Origin: an uncultured cyanobacterium
GTDB lineage: Bacteria > Cyanobacteriota > Cyanobacteriia > CAKZMO01
Direction: 5' to 3'
Length of the DNA stretch: 64,000 nucleotides
NCBI GenBank assembly: GCA_963719515.1
Contig: CAVRCJ010000010.1
Span: 448,001 to 512,000 of the forward strand
Shown here: positions 1 through 64,000 of the stretch, piece by piece
Numbering within the stretch: position 1 is the first letter of the stretch
Layout: the number at the start of each line of letters is the position of its first letter
Notes under the pieces: model-generated
Seen by the model: the letters and a program-made list of their open reading frames with translations, nothing else
The model's database searches: none
What the model was told of the DNA's origin: nothing
Position numbers and translations under genes: made by a program

Positions 1-165
1 CCTACAACATGCGGCGGTGTGACCGACCTATTGGCCGACGTATTGGGTTGCGATGCCCGAAACATTCATCACCGTGGGTTGTAGGGATACGGCGATCGCC
101 CGGTACCGGTACTAATATACTAAATCTACGCGGTTTAATCTATGGTGCCGTCTTGCCAAATACCT

Positions 166-3100
166 TTAAATAACAGCGCCAAGGGCAATCAGCTCATCCC
201 GCTGCGCAGGGGTCAGTCCCCCAACCTCCGTAATCGACGTATCTTCGTAGGGGCGCTTGACCTGATAAGTTTGCAGGCAGGTTGCAGACGCCAGGTCCCA
301 AAGCTTCGCGGTCTCGTCCGCACTGCCGCTAGCAATGCGATACTGCCCTGTCAGGTTGAAGTGCGCCCGGTCAAAGGCGACGGTCAAGACGGGTTTGGTG
401 TGTTCCCTAAGCTCGTTGGTACAGCGGCCCTCCGAGACATCCCAAACCCGGATGGTGCGGTCATAGCTGCTGCTGACAATTTTTTTGCCGTCTGGACTAA
501 TATCGACGCCCCAGACCCAGCCCCGGTGGCCTTCAAACGTTGCTAAGCAGTCGCCCGTTTCGGTATCCCACAGCTTGACCCGTTTATCGGCCCCGCCGCT
601 GACCAACCACGTAGCTTTGCCAGCGCTCTCAGAAGGCTGTACAAACGCTAGGCTATAGATCCAATCGTCATGTCCGGGCAGAATCTTCAGACATTCCCCG
701 GTCTCTACATCCCACAGCCGAATTACTTTGTCGGCTCCTCCAGTGGCAGCCAAGCAGCTATTCGACTGGAACGACAGCGCCCACAGCTGAGTTTGATGCC
801 CCTGCAGAGACCGGAGAAAGGCACCTGTCTTAGCATCCCAAACCATGACTGAGGGCGTAATGCCAACACCCGCCAAAAACCGACCATCGGAGCTAAAGGC
901 GACGGCGCGAATCCAGCCCACTTGCCCCGACAGGGTTTGGAGGCAGGTCCCCGACTGAGTATCCCAAAGCTTGATAGATTGGTCCATGCCAGCGCTCGCC
1001 AATCGGGTACCGGCTGGATCAAAAGCAACAGACCAGATACCGCCGCTGTGGCCGTCCAAAGTGCTTAGGCAAGCCCCCGTTTCAACGTTCCAAAGCCGAG
1101 CCTTAGCATCGTCTGCGCCGGTCGCCAGACAGCTCTTCTCTGGGCAAAAGGCAGCGGTCTGGACGTAGTTCGTGTAGCCCTGCAGCGTCCGCAGGCACTG
1201 TCCCGTTGTGGGAGACCACCACTTCACGGTTTGGTCAAAGCTGCCGCTGGCGATCGCGTTTCCCTGAGGGTGGACGGCGACCATAAACACCTGGCCTCGG
1301 TGGCCCTGCAGGACGCGGCGACAGCTGCCGGTGTTTAGGTGCCACAGCCTCACCGTGTGATCTAAGCTGGCGCTGACCAGCCAGCGACTGTCAGGGCTAA
1401 AGGCTACCGACCACACCTGGTCTTTGTGACCCTGGAGCACCGCAAGGCAGCGACCAGTCGCGATTTGCCAAAGCCGAATGGTCTTATCAGCGCCTGAAGC
1501 GGCGAGCCATTTTCCGTCGGGGCTAAAGGGGGCAGACCACACAGGGCCCATTGCGCCTATGTCAGGTGCGTCTGGGCCAGGTGCGTCTAGGCCAGCTCCC
1601 TCCGGAATACCGCCTTCTAAAATCTGCAGACATTCGCCGTTGTTCACCTGCCAAATTCTCACCGTACCGTCCGTGCTGCCGGTGGCCAATCGCTCTCCCT
1701 CTGGGCTGAAGCTGACGGAGCGAACCCAGCCTCGGTGACCGGTCAACGTCCGGATGCAGTTTCCCTGGAGATCCCAGAGCTTGACGGTCGCGTCGTCGCT
1801 AGCGGTCGCGATAATGCCGCGCGGACTGATGGCGACGTCCCACACAACGCTGGTGTGGCCCTTGATGACGCGATCGCATTGCCCTGTGGAGAGGGTCCAG
1901 ATTCGCATTGAGTAATCCACACCGACACTCACCAAGGTCTGATCATCTGCGCTGAAGGCTAGGGAGGCGACCCAGCCTACATGCCCTTTTAGCGTTTGCG
2001 CAAGCTGCCCCGTTTGGGTGTCCCAGAGGCAAATCTTAGAGGTGGTGTCGCCCGTCGCGAGCCACCGGCCCTGGGGGCTGAACCGCAGGCAAATGATATT
2101 GCCGAAGGTTTGGGCGAAGACCGTATGGTCAAATTCCGAGGCATCAAAGCTGACCCAGTGTAAGGGCGTCGCTCTTAAGTCGGCGTGGCGAATGGTGAGC
2201 TGGGAAAAATCAAATCCGGTGAAGTCGACTCCCATATGCGCTCCCAGGTTGAGGAGATTGCCCGCGCCATAGCCCGACGAAAGAATCGAGCTTTGCCGCA
2301 GGTGCTTCAAGGCGCGATGAAACGGGTCTAGCAGCAGGTGGGGCCGCCTGTAGTAGGGCTGAAGCTTTTGCGCGATCGCCTCTAAGATTAGACGGCGCTG
2401 GCTCTGCTGGACGTAGTCTCGGGCTGTGGTTTTAATTAGGGCATGGGAATCCAGCGGCGAGGGGGCAGCGCCATCCTCCTCGACCGGGGCGTTTGGCGTA
2501 ATCAGGCTCTGGGCGATCGCCTCAACCAACTGCTCGGTGACGAACTCCATGACGACGGGCTGCTGGGTGTACTGGCCTTTGCTGCGCTCCACCAGCGATC
2601 GCCAGCTCAGCGATTCTAGGGCCGTCAGCACGTCGCTGCGCGGCACCGCCGGCACGATGTCGGCCACCAGCTCTAGAATCGAAGTCCATTCACGGTTGAC
2701 CGCCAGCCAATACATAATCGATTTCTCAAGAGGCGAGAGGCGCTCAAACTGCTGCCCAACCAGGCGCTGCAGGCCGTTGAATACCAGCAGGTCAACCTCG
2801 CCAAGAAAGGCGCGAATATCCCCATCGAACAAATTTTGAACCGATGTCGCAACGATTTTTATGGCTAGAGGGTTGTTGCTGTAGCGATCGCAGAGGGTTT
2901 GCTTTTCTGATTCTGAACCCGTTAACCCTTTAGACTGCAGCAGCAGGATTGCCGCCTCTTGCGCTCCCTGTAGTGTCAAGGTTCGCACCGGCAGCGCCGC
3001 CCCCTCTGCCGCCCCCACTTCTGCTGGTTTTTCTCGGCTTGTCAGCAGCAGGCAGCTCTGGTGGCTCACCTCTCCTAAAAGCTGTAGCAGATCGCCGTAG

Positions 3101-3861
3101 CCTCGGTAATTCGCCGCAAACAGGCCCGCACTTTCACCGGAGACCATTAAGGTCTCCATGTTGTCCAAAACGATCAAGCAGCGGTAGCGGCGGAGGTAGT
3201 CTAGAAGCGTTTTGGGGTCACCCTGGATGTCGGCATGGTTCGAGAAGAACTCTACGCACTCTGCCAGCAGGCTGCTGGCGCTGGGGGCATTGCGCAGCGA
3301 TCGCCAAATGACGAACTCAAACTCGCGGCTCACCTGCTGGGCAAACTTGGTCACTAGCGCGGTTTTGCCAATTCCCCCTAGGCCCAGCACGGCCATCACC
3401 CGGCAGCGCTCTTCAATAACCTGCTGCTGCAGGTGTCCCAGCTCTTGCTCTCGTCCCAAAAAGGCGCTGACGTCAACGGCTTCTCCCCAATCTTGCTTTG
3501 CCGAATGAGCGGCGGGCTGCGCCACGTCATCTCCTACGGCGGGCGGCACTGCCGCTGAGGGTTCAGATGCACCACTGGCTGGGGTGGGGCAGTACCGGGC
3601 GACCGCCTCTCTGAAATTGGGCTTACTCACCGGTTCACACAGCGCCTCAGAGAGGCTTTTCCAAAGCTTTGGCCCAATATTGCGCCGCAAGTAGCTAGGG
3701 GAGTATCCCGAGCCGTCTGCGATCGTCTCGTAGGTCTGCCGCTGCCAAGCCCCCTGCAAGACGATGGTTTCTACATCGCTGAGACTACGGGAAAATTTGG
3801 CCTCTATTGCCCGGTTGATGGCGCTTAGAGCCGCTTCAACAGTGAGTTCAGATGACGCCAT
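166..3861 (-). CDS. STAND-family protein: N-terminal HTH-like domain, NB-ARC/NACHT NTPase, pentapeptide-like segment, C-terminal WD40 repeats
   Basis: 1231-aa ORF; Walker A GLGGIGKT, Walker B LIVLDNME, LLLTSRE, NPLAI; more than 12 GH...WD repeats. Confidence 0.92.
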   Translation of the reverse strand: MASSELTVEAALSAINRAIEAKFSRSLSDVETIVLQGAWQRQTYETIADGSGYSPSYLRRNIGPKLWKSLSEALCEPVSKPNFREAVARYCPTPASGASEPSAAVPPAVGDDVAQPAAHSAKQDWGEAVDVSAFLGREQELGHLQQQVIEERCRVMAVLGLGGIGKTALVTKFAQQVSREFEFVIWRSLRNAPSASSLLAECVEFFSNHADIQGDPKTLLDYLRRYRCLIVLDNMETLMVSGESAGLFAANYRGYGDLLQLLGEVSHQSCLLLTSREKPAEVGAAEGAALPVRTLTLQGAQEAAILLLQSKGLTGSESEKQTLCDRYSNNPLAIKIVATSVQNLFDGDIRAFLGEVDLLVFNGLQRLVGQQFERLSPLEKSIMYWLAVNREWTSILELVADIVPAVPRSDVLTALESLSWRSLVERSKGQYTQQPVVMEFVTEQLVEAIAQSLITPNAPVEEDGAAPSPLDSHALIKTTARDYVQQSQRRLILEAIAQKLQPYYRRPHLLLDPFHRALKHLRQSSILSSGYGAGNLLNLGAHMGVDFTGFDFSQLTIRHADLRATPLHWVSFDASEFDHTVFAQTFGNIICLRFSPQGRWLATGDTTSKICLWDTQTGQLAQTLKGHVGWVASLAFSADDQTLVSVGVDYSMRIWTLSTGQCDRVIKGHTSVVWDVAISPRGIIATASDDATVKLWDLQGNCIRTLTGHRGWVRSVSFSPEGERLATGSTDGTVRIWQVNNGECLQILEGGIPEGAGLDAPGPDAPDIGAMGPVWSAPFSPDGKWLAASGADKTIRLWQIATGRCLAVLQGHKDQVWSVAFSPDSRWLVSASLDHTVRLWHLNTGSCRRVLQGHRGQVFMVAVHPQGNAIASGSFDQTVKWWSPTTGQCLRTLQGYTNYVQTAAFCPEKSCLATGADDAKARLWNVETGACLSTLDGHSGGIWSVAFDPAGTRLASAGMDQSIKLWDTQSGTCLQTLSGQVGWIRAVAFSSDGRFLAGVGITPSVMVWDAKTGAFLRSLQGHQTQLWALSFQSNSCLAATGGADKVIRLWDVETGECLKILPGHDDWIYSLAFVQPSESAGKATWLVSGGADKRVKLWDTETGDCLATFEGHRGWVWGVDISPDGKKIVSSSYDRTIRVWDVSEGRCTNELREHTKPVLTVAFDRAHFNLTGQYRIASGSADETAKLWDLASATCLQTYQVKRPYEDTSITEVGGLTPAQRDELIALGAVI

Positions 3862-4401
3862 CGGCAGTGCCGCAATTACTTATCGATATAGCAAACATCC
3901 TGATGTACTGGGACATTTGCGCGCTGTTTTGCCTACGAGATTTGAGGCTTTTGGCCATTTAGTAGGATCCTGGGCAACAGCGCCAACGCAATATGCACTG
4001 AAAGCTTTGCAGTAGAGGGAGTATAGCACTTTGATGCTGGCTCAAAAGTGACTTTAAGTGACAAAGCGGGAAAAGTCACCTTCGAAACTGGCGACCTTTT
4101 AGGTAACGACGGATACAAAAATCAGTTTTAGAGTTGAGTCATCGGGTTGAGAGCCCGGAAGAAAAAACAGCATGCTTTCCCAAGCTAATTGCGGAATTAA
4201 CGTCACAAAAGCAATGACCTATATTCACAATCGCTCAGATTTTTTCTACTCAATTACTGCAAGCATGTACGCGCAAAAGCGTTCCAAGCTAGCGGCCAAG
4301 TGGATTAAGAAGAACGGGAAGCTTATCTGTCAATTGACTGCCGAATAGCAGTGAATTCAAGACCAAAACTAGAACAATCAACACAATCAACGGAGTAAAA
4401 A

Positions 4402-5704
4402 ATGGTTAGCATTCTTGGAACTAACGGCAACAACACGCTTCACGGCACTAACGCTAAAGACTTTATCTACGGATACGCAGGTAACGACGATCTCTACGGT
4501 AATGGTGGCAACGCTCAGTGGTGCAGAAAACTCAAGGAGAGAATATTTGCTCCCAGGATGAGGCCGGATAAGCTCAAAATCATGCCCTCAAATCACGTAA
4601 ATTCGTAGAGGGTAGCCTCGCTGCACTTGCGATCGCAGAAACTGACACTTTTTCAACAATCCTTTAGCCATAGGGGTTTCAGGAGTTTTCTGCACCACCA
4701 AGGGTGGCAACGACACGATTTATGGCCACGCGGGCAACGATTTCATCGATGGAGGTTCCGGCGCCGACCATATGTATGGCGGTAGTGATAACGATACCTA
4801 CATTGTCAATAGCGGCAGCGACACCGTAACCGAGTACGGCGGCGAAGGAATAGACACCGTTAGGTCCTACATCCCCAATTACACCCTTGGCGCTAACGTT
4901 GAGTATCTACAGCTTTCCGGCGCCCCTGCCGTTAACGGCACTGGAAACGGCCTCAACAACTTCATCTACGGCAATAGCAACAACAACATCCTCAAAGGGA
5001 TGGGCGGCAACGACAACCTCTACGGCTTTGGCGGCAATGACTTTCTTGATGGAGGCCCCGGCGTCGATAACATGTACGGGGGCTCCGGCAACGACAGGTA
5101 CATTGTCAACAGCAGTAGCGATAAAGTTGTCGAGGCCAACAACCAAGGCACAGATCAAGTCGATTCCTACATCCACACCTACATTCTTGACAATAACGTT
5201 GAGGGTGTGCAGCTTTTTGGGCCTGCAATTGCAGCTTACGGCAACAGCAAAACGAACGCCTTAGTTGGCAATGCGAACGACAACGTTTTGTCTGGCGGTA
5301 ACGGCGGCAGCAACGTTCTGTCTGGCGGCGCTGGTGACGACACCATCTATGCCGCGTTCGGCAATGACGTCCTCGTTGGCGGCGCAGATGACGATCATCT
5401 GACGGGTGGCGGTGGTTTTGACATCATGACTGGCGGTACCGGCGCTGATGTCTTTGCCTTGGGGATCAAAAACAGTCCCTTGCTTTACACCGGAGTTGAC
5501 TATGCCGTCATCCAGGATTTTTTCTTTTCCGACGGTGACAAGGTTCAGCTCAAAGGGGTGATGAGCGACTACACGGTCATTAAAGGAGTCAACCTTTCGG
5601 GGGGTAATGCCTACGACACGATCATTCAAAGGAACAGCAACACAATCGGCATTATTGAAGATACGACAGTTTTCAGCCTCGGCCTAGATGTGAACTACGT
5701 GTAG
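4402..5704 (+). pseudogene. RTX/hemolysin-type Ca-binding repeat protein interrupted by a MITE (about 367 aa if restored)
   Basis: GGxGND nonapeptides on both sides of the insertion. Removing 4514-4712 joins GGN-DTIYGHAGNDFIDGGSGADHMYGG in frame with ORF 4772-5704. Confidence 0.9.
4514..4702. mobile_element. 189-bp MITE with 20-bp imperfect TIRs and 10-bp TSD
   Basis: Left end CTCAGTGGTGCAGAAAACTC; right end reverse complement CTTGGTGGTGCAGAAAACTC; GGTGGCAACG duplicated at 4504-4513 and 4703-4712. Confidence 0.93.
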
Positions 5705-5736
5705 GGCGATCGCCGTCAATAGAAGACGCTGTCGGA

Positions 5737-5765
5737 AAGGGTGCCCTCTAATCAGGGGCACCCTT
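5737..5765 (+). terminator. Hairpin downstream of the RTX gene (possible terminator)
   Basis: AAGGGTGCCC-N9-GGGCACCCTT inverted repeat; weak U-tract. Confidence 0.45.
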
Positions 5766-5804
5766 CCCGCGTCTCTAGTCGGTGGAGGGTGCGCCCCAAC
5801 AATA

Positions 5805-6023
5805 ATACCGCTGGCGAAATATTTTGTAATGGCATTTGGCGTCTTGCAGGCCCCCTCCGCCCCCAATCCTGGGGGAACCCGAGCAGCGTCTATACCATTG
5901 ACCGCTATTGACTTTGAGGATTTCTGGCCTCTCTGAAGTCCCCCAGAATTGGGGGATTTAGGGGGCCTCTCCGAGGCAGGAAATAGCCAAGATATAGCAA
6001 GACATAAAGTTCGCCAGCGGTAT
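5805..6023. mobile_element. 219-bp MITE-like element with nested CCCCC/GGGGG palindromes
   Basis: Perfect 14-bp TIR ATACCGCTGGCGAA/TTCGCCAGCGGTAT; CAATA duplicated at 5800-5804 and 6024-6028; internal AGGCCCCCT...AGGGGGCCT stem enclosing two CCCCCA..TGGGGG hairpins. Confidence 0.8.
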
Positions 6024-6166
6024 CAATAATAGGGATTGCCTAATGTCAACATATGAAGACGCGCCGCCGCTCTAGCCCCTGTTTTGGCTTTGGGCCTACC
6101 CGTCGAAAGAGGTTTTTTGCGGCTGGTTTCACTACAGTCAAACTATAGCCGCTAGCCCTACCTCGT

Positions 6167-7066
6167 ATGGACCTCTCCCTGCAACCCCATCGCTCCTTTC
6201 AAGGGCGTCTCTACGACGCTTTCCTGCTGCTCGCCGTCTACTCCAACTTATGGGTAGCCGCGGCGATCGCCTCCTTGGTCCCCTTCGTGCAGATGACTCT
6301 CGGTCTCGCTCTAGACTGGCGGCCCATCGCTCTAATTTTCGCCTCAGCTTTGGTGCCTTACTTGCTTGATCGCTTGGTAGACGCCTATGGGCAAAGAATT
6401 CCCGACTGGCGCGCTCAGGCTTTTTTCAGGCAGCCTGTTAGCCTAGCTCTATTTGCGATCGCCAGCCTGATGACCGCTACGCTGATCTACAGCGCCCCGT
6501 CCCAGGTCCAGGTTGTCTGTTTGGGCGGGCTAGTGCCGCTGCTCTACGGACTGCCGCTGTTTCCAGGACGTAGCCAAGACGGCGCGCGCTGGTATCGTCT
6601 CAAGGACATTCCGGGGTCGAAAGCCTGGATTGTCTGCGGCACTATCACCTATGCCCTGCTCGCTGTTCCGCTAGCCTACGCCAATGAATCCGTCAGCCCT
6701 GCCGTTGTGGCTGTCGCGCTGTTTTTGCTGGCGTTCATCGGCAGCAATTCTCACGTGTTTGACATTCGCGATATCCAGTCAGATCGGCGCAATGGGGTTA
6801 TGACTATGCCAGTGCTGCTCGGCACCTGGAACACGCGTTGGATGCTGACGGCGCTGAATCTGGCCATGCTGGGGGGGTTGGTTTTAATCCAGTGGCAGGG
6901 GAGAGAGGGACCGGCTTTGAGCGTCGTGTTTCCGGCTACGGCGGTCACGGTAGCCTATGTGTGGTTGATTAATCCCCGCACGCCGCGAAATATTTACAAC
7001 GTTTGGGTGGATGGCGCGCTATTTTTGCCGCTGGTACTGTCGATTGGAAATCGACTATCGATTTAG
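6167..7066 (+). CDS. UbiA-family prenyltransferase
   Basis: Multi-TM 299 aa; YLLDR, RLKDIP and FDIRDIQSDRRNGVMTMP aspartate-rich motifs. Confidence 0.8.
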   Translation: MDLSLQPHRSFQGRLYDAFLLLAVYSNLWVAAAIASLVPFVQMTLGLALDWRPIALIFASALVPYLLDRLVDAYGQRIPDWRAQAFFRQPVSLALFAIASLMTATLIYSAPSQVQVVCLGGLVPLLYGLPLFPGRSQDGARWYRLKDIPGSKAWIVCGTITYALLAVPLAYANESVSPAVVAVALFLLAFIGSNSHVFDIRDIQSDRRNGVMTMPVLLGTWNTRWMLTALNLAMLGGLVLIQWQGREGPALSVVFPATAVTVAYVWLINPRTPRNIYNVWVDGALFLPLVLSIGNRLSI

Positions 7067-7276
7067 ATAGTTTCAATGCAGTTTTGACAATATTGAGCCC
7101 CTTTTGAGTCCGCAAGCTTTACCAAAGATTAAATTTTTAGATTAAATTTTCCTCAGTTTGCGGAACCTCGTTTTCCACGAACGAAAGCTTAGCTTGTCCA
7201 CACTAAAATTATGTGTAGGTGGGGATTCGAATTGACTCGGCTGAAAGATTAAGTACACCACAATTTTGTTAACTGT

Positions 7277-7681
7277 ATGACTGGTGACAACTCATCGAAC
7301 CAAGCAGCGCTAAGCCCAGCATCCGTAGAGTTGGCTGCGGCGGCAGAACCTGCTGAGAGCACAGCTCGAGAGACGCTTCTAGCGGAGCCAGCAACGAGCG
7401 ATGTCGAGCTGCCTCAGGGTGGGGCAGGGCTAACCTTTGGCGTCATGATTGCGACGGCTCTAGCCGTCTTGTTGGGGCGATCGCTGCTGAGGCCAAAACG
7501 TCGGCCAGTGAAGGTGAGCCATCGCCGCCAGCGGCTGCCCTGCGAGACCTGCCGCTTCAAGGGAGACAATATCCATCTGCGCTGTGCGGTGCACCCCTAT
7601 AAAGCGATGACGGCAGAGGCAATGGACTGCCCGGACTATTGGGCCAAAGATAGCGATCGCTTTGAGCAGTCTCGGCGATAG
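7277..7681 (+). CDS. Hypothetical single-TM protein with C-terminal Cys motif (CxxC...RCAVHP...CxD)
   Basis: 134-aa ORF with one hydrophobic helix and four spaced Cys. Confidence 0.65.
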   Translation: MTGDNSSNQAALSPASVELAAAAEPAESTARETLLAEPATSDVELPQGGAGLTFGVMIATALAVLLGRSLLRPKRRPVKVSHRRQRLPCETCRFKGDNIHLRCAVHPYKAMTAEAMDCPDYWAKDSDRFEQSRR

Positions 7682-7723
7682 GGGTTGAGGCAATGAATAT
7701 TATGCCGTTGGGAGCCATGAGCC

Positions 7724-9127
7724 TCAGGGGCTATACTGCACCCGGTAAATGCGCCCGTTCATCTCCTCGGTCACGAGCAAGCTGCCGTCGGGCATCACTA
7801 GGAGACCGACGGGGCGACCCCAAGTATCAGGGCCGGTGGGGTTGACCAAAAAGCCGGTCATAAAGTCTTCGTAATGGCCCACAGGACGGTTGTCTTGGCC
7901 AAAGGGAATATGGACGAGTTTGTAGCCCGTGCCTTGGCTGCGGTTCCAGGATCCGCGAAAGGCGGCAAACGCGCCGTTTCGGTAGGGTTCAGGAAAGGTG
8001 TCGCCGTCGTAAAACTGCAGACCTAGGGCGGCGGAGTGAGACTGAAACAACACGTCCGGCATCCGGGTCTGAGCGGCGAGCTCAGGATTGCTGCTGCGGT
8101 TGCCCTCGGTTTGGCGGGGGTCAAGGCGATCGGGGGTGAGGTAAGTGTAGGGCCAGCCATAGAACTCGCCCTGGCGGATGCGGGTGAAGTAGTCGGGGAC
8201 TAGATCATCTCCTAACCCATCGCGCTCATTGACGTTGGTATACAGCTCTCCGGTGACGGGGTGAAAATCGAGGCCAACGGGATTACGCAGGCCGTAGGCG
8301 AAGGTCTCCTGGTCGCTGCCGTCGAGGGCCAGGCGCTGTACTGAGGCGCGGGGCAAAGGCTCAGCGGTGACGTTAGAGCGCGAGCCAATGGAAACGTAGA
8401 GGGTCTTGCCGTCGGGGGCGACAACCACGTTACGGGTCCAGTGCTGGTTGTAGCCGCCGCCGGGCAGCTTGGCAATTTGATCGCCCCTTCCCTGGAGTGC
8501 CTGCCCGGTGTAACCATAGCGGCGCACCTCGTCGGTGTTTCCTAAAAAGAAGCTATCGCCGGTAAAAGCCATGCCAAAGGGAATGTTCAGCCCGTTTGTA
8601 GCGTTGGCGAATACGGTTTTTCCGTCGGCGACGCCGTCTCCGTCACTGTCCTGCAGCCGCTGGATGCGGTTTTCCCGCGTCTCGGTGACCAGCACGTCGC
8701 CTTCGGGGGTAAGCGCTAGCCAGCGGGGGCGATCGAGGTTCTCGGCAAAGACGTTGACGGTAAAGCCGTCCGGAACCTGAAGCACAGGGTTCTCTGGAAC
8801 GGGAATGACGTTGGGAGATCTAGAGGCGCTCTGGGTGGCGTAAGGTTCGGGAAGGTCTTCTAAGCCGACGCGAATGGGCTCAGGGGAGAGGGGCTGGGTG
8901 GCGATGAGGCTACTTTGGGGCGGCTTGGCGGGCTCATCGGCGGACGGGACGCTGCTGGGGTCGTCGGCTTGGTCAACGACGACCTGACTATCGTCTGCGC
9001 TGTCTGCAGACGATTGAGAGGTAGGCGATTTAGAGGTCTGGGCGCTGGGTGGCGCTGGGGACGAGCAGGCTGCTAGGAGTCCGAGCAAGCCGATAGCTAG
9101 GGAATGCTTAACGGAAAGATAGGCCAT
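7724..9127 (-). CDS. PQQ-dependent sugar/sorbosone dehydrogenase family lipoprotein
   Basis: Lipobox LLAAC; GLRNPVGL, VNERDGLGDDLVPDY, GSWNR, GRPVG motifs; ATG at 9127 chosen as start. Confidence 0.88.
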   Translation of the reverse strand: MAYLSVKHSLAIGLLGLLAACSSPAPPSAQTSKSPTSQSSADSADDSQVVVDQADDPSSVPSADEPAKPPQSSLIATQPLSPEPIRVGLEDLPEPYATQSASRSPNVIPVPENPVLQVPDGFTVNVFAENLDRPRWLALTPEGDVLVTETRENRIQRLQDSDGDGVADGKTVFANATNGLNIPFGMAFTGDSFFLGNTDEVRRYGYTGQALQGRGDQIAKLPGGGYNQHWTRNVVVAPDGKTLYVSIGSRSNVTAEPLPRASVQRLALDGSDQETFAYGLRNPVGLDFHPVTGELYTNVNERDGLGDDLVPDYFTRIRQGEFYGWPYTYLTPDRLDPRQTEGNRSSNPELAAQTRMPDVLFQSHSAALGLQFYDGDTFPEPYRNGAFAAFRGSWNRSQGTGYKLVHIPFGQDNRPVGHYEDFMTGFLVNPTGPDTWGRPVGLLVMPDGSLLVTEEMNGRIYRVQYSP

Positions 9128-9229
9128 GAGATCCGGTGAGCTACGTGAGTAACAGCTAACTCTATTGTGCCTAGCGGCTCGTGATGCTGGGTGGGTCAGT
9201 GGACAAAAGGTATTGCCAAAGAGCTTGCT

Positions 9230-9403
9230 ATGAGTCAACGCTCACCGCCGTTTCTGCTGCGCTTTCTCAAGGCTTATTTCCTACAGAGGAAATATGACGG
9301 ACCGCCCTGGCTGCGGCTGTATCGGTTTACGCTGCTGCGGGAGTGGGTGGATGAGCTGACGGATCGCCATAGTGAGCGGAAGGCGGCGGCGGAGCAGGCG
9401 TTG
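9230..9403 (+). pseudogene. Possible 5' fragment of a truncated gene (MSQRSPPFLL...AAAEQAL)
   Basis: GC3-rich codons up to the point where the opposite-strand RcnA-like reading loses family-like sequence. Confidence 0.35.
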
Positions 9404-10496
9404 CACCGCTGCAGGGTACGGAGCCAATGGCGAGCGATAGCCAATCGCTCATGCGCTTCGGTTCTATACAGGTGACACAGGAGCAGTCGATCGTAGTAGG
9501 GGGTACGCGCTGAGCCTCCATCACCTGCTGAGTTAGATTGGGATACAGCACCGAGTCAGTTCCTTTGTCCTCCCTCTTATCCTCAAAGTGGCTTAGCTCC
9601 TGCGCTGGCCTTGAGCTGTGCTGCCGGGGAATGGCTCGCCAGAGCATCCAGCCGCCAACGATTAAAATTGCACCATAGCTCACCAGCTTCACCACCCGAT
9701 AATTTTCTGGTGCGCTCTGGCGTAGCACTAGGTTGAGCAGTAGCGCCACGACAATGGCCGACAGGACGTGGAAAACTGCAATCCGAGTTCCCATAGTGAG
9801 CCCTCGCCGCAAGCTCCCGCCCTCACCAATAAAGTAGGCAATAATAATCGCTTTGCCATGCCCTGGCCCTAACGTATGGAGCACACCATAGCTAAAGGCA
9901 ATCAGCAGCCCCAATAGAAAGGCCTTGGGCGATCGCTGACGCTGAACATTTCCCACAGCCTCGGTAAGTAATGCTGACGCTCTCGCCTGTAAGCGCTGCC
10001 ACCAGGGCCCAGAGGGTAATGAGCGCTCAAGTGACGACGTCACGCCTGGGCCGCGGGGCGTTTCGGAAAAAGTCAGGTGATCGAGGGTGAGGGTATAGTT
10101 CACTTCAACCGGACGCGATCCATCCACCCGAAACAACTCGTAGGTTGCCGATTGAGATTGCAGTTCTCCTTCTACGATGACTTGGGTAAACAGGCCTGGT
10201 GCCGTCAGTGCCTGCTCTGGTTAAATATAAATGATTTGGTTGGGTGGCGGCGGAGGCACATGGATACAGGCTCCAACATAAGGAACGAGAAAAAAATCTG
10301 TTACCTGATTAGTTCGATTCAGGGTCAGCGGCAATACATAGCCTTCAAGCTGTATTGTTTGCCCTGTCCACTGTGGGTTGGTAGCGCGAGATTGCTGTTG
10401 CCAGTAAGTCCGCGCCTGGTCCACCTGGGACAACAGCGCCGCCACATCTAGGCCTTGAGCTCGAAGCTTTTTTTCGAGCTGTACTATCTCCTGTGC

Positions 10497-12053
10497 GTAC
10501 GTATTCAGGTCTAGAGGTTGACGGCACAGGGCTGTAGATGCTGGAGAGGGATGAGTGACACCTCCAAGTCGATGGCTCCTGCCGCTTTGGCCAATGCCTG
10601 CCCGACGAAGGCTATGGCAGAGCGTCCCTGAGCCCGACAGGTCTGAATCACCGATAATAGTCGTGCGGTGTGCTCAAAGCCTGACATCGAGCGAGAGCCG
10701 CCTGACACCTTGCGTTTGGTCACTCCGAGCCGCAGCGAGCGCTCAGCACAATTGTTGTCTGGCGGCACCTGAGGGTGGTCTAGGAAGTACCACCACTGGT
10801 GCGCCTTGCTCACCAATGAGGTGAGCAGAAGCCCAGCCGCATGGCCCGCTTTGGGCTTCCACTCGGCTATTGCCTCGGCTAATGTAACTTTGAATTGCTC
10901 AGCCCATAGGTTATAGGATGCCCTGTCGCCTGCGAGGCGGTAGTGGCGATGGCGGTCAAAGGCCTCTTTTATCAAGGCAATGAATGCTTCGGCCAATGCC
11001 TTCTGGTGCGGGGGCTTTAGCTTAGCTACTTGCTTGAAGTGCCGCAATAGGTGCGCTAGGCACTTCTGCTGAGCGGCTACCGGGTAGCCGTTGTATACGC
11101 TGTAGTCATCGGAGATGAGCACCCCTGCAAAGCTCTTTCCCAGCAGCATCTCCAGCTCACTGCGCGAGCGGGTATCCCCGGCATGGAGGAGCGCAAATCC
11201 TTCACCGCTGATGGTCCATAACCACTCTTTGACCCCCTTCACCAGCCAAGCTGTTTCATCCACATGCAGCTGTGGTTGCTGCTTTGCCCAAGCTTGCAAG
11301 TCATCCACCGCTGCCGCTACTGCTTGGCTAGCCCGCCGCGTCGTTGCCACAAGCGTCCCCACACCTACCTCGATATCACCTAGCTCTTTGAGCCATTCCT
11401 GCTGCTTGCCGTAGGATAAGTGGCCATAGTGACTCAGCCACACCAGCATCGCCTGCAAGCTCACGCCCAAATCCTCTCCTGCCACCACATCCTCGGGTAA
11501 GGGCGCAGCGACATGGCTACCACATCCCCCGCAATATCCCCGCCACTGCTGGTATTCCACCACTTCTATCGGCTTGGCCACCAGCTGCGCCACCTGGTAG
11601 CACCGATAGCTTTGTCCCACGCTTTCGATATGTCCACTTCCGCATCTCGGGCAATGCTCTAGATGCACCACCTCGTATCGATCTACTCGTCCAAATCCCT
11701 TGCGTGTTTTCCCCTGGTGCCCTGGCTGTCCCCCTGCTTTCCGCTTGCCGGCTTTGGGCAAATCCTCTTTCCCCTCTTCTGCTGGCTTTGGTTTCTCACT
11801 GCGTCGCACCAAGTCGCTTGACGGCGGTTTCGACGAACTCTGGCTATCGCTATCAATGATTCCTTTGAGCCGCTCTACCTCTCGAGCTAGCTGCTCTATC
11901 AGCTCTTGCTGCCGCACGATAATCCCTACCAGCACAGAGCGCGGTGCTTGCTCTAATTCGCTGAGGTCTGGAATATCCGAGGCAGGTGGTGGGCTCATCA
12001 ACTAACGCTACCGCAACGTCTCCCTTTGTCAATCCCTGCACCTGAATAGGTAC
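10497..12053 (-). mobile_element. IS66-family element (single-ORF, ISBst12-like), 1557 bp
   Basis: TIRs GTACGTATTCAGGT / ACCTGAATAGGTAC (13 of 14 match); 8-bp TSD TCCTGTGC at 10489-10496 and 12054-12061. Confidence 0.95.
10511..12001 (-). CDS. tnpC: IS66-family transposase
   Basis: SSKPPSSD, GGQPGH, CxxC zinc ribbon, HVDET, ISDDY, QKCLAHL, DNNxAERSLR. Confidence 0.93.
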   Translation of the reverse strand: MMSPPPASDIPDLSELEQAPRSVLVGIIVRQQELIEQLAREVERLKGIIDSDSQSSSKPPSSDLVRRSEKPKPAEEGKEDLPKAGKRKAGGQPGHQGKTRKGFGRVDRYEVVHLEHCPRCGSGHIESVGQSYRCYQVAQLVAKPIEVVEYQQWRGYCGGCGSHVAAPLPEDVVAGEDLGVSLQAMLVWLSHYGHLSYGKQQEWLKELGDIEVGVGTLVATTRRASQAVAAAVDDLQAWAKQQPQLHVDETAWLVKGVKEWLWTISGEGFALLHAGDTRSRSELEMLLGKSFAGVLISDDYSVYNGYPVAAQQKCLAHLLRHFKQVAKLKPPHQKALAEAFIALIKEAFDRHRHYRLAGDRASYNLWAEQFKVTLAEAIAEWKPKAGHAAGLLLTSLVSKAHQWWYFLDHPQVPPDNNCAERSLRLGVTKRKVSGGSRSMSGFEHTARLLSVIQTCRAQGRSAIAFVGQALAKAAGAIDLEVSLIPLQHLQPCAVNL

Positions 12054-12801
12054 TCCTGTGCTTCCAGACTGTCCGAGGGGGCCTGGTTTTCGTCTACCCA
12101 GGTCTGCAGCCGCGCCAGCGTTGCCAAGTCATAGGTTTGCTCAGTAGACAGATGGGCGTAGGGGTTCTCGGTTGTAGTCTCGGGAGGCTGCAGATCGTTC
12201 CAGGTGAGTCGTGACTGGGCTGAAACCGAAGCGCCCAAACCCCAGACTAGGCAAAAGCTGAGAATGAGCAAGCCGATATATCGGCTCCACCGTTTGATGA
12301 TAGCCATTACATGGAGAAAAGACTAGACATTTGCTGACCTCAGCCACGTTTTGCAGGCGCTCTTTGGCAAATACTCTTTGTGGGTCTCAGTGAAACTATC
12401 GCTTCGCAAGTGTTCTACAAGGCCTGCCTTGAAACATGGCACCAGTGTACACGGTTTGAGTGTAGGCGATTTGACAGTTATCATCAAATTTTGAGAGTCC
12501 AGTACTCGGCGGTACAAATAAGCCAAAGGGTCATGATATAAGTGGCATGCTCCCATCTCTATTTAGGCTAGCGAAACTTTTCGGATTTACCGAGAGCAAA
12601 AGCTAGCAAGCATTCTTTTGATATGGCTCAATAGTTGAGCAGAAGCCAGCGATTTCATAGTAGGGTATACGGCTCTTCAACAGGCAGATCAGCGCGCGAT
12701 CGCCGATCGCTAGACTATTCACAACTTGCCTATAGGCAGATTCACGTTGAATAAGTTCTCGGTACTGTGTTGTAGCTTATTCAACACAATTTGTTAACGC
12801 C

Positions 12802-13785
12802 GTGGACGACATTTCGCTTTCGATTGCTTGGGAAAAGATTGAGTCAATGGTGGAATACACCATCCGCCTAATTCCTAACCTCATTCTAGGAATTATCGTC
12901 TTCGTCATTTTCTGGATCATTGCCCGCTTCGTCCGCTCCACGGTGCGGAGAATCGCGCAAAATCGCAAGAACTCCCGCAACTTCGGCCTGGTGTTTGGTC
13001 GCTTGGCTCAGGGGGGTCTCATAATCCTAGGGTTGCTGGTGGCAATGACCATCGTCTTCCCCAATTTCAAGCCAGCCGATTTGATCGCCACCTTAGGCAT
13101 CGGTGGTGTCGCTATCGGCTTTGCCTTCCGCGACGTGCTGCAGAACTTTTTGGCAGGCATCTTGATTTTGCTCACCGAACCCTTTGAGCTTGACGACCAA
13201 ATCGTATTCAAAGACTACGAGGGGACGGTGGAGCGGATTCAGACCCGAGCGACGACCATTCGCACCTACGACGGTCGCCGGGTGGTGATTCCCAACGGGG
13301 AGCTGTTCACCAACTCGGTCACCGTTAACACCGCCTACGAAAAGCGGCGGCTGCAGTACGACATCGGCATTGGCTACGGCGACGACATTGCAGCGGCCAA
13401 GAAGATTATTCTGGAGGTGCTGCAGCAGGGGGAGAACATTCTGAACGACCCGGCTCCCGAGGCGCTGGTGGTGGATCTAGCAGATTTCACCATCAACATT
13501 CGCGCCCGCTGGTGGATCAATTCGCCGCTGCGGGCTGACGTGGTCTCCTCCTACGACGACGTGCTGGAAGAAGTGTGCAACCGCCTAGTCGATGCGGGCA
13601 TCGATCTGCCGTTCCCGACGCAGCAAATCCTGTTCCACGACCAGACGGAAGAAACCGACGGCGATCGCACTCAGCAGAGAGAGGGGTGGCCTGTGCAGAA
13701 GGGAGAGACCCCGAAGTCGATGAGCCTGGCGCGATCGGTAAGCAAGCTAGCGGGCTCTAGGACAAAGCAGTCCGAGAGGCAGTAG
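12802..13785 (+). CDS. Small-conductance mechanosensitive channel (MscS family)
   Basis: GIGGVAIGFAFRD, T.IRTYDGRRVVIPN, GIDLPFP. Confidence 0.92.
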   Translation: MDDISLSIAWEKIESMVEYTIRLIPNLILGIIVFVIFWIIARFVRSTVRRIAQNRKNSRNFGLVFGRLAQGGLIILGLLVAMTIVFPNFKPADLIATLGIGGVAIGFAFRDVLQNFLAGILILLTEPFELDDQIVFKDYEGTVERIQTRATTIRTYDGRRVVIPNGELFTNSVTVNTAYEKRRLQYDIGIGYGDDIAAAKKIILEVLQQGENILNDPAPEALVVDLADFTINIRARWWINSPLRADVVSSYDDVLEEVCNRLVDAGIDLPFPTQQILFHDQTEETDGDRTQQREGWPVQKGETPKSMSLARSVSKLAGSRTKQSERQ

Positions 13786-13804
13786 GCGAGCAAAGCGGTC
13801 CTGC

Positions 13805-14704
13805 CTAAACCTGCTCAACGCTGTAGGTGGCCGTCAGGCGAAACTCGCTTCCGGGCTGCACCTCTATGACGTCCGTAGCCGCGTTCGTCGTCTCCACGCA
13901 GATCATGCCTTGGTAGGCGTTATCTTCCAGGTCGCCCGACTGGGCCGAAATATCGGCCCAGGGGTTCCAAACCACAGCCGTCTTGCTGCCGCTGGAGGTG
14001 ACGTGAATTTTGCGTCCTAGGGAGCCATCGTCGATGACGAGCTTTGGCGGCACGTCCAAATAGATGCGGTCTACTTCCTGAGCGACGGTGACCGCTCCCG
14101 ACTGGGTCTTTTGCGCGCCGCCGTCCACCTTATCCAAGTACTCGGTGCCCTCCAGCCCCAGCACAGTGACTTGAGCGATGTCGCCCACCGTAAAATAGGT
14201 GTGCAGCGCCTGGGTAATCGAGAAAGGGGCGTCGCCCGTATTTCGGGTCATTAGGGCAACAGAAAGAGCCGTCCCTACCGAAATCTCAATAGCCAAATCA
14301 AAGGACTGCGGCCAAATGGCGCGAGTGTCGTCGCTGGCGGACACCCCGAGGGTAATTGTCGTGGTGTCGCCGCTCCCTTCAATCTTCACCACGGTCCACA
14401 GGCGGTTGCGTACAAACCCGTGGTTGGGACGACCTTGTCCCTCGGGGTCAGGGCCAAACCAGGGCCAGCAGACGGGCATCCCCCCTTTGATTGCCTTGCC
14501 CTCGCTGTAGTAGGCATTCTCACTCAAGAACAAAACGGGGTTGGGATCTCCCTTGGGCTGGAAGGACAGCACCTGCCCCCCGTAGAGCGAGATCGTGGCG
14601 GTGGCGCTGCCATTGTCAACTTCGATGAGAGGAAAGTCCCCTTTACCAGTCGTAAACTGAACCTCCTCGGTTCCATGGTTGGCGTTAAGCTGCTCTATCG
14701 TCAT
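13805..14704 (-). CDS. D-hexose-6-phosphate mutarotase (aldose 1-epimerase family)
   Basis: GGMPVCWPWFG, HGFVR, ALHTYF, VVWNPW, ICVE. Confidence 0.92.
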   Translation of the reverse strand: MTIEQLNANHGTEEVQFTTGKGDFPLIEVDNGSATATISLYGGQVLSFQPKGDPNPVLFLSENAYYSEGKAIKGGMPVCWPWFGPDPEGQGRPNHGFVRNRLWTVVKIEGSGDTTTITLGVSASDDTRAIWPQSFDLAIEISVGTALSVALMTRNTGDAPFSITQALHTYFTVGDIAQVTVLGLEGTEYLDKVDGGAQKTQSGAVTVAQEVDRIYLDVPPKLVIDDGSLGRKIHVTSSGSKTAVVWNPWADISAQSGDLEDNAYQGMICVETTNAATDVIEVQPGSEFRLTATYSVEQV

Positions 14705-14990
14705 GTCTAAATAAACCTCTTCTGTGACGGACTATCGCTCTCTTCGTAGTTTAGGTTTGGCGTGAGCCCATTCAATTTTTAAGCTGTAATATTGGTTCAG
14801 GCTTAGCCCCTAAGACCGGCTCAGTCACTGAGCTTGAGCCCATATCTCAACTAGGGCCAAGCATGGCTACAACCTACCACAATTTAGGGACTAGACCTGA
14901 AACCCAAATCGAAGACAATTTGCAGAGGTCGATGGGGCGAGCGGACCCTTTCACGGTAAAATCGGCAAGGCGTAAGCAAGGGCTGGGCGA

Positions 14991-15491
14991 ATGGTTGAGA
15001 AACCCATTAAGAAATCAGAGCGCGAGAAGCGCAACAGTGACGGAGCGGCAGAGGTGCCCGATAGCGAGCGTAGTGCAGCTGTCAGTAAGCCCATCAAGCG
15101 CAGTGAACGCAGCGACGACGGGGAGAGTAAGACTGAGCGCCGAGCCGATAGCCGAGGCGATCGCGATGATCGGCGAGGCAAAGGGGGCCGTAAGGGCGGA
15201 CGCGATCGCGACGAGCGGCGTCCACCTATGAACTTGGCCCTCGTCCGCGGTCCCAAGCCGCAGCCCGCCAAGCCTGAGCCTGAGCCCGAGCCCGAGCCTG
15301 AGGTAGAAGCAGCCGAGACGGCGGGCGATGACGCCGTTGAGAGCGCGGCAGACAGTTCGGTAGCAGACAGTTCGGTGGCAGACAGCTCGGTGGCAGACAG
15401 CTCGGTGGCAGACAGTCCGGTGGCAGACAGTCCGGTAGTCGCCGCGAGCGATGACGCGGCACCTGCGGTAGAGTCCTCTGAAGAGCCATAG
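14991..15491 (+). CDS. Low-complexity hypothetical protein
   Basis: KPIKKSER twice, PMNLALVRGPKP, PE and SSVAD repeats. Confidence 0.7.
   Translation: MVEKPIKKSEREKRNSDGAAEVPDSERSAAVSKPIKRSERSDDGESKTERRADSRGDRDDRRGKGGRKGGRDRDERRPPMNLALVRGPKPQPAKPEPEPEPEPEVEAAETAGDDAVESAADSSVADSSVADSSVADSSVADSPVADSPVVAASDDAAPAVESSEEP
15348..15437 (+). repeat. Six 15-bp coding tandem repeats (ADSSV/ADSPV)
   Basis: GCAGACAGYYCGGTR repeated six times. Confidence 0.9.
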
Positions 15492-15499
15492 GTACTCAG

Positions 15500-16168
15500 C
15501 TACTTTACGCCTGGCGATAGCTGCCGGTAAAGCACAACGATGTAAATAACTCCAACAGCCCCCCCCAGCAGCGACCCAGCGGCGTTGATGAGGGGGGCTA
15601 AGCTTTCGGCGTCGCCGGGCGTCAAAGCGAGGAAGAGGCTGCCCAATAGGCCCAAAATCAGGCCAAGCGCTAACCCCATCAGCGCGACTGCCACCATCAA
15701 TACTAGAGCCGCGCAGAACAGCTTCCAGACCCGCCCACTGGTAAGGGTCCAGCTGCGGGATAGGGCCTCAATCGGAGAGTCGTCCTCTACAGCAGCAGCG
15801 CAAGCGGCAAAGGCTAGCCGGACGCCCAAGTAGATGCCGGGAAGCACAAACAGTAGCAGCCCCGATGCGACGACAAGAAAGACCATCAGGCTAGTCGCGA
15901 GCAGCGGCAGAAACCGGCCTGCCGCCTGCTTGAACGCGCTGCCAAGGCTCAGAGTCCGACCTTGAGAGGCGTAGTAGGCGTACACCAGCGCTGCGCCGTT
16001 GAAGAAAACCGACAGTACTGCCGCTATCGGATAGATTAAGATGGTGCCTGCCGACGCGCTAGCGCTTGGAATGGCGTAAAGCAAGGTTGTGGGCAGCAGG
16101 ATTAACGCCAGTTTGCCAATCAAGTTACCCTGATTGACTGTCTCTTGAATCGCGCGCTGAATGTTCAT
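15500..16168 (-). CDS. Integral membrane protein (GDPD-membrane-domain/UPF0259-like)
   Basis: Five to six TM helices; LFVLPGIY...ALSRSWTLTSG motif. Confidence 0.7.
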   Translation of the reverse strand: MNIQRAIQETVNQGNLIGKLALILLPTTLLYAIPSASASAGTILIYPIAAVLSVFFNGAALVYAYYASQGRTLSLGSAFKQAAGRFLPLLATSLMVFLVVASGLLLFVLPGIYLGVRLAFAACAAAVEDDSPIEALSRSWTLTSGRVWKLFCAALVLMVAVALMGLALGLILGLLGSLFLALTPGDAESLAPLINAAGSLLGGAVGVIYIVVLYRQLSPGVK

Positions 16169-16236
16169 GAGAAGTCAGTAACTTGGCGGTTTCAATGCCA
16201 TAAGCCTACACCCCCGGTCTCACGCCTGTCTATTCA

Positions 16237-17409
16237 CTATGCCGGTGTTTCGTTGCCCGCTTGAAGAGGCCGCAGCACCCTCACCGTTTCCACCACCTGC
16301 GCCGCTGCCCGCTCGATCTCTTCCTCGGTGGTAAATCGTCCCAAGCCAAAGCGAATCGAAGCGTAGGCCAAGGCATCCGATCGCCCCAAAGCCTTGAGCA
16401 CGTGGGAGGGGGCCATCGATGCCGTAGAGCAGGCCGCTCCTGACGACACCGCCACGACCGGCTGCAGGCCCAGCAGCAGCGCCTGACCTTCTACCCCCTC
16501 CACGCTAATGTTGAGATTGCCGGGGAGGCGCTGACTTGGGTGGCCGTTGAGGTGTATACCGGGTGTCGCCTCAAGGGGTTTCCAGAGCCGATCCCGCAGC
16601 TGTTGCAGCCGCAGCGACTCTGCAGGCATCTCCTCCAGGGCCAGCGTCACCGCCTTCGCAAACCCCACAATTTGCGGCGGATACAGCGTCCCCGATCGCC
16701 GTCCCCCCTCTTGGCCACCGCCGTGGAGCTGGGGGGCGACCTGGACGCGAGGATCGCGGCGGCGGACGTACAGAGCTCCAATACCTTTGGGGCCGTAGAG
16801 CTTGTGGGCGGTGAAGGACATAAGGTCCACAGTTATTGCCTCCACATCCAGGGGGATTTTTCCCACCGCCTGAGCCGCGTCGGTGTGGAACAGGACTTGG
16901 CGATCGCGGCAGCGGGCACCGATTTCGGCTAGGGGCTGCAGCACACCGATTTCGTTGTTAGCGGCCATCACTGAAACGAGGATAGTGTCGGGGCGAAAAG
17001 CCTGCTCTAGCGCTTTTAGAGACACTAGCCCGTTAGGCTGCACAGGTAGTGTGGTGATCTCGAAGCCTAGGGACTCCAAATATCGACAGGGATCGAGCAC
17101 GGCGCTATGCTCTGTCTGCACAGTGATGATGTGACGACCCCGCGACAGATAGGCTTCAGCCACCCCTTTAATCGCCAGATTGTTGGCCTCGGTGGCCCCG
17201 CTGGTGAATACAATCTCGCTGGGTTCGGCGTTGATGGCCGCTGCAATTTGTTCACGGGCCTGCTTCACGGCGGCTTCTGCCTCCCAGCCGTAGGCGTGGA
17301 GAGTGCTAGAAGGGTTGCCAAACTGCTGAGTGAAGTAGGGCAGCATGGCGGTGAGGACACGCTCGTCAACGGGGGTGGTGGCGTTGGCGTCGAGGTAGAT
17401 GGGGCGCAT
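16237..17409 (-). CDS. iscS: Cysteine desulfurase (IscS/NifS)
   Basis: YLDANATTP, FTSGATEANN, HTDAAQ, AHKLYGPKG, SSGAAC. Confidence 0.93.
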   Translation of the reverse strand: MRPIYLDANATTPVDERVLTAMLPYFTQQFGNPSSTLHAYGWEAEAAVKQAREQIAAAINAEPSEIVFTSGATEANNLAIKGVAEAYLSRGRHIITVQTEHSAVLDPCRYLESLGFEITTLPVQPNGLVSLKALEQAFRPDTILVSVMAANNEIGVLQPLAEIGARCRDRQVLFHTDAAQAVGKIPLDVEAITVDLMSFTAHKLYGPKGIGALYVRRRDPRVQVAPQLHGGGQEGGRRSGTLYPPQIVGFAKAVTLALEEMPAESLRLQQLRDRLWKPLEATPGIHLNGHPSQRLPGNLNISVEGVEGQALLLGLQPVVAVSSGAACSTASMAPSHVLKALGRSDALAYASIRFGLGRFTTEEEIERAAAQVVETVRVLRPLQAGNETPA

Positions 17410-17434
17410 GGGTTGGAGCCGGTATGATCAATGT

Positions 17435-17468
17435 GCCGTAGGGACAAGGCGTGCTCTGTCCCTACGGC
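17435..17468. repeat. GTAG-type REP-like palindrome between rsgA and iscS
   Basis: GCCGTAGGGACA-N10-TGTCCCTACGGC. Confidence 0.65.
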
Positions 17469-17470
17469 GG

Positions 17471-18655
17471 CTAGTTTGATTCTATATCCGGGTCGTCCTC
17501 AGTCGCCGCATCTAAAAGTTCGTCAATGTCCCCGCACAGGCTCTGCAAATCCTGATGGTGCGATCGCCGAGACGGGCGGCGATAGCGCTTGGTTGCCAGC
17601 TTAGGTTCGTAGTAGGTCTGCCCCGCTTCACCACTGAGACGCTTGACGCTCTCTTCTACAGCCGTAGTCTGCTCTAAAGCGGTCTGTCGGGCGATCGCCT
17701 CTTCCAAAAAAGTGAGGTAGTGCGCGTAGCGCTCCCAGCCGTCTGCCCCTTCTCCCCGCACAATGCAGCCGGGTTCGCTCTGGTGCAGGCAGTTGCTGAA
17801 CTGGCAGTCTCCCTGGCTGAGCCGCTGGCGAACTTCAGGGAAGTAAGATCCCAGTTCGCTGGGCGTACAGGAAAGGGTGGGTTGATTAAATCCCGGCGAG
17901 TCGGCCAGCAGGCCCAGCTTCGTGGCGGAACCAACCGGGGTCGGCAGCTCAAACAGCTCTACGTGGCGGGTGGTGTGGCGTCCCCGCGCCAGCTTTCCCG
18001 AGACGGCGTTCACCCGCTGATCTACCGCCGGGATTAGGTGGTTGATCAAGCTCGATTTTCCCACCCCCGATGGCCCAGAGATGACGCTGAGGTGTCCCGC
18101 CAGCATCTGACGCACTGCGCCCAGGCCGAGGCCGCTCTGTACGCTGATGATCCGGGGACTGTAGCCCCACTGACTGAGGCGATCGCACCACTGCTGCTGG
18201 GCCTCAGGCGAGATCCGATCGCACTTGTTTAGGCATAGCGCGACTTCAAGCCCCGTAGACTCTGCAGCTATCAAGAAGCGGCTCAGCTGCCAGGGGTCTA
18301 GATCCGGCTCTACTAGGGCGAACACCAGCAGCAGCAGGTCGGCGTTGGCAACGGGCGGTCGCTCTAGAGCCGTTCGGCGGGGCATCACCTGGGCGATGGC
18401 TCCTCGACCGCTGCCCCAGTCGATATCTTCTACCCCAACGCGATCGCCTACCCACACCTGCTGACCGATTTTCTTGAGGCGCGATCGCCGCGTACAGAGC
18501 ACCATCGCGCAGGGTTGGAGCGGGGGCTCTGACAACAGGGGAGGCGACTCTAACCGCACCCAGTAGTAGTTAGCCTGAACGGCGGTCACCATCCCTTGCG
18601 CCGTCCCTATCCGCACATCAGACGCCTCCGAGCCTTGGGAGTGGGGCTTCCTCAT
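17471..18655 (-). CDS. rsgA: Ribosome small subunit-dependent GTPase A
   Basis: NKCD, GPSGVGKSSLIN, GRHTT, DSPGF, C-F-NC-H-EPGC. Confidence 0.95.
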   Translation of the reverse strand: MRKPHSQGSEASDVRIGTAQGMVTAVQANYYWVRLESPPLLSEPPLQPCAMVLCTRRSRLKKIGQQVWVGDRVGVEDIDWGSGRGAIAQVMPRRTALERPPVANADLLLLVFALVEPDLDPWQLSRFLIAAESTGLEVALCLNKCDRISPEAQQQWCDRLSQWGYSPRIISVQSGLGLGAVRQMLAGHLSVISGPSGVGKSSLINHLIPAVDQRVNAVSGKLARGRHTTRHVELFELPTPVGSATKLGLLADSPGFNQPTLSCTPSELGSYFPEVRQRLSQGDCQFSNCLHQSEPGCIVRGEGADGWERYAHYLTFLEEAIARQTALEQTTAVEESVKRLSGEAGQTYYEPKLATKRYRRPSRRSHHQDLQSLCGDIDELLDAATEDDPDIESN

Positions 18656-18900
18656 TCAGGGCAGCGTATCCGAAGGGCAAAAAACTCGGTGCGATCGTCA
18701 ATGCTCTCGACGCTGTAGCCTTCCATCGTCAAGCTAGAAGGCACTTGCTCTATCGGCTCGCCCCCGTCTAGCCAGACTTCTAAAACGCTGCCGGGAAGCA
18801 TTTTTTCTAGGCAGAGCTTGGTGCGAATAAAGTTAATGGGACAGGGGGTGCCGCGCAGGTCGAGCTGCTTGTCGGGCGTTGGCGCTGTGGTCGACGTCAT
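18652..18900 (-). CDS. tusA: Sulfurtransferase TusA family protein
   Basis: LDLRGTPCP motif; 4-nt overlaps with dnaJ and rsgA. Confidence 0.88.
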
Positions 18901-20027
18901 CCTCGAAACAGGCCTCCCAAAAAGCCCTCCAGCCCGGCCCCTTTGCCAGCACGATTGCCGCTGATTTCGGCTAGCTTAGTCAGCAGCTCGCGCTCTTCTG
19001 TCGTCAGCTTGGTGGGAATGTCGATATGAACCGTCACCTGGTGATCCCCTCGGCTCACGGGGTTGCCTAAGCGCGGCACTCCTTTGTTCTCTAGGATGAC
19101 GACGGTGTCGGGCTGAGTGCCTGCGGCGATGGTAACTTCCTCAGGCTCGCCGTCTACCGTCTCAACGTTGAGGCGACAGCCTAAAATCGCCTGGAGGTAG
19201 CTAATGGTGATCTCAGAAAAAATAGTGATGCCGTCGCGGGTAAACGTTTCGTCTTCTTTGACGAACAGGTAGACGTACAGATCCCCCGGCGGCCCGTTTC
19301 GCTTGCCGGTGTCCCCTTCTCCCGATACTCGCAGGCGAGTGCCGCTATCTACCCCAGCGGGTACGGTAATCTTGAGCTTTTTGGTCTCTTGCTTTTGACC
19401 GCTACCCCCGCAGGTGCCGCACTTGTCTTCGATGACTTGACCATTGCCCCCGCAGGTGGGACAGGCTGAGACCTGAGTAAAGCTACCAAAGGGAGTGCGC
19501 GTTGCTCGGCGCACCTGCCCTTGCCCGTTACAAGTAGCGCAGGTGCGAGGCTGAGTCCCGGGCTTAGCGCCGTTACCGCTGCAGGTGGCGCAGGTCTCTA
19601 GATGGGTAACGCGAATCTCCTTATCGCCGCCAAAGACAGCCTCTCGAAAGTCAAGCTTCAGATCGTACCGCAGATCTTCGCCCCTAACGGGACCGCTACG
19701 TCTGCGCCCCTGCTGTCCAGGGGTTCCCGAAAACCCACCAAAAAAGCTTTCGAAGATATCAGCAGCGAACCCACTGAAGTCTCCAAAATCCTGCGCGCCG
19801 GCACCAGCGCTGACGCCCGCTTCTCCGAACTGGTCATAGCGAGCCCGCATCTCTGGCTCAGACAAGACTTCGTAAGCGCGGTTAATTTCCTTGAAGCGCT
19901 CCTCGGCTCCGCTCTCTTTGTTGACATCCGGATGATATTGGCGGGCAAGACGGCGATATGCCCGTTTGATCTCATCTTTATCGGCGCTGCGAGAGATGTC
20001 GAGAGTATCGTAGTAATCGCGAGCCAT
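18897..20027 (-). CDS. dnaJ: Chaperone DnaJ
   Basis: HPD J-domain, G/F region, four CxxCxGxG. Confidence 0.97.
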
Positions 20028-20122
20028 AGAACGCTGTACCGAAGAAGTTGAAAGTAAGTTCGCAAATTAATGCAAGAGCCAATGCTATCACCAGCTCCTA
20101 CCTTAATGTATATCTTATCGCG

Positions 20123-22111
20123 CTAGTCAATCGGTTCGTAGTCTGCCACGATGGTTTCGTCCTCATCGTCGAAGCTGTAGTTCTCGTCGCCATCACCCAC
20201 AGGCGCTGACTGGCCATTTATCGCATCGGCGACGACGGTATCCTCCGAACCGTCAACAGCGCCGTCCCTGTCGACAGCGTCGTCCAGATCGCTGACGCGA
20301 TTCGCCTCTCGATAAACCGACGTTCCGATTCCCAGAAGTAGCTGCTGCAGCCCCTCCACTTTGCGCTTAAGGTCGTCTAGCTCAAGCGAGCGATCGGCGA
20401 TCGCGGCTCTGACCTCAGCCACCTGCTCACTGGACTGCGTCTTCAGCGCTTCAGAAATAAACTGGGCGTTGTCGCGCATCGTTTCTTCGTAGCTTCTAAA
20501 TAGCGTCTCGGCGTAGTTCTTGACCTCCGTTCGCTTGATACGCTGCTCGTCTTCCTCGCGGTAGACCTCGGCCTCCTGGCGCATACGCTCAATCTCAGAC
20601 TGCGTCAGCCCGCCGGTATTCGTAATGCGAATGCTCTGCTCACGCCCGGTGCCCTTGTCGCGAGCGCCGACCTGGAGAATGCCGTTGGCGTCAATCTCAA
20701 ACGACACTTCGATTTGTGGAATCCCTCGGGGCGCAGGGGGAATGCCCGTCAGCTGAAATTTGCCTAGGCTTTTGTTGTCCTTGACCATAGCCCGCTCCCC
20801 CTGAAGCACGTGGATCTCCACGGAGGTTTGGCCGTCTGTCGCCGTTGAGAAAGCCTTGGTCTTACTGGTGGGAATGGTGGTGTTACGCTCAATAATCTTG
20901 GTAAAGACTTCGCCCAGGGTTTCGATCCCCAGGGACAGCGGAGTCACGTCTAGAAGCAGCAGGTCTTTGACTTCTCCCCCCAGCACGCCGCCCTGAATCG
21001 CGGCCCCAAGAGCGACCGCCTCATCCGGGTTGACGGATTTGTCTGGAGCTTTGCCGTCGAAGTGATCGCTGATGGCCCGCTGCACCGCCGGAATGCGGGT
21101 TGATCCTCCCACAAGCAAGATCCGATCGACCTCACTGGCCTTCATGTCAGCGTCTTTGAGCGCTTGCACAACGGGCTCAATGGTGGCGCTGACCAAATCG
21201 CCCACCAGCTCCTCAAATTTGGCCCGCGTCAGGTCCATCTCCAGGTGCTTCGGTCCCGTTTCATCCGCCGAAATAAACGGCAGGTTGACCGAAGTGGCCA
21301 GCATGCTCGACAGCTCAACTTTAGCTTTCTCAGCTGCTTCCCGCAGCCGCTGTAAGGCCATGCTGTCAGTCGAGAGATCGATACCTTGCTCTTCGCTGAA
21401 CGCATCGATCATCCAGCGAACCAGGGCGTTGTCAAAATCATCGCCCCCCAGGTGGTTGTTTCCCGCCGTGGCTTTCACCTCAAACACGCCGTCTCCCAGC
21501 TGCAGCAGAGAGACGTCGAAGGTGCCGCCGCCCAGGTCAAACACCAAAACGATTTGGTCTTGGTCCTGTTTGTCCAGGCCGTAGGACAGCGCCGCTGCCG
21601 TGGGCTCGTTGATGATGCGCATCACCTCTAGGCCAGAGATGGTGCCTGCGTCTTTGGTGGCCTGCCGCTGCGCGTCTGTAAAGTACGCGGGCACAGTGAT
21701 GACGGCCTGAGTGACTTCCTCTCCGAGGTAAGCCTCCGCGTCGTCCTTGAGCTTTTGCAGAATCATGGCCGAGACTTCCTGGGCCGTGTAGGTCCGGTCT
21801 CGGATCTGAACGTTGACGGTGTTGTCGCGTCCTTTGGTGCAGCTATAGGGGACACGACCGCGCTCTTCTTGAGTGTCGTCCCACCGCCGGCCAATAAACC
21901 GCTTGATGCTGAAGATAGTATTCTCGGCATTGGTAACCGCCTGCCGCTTGGCAAGCTGGCCTACAAGGCGATCGCCCGCTTTACCAAATCCGACGATGCT
22001 GGGGGTAGTGCGCCCTCCCTCTGAGTTAGGAATAACAATAGGCTGCCCTCCTTCTAAAACAGAAACGCAGCTATTTGTGGTCCCTAAGTCAATACCAATA
22101 ACTTTTCCCAT
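20123..22111 (-). CDS. dnaK: Chaperone DnaK
   Basis: [28 protein letters not shown]. Confidence 0.97.
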
Positions 22112-22454
22112 AATCAGCAGCCATGAATGCGGTTTATTAGGAGCCTTTAACTTTAGCCTTTATTCAGCGACTAGCTTGTCTGATCAGGGCTAATAGCGCT
22201 ATAAAACCCTGAATCAAATAAAAGTCAAATTCACGCAATGCGCCAATAGTGCTGTTTGAACCACCATAGCCGACATCAGTAGGAAATCGCTAGCGCCTCA
22301 AGGATCGAACCCAGTAGAGTCATTCAGCCCAATTACCCAGTGGAAATTTCACCCGCGGGCTTTGGAGCCGTATTGTGTCTTGATCACCCGCTTTTAGAAG
22401 TGCCCGTGAAAGCGGACGCTTGCAACAATTTGCCGGATTTCGCCCTGTCAGCCC

Positions 22455-22539
22455 GCTTCTACAGACCAGTTTGCTCCTACAGCCTGGTTTGCCTCTACAG
22501 CCTAGTTCGCCTCTACAGACTGTGCCCTCTGTAGAGGCG
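22455..22539. repeat. Four degenerate 18-bp CTACAG repeats ending in a perfect 12-bp hairpin
   Basis: GCYYCTACAG units at 22455, 22473, 22491, 22509; CGCCTCTACAGA-N8-TCTGTAGAGGCG. Confidence 0.75.
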
Positions 22540-22552
22540 ACGTATCGCGGTT

Positions 22553-23284
22553 CTAGGCATCTGCGCCAGCATCTACGCCGTCAGAGGTGGCAACTTTTAC
22601 CATGGCGTGGCGTAGAACCCGGTCAGCCAGCGTGTAGCCCCGCACCAGCTGCTCAATCACGACTCCGTCGTCATATTCATTCGTCGGTTCGCGCATCACG
22701 GCTTCGTGTAGGCCTGGGTCAAACGGCTCCCCTTCCGCTCGCATTGGAGAGACCCCTAGCTTCTTAAGGGAGTCTACAAGCTGCTTATACACCCCCTGAT
22801 AGCTTTTGTGGATCGTCATCTCGCTGTCTGTCTGGGGCTTAATTTGCGATCGCGCCCGCTCGAAGTTATCGATTACGGGCAGCATCTCAGAAATGGTTGA
22901 GCATTTGATTTGAACTTCTAGCTCTTGACGCTCTTTCTGCGTCCGCTTACGGAAGTTCTCGAAGTCTGCGGCAATCCGCATATACTGCGCTATCCGCTCG
23001 TCAAGCTGAGCTCGAAGACGCTCGATCTCCTGTTGAAGTGAGTCTGCAGACTGCGCAGGCGAGGTGCCTTCGTCACTCCCGGAAGGACTACCTGAAAATT
23101 GCTCAGGCGATTCATCCAGCATTTCGTTTGGCAGCTCGCTATCCAATTCGTCGTCGAGATTTAGCTCAACCTCATCTAAGGTCGGCCCATCTTCAGGAAG
23201 GGCAGCGTCGCTAGGGCTAGGGCTACTCTCACTGCCCGGCTGAGGTTGATAGTCTTCAAGAGGCTTTTCGTCTTCAATCATCAT
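22553..23284 (-). CDS. grpE: Nucleotide exchange factor GrpE
   Basis: [34 protein letters not shown]. Confidence 0.96.
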
Positions 23285-23932
23285 GACCCGTAAACATCAA
23301 AATTCAACTCTATATAGACATTTTTACTCTACAGTCAGGTTTTCTAGCTAGGGGAAAACCGTACGACAGCGCAAATCGCTCTATCTTATGAAGCCCAGGA
23401 TAGCACTCCTGAATAAGCTTTAAGAAATGTGAATTATATCCGGATCGCCTGACTGCAGTTCTCTCATTGGTGCTCGAGGCAGGTTTTAACTGGCAGGTCG
23501 CTGTCAACAAGGCAAATCAATAAGGCAGACTAGACGGCCAGGCTTTACTGCAAAATATACAGCCAGCCAGTGTAGTGCTAGCTATAGTTATTGGGTAAGA
23601 TCACAGACATACGACAGGCCCTTCCAGGCGACGAGCACTCACTGACCCCTCATAATAAAGGTCAATGAGTGAAAATAGCGGCGTCGGAGGGCAGCGCGGT
23701 GGAGCGTAACCCCATCGGGCGCTTGTGCTTGACATCGGCGGTGGTGTTCGGTGTGATGGTGTAGTGTGACGGCCTTCCCCGTGACGGTCTTTGGCTACGG
23801 CAATCTTTGCAGAGCCGCAGCGTCGCTCGATGCTGTTGCTCTCTATTAGGTAGGCAATCAAAGCACGTTACCTTACCTCAAGGTGGCTGAGAGGAAGGGA
23901 TAGAGTACAGTTCAAGGATTAATGCAGTAGCT

Positions 23933-25939
23933 ATGGCTAATTCTTCGTCACAAAGGCGCGCGCTCGTCGTCAGACAAGACTTTTCGCCGTTTGGCAATAA
24001 GCTTGTTCAAGCTGGCTATATCGACTCTGAGCAGATGCAGCAGGCGCTCGTCGAAAGCCGAAAATCGGGGCGTCCTCTGACAGACGTGCTAGAAACGCTG
24101 ACGGGAAAAAACCTGCCGCCAGATCTACTCAGGCAGTATAAGAAGCAGCAGCTGTTCGAGCTCAAAATCCTCTTCGGCGTCGAGTCCCTCGATCCAGAAC
24201 TCAGCGAAATCCCGACGACTCAGGTGAGCCACCTGATTGATGGTCTTATCCCGGTGGACACTTGCCGCCGCTACCAGCTTATTCCGCTGTCTCGTAACGA
24301 AACTGAGCCGCCATCGGTGTTGGTGGCCATGGTTGACCCGGACGACTTGTCTGCCCAAGACGACCTCAACCGAATTTTACGCCCTCAAAAACTGGCGCTG
24401 CAGCGCATGGTCATCACCCCAGATGACTACCAGCGGCTGATGTCGCAGTACCTAGACGAAAAGGTTGAGCGCGAAAAGAAGATCGAGCAGGAGTCGCGGG
24501 TTGACGTCCGCTCAGACATCGAAGGGTTGGACTACCTTGACTTAGAGGAAGCCCCCGATGACATGGAGGCCAATCTCGACAGCGCCCTTCAGGATGCCGA
24601 GGCGGCCCCCATTATCTCCCTCGTCAACAAGATGTTGATCAAAGCGCTACAGGGCGACGTCTCTGACATTCACGTCGAGCCCCAGGAAGAGTCGCTGCGG
24701 GTCCGCTACAGGAAAGACGGCGTGCTGCGGGAAGCCTTTGACCCGCTACCTAAAAAGATTGTCCCCTCCGTGACGGCCCGCCTGAAGATCATGGCTAGCC
24801 TGGACATCGCAGAGCGGCGAATTCCTCAAGATGGCCGCATACGCCGACGCTTCGACAATCGCGTTATCGATTTCCGCGTCAGCACCATCCCCAGCCGCTA
24901 TGGTGAGAAAGTTTGTCTACGGATTCTAGACAACTCGGCGACCGAATTTGGTCTAGACGCTTTAATTACCGACCCGGCCAGCCTGCAGATGGTCAAAGAA
25001 ATGGTCAGTCGCCCCTTTGGCCTAATTCTGGTGACGGGGCCGACGGGGTCCGGAAAGACGACGACGCTGTACTCTGCCCTGTCGGAGCGCAATACCCCAG
25101 ATGTCAACATCAATACGGTCGAAGACCCCATTGAGTATTCGCTACCCGGCATTACCCAGGTCCAGGTGATTCGCGAGAAGGGCATCGACTTTGCGTCAGT
25201 GCTGCGCTCCTTTCTACGTCAGGATCCGGACGTGATTCTGGTGGGTGAGACTCGCGATAAGGAGACGGCAAAAACTGCTATCGAGGCGGCCTTGACGGGA
25301 CATTTGGTGATGACGACCCTGCACACCAACGATGCCGCTAGCGCGATCGCCCGCCTAGACGAAATGGGGGTAGAGCCGTTTATGCTGTCGGGCTCGCTGA
25401 TCGGTATCTTGGCCCAGCGCCTCGTGCGGCGCGTCTGCAACAGCTGCCGCCAGCCCTATACCCCATCGAGTGAAGAGCTGTCCCGGTTCGGCCTCTCCGA
25501 CACCGTGGATCTCGAGCGCACCTTCTACCGGGCCACTGTCCTCAGCGTTGAGCAAATCAAAGCTGCTCAGGGAGAGAGCACATTGTGCTCCCACTGCGGA
25601 GGGTCGGGCTATAAAGGGCGCTGCGGCGTTTACGAGGTGATGCGGATGACTGAGACTATCGAAGCCCTGATTACGGGAGGAGCGCCCACCGAGCGCATCA
25701 AAGAGGTCGCTAGCGAAGAAGGCATGAAAACCTTGCTGTCCTATAGCCTTGAGCTTGTCCGTCAAGGGCTAACGACGTTTGAGGAGGTCGAGCGGGTAAC
25801 GCTCACCGACTCGGGACTAGAGGCTGAACTCAAGGCGCGGCGCAAGGCGTCACTGGTTTGCCAGGTGTGTGATGCCGCCCTGCTGCCCGAGTGGTCCAAC
25901 TGTCCGTACTGCACAACGCCGCGATTTCACGGTGGATAG
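23933..25939 (+). CDS. pilB: Type IV pilus assembly ATPase PilB (cyanobacterial PilB1-type Cys-rich C-tail)
   Basis: SDIHVEP, GPTGSGKTTT, LRQDPD, TLHTND; C-terminal CxxC...CPYC. Confidence 0.95.
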   Translation: MANSSSQRRALVVRQDFSPFGNKLVQAGYIDSEQMQQALVESRKSGRPLTDVLETLTGKNLPPDLLRQYKKQQLFELKILFGVESLDPELSEIPTTQVSHLIDGLIPVDTCRRYQLIPLSRNETEPPSVLVAMVDPDDLSAQDDLNRILRPQKLALQRMVITPDDYQRLMSQYLDEKVEREKKIEQESRVDVRSDIEGLDYLDLEEAPDDMEANLDSALQDAEAAPIISLVNKMLIKALQGDVSDIHVEPQEESLRVRYRKDGVLREAFDPLPKKIVPSVTARLKIMASLDIAERRIPQDGRIRRRFDNRVIDFRVSTIPSRYGEKVCLRILDNSATEFGLDALITDPASLQMVKEMVSRPFGLILVTGPTGSGKTTTLYSALSERNTPDVNINTVEDPIEYSLPGITQVQVIREKGIDFASVLRSFLRQDPDVILVGETRDKETAKTAIEAALTGHLVMTTLHTNDAASAIARLDEMGVEPFMLSGSLIGILAQRLVRRVCNSCRQPYTPSSEELSRFGLSDTVDLERTFYRATVLSVEQIKAAQGESTLCSHCGGSGYKGRCGVYEVMRMTETIEALITGGAPTERIKEVASEEGMKTLLSYSLELVRQGLTTFEEVERVTLTDSGLEAELKARRKASLVCQVCDAALLPEWSNCPYCTTPRFHGG

Positions 25940-26076
25940 CGCCGCTGCCCAAGCCGATATCTAGTCCCCCAGTGCCCAGTCTCTGCAGCGCTTTAACCCG
26001 ATACAGCACGTACATACCCCCCACGTTGGCCCAATCCGCTGGCCTTCTCACCCCACCCTTTAGGAGCGATCGCAAC

Positions 26077-27201
26077 ATGATGGACTTGATGATTGAAGAC
26101 TTGATGGAGCAGCTGGTGGAGATGGGAGGCTCTGACCTCCACCTCTCAGCCGGAGTTCCTCCGTATTTCCGCATCGGAGGAAAGCTAACCCCCATCGGAG
26201 ACGAGCCGATGACGGCAGATCAATGTCAAAGACTGATCTTCAGCATGCTCAACAACACTCAGCGCAAAACCCTAGAGCAAACCTGGGAGTTGGACTGCTC
26301 CTACGGCGTCAAAGGGCTGGCTCGCTTCAGGGTCAACGTCTACAAAGATCGCGGCACTTACGCGGCCTGCTTAAGGGCTTTGAGCTCGAATATTCCGACC
26401 TTCGAGAAGCTGGGCCTACCTGATGTGGTGCGAGAGATGGCGGAAAAGCCCCGGGGTCTGATTTTGGTGACGGGGCCAACGGGGTCTGGCAAGACCACAA
26501 CCCTAGCGGCCATGATTGACCTCATTAACCGCACTAGGGCTGAGCACATCTTGACCGTCGAAGACCCGATCGAGTTTGTCTACGGTCCGGTCAAGAGCCT
26601 GATCCACCAGCGACAGCTCGGCGAAGATACCAAAAGCTTCGCCAATGCCCTGCGCTCGGCCCTGCGGGAAGACCCAGACATTATCCTAGTGGGCGAATTG
26701 CGGGACCTAGAAACTATTTCTCTAGCCATCACGGCGGCAGAAACGGGTCACCTGGTGTTTGGCACCCTGCACACCAGCTCTGCGGCTCAAACCGTTGACC
26801 GTATGATCGACGTCTTTCCTGCAGACAAGCAAACCCAGGTGCGCGTTCAGCTCTCCAACTCTCTGGTTGCGGTATTCAGCCAAACCCTGATTCCTCGCAT
26901 GAAGCCCAAACCCGGCGAATTCGCGCGCGTGATGGCGCAGGAAATTATGGTGGTGACGCCAGCGATCGCCAACCTGATTCGAGAGGGTAAAACGTCTCAG
27001 ATCTATTCAGCTATTCAAACGGGCGGAAAACTGGGAATGCGGACCTTGGAGCGAGTGCTAGCGGACCTCTACAAGTCGGGAGCCATCTCGTTTGACGCAG
27101 CCATGTCTAAAACCTCCAAGCCGGATGAAATGCAGCGTCTGATTAGCGGGGGAACAAAGCCAGCCAACCCAGGTCCTTACGCCGCTGCTGCCCGCCGATA
27201 G
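26077..27201 (+). CDS. pilT: Type IV pilus retraction ATPase PilT
   Basis: GSDLHL, GPTGSGKTTTLA, ALREDPD, AIANLIRE; ATG 26077 after AGGAG. Confidence 0.95.
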   Translation: MMDLMIEDLMEQLVEMGGSDLHLSAGVPPYFRIGGKLTPIGDEPMTADQCQRLIFSMLNNTQRKTLEQTWELDCSYGVKGLARFRVNVYKDRGTYAACLRALSSNIPTFEKLGLPDVVREMAEKPRGLILVTGPTGSGKTTTLAAMIDLINRTRAEHILTVEDPIEFVYGPVKSLIHQRQLGEDTKSFANALRSALREDPDIILVGELRDLETISLAITAAETGHLVFGTLHTSSAAQTVDRMIDVFPADKQTQVRVQLSNSLVAVFSQTLIPRMKPKPGEFARVMAQEIMVVTPAIANLIREGKTSQIYSAIQTGGKLGMRTLERVLADLYKSGAISFDAAMSKTSKPDEMQRLISGGTKPANPGPYAAAARR

Positions 27202-27281
27202 TCGCGCTAGACCCGTTTGCATTCCAAATCTTGCATCCCGAATCCTGCAGTAACCTTGCATCCCGTTGAGAGGACGTCGCC

Positions 27282-28497
27282 ATGCCCACCTACACCGTTC
27301 AAGCTAGAGACACGCGAGGCAATTTTCGGCGGTTGAAGGTGCCAGCCGCCTCTGCCGCCGAAGCCAGAGGAATTTTGCGCGATCGCGGTCTTTTTGTTCA
27401 AGACCTAAAAGAGGCCAAAGGCTTCAACTTCAACAACCTCAGCTTTGACGGCCTTACCAGAGCGATGACGCGGGTGAGCGTTAAGGACAAAGCCGTCTTC
27501 TCGCGCCAGTTTGCCGTGCTGATCAACGCCGGGATTGCCATCGTTAGGGGATTGGGCATTTTGGCGGAGCAAACCCCCAATCCCAAATTAAAAAAGGCGC
27601 TGCAAGAGGTGAATAGCGATGTGCAGCAGGGGACGACTCTCGCCGATTCCATGAGCCGGCATCCCAACTGCTTCGATAACCTGTACGTCAGCATGGTGCA
27701 GGCAGGCGAAACGGGCGGCGTGCTGGACGAGGTGATGAACCGCCTTTCCAAACTGCTAGAGGACATGGCGCGGCTCAACAACCAGATCAAGTCAGCCATG
27801 ACCTACCCCATCGCCGTCGGCGTGATTGCGATCTCTGTCTTTTTGGGCATGACGGTATTTTTGCTTCCGACCTTTGCCAACATTTTCGAAGAACTAGACG
27901 CCGAGCTGCCCGTCTTCACCCAGTTCATGCTGGGTATCAGCGACTTCTTGCGCAACCCGGTTTATATTGTGGTTCTGCTGGTGGTCATCCTGGCGCTGGC
28001 CTTTGCCTTTCGGCAGTACTACTCCACCCGCGTCGGCCGAGAGACCGTCGATCGGATGTTGCTCAAGCTGCCGCTCTTTGGCGACCTGATTCAAAAAACC
28101 GCCGTGGCCCGCTTTTGTCGAACCTTTGGAGCTCTGTCCCGCTCTGGGGTTCCCATTCTCTCCTCTCTAGAAATTGTCCGCGACACGACGGGCAATCAGG
28201 TGATTTCCAACGCTATCGATGTGGCCCGCCAAAAGATTCAAACCGGGGGCGTCATCAGCTTGGCGCTGCAGCAGGAGAAGGTGTTTCCGCCCATGGCGAT
28301 TCAGATGATCAACATCGGTGAGGAGACCGGAGAGCTGGACACCATGCTGATGAAGGTGGCCGACTTCTATGAGGATGAGGTGGAGCAGGCGGTGAAAGCT
28401 CTGACCTCCATCATGGAGCCCATCATGATTGTGGTGCTGGGGGGCATGGTTGGCTCTATTTTGATCGCCATGTACCTGCCTATTTTTCGCGTCATGG

Positions 28498-28511
<14 letters not shown>
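27282..28511 (+). CDS. pilC: Type IV pilus platform protein PilC
   Basis: Two T2SSF repeats: GETGGVLD, GEETGELD, AMYLPIF. Confidence 0.95.
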
Positions 28512-29607
<1,096 letters not shown>

Positions 29608-29687
29608 TGCAGAAAATTCTTACGGGTTTGGGGCTTTATTGATGAATATCAAACTGGTAAGTACTGTGTCTTGATGGGTGAAGGGCG

Positions 29688-31238
29688 ATGACCGGCGGAG
29701 AATTTAATTTAAGGCAGCTCCTAAGAGAAAGGTGGGTGAGGCAGCTACGGCGACCGCTGCTGGCTGTGTTGGTTGCCCTGCTCAGCTTTAGCGCTGTGCT
29801 GCAGTCGGGCGTCCATCCTGCCCAAGGCCGCACAGCGCCCTATTGCCAAAGCCTCAGCGCAGACCCAAGCGCCCCAGCCACCAAAGACACCCTGCGGCAG
29901 GCTGCCCTATCTGGAGATCCCGCCGCACAGCAGGCCTATCGCACTGCTGTGGCCCAAAGTGCAACAGACCTGCAGCGCTGCCGCGCCCAAAACTGGCCTA
30001 AGCAGCAGGCTATCTGGCTGAGGCTTTACCCCTGCGATGCCCGGCCCGGCGTGGTGGATGAAGTTCTTGACCACATCGTAGACCTGGGCTACAACCAGGT
30101 TTACCTAGAGGCCTTTTACAACGGTCAGGTGCTGCTGCCTACGAGCGCTAACGCTACAGCATGGCCGTCTGTGGTGCGTAACCCCGGCTATGAGAGCGTC
30201 GACCTGCTGGCGGAGACCATTGCCAAAGGTCACGAACGGGGACTGAAGGTGTACGCCTGGATGTTCACCATGAATTTTGGCTATTCCTACGGCAGCGCCA
30301 ATCCCGCAGTCCTGGCCCTCAATGGCCGGGGGCAAACCAGCATTGCTGCTTTTGAAGCGGCCCGCCGCGAGTTCACCGACGCCAACAGCTCGGAAGAGGT
30401 CTTCATCGATCCCTACAGCGATAAGGCGAAGCAAGACTACTACGCCATGGCCCAGGCGATCGCCCAGCGCCAGCCCGACGGTATGCTGTTTGACTATGTG
30501 CGCTACCCGCGCGGCTTTGGGGGAGAGTCGGTGGCTAGCCGGGCGCAGGATCTGTGGATTTACGGCGATGCGGCCCGCAATGCTCTACTGGAGCGATCGC
30601 TCAACCCGAGCGGCAGGGCGCTGATTGAAAAGTTCATGGCCCAAGGCTATGTGACCGTAGGGGACGTCGCGACAGCTCAGGGTCAGTTTCCCGACGACCT
30701 GCTTCCCCAGTGGCAGGGCCAGCAGCTTCCCGACGACGTCACGGATCTGACTGCCGACGAACTTGCACCTCTGCTCAGCCAGCAGCTGTGGGACCTAAGC
30801 GTGGGGCATGCAACTCAAGGCGTGCTCGACTTTTTAGCGGTGGCGCGACTGGCGGCGGAGCGGGCCGGGCTTCCTACCGGGGCGGTCTTTTTCCCAGAGG
30901 CCAACGCAGCGGTGAGTCAGGGCTACGACTCGCGGCTGCAGCCCTGGGATCGCTTTCCCACCACCATGGAGTGGCACCCCATGGCCTACGGCGTCTGCGG
31001 CGACGCGAGCTGCGTGCTCTCTAAGATTCAGCGAGTCTTAGATAAGTCGCCAGTCCCAGCGCAGGTGATGCCTGTATTAGCGGGAGCCTGGGGCCGGACG
31101 CTGCAGAGCCATCCCTCTCTAGAGGTGCAGATGAACGCGATTCGACAGGCTATGCCCCAGCTGCAAACCGTCAGCCATTTCGCCTATTCCTGGCAAGATC
31201 CAGAGCGGGATGGCAGCCGCAGATTCTGTAGACTATAG
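29688..31238 (+). CDS. Glycoside-hydrolase-like 10 (DUF187) family secreted protein
   Basis: Signal peptide; GHERGLKVYAW, DGMLFDYVRYP. Confidence 0.8.
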   Translation: MTGGEFNLRQLLRERWVRQLRRPLLAVLVALLSFSAVLQSGVHPAQGRTAPYCQSLSADPSAPATKDTLRQAALSGDPAAQQAYRTAVAQSATDLQRCRAQNWPKQQAIWLRLYPCDARPGVVDEVLDHIVDLGYNQVYLEAFYNGQVLLPTSANATAWPSVVRNPGYESVDLLAETIAKGHERGLKVYAWMFTMNFGYSYGSANPAVLALNGRGQTSIAAFEAARREFTDANSSEEVFIDPYSDKAKQDYYAMAQAIAQRQPDGMLFDYVRYPRGFGGESVASRAQDLWIYGDAARNALLERSLNPSGRALIEKFMAQGYVTVGDVATAQGQFPDDLLPQWQGQQLPDDVTDLTADELAPLLSQQLWDLSVGHATQGVLDFLAVARLAAERAGLPTGAVFFPEANAAVSQGYDSRLQPWDRFPTTMEWHPMAYGVCGDASCVLSKIQRVLDKSPVPAQVMPVLAGAWGRTLQSHPSLEVQMNAIRQAMPQLQTVSHFAYSWQDPERDGSRRFCRL

Positions 31239-31355
31239 CGCTCTCCTGAGTAACTTTTGTCAGCCCAGGGCCTTTCCTGCAGCTGGCCACATCCTTGAGC
31301 TTGGCAAGACGACTGCCGCCTATAATTTCAATCTATTAGTGAGGCTTTAGCTACT

Positions 31356-31742
31356 AGACAGGAAGCCCCGCGCTCTACCCGTCAGGGTGAGCGTCGGGAT
31401 GAGAGTCGCGCTGGCCGAAGTGCGCCCGCAAAATGATGCACAGCGGATAGTGCGCTCAGCGCTGAGGCTAGCAGTTGGTATGATAGAGATAGCAAGGTGA
31501 TACACCCCGCAAAGAGTGTGACGGGCCCGTAGGCGAAAGCTGCAAGTCACCCGTTCCTCAGTTTGCAAATGTATCTGCGACACATAGTGCGTATCCTCCC
31601 TCGCGGAGATGAAAATTCAAAACTCTGCCGTGGGGCATCAGGCGGAGTATAAACCTATCTCAGGATATGTCTCGGCAATAGCTGGGAGTCACTGAGGAAG
31701 CCCGCGCTGTACAGCTTGCTGTCAGCGTCGGGAGGATGTCAC
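31356..31742 (+). mobile_element. ORF-less IS200/IS605-type element (left junction approximate)
   Basis: Two related subterminal hairpins GAAGCCC(C)GCGCT...AGCGTCGGGA at about 31362-31399 and 31697-31733; right end GGATGTCAC; no credible ORF between them. Confidence 0.8.
31476..31484 (+). promoter_or_regulatory. Extended -10 promoter-like motif inside the ORF-less element
   Basis: TGGTATGAT (TGn-TAnnaT) directly before the structured region. Confidence 0.55.
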
Positions 31743-31762
31743 CAAATGTCACCCAAAGAGCG
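31491..31762 (+). ncRNA. Candidate omegaRNA-like structured RNA (scaffold plus about 20-nt flank-derived guide)
   Basis: GNRA-capped hairpins, ACTCTGCC/GGCGGAGT stem, long-range TTCCTCAGT/ACTGAGGAA pairing, terminal right-end hairpin. Confidence 0.55.
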
Positions 31763-32027
31763 ACCTAACGGCAACGAGCAGCAGACGACGCCTGCAAATC
31801 TGGTTCAGCGCTTTCTACTTGGCGCTTTCTTCAGCGGCCTGTTCGTCTTCGTCTACTTGACGCTATCCCTTGAGATGACCCATGTGTCTCTGATGGAGTT
31901 TGGCAGACTCAAGCTAGCGGCAGCGATCGCCGCCCCTGTTCTGTGTGGCATAGCGTCCGCTGCCTATGGAGACCGAGCTACCAAGCTAATTGCGGCAACG
32001 ATGGATTCCGTCAATCTCCCCTTCTAG
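31746..32027 (+). CDS. Small two-TM hypothetical protein
   Basis: 93 aa from ATG 31746; two hydrophobic helices. Confidence 0.65.
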   Translation: MSPKERPNGNEQQTTPANLVQRFLLGAFFSGLFVFVYLTLSLEMTHVSLMEFGRLKLAAAIAAPVLCGIASAAYGDRATKLIAATMDSVNLPF

Positions 32028-32115
32028 AGGAAGCGCTACCTAAAGCGTTGCCCAATGCCCTATCGGTTTCCTCGCGTATGCTGCTGCGACTGTTCACCGT
32101 AGCGACTAGTCCGCC

Positions 32116-32141
32116 CTCCAGCCACAGCACTGTGGCTGGAG
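32116..32141 (-). terminator. Hairpin downstream of tRNA-Ala (boundaries approximate)
   Basis: CCTCCAGCCACA-GCAC-TGTGGCTGGAGG. Confidence 0.5.
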
Positions 32142-32157
32142 GACAGCACTGCCATTA

Positions 32158-32230
32158 TGGAGCTAAGCGGATTCGAACCGCTGACTTCCTCAATGCCATT
32201 GAGGCGCTCTACCAACTGAGCTATAGCCCC
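32158..32230 (-). tRNA. trnA: tRNA-Ala(GGC), CCA not encoded
   Basis: GGGGCTATAGCTCAGTTGGTAGAGCGCCTCAATGGCATTGAGGAAGTCAGCGGTTCGAATCCGCTTAGCTCCA; G3:U70 pair. Confidence 0.97.
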
Positions 32231-32381
32231 GCGTCAACCATACTGCCCTCAGACCCGGACTCGAGTCAAGCGCGATCTCGATATTAACACCCCTATTCCA
32301 CCTACGACATAAATCGCGCTAGAGTTCTTTAGGTTCCCTCAACGCAACCGGTACCTCCTCAGCACTTACGACGGCACCCCC

Positions 32382-33515
32382 ATGACCTCCCCAGAGAACA
32401 CCGCAGATAGCCCCGCGCAGGACTTCTCAGCTCCGCCTCCAACCGATACGCCCCCTGCTGACGCCAGCATAGACGTCGACGCCCTTATTCAGGTGATGCG
32501 CCGCAAAGAAGGCAACTGGATTGGCTGGGCCACCGCTGCTCAGCAGCTGCAAAAGGCCGGGTACAACCCGCAGAAAATCTTCGAGGCCACCGGATTTGAG
32601 CCTATCCAGCAAAATCAAATTACCGTCGCTGCCCAGGTTTACAGCTCTCTTGAAGCCGCTGAGGTTTCCCCTGAGGTGCGATCGCGCTTCGAGATTCGGG
32701 GGAGCGACGCCCTCTACGAGCTGCGCATCCTCAATCAGGCTGAGCGGGCCTCCACCGCCGCCCTAATCTACCGCCACAACGCCGACTCTACCGCCGCCCA
32801 CGAATTCGCCAAAGCGGTGAGAGAATACGGTCGCCGCAGTAAACCGCCAGCGGGCTTCCAGCCCTTTGATCAAGCGCCCGGCGATGCCCTGGCTCACCAC
32901 TACTGGAAGCTCGCCCGTCAGCAGTCCAACCTCCAAGAGCGATCGCGGCTGATTGCTTCAGGGCTGCGCTACGCCGACTCCGATACCGCCCGGAAGCAGC
33001 TAGAGGAACTGCTCACCGACTTTTCTGTGGTGGCCCAGCGCAAAGCCCCGCTGCTGCCCGTCTACCGCCTCGACTCTGAAGAGCAGATGCCCCGCGTGCT
33101 CCCCGTGGTGGGCCAGCTACCCCTCTCGGTGGAAGACCTCAAAGCTGTTCCGCTGGTGGACGAAGAAGGGCCATTCAAGTTTGTCAAGCATTCTGGCACC
33201 GCCGCCTGGGTTGCCCTACCGGGCTGGCAGGTGCTGTTGCTGGCCGAAGACCCGGTGGTGTTGATCACCCGGAGCGATCGCCTGCCTACGGAAATGCCGC
33301 CGCCGGTAGAGTCGGTGCTACTTGTGGTAGACCGAGCCAGCCGCGACTGGACGCCGGACAGCTACTTCATTACGGCTCAGGGCGACCAGGTAGAGGTGGC
33401 TTGGTTTGGCGAAGCGCCCTCTGCGCCGCTGCTGGGCCGGATGATTTTGGTGCTGCGGCCTAAGAAGGTGCTGGATGAGGAGTTCGTCAAAGACCCCTGG
33501 CAGTTTGAGGAGTAG
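32382..33515 (+). CDS. raf1: RuBisCO accumulation factor 1
   Basis: RRKEGNW, IFEATGFEPIQQNQ, WVALPGW, C-terminal LRPKKVLDE...WQFEE. Confidence 0.92.
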   Translation: MTSPENTADSPAQDFSAPPPTDTPPADASIDVDALIQVMRRKEGNWIGWATAAQQLQKAGYNPQKIFEATGFEPIQQNQITVAAQVYSSLEAAEVSPEVRSRFEIRGSDALYELRILNQAERASTAALIYRHNADSTAAHEFAKAVREYGRRSKPPAGFQPFDQAPGDALAHHYWKLARQQSNLQERSRLIASGLRYADSDTARKQLEELLTDFSVVAQRKAPLLPVYRLDSEEQMPRVLPVVGQLPLSVEDLKAVPLVDEEGPFKFVKHSGTAAWVALPGWQVLLLAEDPVVLITRSDRLPTEMPPPVESVLLVVDRASRDWTPDSYFITAQGDQVEVAWFGEAPSAPLLGRMILVLRPKKVLDEEFVKDPWQFEE

Positions 33516-33516
33516 T

Positions 33517-34263
33517 CTACAGCGCCTTCTCTTTAGAGACCAACCAATCGGGAATATATTGCCATCCCTCCTTCAGCTGGCAGTCTAACGTCCTGTAGTC
33601 AGGCTCCCACTGCTCCACAAGCGCCCAGAAGGCAGCCGAATGGTTGAGATGCATCGTGTGGCACAGCTCATGGACAAGCACGTAGCGCACCAGCGGGGGC
33701 GGCAGAAACAGGAGCTTGTCATTGAGGCTGATGGAATGGCGACTCGAGCAGCTCGCCCAGCGAGTCTTTTGGCGACGCAGGGTGGCCCTGCTGTAGGGGA
33801 GCTGAATCTCCTGGCTGACCTGGTCTAGCCAGGGCACTAGGTGTTGCTTTGCCGTGGGCCTAATCCAGGCCTGGAGCGCTCTTTGACAAGCAACAACCTG
33901 GTGAATGGGGCCATAGAGCTGCAGGCGATCGGGCGTCGCGCGCACCTCAATGCGATCGCCGGCTGCGGGTTGATAGTCCACTTGCCACGAGCGGCCCAAC
34001 GCCCTCAAAAAAATGTAGGCGGGCTGGGCTTGCCGGGTTTCTGGCGATCGCCCTTGGTGGGCCGTTGTCATACGCCGCTGGGTTTTCTCAATCCAGCTTT
34101 GCTTGTCGCGCAGAAATTGGGCCAAGCGGTCGCGCCGGTAACCCCGAGGGACCACCACTTCCACCTCTCCCCGGGTCGAGACTTGCACCTTGATCCGCCG
34201 CGAGCGATCGCTTTCTCGTACAGAATAGCCTTGGATGGTGTAGGGTTTAGTCTTAGACGCCAC
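33517..34263 (-). CDS. M48/YgjP (DUF45) metallopeptidase-like protein
   Basis: RWASCS, YVLVHELCH, NHSAAFW. Confidence 0.88.
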   Translation of the reverse strand: MASKTKPYTIQGYSVRESDRSRRIKVQVSTRGEVEVVVPRGYRRDRLAQFLRDKQSWIEKTQRRMTTAHQGRSPETRQAQPAYIFLRALGRSWQVDYQPAAGDRIEVRATPDRLQLYGPIHQVVACQRALQAWIRPTAKQHLVPWLDQVSQEIQLPYSRATLRRQKTRWASCSSRHSISLNDKLLFLPPPLVRYVLVHELCHTMHLNHSAAFWALVEQWEPDYRTLDCQLKEGWQYIPDWLVSKEKAL

Positions 34264-34306
34264 GGGCCACCAGAATCGTTTGATGCGAGCCGAGTAAACC
34301 GACGCG

Positions 34307-35302
34307 ATGACGCTAGCCGACTCATCTTGGAATCACCGCCATCTGCTGTCGCTACAGGATCTAACTCCAGCAGACTATGACGTTGTGCTTCAGACAACGT
34401 CTACCTTCCAAGATATCTTGTCTCGGCCCACCAAGAAGGTTCCGGCCCTGCAGGGTCAGGTCGTCACTAACCTATTTTTTGAGCCTTCCACCCGCACCCG
34501 CAGCAGCTTTGAGCTAGCCGCAAAGCGCCTGTCTGCCGATACTCTAAACTTTTCCCCCGGCAGCTCGTCCCTGTCTAAGGGAGAAACCATTTTAGACACC
34601 GCCAAAACCTACTTGGCCATGGGCGCGAACCTGATGGTGGTTCGCCATCGGCAGGCGGGGGTGCCCCTGGCGATCGCCCAAGAAATGGACCGGCTTCACT
34701 CTGGCGTGGCGGTGCTGAATGCGGGGGACGGCTTACATGCCCATCCTTCCCAAGCGCTGCTCGATTTGTTTACCCTCTGCACGCAGCTCAACCCGGAGCA
34801 GCCGCAGTTCGCGGATTTGGCGGATAAGAAGATTGCCATTGTCGGAGACATCCTGCATTCGCGGGTGGCGCGCTCTAACCTTTGGAGCCTCACCGCCAGC
34901 GGGGCTGAGGTCCATTTGGCAGGGCCACCGACCCTACTGCCGCGCCACTTTGCGCAGTTCTGCGACGGCAGCCCCCTCCCCCGCCGACTCAAGGTCCACT
35001 GGCAGCTCGACCCAGCTCTCAGGGATGCCGATTTCGTGATGACGCTGCGGCTTCAGCAAGAGCGCATGACCCATCACCTGCTGCCCAGCCTCCGGGAGTA
35101 TCACCAGCAGTTCGGCGTCACCCGCGATCGCCTTCAGGCCTGTCGTCCTTCGGTTAAGGTGCTGCACCCGGGACCGGCCAACCGGGGGGTAGAAATCACC
35201 TCTGACGTGACGGACGATCCGGATATCAGCCTGGTTCCCCAGCAGGTGACCAATGGCGTAGCGGTGCGGATGGCGCTGCTGTATTTGTTAGGGGCGGGAT
35301 AA
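34307..35302 (+). CDS. pyrB: Aspartate carbamoyltransferase catalytic subunit
   Basis: [36 protein letters not shown]. Confidence 0.96.
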
Positions 35303-35303
35303 G

Positions 35304-36032
35304 CTAGGGGCGCGATAAGCTAGGGCAAATGCCCTCGAAAATCACGTTGTCGGCATGCTGCATGGCCTTGTCGTAATCCGCCTGCGATCGCACCGTCCAG
35401 GCCACTACCGGCTGCTGGAGCAGGGCCTGGGTCAGCGGTACCGATAGGGCCGGGAGCGCCCTTAGGTCGTAGCCGATAAACTGCGGGTCGCCAGCCCACG
35501 TCAAGCTCAGCAGCTTTTTGTGTCCCGCCAGCGCTTCCCTCTCAAGGCCGCTAGAGAGCTGGCCCCGCGCTATCTCGGGTCTATTCTCCTTGAACCAGGC
35601 TAGGGCATTGGGGTTAAAAGACTGAATTGCGCAGTCCCCTGAGTAGGCCGCAAGCAGCTCCGCTAGCGCCGGCTCCATCGCCCCCGCGGCGTCCTCGTTC
35701 TTAATCTCAATGAGGACCGGAACCCGTCCTCCAATCAGCGACAGCGTCTCCTCTAATAGGGGAACCCGCTGCTCGGTTTCCAGCAGCGTCAGCCGCCTCA
35801 CGCTTTCAGACGTCTGCTCAAAAATGCTGCCCTCTCGCCCCGTCAGCCGCGTTAAATCCTGGTCGTGAAAGACGGCCAGCTGACCGTCGGCCAAGCGCTG
35901 AATGTCGAGCTCTATGGCATAGCCCTGGGCGATCGCCGCCTCAAAAGCCACCAGCGAGTTTTCTGGTTTGCCGGGGCTGTGTAGTCCCCGGTGGGCGATG
36001 GGTCGTTGAGAGATCCACGGAGGACACGTCAT
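35304..36032 (-). CDS. Glycerophosphodiester phosphodiesterase
   Basis: IAHRG, PENS, IELD, VFHD, IEIK. Confidence 0.9.
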   Translation of the reverse strand: MTCPPWISQRPIAHRGLHSPGKPENSLVAFEAAIAQGYAIELDIQRLADGQLAVFHDQDLTRLTGREGSIFEQTSESVRRLTLLETEQRVPLLEETLSLIGGRVPVLIEIKNEDAAGAMEPALAELLAAYSGDCAIQSFNPNALAWFKENRPEIARGQLSSGLEREALAGHKKLLSLTWAGDPQFIGYDLRALPALSVPLTQALLQQPVVAWTVRSQADYDKAMQHADNVIFEGICPSLSRP

Positions 36033-36104
36033 GTCGCGCTGATCCTGTTGAGTAGGCTGATTCGCTGAGCCGATCCACCAAATCATAGCGAACTGCCGCT
36101 GCAA

Positions 36105-37658
36105 CTACGGCGTGCGCTCTTTCAAAAAATAGGTCTCCACTTCCCCTAGACCCTGCACATCGATGACGCCGCGCGGCTCTAGAATAAACTCATTTTTGAG
36201 CTGCTCGTACAGGCGGCGTGGAACCTGGATTTTACCCGGCAGACTGGTTTCCTCCATGCGGCTAGCCAGATTGACGGTATGTCCCCAGAGGTCGTAGGCA
36301 AACTTCGAGGTGCCAATGACCCCGGCGGTCACCGACCCCGCATTGATCCCAATGCGGAGCTGAAAGGGGGTACCATCGGGCTGAATAAAATGCTGAATCG
36401 TTGTCTGCATGTCGAGGGCTAGGTGGGCGATCGCCTGCATGTGGTCCGGGCGGGGTAGCGGCACCCCAGCCGCCACCATATAGGCGTCGCCAATAGTCTT
36501 AATTTTCTCTAGCTTGTAGGTTTCGACCAGCTGGTCGAAGGTGGAAAAAATCTGGTTGAGCAGCTGAACCAGCTCTTTGGGCGACAGATAGGTGGAGACT
36601 TCGGTGAAGTTGACCAAGTCAGCAAACAACACGCTCACCTGATCTGAATTATCAGCAATGGTATGCGTTCCAGCCTTTAGCCGCTGAGCGATGGTTTGGG
36701 GCAGCACGTTAATTAGCAGTCGCTCAGACTGAAAGCGCTGCCGCCGGATCTCTAGCTCAATCTGCCGCCGCTCGGTGATATCTTGCACGGTGCCTTCGTA
36801 GAAACAAAGCTCACCTGAGGTGTCCGTGACGGCCCGAATCGTCTCGTTAATCCAGATGGTGCTGCCGTCTTTTTGATAAATCTCAGATTCAGCGTTAGCA
36901 ATTTCACCATAGCGGCGCAGGTAGGCGGCCAGCTCGTAGCGACGCTTGGGGTGTACGTAGAGCTGGTGGTCAATGTCGGTAATTGTCTCCATGAGCTCCT
37001 CTGGTGAGGAATAGCCGCAGATGTCGGCCATCGCTGGATTGGCTGCAATATAGTGGCCGTCAGGGGTGAGCTGAAAGATTCCCTCACTGGCGTTCTCAAA
37101 TAGGCTGCGATACTTGGCTTCCGCTTTTCTGAGACTTGCCTCTACTGTTCTGCGCTTTTGGTTCTCAACATGAAGCTCCGCATTCCGCGCCTGCAGTTCC
37201 TCAGTCTGGCTATGGAGCTGCTGCTGCATCAAATGAAGCTTGATTTGGGTGCTCACTCGGACAAGCACTTCATCGGCATGAAAGGGTTTTGTTATGTAGT
37301 CAACCCCTCCAAGCTCGAACGCTCTAATTTTGTTTGAGACCTCGCCTAACGCGCTTAAAAAGATGACGGGGATCGCCTGAGTTTTAGGATTATCTTTAAG
37401 CTGTTGACAGACCATATACCCATCCATTACGGGCATGCTGATGTCTAGCAAAACCAGGTCGGGAGGAGAGAGAAACGCCGTTTGGATGGCGAGCTGACCA
37501 CTGACGGCTTTGCGAACCCGGTACCCCTCTGCCTCTAAGATTCTGGCGAGGACCTGAATGTTGTCAGGAACGTCATCGACGATGAGAATCGTCCCGGAGG
37601 GGGGTGAGGCAGCTTTCTCAAAAAGAGCATTCATGGAAGATATTGCGGCCATCGTCAT
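36105..37658 (-). CDS. Receiver-PAS-class III adenylate/guanylate cyclase
   Basis: REC (LIVDD, LLDISMP), PAS, VLFADLVNFT, KTIGDAYM, YDLWGHTVNLASRME. Confidence 0.93.
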   Translation of the reverse strand: MTMAAISSMNALFEKAASPPSGTILIVDDVPDNIQVLARILEAEGYRVRKAVSGQLAIQTAFLSPPDLVLLDISMPVMDGYMVCQQLKDNPKTQAIPVIFLSALGEVSNKIRAFELGGVDYITKPFHADEVLVRVSTQIKLHLMQQQLHSQTEELQARNAELHVENQKRRTVEASLRKAEAKYRSLFENASEGIFQLTPDGHYIAANPAMADICGYSSPEELMETITDIDHQLYVHPKRRYELAAYLRRYGEIANAESEIYQKDGSTIWINETIRAVTDTSGELCFYEGTVQDITERRQIELEIRRQRFQSERLLINVLPQTIAQRLKAGTHTIADNSDQVSVLFADLVNFTEVSTYLSPKELVQLLNQIFSTFDQLVETYKLEKIKTIGDAYMVAAGVPLPRPDHMQAIAHLALDMQTTIQHFIQPDGTPFQLRIGINAGSVTAGVIGTSKFAYDLWGHTVNLASRMEETSLPGKIQVPRRLYEQLKNEFILEPRGVIDVQGLGEVETYFLKERTP

Positions 37659-38008
37659 CGGGCTAGACTGGTGTGTTGTTGCTCAGACGCAGCAGGTTCC
37701 GGTGATGGGTCAGACCCCTCGCGAGACGCTACTATTCTATCGAGGGGTATGCGAGAGCTTGATAAAACTGGCTAGGTTTGATCAATGTCTTTACATTGGA
37801 CCTGGGTCGATTCAACGCAAGTTTGTATCAGCTTTCGATACTTCTGGTGTCCCTGTAGCTGAGTACAGCGGTATAAAGGCGTATTCCGGTCAAATTCGGC
37901 CAAATTTATTGAGCAGGCGCTCTGTGGCGATTGCTCTCTACCCCTAACGGCGTCCCAGCTCGCGGTCTACCTTCAAGGTATCTCACCAGCCCTAAGATCA
38001 ATCCTCCG

Positions 38009-41000
38009 CTAGCGGGCCGCCGAAGGGTTGTGCAAATCCTCCAGGACTACAGACGTTGCGGTGATAATCGGCTCGAAGTCAAAGCAGGCTACGAGGGTTT
38101 TGAGCGCTCTTGCAAGGTTGGGCTGCTCCGCCGGAATGGCTTGAAGCAGCTCGCTAATCTGGTGGTCATCGCAGTGGGAGGCGGCTTGATGGAGCGAGAG
38201 GAGCCACGGTTGAGACATTGCGGCTAGGTCCGCTTCGTAGAGAGGCGATCGCGTATCGCAGTGCTGGGCAAAGCCATCCTCATCGCCGAAGGACTGGTAA
38301 ACATAGGCTACGCCAAGCCAGCTCGACAGCTGCTCTAGCAGGGTCGTTTCTCGCACCGGCTTGCACAAAAAGCTATCACAGCCTGCCTCTGCCGCCGCCT
38401 CGTGAACGCTCACCATGGTGCTGGCCGTGAGGGCGAGAATTCTGGGATACACCGCGTTGCGATCGCTCGAGCGGGCCTGAGCCCTCTGCTTAATTCGGCG
38501 GGTGGCTTCGTAGCCATCCATCACCGGCATCCGCAAATCCATCAGGATTAGGTGAGGCTGCCACGTCTCATAGGCTGCGATCGCGGCCTTTCCATGCTCG
38601 GCATCCTGCACCTCAAATCCTATATTCTGCAAGAGTTGGACCAGCAGCTGACGGCTCTCGGGCAGGTCATCGACAACCAAAATTCGCGGCGGCGGTTGTT
38701 CTGTAGATAGATGGGCGATCATCCGGTTGCTGATAGTTTCTGAAATATAGACGGCCTCCGCAGTCCCAACGGGTAAGGCTACGGTGAAGGCGGCTCCCTG
38801 TCCGAGGGTGCTCTTCACCGTGATGCGTCCTGCCATCAGCTCTACAAACTGACGACTAATAGTCAGTCCCAGCCCCGTTCCCTCGATAACGCTTTGACTA
38901 TCGCGGGCCTGCTCGAAGGCGTCAAATATAGTGTCTTGATTTGCGTCAGGAATCCCGATGCCCGTGTCGACGACGCTAAACGATAGCCACAGTCGACCTG
39001 TCAGCTCGTGATTGGATAGAGCCGATACCGTTTTTTGGCCAGAGCGACGAGGGGGTGGCAAATTGCTTGGGTTATAGCCAATAACCGACACCTTCAGCCA
39101 GACACGACCGCTTTCGGTGAACTTGATCGCGTTGCCCAACAAATTGATCAAAATTTGTCTCAGCTTGCTTTGGTCAGCGGTAACAAAAGAGGGAATGCCC
39201 GCATCGATGTCGAGATGTAGGGTCAATCCTTTCGCTTGAGCCCGGTGGTCGAGCATGGCTCGGATTGTCTCTAGCAGCTCGATTAGATTAAAACTTCCCT
39301 CGCTGAGAGCCATCCGGTTGGCTTCAATCTTGGACAGGTCGAGTACGTTATTGATGAGCGACATCAAATGCTCGCTGCTGCGAAGGACCGTGCTGAGAGT
39401 ATCCTGCTGCTGAACCGGCATCTCTGGATCTCGGCGCATTACCTGGGCAAGTCCGACAATGATGTTGAGTGGCGTGCGCAGCTCGTGGTTCATGTTGGCA
39501 AGGAATTCGCTCTTTGCCCGATTGGCCGCAACTGCCGTCTCTTTAGCTTTTTGGAGCTGTAGCGATTTCTCCTTAATTTGAGAATACAGTTCAGCCTGCT
39601 TGACCGCGACACCAAGCTGTGAGGCAATTTGCACGAGGGTGTTGACCTCGATGTCCTGCCACTGACGCACATCTGAGTTGTTGTAAACCGACAGCAGCCC
39701 CCAGAGCAGGTCGCCTCGAAAGATTGGCACGGTGATGTAGGCCCGCGCCTGAATTTGCCCTAGAAACCGACGGTGTTCTGGTTCAAGGGCTGCGGTGTCG
39801 ATGTCGTTAACGCAGGACAGCTGGACGTCATACTGCGATCCGACATTGCTTCCCGACGAGGTCTGGACCGTATCGAACAGCGTCTTGAGACAGATGTCTT
39901 CGAGACAGATGTCTTCGATCTGAAGGTGGGCGAGAGACGGCTGATCGGTAGAGTGGCGCGCCAGGGTCTGAACCATGCTGCTCGCCTGCGAGCCGTCACT
40001 CTTACGAGAATTGCCCTCATCCGCATCTTGATGCTGAGTAAAAGGCAGTAAAGCGGGCCAGGATGCATCTACGGACTCTGCGACAAACTTACACTGCGGC
40101 CGCTTACTAAACCGATAGATCAATACGCGATCGCAGTTGAGGATTTGGCGAACTTCGCGCACTGTGGTGCTGAAAATCTGCTCAATTCTCAAAGTTCTAC
40201 GAATATGCTCAATGATACGAGCGATCGCCTTCTCTCTCTCTAATCCCTGCCTCAACTTCAGCTCTGTCCGCTTCCGCTCGCTGATATTGCGCACCATGAC
40301 GAGAACTTCATCCCGGTTGTAGGGCGTGATGCGGGCCTCTTCGTACTGAATTTCACCCCCAATCTGTAGCGCATATTCGTAGCTGTAGGTCTGCCCCTCT
40401 AGCAGCGCGGTTTGGATGTACGCCATGCGCTCATCGGCGTGGGCTTTGGGCAAAACGTCGTAAATTGTTTGCCCTTCTTTCATCTTCTTTGTGTTACAGA
40501 GTTGAACGTTGCCGCTGTGCTGAATGTAGAGATAGGTTCCATCCCGGTGCATCCGAATCAGCAGGTCCGGAATTGCCCGCAGCAAAATCTGATTTGCGCC
40601 CTCGCTGCGCTGTAGCGCCAGCGTTCTCTCTGCAACTTTGTCCTCAAGCTCGCGGCTATAGCGGGCAATAATATTTTCAGCCTGTCGCCGTTCTGTGATG
40701 TCTTGAAAAACGCTGATAGCGCTAGTAATAAGGCCTTGATCGTTTCGAACCGGAATAGCTTGGATCTCAAACGCCGCCACCTTGCCAGGCAGTCGCTGCT
40801 CGATATCTGTGATGGTGCAGGCATTGCCCTGAATAGCCTGTAGTGCCGGCAGATCTTCTGCCGGATAGAGTTCACCGTCCGTCCGATACAGCTGACAAAT
40901 TTCCGGAAGCGCGCTCAGCGGCACATCCGAAATTTTCTCGACGGACAGCAGCGATTTACATTTTTGGTTGATATAGGCAACGTGACCATTGTTGTCATAA

Positions 41001-42217
41001 AGGGCTACGCCCATGGGCAAGTTGTCTAAGATTTGCCAGAGCCTTGCCTCACTCTCTTCCCAAGCTAAAAGTGAGGTCTGCAGCTGAATAGAGATTTGGT
41101 GGAGAGAACCTGCTAGGTCGTCAAGCTCGCGCAGCCGAAAGGTGGGACGAGCCCAGTTGCCGCCCTGAATCAGCTCGTGAGTAGACTCAGTTAGCTCGCT
41201 GAGAGGACGAGTAATCCACTGCGCCATTAGCAGGCCAGTCAGCCCGGAAATAAGCGATGCGACACCCGTCAACCCTAGAAAGGTTGCGATCGGAATTTTG
41301 ACGGGCAGCGCGTCGGGGGTTCGGGAGATGGGCAGGGTCAGGATAATTTGCCAGGCTGAAGCCGAGGGACGCGAGGGGGAAAGCGAGAGAATGTAGCGAT
41401 CGCCTCGAGCTGTCGTAGATTTTTCTGGAGGAAGTGGGAGAGAAGGGGGTGGGGAGAAGCTCTCCATCGCGGCCTGTGATGCGGTGGGCGATGTCTGACT
41501 CAGGGCAGCATTCTGCGACGGCCAAAGCCGAGACGAGACCTGTTGACCGTAGGCAACCCAAGCTTCTGTCCCTGGGCGAACTTCGTCCAGCGAGGCCTGC
41601 AGCGCTGTGAGCGGAACCTGCAGCGCAACAGCTCCAGAATTCGAGAGCGGGGCGACGCTCAGTATCGCCTCTGGGGTCACCCAAACTGTGACGTCGCCGC
41701 TGGTCTGGGCGCTGGTCTGAGCGCTGGCCCATTCCTCAAGAGGGCCTGTTTCGGCTTCTTCCGGGCTAGATTGAGGCCCGGGTTGGAGGGTGACGGTGCT
41801 GTGGGATGGAAGGCGGTCAAGCAGCTGCTGCCGGTAGCGCTGACCGGCGGTACTGTCCCAGTCGAGTAAGCCTAAGTCAACCGCAGCGGCGAGGGTGACC
41901 GCGCTCTCCTGCGGCAGTGCTAGGTAGGCGTCTACCTTCTCCTGCAGGCGATCGCGAGTTTCCCGCAGAACGTACTGCGCTGTAGCTGCAGCCGTTTGCT
42001 GATGGTGGTGGTGGTAAAGATACCCCGACAGCCCAGCCATGCCAAAAATTTGCAGGGCGAATAAGCCGATTAGCACTAGCCGAATGGGTAAAGGGGGGAG
42101 CGGTAAAATCTTATTGAGCGAGCGACGCTGCGCCATTTCTTCTGAACAAAATGTTGCAGTCCGGGAACTCCGTAGAACTACCGTACTTCTACTGTTATAG
42201 GCGATCGCTTCGGGCAT
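38009..42217 (-). CDS. Hybrid sensor histidine kinase (TM-HAMP-PAS-PAS-GAF-HisKA-HATPase-REC); alternative start 42136
   Basis: FLANMNHELRTPL, NAIKFT, GTGLGL, LMDLRMP; CBCR-like GAF. Confidence 0.92.
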   Translation of the reverse strand: MPEAIAYNSRSTVVLRSSRTATFCSEEMAQRRSLNKILPLPPLPIRLVLIGLFALQIFGMAGLSGYLYHHHHQQTAAATAQYVLRETRDRLQEKVDAYLALPQESAVTLAAAVDLGLLDWDSTAGQRYRQQLLDRLPSHSTVTLQPGPQSSPEEAETGPLEEWASAQTSAQTSGDVTVWVTPEAILSVAPLSNSGAVALQVPLTALQASLDEVRPGTEAWVAYGQQVSSRLWPSQNAALSQTSPTASQAAMESFSPPPSLPLPPEKSTTARGDRYILSLSPSRPSASAWQIILTLPISRTPDALPVKIPIATFLGLTGVASLISGLTGLLMAQWITRPLSELTESTHELIQGGNWARPTFRLRELDDLAGSLHQISIQLQTSLLAWEESEARLWQILDNLPMGVALYDNNGHVAYINQKCKSLLSVEKISDVPLSALPEICQLYRTDGELYPAEDLPALQAIQGNACTITDIEQRLPGKVAAFEIQAIPVRNDQGLITSAISVFQDITERRQAENIIARYSRELEDKVAERTLALQRSEGANQILLRAIPDLLIRMHRDGTYLYIQHSGNVQLCNTKKMKEGQTIYDVLPKAHADERMAYIQTALLEGQTYSYEYALQIGGEIQYEEARITPYNRDEVLVMVRNISERKRTELKLRQGLEREKAIARIIEHIRRTLRIEQIFSTTVREVRQILNCDRVLIYRFSKRPQCKFVAESVDASWPALLPFTQHQDADEGNSRKSDGSQASSMVQTLARHSTDQPSLAHLQIEDICLEDICLKTLFDTVQTSSGSNVGSQYDVQLSCVNDIDTAALEPEHRRFLGQIQARAYITVPIFRGDLLWGLLSVYNNSDVRQWQDIEVNTLVQIASQLGVAVKQAELYSQIKEKSLQLQKAKETAVAANRAKSEFLANMNHELRTPLNIIVGLAQVMRRDPEMPVQQQDTLSTVLRSSEHLMSLINNVLDLSKIEANRMALSEGSFNLIELLETIRAMLDHRAQAKGLTLHLDIDAGIPSFVTADQSKLRQILINLLGNAIKFTESGRVWLKVSVIGYNPSNLPPPRRSGQKTVSALSNHELTGRLWLSFSVVDTGIGIPDANQDTIFDAFEQARDSQSVIEGTGLGLTISRQFVELMAGRITVKSTLGQGAAFTVALPVGTAEAVYISETISNRMIAHLSTEQPPPRILVVDDLPESRQLLVQLLQNIGFEVQDAEHGKAAIAAYETWQPHLILMDLRMPVMDGYEATRRIKQRAQARSSDRNAVYPRILALTASTMVSVHEAAAEAGCDSFLCKPVRETTLLEQLSSWLGVAYVYQSFGDEDGFAQHCDTRSPLYEADLAAMSQPWLLSLHQAASHCDDHQISELLQAIPAEQPNLARALKTLVACFDFEPIITATSVVLEDLHNPSAAR

Positions 42218-42380
42218 TGTCTGATGGAATCCCAGAGCTTTATAGAAGATATAGGAAGTGCCACTGTCCCTTTATCGAAGATGGCCCAGGAGCTTCCTTC
42301 CTAGGGACGAAGGATATGCCTCGCAATAGGGTATACAAGGGCCGCTTTAGACCAGGCCTCCAAGACCGCTGCTAGCGGGG

Positions 42381-43949
42381 CTAATAGCCGAGGCGCTGCA
42401 GGCGATCGAGATGACGACGGACTGGGGTGAGGGTATTGGCAGCAATCAGACCACTAGCGGCAACAGCCGGTAGGCCAATCCCAGGAAATACGGAGTCGCC
42501 GCACCGCAGCAAATTGGGGATATCGGTTTTGCCTGAGGGGAAGAAGCCCTTGGCCGCAGAAAGGGCTGGGCCATAGGTTCCTCGGTGCCGCCGCAGGTAG
42601 CGCTCGTGGGTGAGCGGGGTGCCCACCAGCGCCACCTCGCAGCGATCGCGCACGTCGGGAATCACCCGCTCTACGGCCCGCCACAGCACCTCAGCCCGCG
42701 CCTGCTTTTGCTGCTTGTAGGCCTTACCGCTGCGGTCTAGACCGGCCCAAGGTTCGTAGGGCTCGCTACCCGGCGTGTAGGCGTGGATGACCTGCTTCCC
42801 CGGCGGGGCAAGGGAGGGGTCGAGGACCGACGGAATGGAGATCAGCACTACGTTTTGCGGGGCGGTGACGCCTTTATCCCAATCGTTTACCACAATGTAG
42901 TGGCAGGCCAGGTCTGGCAAGCCCGTTCCGTCGATGCCGCCGTGCAGATGCATAAAGCTGGGACAAGCGGGGAGGTCTTGGGCTGCGACCTGGGAGGACC
43001 GGGCAGAAGCGGGCAGAAGCGATCGCGTATCCCAGGCTGAGGCGTTGGTGACTACGGCGCGGCGCGCGCGAATCGTTTCCCCGTTTCGGGCGCGCACCCC
43101 GACGGCTTTGCCCCGCTCTATCAAAATCTCGTCGATGTGGGTGTTGAGTCGCAGCGCGCCGCCGTGGCGGATCAGGCCGCGCACCAGGGCGTTGACTATG
43201 GCTTGACTGCCGCCGATGGGATAGTCGAGCTGCACGTTGGGGCGATACCATTCCGCAAACATAAAGGCCATCTCTGCGGCGCTCGTGCCGCTAGCGGGTA
43301 GCCCTGAGAGCAAAAAACACAGCAGATCTAGCCAGTTGCGAATGAAGGGGTCGCTGATGGTCTGGTCTCTGACGGCGGCAAAGCTGCCCGAGAGCCGGGC
43401 CATCTGCCCGCCGTGGCGCAGAACCGCAGGGGCAAAGCGCCCCAGGGTGAGGGCCGCACCCCAGTCTAAGCGTAGGGCTGAGGGGGGCAGTGCGGTCGCG
43501 GCCTGTCCGAGGGGATGGAGCTGTCGCTGCAGCTGTCGCCACTCCTGCACCGCTTGATGGCCCCGCAGCTTGTTCAGGATGTCGCAAAACTGGTCGGCCC
43601 CCACTTGGGTGTCGAAGTCCCCCTCCGGCAGGCAGCAGCCCCAGGTATCGTAGGTAGCGCAGGGCAGCGCTTCTCCAATCAGATCGAAGACGTGGCGCAG
43701 GGGATTAGTCGAAGGTTGGGACAGGCCGGAGTAGAGGGAGGGGCCAGAGTCAAACCGAAACCCCTGACGCTCAAATCCATGGGCCGCGCCGCCGGGAATG
43801 CTGTGGCTTTCGCACACCACCACCTCAATCCCTTCGTGCGCCAAAACGGCAGCGGCGCTGAGGCCACCGATGCCGCTGCCAATAATGATGACGTCTGTTT
43901 GCTGGTGTGGAATCATATCGCCTGTAAAGATAACGTTGGCGCAAGCCAT
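42381..43949 (-). CDS. FAD-dependent oxidoreductase, phytoene desaturase/CrtH-like family
   Basis: IIGSGIGGL, FDSGPSL, VGTPLTH, GDSVFPGIG. Confidence 0.88.
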   Translation of the reverse strand: MACANVIFTGDMIPHQQTDVIIIGSGIGGLSAAAVLAHEGIEVVVCESHSIPGGAAHGFERQGFRFDSGPSLYSGLSQPSTNPLRHVFDLIGEALPCATYDTWGCCLPEGDFDTQVGADQFCDILNKLRGHQAVQEWRQLQRQLHPLGQAATALPPSALRLDWGAALTLGRFAPAVLRHGGQMARLSGSFAAVRDQTISDPFIRNWLDLLCFLLSGLPASGTSAAEMAFMFAEWYRPNVQLDYPIGGSQAIVNALVRGLIRHGGALRLNTHIDEILIERGKAVGVRARNGETIRARRAVVTNASAWDTRSLLPASARSSQVAAQDLPACPSFMHLHGGIDGTGLPDLACHYIVVNDWDKGVTAPQNVVLISIPSVLDPSLAPPGKQVIHAYTPGSEPYEPWAGLDRSGKAYKQQKQARAEVLWRAVERVIPDVRDRCEVALVGTPLTHERYLRRHRGTYGPALSAAKGFFPSGKTDIPNLLRCGDSVFPGIGLPAVAASGLIAANTLTPVRRHLDRLQRLGY

Positions 43950-43952
43950 GGG

Positions 43953-44291
43953 TCAGGCTAGCCTTGCGCCGTTGGGCACCTCTGCGTCGGGCACGGCCAG
44001 CACCACGGCCCCGTCGTCTCTATGAAACCCAGTGACCAGGCATTCTGACATAAAGGGACCGATTTGCTTGGGCGGAAAGTTGACGACGGCAATCACCCGT
44101 TTACCCATGAGGGTACGCTTGTCGTACAGGGCCGTGATTTGGGCGCTGGATTTTTTAATGCCAACATCGTTGCCAAAGTCGATTGTCAGCTTAAAGGCGG
44201 CCTTTCTGGCCTCGGGAAAGTCCTGAACGTCGATAACGGTACCGACGCGCAGCTCGACGTTTTGAAAATCAGACCATTCAATAGGCGTCAT
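43953..44291 (-). CDS. csaA: tRNA-binding protein / chaperone CsaA
   Basis: LRVGT, SSAQIT, VVNFPPKQIGPFMSECLVTG. Confidence 0.92.
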   Translation of the reverse strand: MTPIEWSDFQNVELRVGTVIDVQDFPEARKAAFKLTIDFGNDVGIKKSSAQITALYDKRTLMGKRVIAVVNFPPKQIGPFMSECLVTGFHRDDGAVVLAVPDAEVPNGARLA

Positions 44292-44315
44292 GACTGAATT
44301 GAGTGGGGGCGAGAA

Positions 44316-46199
44316 TTAGGAGGTTCCACAGCGCGGTTCCTGTACAGACATCATGATGACACTCTCTGACGGAAGCTTCACCTGCCAAGGAAAGGGCCAC
44401 CGTCTGAGCTGTTCCCACTTTTCCCGATAGACCTCCGCTTGGAGATGATAGTCCTGAGCTGACTCGGGTTGACTGTGGAGCTTGATGTAGAGCGTGACGC
44501 GGTGCTGGGTTTCACTGCTGGCCGCTAGCCAGCCTGGAAAAGCGTTGCTCGTCCCGTCTTCTGAAAACTGAATATGGTGTGCGCGGATGCCGACGTGGGC
44601 CACTGCCGAGACCGCTTCCGCCACCTCTAGCTCACAGCCCCAGTCCAAGGCCCTCACCCGGCGATCGCCCACTCGACGCCCCCGGGAAAAGTTTTTGCAC
44701 TCCGTAAGCCGCGCTACTTCTAGAGTAGGCGGCCGGGTGAATATCGTCTCCCGCGCGTCGTTCGCCAAGATTTGCCCTTCAGAGAGCACGAGAAGTCGGG
44801 GACAGACCCGGTAGACCTCTTCTAATTTATGGGTCACAAACAGGGCGACACCAGTGTAGCGACTCAGAACATCAATCAGCGATCGCTCGACGCGGCTGCG
44901 CAGGTAGGTGTCTAGGGCCGACAGCGGTTCGTCTAGCAGCAGCACCTCAGGCTCGGTAGTCAGCGCCCGAGCTAGGGCCACCCGCTGCTGCTGCCCTCCA
45001 GACAGCTGCGTCGGATAGCGATCGCCCAGTCCTTCTAGCTCCAGGGACTCAAGAATAGTCGCTACCCGAGCCGCCCGCTTCACTTTGGGTCGGGGCATTC
45101 CAAAAGCGATATTCTGGGCCACGGTCAGGTGGGGAAAGAGGGCATAGTTCTGGAACACCACCCCCACGCGGCGATCGCGGCTGGGCAAATTCACTCCCGC
45201 CTGTGCGTCGAACAGGACGCGCCCGTTGAGCACAATTTTGCCCTCAGAGGGCCTGTCGAGTCCGGCGATGCAGCGCAGGGTCATGCTCTTGCCCGAGCCA
45301 GAAGCCCCCAACAGGCCTAGCGGAGCGCCGTCAGCGCTGAAGCTAGCTTGGAGATTGAACCCCGGCACCTGGCGGACGATCGCCACCTGCAGGTGCGGAA
45401 CAGGCTGTCGGTGAGCTGCGCTGAGGTAGGGCGTTGCCTCCTGACTAGGACTGCACAGGACAGGATAGGCCGTCCCGAAATAGGCCCGATTGAACCCCTT
45501 AGTCATCCAGCCAGGATGGGCGACGGTGGCCGACGGTGTGTTTTCCCTGCCCCGACTGCCCGTAATCACAGCGATCGCCCCCAGGGCTACCCCCACCATC
45601 ACCATTACCCATCCCAGCGCTGCCCTCATCCGCCCTGCTTCTGCCGCAAAGAAAATGGCGATGGGCACCGTCTGGGTAACGCCCGGAATGCTGCCTCCCA
45701 CCATCAGCGCGGCCCCAAACTCCCCCATGGCGCGGGCAAACGCTAGCACCGTTCCGGCCAGGACTCCCGGCCACGCTAGCGGCAACAGCACCTGCCAAAA
45801 CAGCCGCCACTCCGACGCACCCAAAGTGCGGGCGGCGCTCACCAAGGTCGGGTCCACTTGCTCGAAAGCGCCCAGGGCCGTTTTGTACATCAGCGGAAAG
45901 GCCACCACCGCTGCAGCGATCGCCACCGCCGCCCAGGTAAAAATAATCGACAGTCCCCAAAGGTCAAGTAACCGTCCCACCGGACCGTTGGCCCCTAGCA
46001 GCAGCAGCAGCAAAAAGCCCACCACCGTTGGCGGCAGCACCAGCGGCAGAGTAAAGAGGCCGTCTACCAAGCCCCGCCATTTCCCCCGGTAGGACAGCAT
46101 CCAGCGAGCGGCGGCGAGGCCGGTCAAGAAGGCAAATAGAGTGGCGGCAAGCGCCGTTTTAAGCGAGATCCAAAGAGGATCGACTACGGACGTGACCAT
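44316..46199 (-). CDS. modBC: Fused molybdate ABC permease + ATPase (ModBC)
   Basis: LPLVLPPTVVG, FARAMGEFGA; GASGSGKS, LSGGQ, LLDEP. Confidence 0.92.
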   Translation of the reverse strand: MVTSVVDPLWISLKTALAATLFAFLTGLAAARWMLSYRGKWRGLVDGLFTLPLVLPPTVVGFLLLLLLGANGPVGRLLDLWGLSIIFTWAAVAIAAAVVAFPLMYKTALGAFEQVDPTLVSAARTLGASEWRLFWQVLLPLAWPGVLAGTVLAFARAMGEFGAALMVGGSIPGVTQTVPIAIFFAAEAGRMRAALGWVMVMVGVALGAIAVITGSRGRENTPSATVAHPGWMTKGFNRAYFGTAYPVLCSPSQEATPYLSAAHRQPVPHLQVAIVRQVPGFNLQASFSADGAPLGLLGASGSGKSMTLRCIAGLDRPSEGKIVLNGRVLFDAQAGVNLPSRDRRVGVVFQNYALFPHLTVAQNIAFGMPRPKVKRAARVATILESLELEGLGDRYPTQLSGGQQQRVALARALTTEPEVLLLDEPLSALDTYLRSRVERSLIDVLSRYTGVALFVTHKLEEVYRVCPRLLVLSEGQILANDARETIFTRPPTLEVARLTECKNFSRGRRVGDRRVRALDWGCELEVAEAVSAVAHVGIRAHHIQFSEDGTSNAFPGWLAASSETQHRVTLYIKLHSQPESAQDYHLQAEVYREKWEQLRRWPFPWQVKLPSESVIMMSVQEPRCGTS

Positions 46200-46310
46200 A
46201 ACTGTTCTCACTGCCGTCCTATCCTAGGCGATCGCCGGGCATGTTCTAGAGCCCGTGCTGAAACATACGCTGAAGCATGCTGCGAGCTTTGGTTCGCTGA
46301 GGTTGAAAAG

Positions 46311-48161
46311 CTAAGAGTCCAAAGGCAGAGTGAACGTTAGCGTTGTCCCCCGCCCCTGCTGGCTCTCAACATCAATTGTGCCGCCGTGGGCTTCCACAAT
46401 CTGTCGACAGCGGTAGAGGCCTAAGCTAACGCCGCGGTAGTGGCGAGAGTCAGGGCAGTCGACGTAGAGATCAAACAGGCGATCGCAGCGTTCAGGGTCA
46501 ATTCCCTTACCGTTGTCTGTGATGCAGCACCGCACGGCGGTCTCATGGCGCTGTGCGGTAAGGGTCACCGTCACTTTAGGAAAATTGTGGCCCACGGCAT
46601 TGACAATCAGCTGGCGCAGGACCTGCTGAGTTAGCTTGGGGTCGACCCAAATTTGGGGTAAGTCGTTGGGGATATCAACGGTGAGCTGGGCGTGATTTTC
46701 ATGGAGAAGCGGCGCGAGTTCTGCAATCACCTGATCGACTAAGTGGGCCAAACAGACGGTCGTTTGCTCTAAATTCAGCCCCGCCATCCGGGCTCTGTAG
46801 ATCTCCTTCAAGTTTTCAAGCTTGCGAAGCTGGACCTCACTGGCCTGGCGCATTTGCTTCAATAGGCTGGTGGGAAGACTCACCGCCTCACGAGACTGAG
46901 ATTCTAAGGTTTCCAGCAGCATCAAGTTACCGCTCACGGAGGTGCATAGATCGTGGGTGATGGCGTGCAGAAAAAAGTGCTGAACGCTATTGAGATCCTG
47001 AACCTTCTGCATCTGATGCTGAAGCTGCGCTGTGCGCTCTTCAACCTGCTGCTCTAGGCCGGCGTTGAGCCTCTGAACCCGCTCTAGCAGCATGGCCTGT
47101 TGAATGGCGATCGCCACCTGCGTGGAAATTCGCTCTAGCAATTCGCTTTCGCGGGATTGCCACTGCCGGCTCTGGCTGCACTGATGCACGACCAAAACAC
47201 CAAACAGCTCGCCTTCCACCACAATCGCGGCCCCCATAGCCGATTTGGTTTCGTAGCGCTGCACAAAGTTCCGGTAGGGGCAGGTTGGCTCTAAAAGGCC
47301 GATGTCGTCGACTTGAACCACCGACTTTTCCCCCATCATTGTGCGAATGTCCTCTGTGGGAATTTCATCAGCTCGGCCCAGAATAGAGTCGAAGGGCTCT
47401 GTCACAGATTCGGCCACAATCTCGCTACTATTTCCGCTGGTGCTGGGGTCGCGCATTCGGTGAACAAAGGCGCGATCGACGCGAAGGACTCGCCGCACTT
47501 CTGTTACGGTGGCCTCTAAGATGTCGTTTAGGTCTAGGGACTGACGGATACGAATGGCGATTTCTCCCAGCAGGCGATCGCGCTCCGCCGATAGCCGCAG
47601 AGTTTCCTGGGCTCGCTTGTGGTCAGTGACGTCCCGGACTACTGTCAGTAGGCAAGGCCGGTGGTTGAATTCAAATACGGAGGTGGACAACAGGGTTTGA
47701 ATAGCGCTGCCGTCCTTGTGGTGGAATACGATATCTCGGTTATAGACGGTGCCCGACTGCTGGATGCTCTCTACTAAGTCGCGGCGCTCGTCAGGGTTGT
47801 GCCAGAGGCCGAGATCAATAGAGGTACGCCCCAGGGCCTCCTCGCGGGTATAGCCCGTCAATTTCACAAAGCTGTCGTTGACCTCCAAAAACTGTCCGTT
47901 GCTCAGATAGCTGAGCGTAACTGCATCGGGGCTAAAGGCAACCGCTTTAGAGAACTTTTCCTCAGACAGCTTCAAGGCTGCCGCCATTCGACCCTGCTGG
48001 AGCACCGTCATAGCCAGCAGCAGGGTGGTAATAGAGGTAATGCCAGTCAGGACTTCTAGCCAAAACACAAGGCTGAATTCTGGCGCAGTGATAGAGGCGA
48101 TCGCTCCCCAGAACAGCGCTAAAGCATAGCTAGCGTTGGCCCACATAACCTTTGTTGCCAT
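46311..48161 (-). CDS. Membrane-anchored PAS-GAF sensor histidine kinase
   Basis: PAS, IRQSLDL GAF, THDL H-box, DNGKGI, EAHGG. Confidence 0.88.
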   Translation of the reverse strand: MATKVMWANASYALALFWGAIASITAPEFSLVFWLEVLTGITSITTLLLAMTVLQQGRMAAALKLSEEKFSKAVAFSPDAVTLSYLSNGQFLEVNDSFVKLTGYTREEALGRTSIDLGLWHNPDERRDLVESIQQSGTVYNRDIVFHHKDGSAIQTLLSTSVFEFNHRPCLLTVVRDVTDHKRAQETLRLSAERDRLLGEIAIRIRQSLDLNDILEATVTEVRRVLRVDRAFVHRMRDPSTSGNSSEIVAESVTEPFDSILGRADEIPTEDIRTMMGEKSVVQVDDIGLLEPTCPYRNFVQRYETKSAMGAAIVVEGELFGVLVVHQCSQSRQWQSRESELLERISTQVAIAIQQAMLLERVQRLNAGLEQQVEERTAQLQHQMQKVQDLNSVQHFFLHAITHDLCTSVSGNLMLLETLESQSREAVSLPTSLLKQMRQASEVQLRKLENLKEIYRARMAGLNLEQTTVCLAHLVDQVIAELAPLLHENHAQLTVDIPNDLPQIWVDPKLTQQVLRQLIVNAVGHNFPKVTVTLTAQRHETAVRCCITDNGKGIDPERCDRLFDLYVDCPDSRHYRGVSLGLYRCRQIVEAHGGTIDVESQQGRGTTLTFTLPLDS

Positions 48162-48326
48162 AGAGAATTGTGAGAGCAGGGCGCAGACGAATGGTCACCA
48201 GCAAACGCCCCATCTAGAGCTACTACAGCTGTGATATCTCGATGGAGACCCGGAGGTGATGATCATGCAGTCCAGTATTACCATCCTAGAGGGTCCTTGC
48301 CGATGTCGTCACTCGCCCATATAAGC

Positions 48327-48360
48327 GCAAAAAGCGAGCCTTGGAGGGCTCGCTTTTTGC
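48327..48360. terminator. Bidirectional intrinsic-terminator-like hairpin
   Basis: GCAAAAAGCGAGCC-N6-GGCTCGCTTTTTGC. Confidence 0.7.
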
Positions 48361-48458
48361 ACCGGTAGGAATAGGCTAAAGGCCAGTAGAGGGACAAAGA
48401 CTGTTGGCGGCATCAAAAGCTCCTTTTACCAAAAATCATGGGTCTAAAGCCCCGTCCT

Positions 48459-48599
48459 TCAGGACGGCTTCTCTAAATGTAGGCGATCTATCCAATCTTC
48501 TACCAGTTGAGTCATGGTCTTGTCCCTCTCTTTTGCAATCGCCCTAAGCTTTTGCAATCTTTTAATAGAGACTCTTAAATTAAGCTGTCCTTTTGCCAT
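48459..48599 (-). CDS. 46-aa ribbon-helix-helix (CopG-like) protein divergent from tnpB
   Basis: MAKGQLNLRVSIKRLQKLRAIAKERDKTMTQLVEDWIDRLHLEKPS; below the ORF-track cutoff. Confidence 0.7.
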   Translation of the reverse strand: MAKGQLNLRVSIKRLQKLRAIAKERDKTMTQLVEDWIDRLHLEKPS

Positions 48600-48642
48600 A
48601 CTGCCTACACAATGCCTACGCATCTATGCTAACATAAACAGT

Positions 48643-49767
48643 ATGAGAACATTGAAGTTTAAGATATACGAGCACAAGCGGAACCGGCACCTAAAGCGCA
48701 CTATTAATGCTGCTGGGGTGATTTGGAACCACTGCATTGCTCTCCACAAACGGTACTACCGTATGTGGGGCAAACACCTCAATTGCTCTAAACTTCAGTC
48801 TCATATTGCCAAGCTACGGAGGCGCAATCCGTTTTGGCAGTTGGTGGGGTCTCAGGCTGTGCAGGACATCTGCCAGCGAATTGAAAAGGCATACCAGCTG
48901 TTCTTTAAGCATCACGGCAAAGGCTATAGGCCGCCTAGCTTTCAGAAGGTAAGGCGATACAAGTCGTTCACCCTAAAACAGGCGGGATACAAGCTGCTCA
49001 ATGGTGGTCGTATCAAGATAGGCAGCAGGGTCTACCAGTATTGGAATTCAAGGGAGATAGAGGGCAAGGTTAAGACCGTCACGGTGAAGCGATCGCCTTT
49101 GGGTGAGCTGTTTTTAGCCGTTGTGGTGGACCAGGAAGCTGAACCAGTTCAAGGCATCGAGACGGGTAAAACCGCTGGTGCTGATTTTGGACTGAAGACG
49201 TTTCTCACTTTGTCAGATGGTACTCAAATCGAGTCTCCTGAATTCCTGAAAGCATCGCTCAAAGACCTTTGCCGAGCTAGCCGCAACCTATCGCGCAAGC
49301 GAAAAAAGTCGGCAAACTGGCACAGGGCAAGACTAAATCTAGCTCGCTGCCATGAGGCCATAGCCAATAGGCGACGAGATTGGTTTTGGAAGCTTGCCCA
49401 CCGGCTAACCGATACCTACGATGCGCTCTACTTTGAGACGCTGAACCTGAAAGGGATGCAGCGGCTATGGGGCCGGAAGATATCGGACCTAGCCCTAGCT
49501 GAATTTCTCGAAATCCTTCAGTGGGTGGCAAAGAAAAAAGGCAAGACCGTAGCATTCATCGACCAGTGGTATCCCAGCTCTAAAACTTGTAGCTGTTGTG
49601 GGCACGTACTGAAGGAGTTAGATCTAAAACAACGGCAGTGGGATTGCCCTGCCTGTGGCGCTCACCACGACCGAGACCTAAATGCTGCAATAAACATTCA
49701 ACGGGTTGGGGCGTCAACCCGTGGGCTAGGCGATGTCAGACAGGCTCAGCCTGCGATCGCTGCTTGA
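48643..49767 (+). CDS. tnpB: RNA-guided endonuclease TnpB
   Basis: RuvC D (ADFG), E (FETL), D (DRDLNAA); zinc finger. Confidence 0.93.
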   Translation: MRTLKFKIYEHKRNRHLKRTINAAGVIWNHCIALHKRYYRMWGKHLNCSKLQSHIAKLRRRNPFWQLVGSQAVQDICQRIEKAYQLFFKHHGKGYRPPSFQKVRRYKSFTLKQAGYKLLNGGRIKIGSRVYQYWNSREIEGKVKTVTVKRSPLGELFLAVVVDQEAEPVQGIETGKTAGADFGLKTFLTLSDGTQIESPEFLKASLKDLCRASRNLSRKRKKSANWHRARLNLARCHEAIANRRRDWFWKLAHRLTDTYDALYFETLNLKGMQRLWGRKISDLALAEFLEILQWVAKKKGKTVAFIDQWYPSSKTCSCCGHVLKELDLKQRQWDCPACGAHHDRDLNAAINIQRVGASTRGLGDVRQAQPAIAA

Positions 49768-49888
49768 TTCCAGAATCCCCGCTCTTCAGGGCGGGGAGTA
49801 CGTCAAAAAGTCGACACCTATAGGCGTCAGTACAGGGCTTGAGGCAGTGCCGTTAGGGTGGCCTACCCTGGGCAAAGCTAGCAGCGGG

Positions 49889-50080
49889 CTAAGCGGTCTC
49901 CAGCCAGTCAAAAACACGGTCGAGCTGCTCTAGGGTGATCAGCCCATACTGCCACAAAATCATGGGCAGAGGGCCCGGATCTTGCTCGCTGTGTCGCAAG
50001 GCAATCGAGATAGACGACGGAGAGATCGACAGCTCCTCCTGGAGGAACGTGATCAGTTTTGAGTAAGTTGCTGATGTCAT
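49889..50080 (-). CDS. DUF2949-like small protein
   Basis: FLQEEL...LPMILWQYGLITLEQL..VFDWL. Confidence 0.85.
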   Translation of the reverse strand: MTSATYSKLITFLQEELSISPSSISIALRHSEQDPGPLPMILWQYGLITLEQLDRVFDWLETA

Positions 50081-50443
50081 GAGAATTTTTTTATTTTAAA
50101 TAGGGAATTTTAAAAACAGGTCTGTTAAAGGGAGAACGTAAGAGGGATTTTAACGGCACCTAGCAGAATTATGCATCCGTCGCTGGGTTATGGCTGTATT
50201 TAGCTTTTCTATATTCAATCCCTAACAGATATCAAAGTCGTTCTGATACCGAAGCCATGAGGCAGAGGTTCCGCGTTAGGCAATAGTATACGCAACGCGA
50301 TCTCTCAAATATCGCCCCTAGGGGGGCAATTTCTAAAATGGCCGGTGGTTAAGGGTAACTCATTTTGCCACAGCAAAGCTGAGCAGAATGATTCAATTCT
50401 GATAGTTTCCTTAAGTTTTGCAGCGGGCTTCGTCGCCGGATCT

Positions 50444-50962
50444 TCAGCGCACCGGATCGATGAACTCAACGTCGATGCGATCGCCGACCTGGAGGCCTAT
50501 TTCTGCGGCTCGTCCGCCCCGTAGCTCAATCACCTGATCTATCTCCTCTGACGGGCCGTAGGTAGGGCAGGGGGTTGCGGTGCAGGGAGGGACATCAGCA
50601 GCGACCGCCACCACCTCACCCTGGCGCAAAAACACCATGTCTAAAGGCAGCTGCACGTTGCGCATCCAAAACTGGACGGGGCGGGGCGGGGCAAATGGAA
50701 ACAGCATGCCCCGGTTGTCCGGGATCTGCGCGCGAAACATGAAGCCAGTCGCCCTTTGGTCAGGGGTCTCCGCCACTTCTAGCTCAATGCGATTGCCTCG
50801 AATATCTATGGTAGCGGAGATGGGTAACACTTGGCCCTGCGGTGTAGATGAGATAAGAGCGCTTTTGGAAGGGGCCGGAGCAGCGACCTGAGGCGTAGGC
50901 TGTACTACTGCCGCGCTGCAGCCTGCCGCCAGTAGCCCAAGGCTGAGGGCAGCAGCTGTCAT
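50444..50962 (-). CDS. DUF192 family lipoprotein
   Basis: Lipobox LAAGC; GMLFPF, FWMRN..LPLD, VIEL.GG. Confidence 0.85.
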   Translation of the reverse strand: MTAAALSLGLLAAGCSAAVVQPTPQVAAPAPSKSALISSTPQGQVLPISATIDIRGNRIELEVAETPDQRATGFMFRAQIPDNRGMLFPFAPPRPVQFWMRNVQLPLDMVFLRQGEVVAVAADVPPCTATPCPTYGPSEEIDQVIELRGGRAAEIGLQVGDRIDVEFIDPVR

Positions 50963-51002
50963 TAGCGTGCCTCTAAAGAGAAATTCATAGGGACGTGCTG
51001 AA

Positions 51003-51695
51003 TTACGATTCTCGCAGCACGTAGCCCACACCGCGTACGGTTTGGATAAGACGCTTCTCACCATCTTGTTCAATTTTGATTCGTAGGTAGCGAATGTAGA
51101 CTTCAATAACATTGGATTCACCCATAAAATCGTAGCCCCAAACGTTTTCCAAGATTTGCTCCCGCGTCAGTACGGTTCGGGGATGCTCCATGAAATAGCG
51201 CAGCAGCTCAAACTCTTTCATCGTTAGCTCAATCACCCGACTCCGGCGAACGGCATGGCGAGCGGCGATATCCAGCGTCAGGTCGCCAAACCGGAGCTGC
51301 TCAACGACTTTGTCTTGAGGGCGTAGGTATAGGCTTACGAGGTCTAGAAAGTCGTCAGTGCGATAAGGCTTCAAAAAATAATCGTCAGCCCCGACGTCAA
51401 GACAGGCCACGCGATCGGCAACCGTGTCGCGGGCCATCAGCAGCAGCACCGGAGTTTGAGTTCCTAGCTCCCGCAGCTGACGGCAGAGGGTTAGCCCCGA
51501 TGACGTCCCTGACAGCATGCGATCGATGATGATTAGGGCAGGTTCAAAGGTCTGGATTTGCCGCAGACCGTGCTCCGCATCCGCCGCCACCGCAGAATCG
51601 TATCCCGACTCCATCAAATCAGCGTAGATCTGGTGCGCCAGCGATTGATCGCTTTCGATCAGCAAGATGCGGGAGGTGACGGGGGTGGCACACAT
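51003..51695 (-). CDS. nblR: OmpR-family response regulator, NblR-like
   Basis: REC plus wHTH; degenerate acidic pocket (LLIESD, LLLMARD); located between nadK and DUF192. Confidence 0.75.
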   Translation of the reverse strand: MCATPVTSRILLIESDQSLAHQIYADLMESGYDSAVAADAEHGLRQIQTFEPALIIIDRMLSGTSSGLTLCRQLRELGTQTPVLLLMARDTVADRVACLDVGADDYFLKPYRTDDFLDLVSLYLRPQDKVVEQLRFGDLTLDIAARHAVRRSRVIELTMKEFELLRYFMEHPRTVLTREQILENVWGYDFMGESNVIEVYIRYLRIKIEQDGEKRLIQTVRGVGYVLRES

Positions 51696-51825
51696 GGGCG
51701 GCGTCCATACCGAAGGGCCGTAGAAAACTCGTCTGTGCCTATCCTACAGCAGAGTACTCCGGAGCGGCAGCGGTGGTTTCCCCTACTCGCATCTAACGTA
51801 CTTTAGCCTGCCCCAGTTCCCTCGG

Positions 51826-52743
51826 CTAGGGCAACTCTACCGATGTGGGCTTGGCGATGTGGGGTAAGCCCCAGCCCAGCTTCTCCCGCAGCACGTGAAA
51901 AAATTCGGGCGATCGCAGCCGAATAAACTTGGCGGGGTAGGGCGATCGCTGCACGCGCACGGTGTCGTTTGGCAGCACGTAGCATCCGGCGTTGCCGTCT
52001 ACCACCATTGCGAGCCGGTCGGGATTTGCGGGATGAATAGTTACGGGCTCGGCGTCGCTGAACACTAAAGCGCGAGAGGCCAGGGAATGGGGGCAAATTG
52101 GCGCTAGCTGCAAAACGGGGACGTCTGGGGTGAGTACCGGACCGCCTGCTGCAAGGCCGTAGGCGGTGGAGCCCGTCGGGGTTGAAATAATCACCCCGTC
52201 AGCGGCAATATCAACCGGCGCGTGGTGACCGACCCGTATTTCGAAATGGCACATGCAGGTCATGGGCTCTCGGTGCAGCGCCATTTCGTTGAGGCCTAAG
52301 ACCTCCCACACAACGGTGTCGCCCCGAAAGACCTGCACCATCAACATGCAGCGTGGCTCTATCCGATAGTCCTCAGTGAGCAGGGCGTCAATCGCCTGGA
52401 AAAGCTGGTTGGCGTAAGTTTCCGTCAGAAAGCCTAAGTGGCCCGTATTGACGGTCAGCAGCGGAATACCCATGGGGGCCACCTGCCGGAAGCTAGACAA
52501 GACCGTGCCGTCGCCGCCCAAAACGATCGCAAACGCCATGTCGTGATCGAAACCGGCGGGGGCCAGTTGGTCAACAGAGCTGTGGCACATCGGTTTGTTT
52601 GGGGACGAGTAGCCTAACAGCCCCCCTCTACCCGTCGCTAGACATACCTCCCAACCGCTAGCGGTCAGCTTACCCTCTAGCTCTTCAGCGATGCGGCAAG
52701 CGGCGGGCTTGATGTCGTTGTAGATAATGCCGGCTTTGGGCAC
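51826..52743 (-). CDS. nadK: NAD+ kinase
   Basis: [23 protein letters not shown]. Confidence 0.95.
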
Positions 52744-53027
52744 GTTTAGAATCCGAAAGTACTAACAAATCGTGCAGGAGACGATTGGGCCTCAACGGGC
52801 CGCGTAGCGATCGCACCAACGACGCTGCAGCTTTGAAATCGCCTCTGCTATCTATATAGAGTAATCGATTTGGTCCAGGTAGGTGAACCAAGTTTGTCTG
52901 TGTGAGACCTGCCGGCTGCTCTAAAACACACACTCATGAGGTTTTCACGTCTTTTTTTCTCATCCCTTGTCGCGTGAGGCAAGATGTAGGGATACCTAAA
53001 TACCTGATCAGGAGAGATCAAAAGGTT

Positions 53028-54701
53028 ATGCCTAGCTCTAAATCCAGCCATGAGTGGTGGCATGGTGCAATTATCTATGAAATTTATGTTAGAAGCTTTT
53101 GCGACAGCAACGGCGACGGGGTGGGCGATCTTAGGGGCATCATCAATAAGCTAGACTACCTATCCTCTTTACCCATTGACGCCATTTGGATTACGCCCTT
53201 CTTTGCCTCACCGATGAAGGATTTTGGGTACGATATCTCAGATTACTACGCCGTTGATCCGCTCTTTGGAACGGTTGAAGACTTTGAAGAGCTGATCGAA
53301 AAAGCCCATGCGCGAGACCTAAAGGTGATTATTGATCAAGTGTGGAGCCACACCTCTGATATCCACCCCTGGTTTGCTGAAAGTCAGTCGAGTCGGGATA
53401 ACTCCAAAGCCGATTGGTATGTGTGGGCTGACGCTAAGGACGGCGATGTCCCCAACAACTGGCTCTCAATTTTCGGGGGGTCGGCCTGGGCCTGGAGCGA
53501 GACGCGCCAGCAATACTATCTCCACAATTTTCTGGACTGTCAGCCGGACCTCAACTGGCACAATGCGGACGTGGTGCGCGTCCTGATGCGAGTGGCAGAG
53601 TTTTGGCTCGATAGAGGCGTGGATGGGTTTCGCCTAGATGCCTGCAATTACTATATACATGACCTCAGCCTGCTGGATAATCCCTCCCGAACGGTGGGAA
53701 TGCCGATTCAAGACGGCGTATCGTCGCTGAACCCCTATTCTAAGTACCTCAACCTTCACAATATGAACGTGGTGAAGAACGTTCAGTCCCTGCGCCGGAT
53801 TCGGAAAGTCCTCAACAAGTATCCCGGCAGCATTGCCATGGGCGAAATTGTGGCTGCCGACGACCCAATGGGCCAGACCGTCCAGTACATCCGCGGCACA
53901 AAGCGGCTGCACACCGCCTACAATAGCGCCCTGCTGGTGAATGAAAGGTTGACGCCGCGGCTCGTTGCTGCGTCCCAAGAAGACCTATCGCTGCACCTAG
54001 AGGACGATGAGGAAGAAATGATCTGCTTGACCATGAGCACCCATGACTTCCCGCGGGCGCGGTCTCGCTGGGCTCCCAAAGATCCCGCCATGATCCCCGC
54101 CTTTGAGAGGCTTTTACTAACGCTGATGTCGACGCTGCGGGGGCTGATTTGCTTTTATCAGGGAGAAGAGCTGGGGCTCACCGAAACCGACATCCCCGAA
54201 GCTGAGATGCAGGATCCCTTCGGCATTCACTTTGCGGATTACTTCTCCGGGCGAGACGGTTGCCGAACTCCCATGCCCTGGCAAAAGGAGGCCGAGAATC
54301 TGGGCTTCACCACCGCTGAGAAACCCTGGATTCGCCTAGATTCTTCGTTTGCCCCTTTGGCCATTGACCGCCAAGAAGAAGACCCCACGTCCCTACTCAA
54401 CTATTTCCGCTCGTTCGTCAAATGGCGTAACCGCCAGCCAGCGCTCAAGTACGGCGACTTCGACCCCATCGAAGTCGGCGATAGCATCTTGTCTTTTATT
54501 CGCAAGATTCCAGACCAGCGGCTGCTGTGCGTCTTCAACCTCAGCGAAGAGACCACAAACTATCTGGTTTCCTGCCGCTACGGCCATCCCCTCAGGCAAA
54601 ACGGAATTACCAACTTCGCGGTGACCAATCTAGGTAACGGGGACCGCACCATTGAACTGGAGCCCTTTGGGTTTGCCATCTTTGAGCGGGAGTTCTTTTA
54701 A
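53028..54701 (+). CDS. GH13 alpha-glucosidase
   Basis: YEIYVRSF, FRLDA, GEI, THD, RDGCRTPMPW. Confidence 0.9.
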   Translation: MPSSKSSHEWWHGAIIYEIYVRSFCDSNGDGVGDLRGIINKLDYLSSLPIDAIWITPFFASPMKDFGYDISDYYAVDPLFGTVEDFEELIEKAHARDLKVIIDQVWSHTSDIHPWFAESQSSRDNSKADWYVWADAKDGDVPNNWLSIFGGSAWAWSETRQQYYLHNFLDCQPDLNWHNADVVRVLMRVAEFWLDRGVDGFRLDACNYYIHDLSLLDNPSRTVGMPIQDGVSSLNPYSKYLNLHNMNVVKNVQSLRRIRKVLNKYPGSIAMGEIVAADDPMGQTVQYIRGTKRLHTAYNSALLVNERLTPRLVAASQEDLSLHLEDDEEEMICLTMSTHDFPRARSRWAPKDPAMIPAFERLLLTLMSTLRGLICFYQGEELGLTETDIPEAEMQDPFGIHFADYFSGRDGCRTPMPWQKEAENLGFTTAEKPWIRLDSSFAPLAIDRQEEDPTSLLNYFRSFVKWRNRQPALKYGDFDPIEVGDSILSFIRKIPDQRLLCVFNLSEETTNYLVSCRYGHPLRQNGITNFAVTNLGNGDRTIELEPFGFAIFEREFF

Positions 54702-56380
54702 AGGGCTTGGGCAATGAGTCCCTCGAAGGGCTGAAGTACCCACCGCTGCCCGGAGCGCGCCTCCCTGGCGTTCTGGACGGCTTGATTGGGGAGCGCTTGA
54801 GCAAGAGCTTGTCCGTGGGTAGACAGTACAAGATGCCAGGTCTCTTTGACGGCCTCTGGCGAGTCAATCGGATCTAGCGCAAAGTTCTGAGGCTGGTCGG
54901 AAAAATTGAGCAAGATCAAAACAGTTTGGCCGGCGTGCGATCGCAAGTAGGCCAGAACAGTGGGGTTTTGCCCCAGTAGCTCCAGGCTACCCTGGAAGAG
55001 AGCTGGGGTTTGCCGCCGCAGCTGAATCAGCCGTTTGTGGTGGCTTAACACGGAGTTAGAGTCAGCCTGCTGTACGGCAACGTTGCGCTGGGCGGCGTCG
55101 CGGTTCAGCTTGTACCACGGCTTGCCGGTGGTAAACCCGGACTGGGGACACTGGTCAGTCCAGGGCATGGGAGTCCGGCAGCCGTCGCGCCCTTTATATT
55201 CTGGCCACCGCACGTGGCCGCGCGGGTCTTGAACGTCTTCTCGGGTCTCTGGTGGGGTGTCCCGCAGCCCGATTTCCTCGCCGTAGTAGAGAAAAGGAAT
55301 ACCCCGCAGGGTAAACAGAAGGGTGGCCAATAGTTTAGCCACCGCATCGGATTGTGCCGGCAGGGCATAGCGCTCGATGGAGCGCGGAAAGTCATGATTG
55401 CTGAGCACCAGGGTTGTGTCCCGGTTGACCAAACTTTGTTCTGTAGCTTGAATAATGTGGCGAAAAGCCTCTGCGCTCAAGGCCGGAACTATGCTGAGAA
55501 AGAAATTGAAGGGCAGATGAATTTCGTCGTTGCGATCGCCATAAAACGGGCGCAAGTCTTCTGGGGTCGGCACCCAAATTTCGCCAATTAGTAGGGGAGC
55601 GTTGCCGCAGCGATCTGTTAGGCCCTGCCGCAGTGTTTTGAGCAGCTGATGATTTCCGGGATGATTGATGGTGTGGACAGGCAGCTGGTTGAACTGAAAA
55701 ATGTTTTGCAGGTAGAGCGGCAGCTCCTCTACGATCGGGTTATTCCGCAAGGCTAGGTCTTCAACCAAGTAGTTGATCGCATCTAGCCGCAGGCCAGCCG
55801 CTCCCTGGTCAATCCAAAATTCGCAAATGCTGGTCATCTCCCGGACGACGTCGGGGTTGCGCCAGTTTAGATCGGGCTGCTGGTGGAGGTGAAAGTGATA
55901 GTAATACTGCTCTGTTTTAGAGTCGAAGGTCCAGCAGGAGCGCTCAAATCCTTCCCAATTATTGGGCGGTCCCCCGTCATGGCCGTCTCGCCAGATGTAC
56001 CAATCTCGCTTGGCAGAGGTTCGAGACTGCCGCGACTCAAGGAAGAAGGGATGCTGGTCGGAGGTGTGGTTGAGAACAATGTCAACAATCACCTTAATGT
56101 TTCGCGCCTTTGCCGCACTGATCAGAGCCTTGAAGATTTTTAGCGTTCCCAAACGCGAATCGATCGCCTTATGATCGCTGATATCGTATCCCAGATCCAC
56201 TTGGGGAGATTCATAGAAAGGCGTGACCCAAATCGCATCAACCCCCAGCCAGCTCAAGTAGTCTAACCGATCAATAACACCTTGCAGATCGCCAACGCCG
56301 TCGCCGTCAGAGTCTTGAAAGCTACGAATGTAGATTTCGTAGAAGACGGCGGTTTTCCACCACGCAGGATCGATTTTCAC
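54698..56380 (-). CDS. GH13 alpha-glucosidase (second paralog)
   Basis: YEIYIRSF, LRLDA, GEI, NHD, RDGCRTPMPW. Confidence 0.9.
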   Translation of the reverse strand: MKIDPAWWKTAVFYEIYIRSFQDSDGDGVGDLQGVIDRLDYLSWLGVDAIWVTPFYESPQVDLGYDISDHKAIDSRLGTLKIFKALISAAKARNIKVIVDIVLNHTSDQHPFFLESRQSRTSAKRDWYIWRDGHDGGPPNNWEGFERSCWTFDSKTEQYYYHFHLHQQPDLNWRNPDVVREMTSICEFWIDQGAAGLRLDAINYLVEDLALRNNPIVEELPLYLQNIFQFNQLPVHTINHPGNHQLLKTLRQGLTDRCGNAPLLIGEIWVPTPEDLRPFYGDRNDEIHLPFNFFLSIVPALSAEAFRHIIQATEQSLVNRDTTLVLSNHDFPRSIERYALPAQSDAVAKLLATLLFTLRGIPFLYYGEEIGLRDTPPETREDVQDPRGHVRWPEYKGRDGCRTPMPWTDQCPQSGFTTGKPWYKLNRDAAQRNVAVQQADSNSVLSHHKRLIQLRRQTPALFQGSLELLGQNPTVLAYLRSHAGQTVLILLNFSDQPQNFALDPIDSPEAVKETWHLVLSTHGQALAQALPNQAVQNAREARSGQRWVLQPFEGLIAQAL

Positions 56381-56752
56381 GGTCTAGGCTGTTCCTGAAG
56401 TTTTGTATTAAGTCATGAAGACCCGTGCATTTTGCTCTCAGGAAAACGCAGAAATTGAGGACGTGAAATTGAGGACGTGAGAAATAGATGCAGAAAATTC
56501 TATGAAAGCGGCATTTTCTGGCATTCTTCTGGAGTGATCTTACATGTTGATTGATTGGTTAAGGGAAAAAATTCCGTCTCTAGAGAGTTAACTTCGTATT
56601 TTAGGCAATGGAACTTTGCGGCGCTCAGCCACTGCCCAATACTGCCCAATCACTGATGGAGGATCTGACTTTCTATGCGCCAACGGTATCCCTTGAGGTG
56701 TCACCCGTGGAGCTGAGCGCCCCTGAGGAGGGGCGCTGAAGAGGGGACTTAC

Positions 56753-58043
56753 TTGACATCCTCCCCGCCCTGAAGAGCGGGGATTCCCGGTCTGCCCACT
56801 AGGTGGACTCCCGACGGGTGGACGCCTCAGCGCGGATTGCCCCTGACGAGGTCTTATGCCCGCTCCGCGTCCGTTTAGAGTCTCGGGCTAGCTCCAGCCC
56901 AGACGTTTCAATATTGCGGCTAGCATTGCCGTCCCGGTCTTGGGTTTTGCCGCAACCAAGGCAGACCAGCTCGCGCACCGACAGCTCCAGCTTGCCCCAG
57001 CGGTAGCCGCAGTCGGCACACTTCTGGCTAGTCGGCTCCCACCGGCTGATGACCGATACCTCGCGTTCCAGTATCATCGCGGCCTTGGCCTCACACATGG
57101 TTCGCAGTTCACGCCAGCCCTGCTGCGCAATAGCGCGGGCCAACTTGCGGTTGCGGACCATGCCGGACACGTTCAGGTCTTCAATAGCCACAACGCTATG
57201 GTTGCGAATCAGCCAGGTCGAGAGCTTATGCAGAAAATCCTTGCGGATGTCCCGCTGCTTGGCCTTTAGCTTAGCAATGCGCAGCCGGGTGCGCTCACGG
57301 CGCTTCGACCCCTTGAAGCGCCTATTCAGCTTGCGCTGCTCACGGCGTATCTTGCGGCCAATGCGGTCGTAACCAGGAGACTCAACGCGCTGGCCGCTGC
57401 TGAGCACCGCGAACGTCTTGATACCCAAGTCCACACCCACGCTTTGGTTCTCAGCGCGAATGTGGACTGGCTGCACTTCGACAACGAAGCTCAGAAGATA
57501 GCGGCCTGCTCTGTCCTTGATGACGGTGACGGATGACGGCTCAGACGGCAGCGGCCTCGACCAGCGCACCTTGAGGTTGCCAATTTTGGCTAGATAGACC
57601 TTGTCGCCCTTGAGCGAGAAGCCGCCCTTGCGGAATCGCGCCGACTGGCGGTTGTCTTTGCGCTTGAACCGGGGCGGCATCACCTTTGGTCCTTTGCGCT
57701 TGCCTTTGAGCGAATCAAAGAAGTTTTTGAACGCTACGCCCAAATCGGCGATGGACTGCTGCAGCGGGATATTTGATACCTCGCTCAGCCACTGGCGCTC
57801 AACCGTTTTCTTGGCCTGCGTGATGCAAGCCTTCTGAAGGTCGCCATTCTTAGGCAGCGAATCCGACTCCTTGCACAGTGCTAAGGCGTCGTTCCACACG
57901 ACACGGCAGCAGCCAAACAGCTTGGCTAAGCTGATCTGCTGTCCGGACGTGGGATAGACCCGGTACTGGTAGCGGCACTTCATAAATACAATTGTCCTAC
58001 AAAAGCCGCCCTAAAGGGCGGGGCTTGAGACCCAGTTTTTTTG
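56753..58043 (-). mobile_element. IS200/IS605 tnpB-only element B
   Basis: Minus strand: TGAC|CAAAAAAACTGGG..CAAG plus hairpin at the left end; GAAT plus hairpin ...GGATGTCAA| at the right end. Confidence 0.9.
56799..57983 (-). CDS. tnpB: RNA-guided endonuclease TnpB
   Basis: YRVYPT HTH, GVDLG, IEDL, DRDGNAS, zinc finger. Confidence 0.94.
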   Translation of the reverse strand: MKCRYQYRVYPTSGQQISLAKLFGCCRVVWNDALALCKESDSLPKNGDLQKACITQAKKTVERQWLSEVSNIPLQQSIADLGVAFKNFFDSLKGKRKGPKVMPPRFKRKDNRQSARFRKGGFSLKGDKVYLAKIGNLKVRWSRPLPSEPSSVTVIKDRAGRYLLSFVVEVQPVHIRAENQSVGVDLGIKTFAVLSSGQRVESPGYDRIGRKIRREQRKLNRRFKGSKRRERTRLRIAKLKAKQRDIRKDFLHKLSTWLIRNHSVVAIEDLNVSGMVRNRKLARAIAQQGWRELRTMCEAKAAMILEREVSVISRWEPTSQKCADCGYRWGKLELSVRELVCLGCGKTQDRDGNASRNIETSGLELARDSKRTRSGHKTSSGAIRAEASTRREST

Positions 58044-58149
58044 GTCATCGGCTTGAGGGTTACCGGCTAGGGGGCGATCGCGCTGCGGGAGGGAAAAGGA
58101 CGTAGGCCTCGATACGCTAAATTTGTTCTATCCGCTATTCACACCCCCT

Positions 58150-58731
58150 ATGGTTCTCACTCCCTCCACCATGCTCGACCTGGGCACCCAGGCCCCAGCA
58201 TTCCAGCTTAAAGACGTCACCTCCGGCGACACCGTCTCCTTGGACACCTTCGGCGAGGCCCGAGCCCTACTCATCATGTTCATCTGCCGCCACTGCCCCT
58301 TTGTCATGCATGTGCAGCAGGAGCTAGCCCAAATCGGCAAAGCCTACCAGAATAAGCCGTTGGGCATCATTGCCATCAGCGCTAACGACGCCGAGAAATA
58401 CCCCGCTGATGCGCCTGAACGCCTCCAGGAGATGGCCCAGGAGCTAGAGTTCACCTTTCCGCTGTGCTTTGATAAAGATCAGTCGGTGTCGAAGGCCTAC
58501 ACCGCCGCCTGCACGCCGGACTTCTTCGTGTTTGATGGCGATCGCCAGCTGGTTTACCGAGGACAACTTGACGACAGTCGCCCCGGAAACGATAAGCCCG
58601 TCACCGGGAAAGACCTGCGGGGTGCTTTAGATGCTGTGCTAGCCGGTGAATCTTTGCCTACCGATCAGCAGCCCAGCATAGGCTGCAATATCAAGTGGAT
58701 ACCGGGCAACGAGCCGGATTATTTTGGTTAG
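58150..58731 (+). CDS. Thioredoxin-fold (AhpC/TSA-like) protein
   Basis: ICRHCPFV, AACTPDFF, PSIGCNIKW. Confidence 0.9.
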   Translation: MVLTPSTMLDLGTQAPAFQLKDVTSGDTVSLDTFGEARALLIMFICRHCPFVMHVQQELAQIGKAYQNKPLGIIAISANDAEKYPADAPERLQEMAQELEFTFPLCFDKDQSVSKAYTAACTPDFFVFDGDRQLVYRGQLDDSRPGNDKPVTGKDLRGALDAVLAGESLPTDQQPSIGCNIKWIPGNEPDYFG

Positions 58732-58742
58732 CGGGGAATCCT

Positions 58743-59120
58743 ATGGCTTCTAAACGTAAATCTTCTAGCGGTGACCGCGTCGTCTATTCTGAATTTGGCA
58801 GCGGCGCTACCGAACGAGCTCCTGGGCGAGCTCCTGGGCGGGCCACCGAACGGGCCACCCCATCTCGACCACCCGGCGAGCAAAAAATCAGGGTGCAGGT
58901 GAGCCGTAAGGGACGTAAGGGGAAAACGGTGACCCTGCTTACCGGCTTTGAGACAACTCCCGAGATCCTAGCGGCGCTGCTTAAAACCCTCAAGGGGCGC
59001 TGCGGGGCAGGCGGCACCGTCAAAGACGACGTCATCGAAATTCAAGGGGATCACGCCCAGACGATTGTGCAGGTGCTCATTCAGCAGGGGTACGCGGCAA
59101 AAATTAGTGGGGGAAAGTAG
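58743..59120 (+). CDS. yciH: Translation initiation factor SUI1/YciH
   Basis: GRKGKTVT, CGAGGTVK, IEIQGDH. Confidence 0.9.
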   Translation: MASKRKSSSGDRVVYSEFGSGATERAPGRAPGRATERATPSRPPGEQKIRVQVSRKGRKGKTVTLLTGFETTPEILAALLKTLKGRCGAGGTVKDDVIEIQGDHAQTIVQVLIQQGYAAKISGGK

Positions 59121-59246
59121 GGCCGACCGGCTCTACCCAACGGCGGAAACCCGCGATTTACGCTGTCGATCTGTCGGGAGAGAGGCAAAATGGGAGAGTA
59201 GGTGATGCGCATCACCTGAATTTAGGCCCTTCCCGTGGTGTTGCTT

Positions 59247-60782
59247 ATGCCGTCCCCGCGTCCCGACATTGTCTTTTTGGTGCTCGACACCCAGCGCCGC
59301 GATCGCCTGTCCTGTTACGGCTACCCGCTGCCCACCTCGCCCAATATTGACGCGATCGCCGAGGTCAGCACTCGCTTCACCAGCGCTATCTCAGCGGCCC
59401 AGTGGACCATTCCCTCCCACGCCTCCATGTTCACAGGGCGCTACCCCTCGTCCCACGGGGTGCTGCAGTCCTACTCCGTTCTTCCAGATGACCTGCCGAC
59501 GCTGGCAGAGCGCCTCAGTCAGGGCGGCTATTTCACCGCAGGCTTTTGCAACAACCCGCTGGTGGGCGTAATCAACAATGGCCTGCGGCGGGGCTTTTAC
59601 AGCTTTTTGAACTACAGCGGTCTTCTAACCTCCCATCCCAATCAGGCGGGGTTGCAAACTGGGCTGCTGGGGCGATATCGCCAGTTTTTCAAACGCACGT
59701 TGGCTAAAGGGCTCAGCCAAGTTCAAGATGCCTTTGCCCGCTCCGAGCTGATGCTGATGCTGTCCTTTTCGCCGCTGATGGTGCCGCTGTGGCAAACAGC
59801 CCTTAGCTTTAAGGGCAACACCGCCAAATCGCTAGAAGACGCCGCCGACCTGCTCATCAACCGCAATGGCCCCGACGCGGACCAGCCCGTCTTCACCTTC
59901 ATTAATCTCATGGGCACCCACATGCCCTATCACCCCCCCCGCCGCTATATTGAGAAATTTGCCCCCAACGTGCTGAAGGACAAAAAGGCGCGGCACTACC
60001 TGCGGCAGTTCAACAGCGACATCTACGGCTGGCTAGCTCCGCTAGCGGGCTGCTTAGACGAGCATCAAAAAGCTACGCTAGACGGCATGTACGACGCCGA
60101 GGTGGCCTGCCAGGACGAGCAGCTAGGGGTGTTTTTAGATCGCCTCCGGGAGAGCGGCAGGCTGGATAACACCCTGCTGGTGATTTGCTCCGACCACGGG
60201 GAGCACCTGGGGGAAAAACAGTTTATTGGCCATTCCATCTCGCTCTACAACGAGCTGGTCAGCGTGCCCCTGATCGTTCACGCGCCGGGCCAGTCTGGGG
60301 CGGGTGCCGTACGGGACGAGATCGTCTCCACGCGCCAGCTGTTCCACACCATGCTCACCAGCGCGGGGCTAGCGGATGAAGAAGAGCGATCGCTCTCTCT
60401 CATAGACGTCCCTATCGCCGAGAACGGCTACGTCTTTTCAGAAGCCATTCCGCCGCAGAACGTGGTTCACCTGCTAGAGAAACGCCAGCCTGAGCTGATT
60501 CGCGATCGCTTTTGCAACCAGACTCGACGGGCCGTATGGCTGGGCAACTATAAGCTGATTGAGACGGGAAATCAGCTGCTGGAGCTGTACGACGTCCACC
60601 AAGATCCCACCGAAGGACTCAACCTCAGCGCTGTGCTGCCGGAGGATACGGAGGTGCTGCAGGACTACTTAGACGCTTTTTCAGGGGAAAATGTCCCTGC
60701 TGGCGCAGCTAGCCGCGCCCCTGGCTTCGACGACCCGGAGGTCCAGCGGCGGCTACGGGATTTGGGGTATCTGGAAGATTGA
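59247..60782 (+). CDS. Sulfatase-like hydrolase (alkaline phosphatase superfamily)
   Basis: LVLDT.R.D, WTIPSHASMFTG, SDHGE, RLRDLGY. Confidence 0.88.
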   Translation: MPSPRPDIVFLVLDTQRRDRLSCYGYPLPTSPNIDAIAEVSTRFTSAISAAQWTIPSHASMFTGRYPSSHGVLQSYSVLPDDLPTLAERLSQGGYFTAGFCNNPLVGVINNGLRRGFYSFLNYSGLLTSHPNQAGLQTGLLGRYRQFFKRTLAKGLSQVQDAFARSELMLMLSFSPLMVPLWQTALSFKGNTAKSLEDAADLLINRNGPDADQPVFTFINLMGTHMPYHPPRRYIEKFAPNVLKDKKARHYLRQFNSDIYGWLAPLAGCLDEHQKATLDGMYDAEVACQDEQLGVFLDRLRESGRLDNTLLVICSDHGEHLGEKQFIGHSISLYNELVSVPLIVHAPGQSGAGAVRDEIVSTRQLFHTMLTSAGLADEEERSLSLIDVPIAENGYVFSEAIPPQNVVHLLEKRQPELIRDRFCNQTRRAVWLGNYKLIETGNQLLELYDVHQDPTEGLNLSAVLPEDTEVLQDYLDAFSGENVPAGAASRAPGFDDPEVQRRLRDLGYLED

Positions 60783-61008
60783 GGGACGGAGGGCGTTGAC
60801 GCTTTAGCGCTCTTTGCCGCTCATTCAGAAATTAATTCGCGCCGGACCCTTTCGAATCGCGTAGCAGCCTACCGCTATGGGGAAAGTGGACGGCATACTA
60901 TTCGGGCTGTCATTCTCTCGGAGCTACAGTCGCTACAAGCGTAATTGAACAGTGACGCGGCAGTCCCTAATCTCAGCGTAGCGGATTAGGGAAGGATAGC
61001 GGCGACCG

Positions 61009-61149
61009 CTAGGGAGCAATCTTAGGCAGTCGCCTCACGTACTCGCGAATTACTAAAGCGATACTCCAGCCCTTGTTATCTGCGTAAGCTTTCAACTTTT
61101 CAAATTCTTCATTGGTCATTCGTACTCTCAACATCTTGTCTAGCGGCAT
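61009..61149 (-). CDS. 46-aa ribbon-helix-helix protein divergent from tnpB
   Basis: MPLDKMLRVRMTNEEFEKLKAYADNKGWSIALVIREYVRRLPKIAP. Confidence 0.72.
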   Translation of the reverse strand: MPLDKMLRVRMTNEEFEKLKAYADNKGWSIALVIREYVRRLPKIAP

Positions 61150-61177
61150 ACTGCTACAACCGTGCTACAATAATTGC

Positions 61178-62422
61178 ATGCTAACACGACGTATCACCTA
61201 CCGGCTATATCCGACCAAACGGCAGGATAGTAAGCTGTTTGAGTGGAAACGTTTGCATTGCTATCTATACAATGCAGCGTTAGCTGACAGGCGCGACATG
61301 TATAAACGCTGGGGCATCAGTGTTGACTATTATGCTCAGCAGAATTGTTTGCCAGCGTTCAAGGCAGAATGGCCTGAATTTGCTGAGCTTGGCAGTCATG
61401 CGCTGCAAGCGACATTAAAGCGGGTTGACTTCGCATTTGAGCGGTTTTTCAAGGGACTTGGAGGATATCCAAAGTTTAAGGGAAACCGCTTTTATGCTGG
61501 CTGGACATATCCGTGTAAGGCAGGCTGGAAAGCGCTCACCGAGGGCAAGCATGGTAGCTTGAAACTGTCTAACCTAGGCGTTATCAAGATGCGCGGCAAC
61601 GCCCGCACATGGGGCACCCCTACCACTTGCACTATCTTCTGTCGGAATGGCAGGTGGTATACCAGCATCACGGTCAAATGCAGCCCGGTGCGGGAGACAG
61701 GGACAGGCGCTATCGGTGTGGACCTGGGCTGCAAAGATGCCATATCGTTCTCGGACCGCATCAAAGAGCGCAAGCCTCAATTTATCGCCGAGGGCGACCG
61801 GGCCGTTAAGCGACTGAGCAAGTCCCTGCAAAGGAAGCGCCGCTCTGACCGGCGTGGTGGGGTGCGTGGCTCTCGCAGATGGAAAGCAGCGCAACAAAAG
61901 ATTTCTAGTCGCAAGCGAACAGTGAAGCGCCAGCGCGAGGATTGGCTTCACCAGGTAACCAGCAGCATAGTACGCGATAACAGCCTAGTTGCTGGCGAAC
62001 AACTCAACGTCAAGGGCATGACTCGCAAGGCCCAGAAGGGTAAGCGGAAAAAGCAAAAGGCCGGTCTCAACCGCTCTATCTTGTCGGTAGGGTTTGCCAC
62101 GATTGGCAAGCTGCTATCCTACAAAGAGGCTGAGGCCGGTGGATTCTATGTCGAGTCCCCTACCCGGCAGCTTAAGCCTACTCAGCGGTGTGCTGTGTGC
62201 TGGCAGACGACGCCCAAGACAATGGCTGAGCGCACTCACGTATGCCAGCACTGCGGTCATGTTGAGGGCCGCGATACCAATGCTGCCCAGGTCAATCTGA
62301 TTTGGGCCAAGGGGCAGGAACTGTCCTCAAGCCGTCGAGTATCAACCTCTACTGATTGCGGAAGCATGAAGCAAGTCGGTGCGTTGAAACGTGCGAAACG
62401 TCTAGCTCAGCCTTGCGGCTAG
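61178..62422 (+). CDS. tnpB: RNA-guided endonuclease TnpB
   Basis: TYRLYPT, GVDLG, AGEQL, GRDTNAA, zinc finger. Confidence 0.93.
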   Translation: MLTRRITYRLYPTKRQDSKLFEWKRLHCYLYNAALADRRDMYKRWGISVDYYAQQNCLPAFKAEWPEFAELGSHALQATLKRVDFAFERFFKGLGGYPKFKGNRFYAGWTYPCKAGWKALTEGKHGSLKLSNLGVIKMRGNARTWGTPTTCTIFCRNGRWYTSITVKCSPVRETGTGAIGVDLGCKDAISFSDRIKERKPQFIAEGDRAVKRLSKSLQRKRRSDRRGGVRGSRRWKAAQQKISSRKRTVKRQREDWLHQVTSSIVRDNSLVAGEQLNVKGMTRKAQKGKRKKQKAGLNRSILSVGFATIGKLLSYKEAEAGGFYVESPTRQLKPTQRCAVCWQTTPKTMAERTHVCQHCGHVEGRDTNAAQVNLIWAKGQELSSSRRVSTSTDCGSMKQVGALKRAKRLAQPCG

Positions 62423-62814
62423 ACGTAGTTCATATTCTTGCTGCTTCCCCTATCCCAAATGGGCAAAATTCGCAGCGGCTATTGTATTGAATTGGGCTAA
62501 CGCTCCTACACAATTTAGCAGGATTCTACCCTTTGCTGAGGGAAGCGTCCCGTCCCTCCAGTAGAGGTTGTTTGAAAGCCTTTCCCAAACAACCTGTTCC
62601 CATCGTTAGACAAAGCGCAGCCGCTGCTAAATACACCTGTACTTATACCGAACGCCTGTGATAGCATAAAGCGCTAAGCGATAGAATCATTGCAAAACGT
62701 AAAATTGCTTAGGGCGGTCCACCCCCCCTAATGAAACGGCTGATCGCATCCTCTCAAGACTGTCCCTCAAGCTATCTGGGGGGCTCACTACCGCTCTCTT
62801 ACCGCTGACTCACC

Positions 62815-64000
62815 ATGCCTGACTCGCCTTCCCCCACTTCCCCCAGCGCCGCTAAAGACACCACCCATACGTCTAATAGCAGTGTGGCATCCGTCGAGTC
62901 AGACAGTCTTATCAGCGGTGCCAACAGCGACAGAGCCACGTCGTTCACGTCGCAGGATCCCACCGTTCCCTCCGCCAGCGTCCCCCGCGCTAAAGACGAC
63001 GTCATTCGCATTCGCGGCGCACGCCAACACAACCTCAAAAATGTTGATCTAGAGCTACCCCGCGATCGCCTCATCGTGTTTACGGGCGTCTCCGGCTCCG
63101 GCAAGTCTTCCCTCGCGTTCGACACCATTTTTGCTGAGGGCCAGCGCCGCTACGTGGAGTCTTTGAGCGCCTACGCCCGCCAGTTCTTGGGCCAGGTAGA
63201 TAAACCTGACGTAGATGCCATTGAGGGATTAAGCCCCGCCATTTCCATCGACCAAAAATCTACTTCCCACAATCCCCGCTCCACCGTAGGCACCGTCACC
63301 GAAATCTACGACTACCTGCGGCTGCTGTTTGGCCGCGCCGGAGAGCCCCACTGCCCCCATTGTGATCGCTCCATCGCCCCCCAAACCATTGATCAGATGT
63401 GCGATCGCCTTAAGGCACTCCCGCCCCGCACTCGCTTTCAGATTCTCGCGCCGGTGGTGCGAGGCAAAAAGGGCACCCACAAAAAGCTGCTGTCGAGCCT
63501 GGCAGCGGAGGGGTTCGCGCGGGTGCGCATCGGCGGCGAAGTGCGAGACCTATCAGATTCTATTGAGTTGGACAAAAACCACTCCCACGACATTGAGATT
63601 GTGGTAGACCGGCTCGTGCAAAAGGAAGGTATTCAGGAGCGGCTGGTAGATTCGCTCACCACTTGCCTAAAGCGGTCGGGGGGCATTGCCGTTGTAGATG
63701 TTGTCTCCTGGGGAGAGGGGGAGGCTGCGGCGGGGGTCGCCGAGGCGGAAAGCAACGGCAATACTGTCGTCTCCCTAGAGAGGCGACGGCTGCGGGCAGC
63801 AGAGGCGACGGTAGACTACGGCGAGGCAGCTCCGCGCACCCCCCAGCCCGAAAAAGAAATCGTCTTCTCCGAAAACTTTGCCTGCCCGGTCCATGGCGCA
63901 GTCATGGAAGAACTTTCCCCCCGCTTGTTTTCATTCAACTCTCCCTATGGAGCCTGTAGCCACTGCCACGGTCTGGGAGACCTGCGCACCTTTACGGCAG
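62815..64000 (+). CDS. uvrA: Excinuclease ABC subunit A (partial, runs off the window)
   Basis: [42 protein letters not shown]; open frame from ATG 62815. Confidence 0.96.

What the first reader, a model, noticed from the sequence alone, without database searches (positions are those of the whole stretch)
31356..31762. Protein-free IS200/IS605 element carrying a promoter-like motif and a ~250-nt structured RNA: candidate stand-alone omegaRNA/guide cassette
Seen: two related IS200/IS605-type end hairpins (GAAG-CCC(C)GCGCT...AGCGTCGGGA) enclose about 300 bp with no credible ORF. An extended -10 motif (TGGTATGAT, 31476-31484) is followed by dense pairing. The stems are TACAC-CCC-GCAA-AGAGTGTG; ACGGG...CCCGT enclosing GC-GAAA-GC; CTCC/GGAG; ACTCTGCC/GGCGGAGT (31622-31648); TCTCAG/CTGGGA; and a perfect long-range 9-bp match of TTCCTCAGT (31554-31562) with ACTGAGGAA (31691-31699). 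The right-end hairpin ends at TCAC (31742). Established: TnpB omegaRNA scaffolds are encoded at the right end and take their guide from flanking DNA. Inference: this is not a random deletion remnant but an RNA-only mobile unit. TnpA could move it in trans, and it could program a TnpB in trans with the guide CAAATGTCACCCAAAGAGCG. The extra 5' GNRA-loop domain could be an undescribed RNA module. Caveat: the left junction reads CTAC rather than the TCAC expected from the GAAG guide, so the left end is uncertain.
Basis: partly seen in the sequence, partly recalled or inferred. Interest (0 to 1): 0.85.

Follow-up and report, generated by a model that had tools for sequence, protein, structure and literature searches.

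The report
Gene-less transposon carrying TnpB guide RNA
This is one of 53 near-identical copies of a 392-base, protein-free jumping element in a cyanobacterium that keeps only its two hairpin ends, a promoter and a folded guide RNA for a DNA-cutting enzyme (TnpB) made elsewhere in the genome; this kind of element is known, but the conserved folded domain at the front of its RNA is not described.

Summary
The feature is real. The unit (window 31351-31742, preceded by the target word TTTAG) occurs 53 times in this genome at 96-100% identity. It shares both ends with 15 tnpB-only and 3 tnpA+tnpB IS200/IS605 elements in the same genome.

Its last ~121 nt are homologous to the 3' end of tnpB elements. 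They form four helices backed by strong covariation, in the same order as the solved ISDra2 omegaRNA scaffold.

A -10 box sits at a fixed distance upstream in 19 of 20 uncut related upstream sequences. Directly behind it lies a 77-nt domain (31499-31575). Its core is almost invariant and its closing helices covary. I saw it only in protein-free elements of several cyanobacterial families. It is absent from Rfam and from the resident tnpB elements.

Verdict: an omegaRNA-carrying PATE, most likely moved by TnpA and read by TnpB in trans. That kind is already published. This scan has also noted such elements on other DNA, including another family in this genome.

Expression could not be tested.

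The parts
31346..31350 (+). TTTAG: conserved word just left of the element; inferred insertion target and TnpB TAM (flank, not part of the element)
   Evidence: 53/53 copies carry NTTAG here (T 47, G 3, C 3 at the first base) ahead of unrelated flanks. The tnpB-bearing elements have the same word, and so do distant relatives. Its role as target/TAM is inferred from IS608/ISDra2 biology.
31351..31742 (+). The whole protein-free element (392 bp): a PATE of the IS200/IS605 family
   Evidence: blastn finds 53 full-length copies at 96-100% identity; median identity to the consensus is 0.995. There is no target duplication and no terminal inverted repeat.
31351..31418 (+). Left end, shared with the tnpB elements; imperfect hairpin CCCCGCGCT 31366-31374 / AGCGTCGGG 31390-31398, preceded by GAAG 31362-31365
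   Evidence: Element positions 1-73 match the 1488-bp and ~1.8-kb elements at 92-96%. Coordinates.
31476..31484 (+). Extended -10 promoter box TGGTATGAT (hexamer TATGAT 31479-31484); predicted start near 31491
   Evidence: A TAnnnT hexamer lies 38-42 nt (type A, 8 rows) or 68-70 nt (type B, 11 rows) before the domain core in 19 of 20 uncut distinct upstream sequences; the 20th shows it by eye. TGn is present in 9 of those 19. The strict scan does not call it, because there is no -35. The start site is inferred.
31499..31575 (+). Conserved 5' RNA domain: closing helices P0 (GATACA 31499-31504 / TGTATC 31570-31575) and P1 (GCA.A within 31507-31516 / T.TGC within 31561-31569) around a near-invariant core (31520-31557) that holds a small hairpin with a variable loop
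   Evidence: Model R1 alignment A2 (19 distinct sequences): 87.7% of cells paired against 29-44% when the partners are slid; covariation 0.260 against 0.133 in shuffles (0/500). P0 is at least 6 bp in 17/19 sequences, with 10 different helix sequences. Found in 28 loci, all protein-free where the context is visible. No Rfam match.
31595..31608 (+). Small hairpin CCTCC-loop-GGAG
   Evidence: Present with differing loops in type A and type B relatives. Read by eye, not counted.
31622..31648 (+). Hairpin H1 (stem ACTCTGCC/GGCGGAGT, loop GTGGGGCATCA), the counterpart of omegaRNA stem 1. In tnpB elements the same hairpin encodes ..AVGHQA..
   Evidence: Alignment A3: 7 of 8 pairs change on both sides while the loop stays conserved.
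31658..31697 (+). Helix A ((T)CTCAG 31658-31663 / CTGAG(G) 31692-31697) enclosing helix B (TCTCGGC 31670-31676 / GCTGGGA 31681-31687)
   Evidence: helix A 95% paired, with two compensatory changes at one pair (L105, L118); helix B has 5 of 7 pairs changing on both sides.
31701..31732 (+). Right-end hairpin (CCCGCGCTG.../...CAGCGTCGGG, bulged T): TnpA recognition structure and last stem of the RNA scaffold
   Evidence: 94% paired, 8 of 12 pairs change on both sides. Coordinates.
31734..31742 (+). Right-end tail GGATGTCAC; the element ends at 31742
   Evidence: All 53 copies end in GTCAC ahead of unrelated flanks.
31743..31762 (+). Flanking DNA that would serve as the guide (16-20 nt); it overlaps the start codon (31746) of a 93-aa ORF
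   Evidence: Position is read from the sequence. The guide role is inferred from TnpB biology.

Best explanation
The element is a non-autonomous, protein-free derivative of an IS200/IS605 insertion sequence (a PATE) whose only cargo is a promoter and a ~250-nt RNA gene.

Proposed mechanism:
1. The Y1 transposase TnpA, encoded by the three tnpA+tnpB elements of the same genome, recognises the two subterminal hairpins. It excises the top strand and inserts it 3' of TTTAG. (Shown: shared ends and target word. Inferred: the reaction itself.)
2. From its own extended -10 promoter (31476-31484) the element transcribes an RNA. The RNA starts near 31491, runs through a 77-nt 5' domain and a 121-nt omegaRNA scaffold, and crosses the right end at 31742 into ~16-20 nt of flank, which becomes the guide. 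(Inferred.)
3. TnpB made by the resident tnpB elements binds this scaffold in trans. After excision it cuts the empty site (TTTAG + guide), so that recombination restores the copy. This gives the gene-less element the same retention benefit as its parents. (Inferred by analogy with published TnpB homing.)
4. The 5' domain most likely stabilises or helps mature the free-standing RNA. Its role is open.
For: Copies and ends:
- 53 copies at 96-100% identity, all between NTTAG and GTCAC, with no duplication.
- The left 73 nt (92-96%) and the right 85 nt (85-88%) are shared with 15 tnpB-only and 3 tnpA+tnpB elements, which sit in the same NTTAG...GTCAC frame.

Partner proteins:
- Pfam finds Y1_Tnp at 7.5e-41 for TnpA, and OrfB_IS605, Cas12f1-like_TNB and HTH_OrfB for TnpB.
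- 13 of 15 tnpB-only elements and 2 of 3 long ones keep the full frame.
- TnpB aligns to the solved TnpB chains 8bf8/8h1j at 5e-44. GVDVG, the E of AHEKL and RDHNAA lie opposite the corresponding motifs.

3' scaffold (mini elements aligned with tnpB-linked ends, 18 sequences):
- 90.6% of cells paired against 35-45% when slid.
- 21 of 33 pairs change on both sides.
- Covariation 0.378 against 0.161 in shuffles, 0/500.
- The H1 loop is kept in the mini elements although it no longer codes.
- The helix order is that of the 116-nt ISDra2 scaffold: stem 1, stem 2 around stem 3, stem 4, tail (passages).

Promoter: the -10 box is conserved in position across 19 of 20 uncut distinct upstream sequences.

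Constraint within this genome: shared polymorphisms among the 53 copies number 7 in 105 nt of left end and spacer, against 1 in 287 nt of promoter plus RNA (p = 5e-4). That one change keeps helix B paired.

Against: - No transcript data bear on it.
- No empty site was found, so the exact left junction (before or after TTTAG) rests on analogy.
- The mini's H1 stem and the inner part of its right-end hairpin differ from those of the resident tnpB elements; the right end is only 85-88% identical. Compatibility with the resident TnpA and TnpB is therefore plausible but untested.
- In ISDra2 the 5' part of the omegaRNA is processed off and dispensable. The most conserved part of this RNA is thus not explained by the guide-RNA role.
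- Fold energy alone is unremarkable: z about -2.4 on both strands.
Confidence: 0.7

Rival explanations
1. An inert deletion derivative. The element is mobilised by TnpA through its ends, and its interior is only leftover tnpB 3' sequence with no RNA function. The structure is kept merely because the copies are young.
For: The 3' 121 nt are a relic of the tnpB 3' end: frame 31609-31695 still reads ..AVGHQA...SGYVSAIAGSH like the TnpB C-terminus. The 53 copies are too alike to show selection copy by copy.
Against: Relatives in other genera and families keep the same helices through compensatory changes. They also keep the -10 box in place and the H1 loop without any coding need. These features lie 45-250 nt inside the ends, so they would be unnecessary if TnpA needs only the subterminal hairpins. 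Subfamily-level substitutions avoid the RNA part.
Confidence: 0.1
2. The RNA acts mainly without TnpB. For example, it could be a host-affecting small RNA, or an outward promoter that drives the genes next to each copy. In that case the 5' domain, not the guide scaffold, is the functional part.
For: The 5' domain is the most conserved segment and was found only in protein-free elements. Transcription would read out of the right end; in this window that leads straight into an ORF starting 3 nt after the end.
Against: The omegaRNA scaffold is maintained by covariation in the same lineages. Copies sit at unrelated places, and in 20 of 53 copies removing the element in silico leaves a stop-free stretch of 72-361 aa across the junction, which may mean some lie inside genes. 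This fits a selfish element better than a regulator. No target or partner is known.
Confidence: 0.12
3. The 5' domain is simply the remodelled tnpB-internal part of the omegaRNA precursor (zinc-finger/RuvC-III coding region), kept only because the promoter lies upstream of it.
For: Weak collinear resemblances to the resident tnpB element: GGTATGAT..GAGATAGC against GGTACATT..GAGATAGGC, and ATCTGCGAC against ATCTGTCGCGAC, which encodes ICRD (by eye). The overall lengths are similar.
Against: Local alignment of the interior to the parent scores 42, against 38 +/- 5 for shuffles. Model R1 finds no match in any resident tnpB element at E <= 1. The resemblances are missing in the other type A relatives. 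The near-invariant core across families argues for a constraint of its own.
Confidence: 0.2

Closest known systems
PATE-like protein-free IS200/IS605 elements of Geobacillus stearothermophilus that encode omegaRNAs (Meers et al., preprint PMC10055086; passages read)
   Same: No protein gene. Left and right ends are shared with tnpB/iscB elements of the same genome. They carry an omegaRNA that must be used in trans by TnpB, and mobilisation by a TnpA encoded elsewhere is presumed.
   Different: Here there are 53 copies, outnumbering the 18 protein-coding relatives. The element has its own positionally conserved -10 box and an extra 77-nt conserved 5' domain. I found no mention of such a domain in the passages read or in four literature searches. 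The host is a cyanobacterium and the TAM word is TTTAG.
Stand-alone omegaRNAs of OMEGA systems (Altae-Tran et al. 2021, as summarised in PMC10691335; passages read; the 2021 paper itself was not read)
   Same: Mobilised guide RNAs without effector or transposase, in genomes that also hold effector-containing loci. They are reported to work in trans.
   Different: The published trans test is known to me only from the summary. The biological role is stated there to be unknown. No 5' domain is mentioned in the passages read.
PATEs of Haloquadratum walsbyi (Dyall-Smith et al. 2011, PMC3119063; passages read)
   Same: All four defining features are met: no terminal inverted repeats, palindromes near the ends, no target duplication, too short for a transposase. 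'Homogeneous' PATEs there also expanded at over 90% identity, and one keeps part of the tnpB C-terminal region.
   Different: That work treated them as DNA repeats; no RNA cargo or promoter was considered.
ISDra2 TnpB omegaRNA (Nakagawa et al. 2023, PMC10097598; passages read)
   Same: The resident TnpB is a clear homologue (E = 5e-44 to chains 8bf8/8h1j). The ISDra2 scaffold is 116 nt plus guide: stem 1, stem 2 enclosing stem 3, stem 4, then a tail that forms a pseudoknot with the stem 1 loop. The 121-nt scaffold here shows the same order of helices.
   Different: The pseudoknot is only a possibility here (loop GUGG with terminal UCAC, which never varies). In ISDra2 the 5' region (-231 to -117) lies inside tnpB, is disordered or processed, and is dispensable. 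Here the equivalent region is non-coding and is the best conserved part.

Membership tests
PATE (palindrome-associated transposable element; definition in PMC3119063) | No terminal inverted repeats | tested here: met
   Both end hairpins lie in the same orientation on the + strand (GAAGCCC(C)GCGCT...AGCGTCGGG at 31362-31398 and 31697-31732).
PATE | Palindromes close to both termini, similar to those of IS605-type elements in the genome | tested here: met
   Hairpins lie 16 nt from the left end and 10 nt from the right end. The ends match the tnpB and tnpA+tnpB elements at 85-96%.
PATE | No target-site duplication | tested here: met
   53/53 copies have NTTAG on the left and unrelated sequence on the right.
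PATE | Too short to encode a transposase; no conserved ORF | tested here: met
   392 bp. The longest stop-free stretch is 89 aa and is frame-broken in the 93% relative.
IS200/IS605 family, non-autonomous member | A Y1 (HUH) TnpA in the genome, carried by elements with the same ends | tested here: met
   3 elements of ~1.8 kb carry a 159-aa Y1_Tnp protein (E = 7.5e-41).
IS200/IS605 family, non-autonomous member | Insertion 3' of a fixed 4-5 nt word, shown by filled and empty sites | tested here: inconclusive
   The fixed word is present in 53/53 copies, but no empty site was found in this genome or in 5 related genomes.
TnpB omegaRNA | Scaffold encoded at the right end, homologous to the region overlapping the 3' end of tnpB | tested here: met
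   The last ~121 nt align with tnpB-linked right ends of this and other genomes, and the shared structure covaries.
TnpB omegaRNA | Transcript crosses the right end and carries ~16 nt of flank as guide | not testable with these tools
   No RNA run could be examined, so there are no data on the transcript. Only the conserved promoter position is known.
TnpB omegaRNA | Bound by TnpB and directs TAM-dependent DNA cleavage | not testable with these tools
   Needs RIP-seq and cleavage assays. The resident TnpB keeps the motifs aligned to the catalytic D-E-D of the solved TnpB (residue roles recalled).
Any Rfam 15 family (including known ribozymes, riboswitches and transposon-associated RNAs) | Match to a curated covariance model | tested here: not met
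   No match on the element at E <= 10, and none on five related elements at E <= 1.
Classical MITE (e.g. Nezha of Anabaena/Nostoc) | Terminal inverted repeats and flanking direct repeats | tested here: not met
   Nezha is described with TIRs and direct repeats (PMC3184786 passages). This element has neither.

The most novel reading that the evidence does not exclude
The 77-nt 5' domain may be a new class of structured RNA that belongs specifically to gene-less, mobile guide RNAs of cyanobacteria. It is better conserved than the guide scaffold itself. It heads elements with at least two differently diverged scaffolds and right ends, and it is absent from the tnpB elements that these mini elements exploit. 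It could be an adaptation for life without a nuclease gene: protecting or maturing the free RNA, helping it compete for TnpB against the parent's own cis-made guide, or making guide production conditional. On that reading the element is a hyperparasite that has outgrown its hosts, 53 copies to 18.
Probability: 0.25. Interest if true: 0.65.

Novelty: new variant of a known kind. Interest (0 to 1): 0.4.

Why it matters
Guide-RNA-only transposons show that the parts of the TnpB system (transposase, nuclease, guide) can live on separate elements and parasitise each other. That is the same modularity from which CRISPR-Cas12 guide RNAs are thought to have arisen.

This family is a clean natural test case:
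- It is very successful, with 53 copies.
- Its partner genes are intact.
- It has a conserved promoter.
- It has a well-defined extra RNA domain whose deletion can be tested directly for effects on RNA level, TnpB loading and element retention.

For tool builders, a natural, self-promoted, trans-acting omegaRNA with a possible stabilising 5' module may be of practical use. As a kind of element it is already known.

Tried and rejected
- RNA evidence: the look-up of sequencing runs listed no RNA holder.
- Empty sites in related genomes: the window locus and one candidate gene-interrupting copy (C5) were searched in 4-5 related genomes. Only one flank, or short pieces, matched at ~80% identity, so no empty site was found.
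- Empty sites in this genome: no place holds both flanks of any copy adjacent to each other.
- Rfam: nothing on the element or on five relatives.
- Descent of the interior from the resident tnpB: local alignment is no better than shuffles. By-eye resemblances are kept only as a weak rival.
- Small ORFs: the 89-aa minus-strand stretch and the 28-aa frame 31609-31695 are not conserved in relatives.
- Strict sigma-70 scan: it finds no + strand promoter. The -10 box rests on comparative position instead.
- Guide off-targets: 16-nt guides of the 53 copies were searched with up to 2 mismatches. Matches occurred at chance level and none was preceded by TTAG. This is uninformative.
- Nezha: I recalled it as an IS200/IS605-type MITE, which was wrong. 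It has TIRs and direct repeats.
- Type B parents: in five genomes the type B right end matched only mini elements and ~90-nt solo right ends, not tnpB genes.
- Search of this scan's notes by sequence found nothing.

Full report
**What is there.** The window lies in a 5.28-Mb, 21-contig genome. Record titles of loci that share the element's 5' domain name only cyanobacteria: Elainellaceae/Elainellales MAGs, Baaleninema simplex PCC 7105, Nodosilinea and Leptolyngbyaceae.

blastn finds this block 53 times in the genome as full-length copies. Rounded identities are 100% for 15 copies, 99% for 30, 98% for 6, 97% for 1 and 96% for 1. There are 34 distinct sequences, and median identity to the consensus is 0.995.

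Every copy begins with (T/G/C)TTAG and ends with GTCAC, and the flanks are unrelated. By the logic of IS200/IS605 elements, the left word is the insertion target and stays outside the element. The element proper is then 31351-31742 (392 bp).

**Relatives in the same genome.** The other 50 blastn pieces are the ends of larger elements.
- There are 15 full-length copies of a 1488-bp element, plus one 1373-nt partial, and 3 copies of a ~1.8-kb element.
- They share the left 73 nt (92-96%) and the right 85 nt (85-88%) with the mini element.
- In the 16 of 18 whose left end I had placed correctly, they sit in the same NTTAG...GTCAC frame.
- The long form encodes a 159-aa Y1 transposase (Pfam Y1_Tnp, 7.5e-41) on one strand and a 398-aa TnpB (OrfB_IS605, Cas12f1-like_TNB, HTH_OrfB_IS605) on the other.
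- The 1488-bp form has tnpB plus a 60-aa ORF where tnpA would be.
- 13 of 15 short forms and 2 of 3 long forms keep the full tnpB frame; all 3 long forms keep the tnpA frame.
- TnpB aligns to the solved TnpB chains 8bf8/8ex9/8exa and 8h1j at E = 5e-44. GVDVG, the E of AHEKL and RDHNAA lie opposite the motifs that, by recall, hold the catalytic D, E, D.

**The 3' half is an omegaRNA scaffold.** A class-wide BLAST (401 genomes) matched only the last ~95-135 nt outside the genus. The matches were at the 3' ends of tnpB genes and in other protein-free elements.

I aligned 18 such ends: 8 protein-free elements, 8 ends I labelled tnpB-linked and 2 uncertain. Of those 8, an open tnpB-type reading frame running into the end was seen for six; for L102 and L104 none was listed at 120 aa or more. 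On this alignment I counted a four-helix structure.
- 90.6% of cells are paired, against 35-45% when the partners are slid.
- 21 of 33 pairs change on both sides.
- The covariation score is 0.378, against 0.161 in shuffles (0 of 500 reach it).

In window coordinates the helices are:
- H1: 31622-31629 / 31641-31648, with loop GTGGGGCATCA.
- Helix A: 31658-31663 / 31692-31697.
- Helix B: 31670-31676 / 31681-31687.
- Right-end hairpin: 31701-31732, followed by the tail GGATGTCAC.

In tnpB elements, H1 encodes ..AVGxQA.. of the TnpB C-terminus. In the mini elements the stem is different and longer, and a 6-nt insertion follows, yet the loop is kept. This points to an RNA-level constraint.

The order of helices (a stem 1, a stem that encloses another stem, a last hairpin, then a short tail before the guide) is that of the 116-nt ISDra2 omegaRNA scaffold seen by cryo-EM (PMC10097598, passages). 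A pseudoknot like the ISDra2 one is possible (loop GUGG with terminal UCAC). Neither side ever varies, so it remains an inference.

**Promoter.** TGGTATGAT (31476-31484) has no -35, and the strict scan does not list it. Among 21 distinct upstream sequences of related elements, one is cut by a contig end. Of the remaining 20, 19 have a TAnnnT hexamer at a fixed distance before the domain core: 38-42 nt in eight 'type A' sequences and 68-70 nt in eleven 'type B' sequences. TGn is present in 9 of those 19. In the last sequence (L140) the box is visible by eye. The hexamers differ (TATGAT, TACAAT, TATACT, TATAAT, TAAAAT, TAGGAT, TACCAT, TAAGAT), so it is the position that is conserved, not just the sequence. 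The start near 31491 is inferred.

**The 5' domain.** Immediately after the predicted start lies a 77-nt unit (31499-31575).
- An exact-pattern scan for its core found 12 loci in the genome collection and 7 in metagenomes.
- A covariance model built from 14 sequences (R1) hit exactly the 53 copies in this genome and none of the tnpB elements at E <= 1. In that search, 150 of 1991 first-look candidates were scored.
- R1 hit 10 of 151 sampled genomes of the class. One hit (24 bits, inside an ORF) looks spurious.
- All contexts I could see are protein-free. Of 28 loci, 13 show both a left-end arm and a right end by a strict pattern, giving element lengths of 364-494 bp. In several others the left end is visible by eye, five reach a contig end on the upstream side, and L117/L139 and L141/L146 show no left hairpin; in L123 the promoter abuts TTTAG directly. 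None has a tnpB frame upstream.
- On the model-fitted alignment (19 distinct sequences), 87.7% of cells pair against 29-44% when slid, and the covariation score is 0.260 against 0.133 (0/500). This alignment leans towards the model.
- The closing helix P0 is at least 6 bp in 17 of 19 sequences, with 10 different helix sequences: for example GATACA/TGTATC here, GATGCA/TGCATC and GGTACA/TGTATC in the genus, GATTGT/ACAATC in other type A, and GCTTTC/GAGAGC in type B. A best-helix search on shuffled 3' segments reaches 6 bp in 27% of trials.
- P1 also covaries.
- The inner helices hardly vary, so they are neither supported nor refuted. Two invariant G-U pairs fit the + strand only.
- The core GACCGACCCGTAGGC-loop-GCCGCAAGTCCCCCGTTTCC is almost invariant across families, while the loop varies.

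Type A and type B elements share the overall plan (domain, CCUCC/GGAG hairpin, an H1-like hairpin, further helices, right end), but their 3' halves have diverged. Other protein-free relatives (for example L040, L100, L091-L101) have different 5' regions.

- Supported: ACTCTGCC/GGCGGAGT, CTCC/GGAG (by eye) and the small GC-loop-GC hairpin (but not its GNRA loop).
- Not supported as drawn: TACAC/GTGTG, ACGGG/CCCGT and TCTCAG/CTGGGA (see the observation check).
- The perfect 9-bp match 31554-31562 / 31691-31699 is real, but its 3' strand is also the 3' strand of helix A, which has compensatory support in L105 and L118. Outside the genus only a weaker, non-varying GUUUC/GAAGC potential remains (by eye). 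It may be an alternative pairing; I cannot tell.

**Evidence on constraint within the genome.** Substitutions shared by at least 4 of the 53 copies number 7 in the 105 nt of left end and spacer, but only 1 in the 287 nt from promoter to right end (Fisher p = 5e-4). That one change (31672 T/C) turns a G-U pair of helix B into G-C. The numbers are small, but the direction fits an RNA that matters to the master copies.

**Origin.** The mini's inner right-end hairpin is identical to tnpB-linked ends in other families and differs from the resident parents. The protein-free elements share derived features absent from the tnpB-linked ends: the longer H1 stem, and the insertion after it, which 8 of 8 protein-free sequences have and none of the 8 ends labelled tnpB-linked. 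This suggests an old protein-free lineage that travels between cyanobacteria and uses local enzymes, not a fresh deletion of the resident element. That is inference.

**Comparison with the literature.** The kind is known.
- Meers et al. describe PATE-like elements lacking protein genes. [quoted passage not shown] - The element meets all four defining features of PATEs in PMC3119063 (passages).
- I found no description of the 5' domain in Rfam 15, in the passages read, or in four full-text searches. This is not proof of absence, and the supplements of these papers were not read.
- This scan has noted similar gene-less guide-RNA elements in other genomes, and another family in this genome. Some of those notes also mention undescribed 5' domains. 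I used them as leads only.

**Verdict.** This is a real, very successful omegaRNA-carrying PATE with its own promoter. The mechanism (TnpA and TnpB in trans) is likely but unproven. The element type is known; the conserved 5' domain is the one part that is new and unexplained.

Noticed in passing
window 32158-32230 (- strand): A tRNA gene (Rfam tRNA, 69 bits) lies about 400 nt downstream of the element.
   Followed up: no
L156:130-312 (- strand) = G000:C15, inside the 1488-bp tnpB element: A 60-aa ORF (MQQITIRAADREKQHL...) sits where tnpA lies in the long form, on the strand opposite tnpB.
   Followed up: partly
L171, L172, L176, L177, L184 (G050, G022), around position 1500-1593 of each locus: About 90-nt 'solo right end' units: TTTAG is followed directly by the last ~88 nt of the type B mini element (TATAAAAAGCTCG...GTCAC), 98-99% alike, at five or more unrelated places. 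They look like even smaller mobile derivatives with only one hairpin.
   Followed up: partly
L123 (metagenome contig), upstream of the 5' domain: A type B RNA unit whose promoter abuts TTTAG directly, with no left-end hairpin.
   Followed up: no
L107 (Baaleninema simplex PCC 7105 record), downstream of the 5' domain: This copy is 494 bp. A ~130-bp insert bounded by inverted repeats (GGGTGCATCTCA... / ...TGAGATGCACCC) sits inside the H1-like hairpin, so it appears to be a nested MITE. Two sister copies (L109, L116) lack it.
   Followed up: no
window 31746-32027 (+ strand): A 93-aa ORF with hydrophobic stretches starts 3 nt after the element's right end, so the element's promoter would read into it and the guide overlaps its start codon. 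No match to this ORF was found in the four loci fetched around the upstream gene's orthologue in same-genus genomes.
   Followed up: partly
window 31609-31695 (+ strand): A 28-aa frame (MKIQNSAVGHQAEYKPISGYVSAIAGSH*) is a relic of the TnpB C-terminus (..NRAVGHQALNLSGNVSAVAGSH*). It is not kept in relative L090, which has a stop after three codons.
   Followed up: yes
window 31362-31365 and 31697-31700: Both ends carry the same GAAG 5' of the hairpin foot, yet the words at the two cleavage sites differ (TTAG on the left, TCAC on the right).
   Followed up: no
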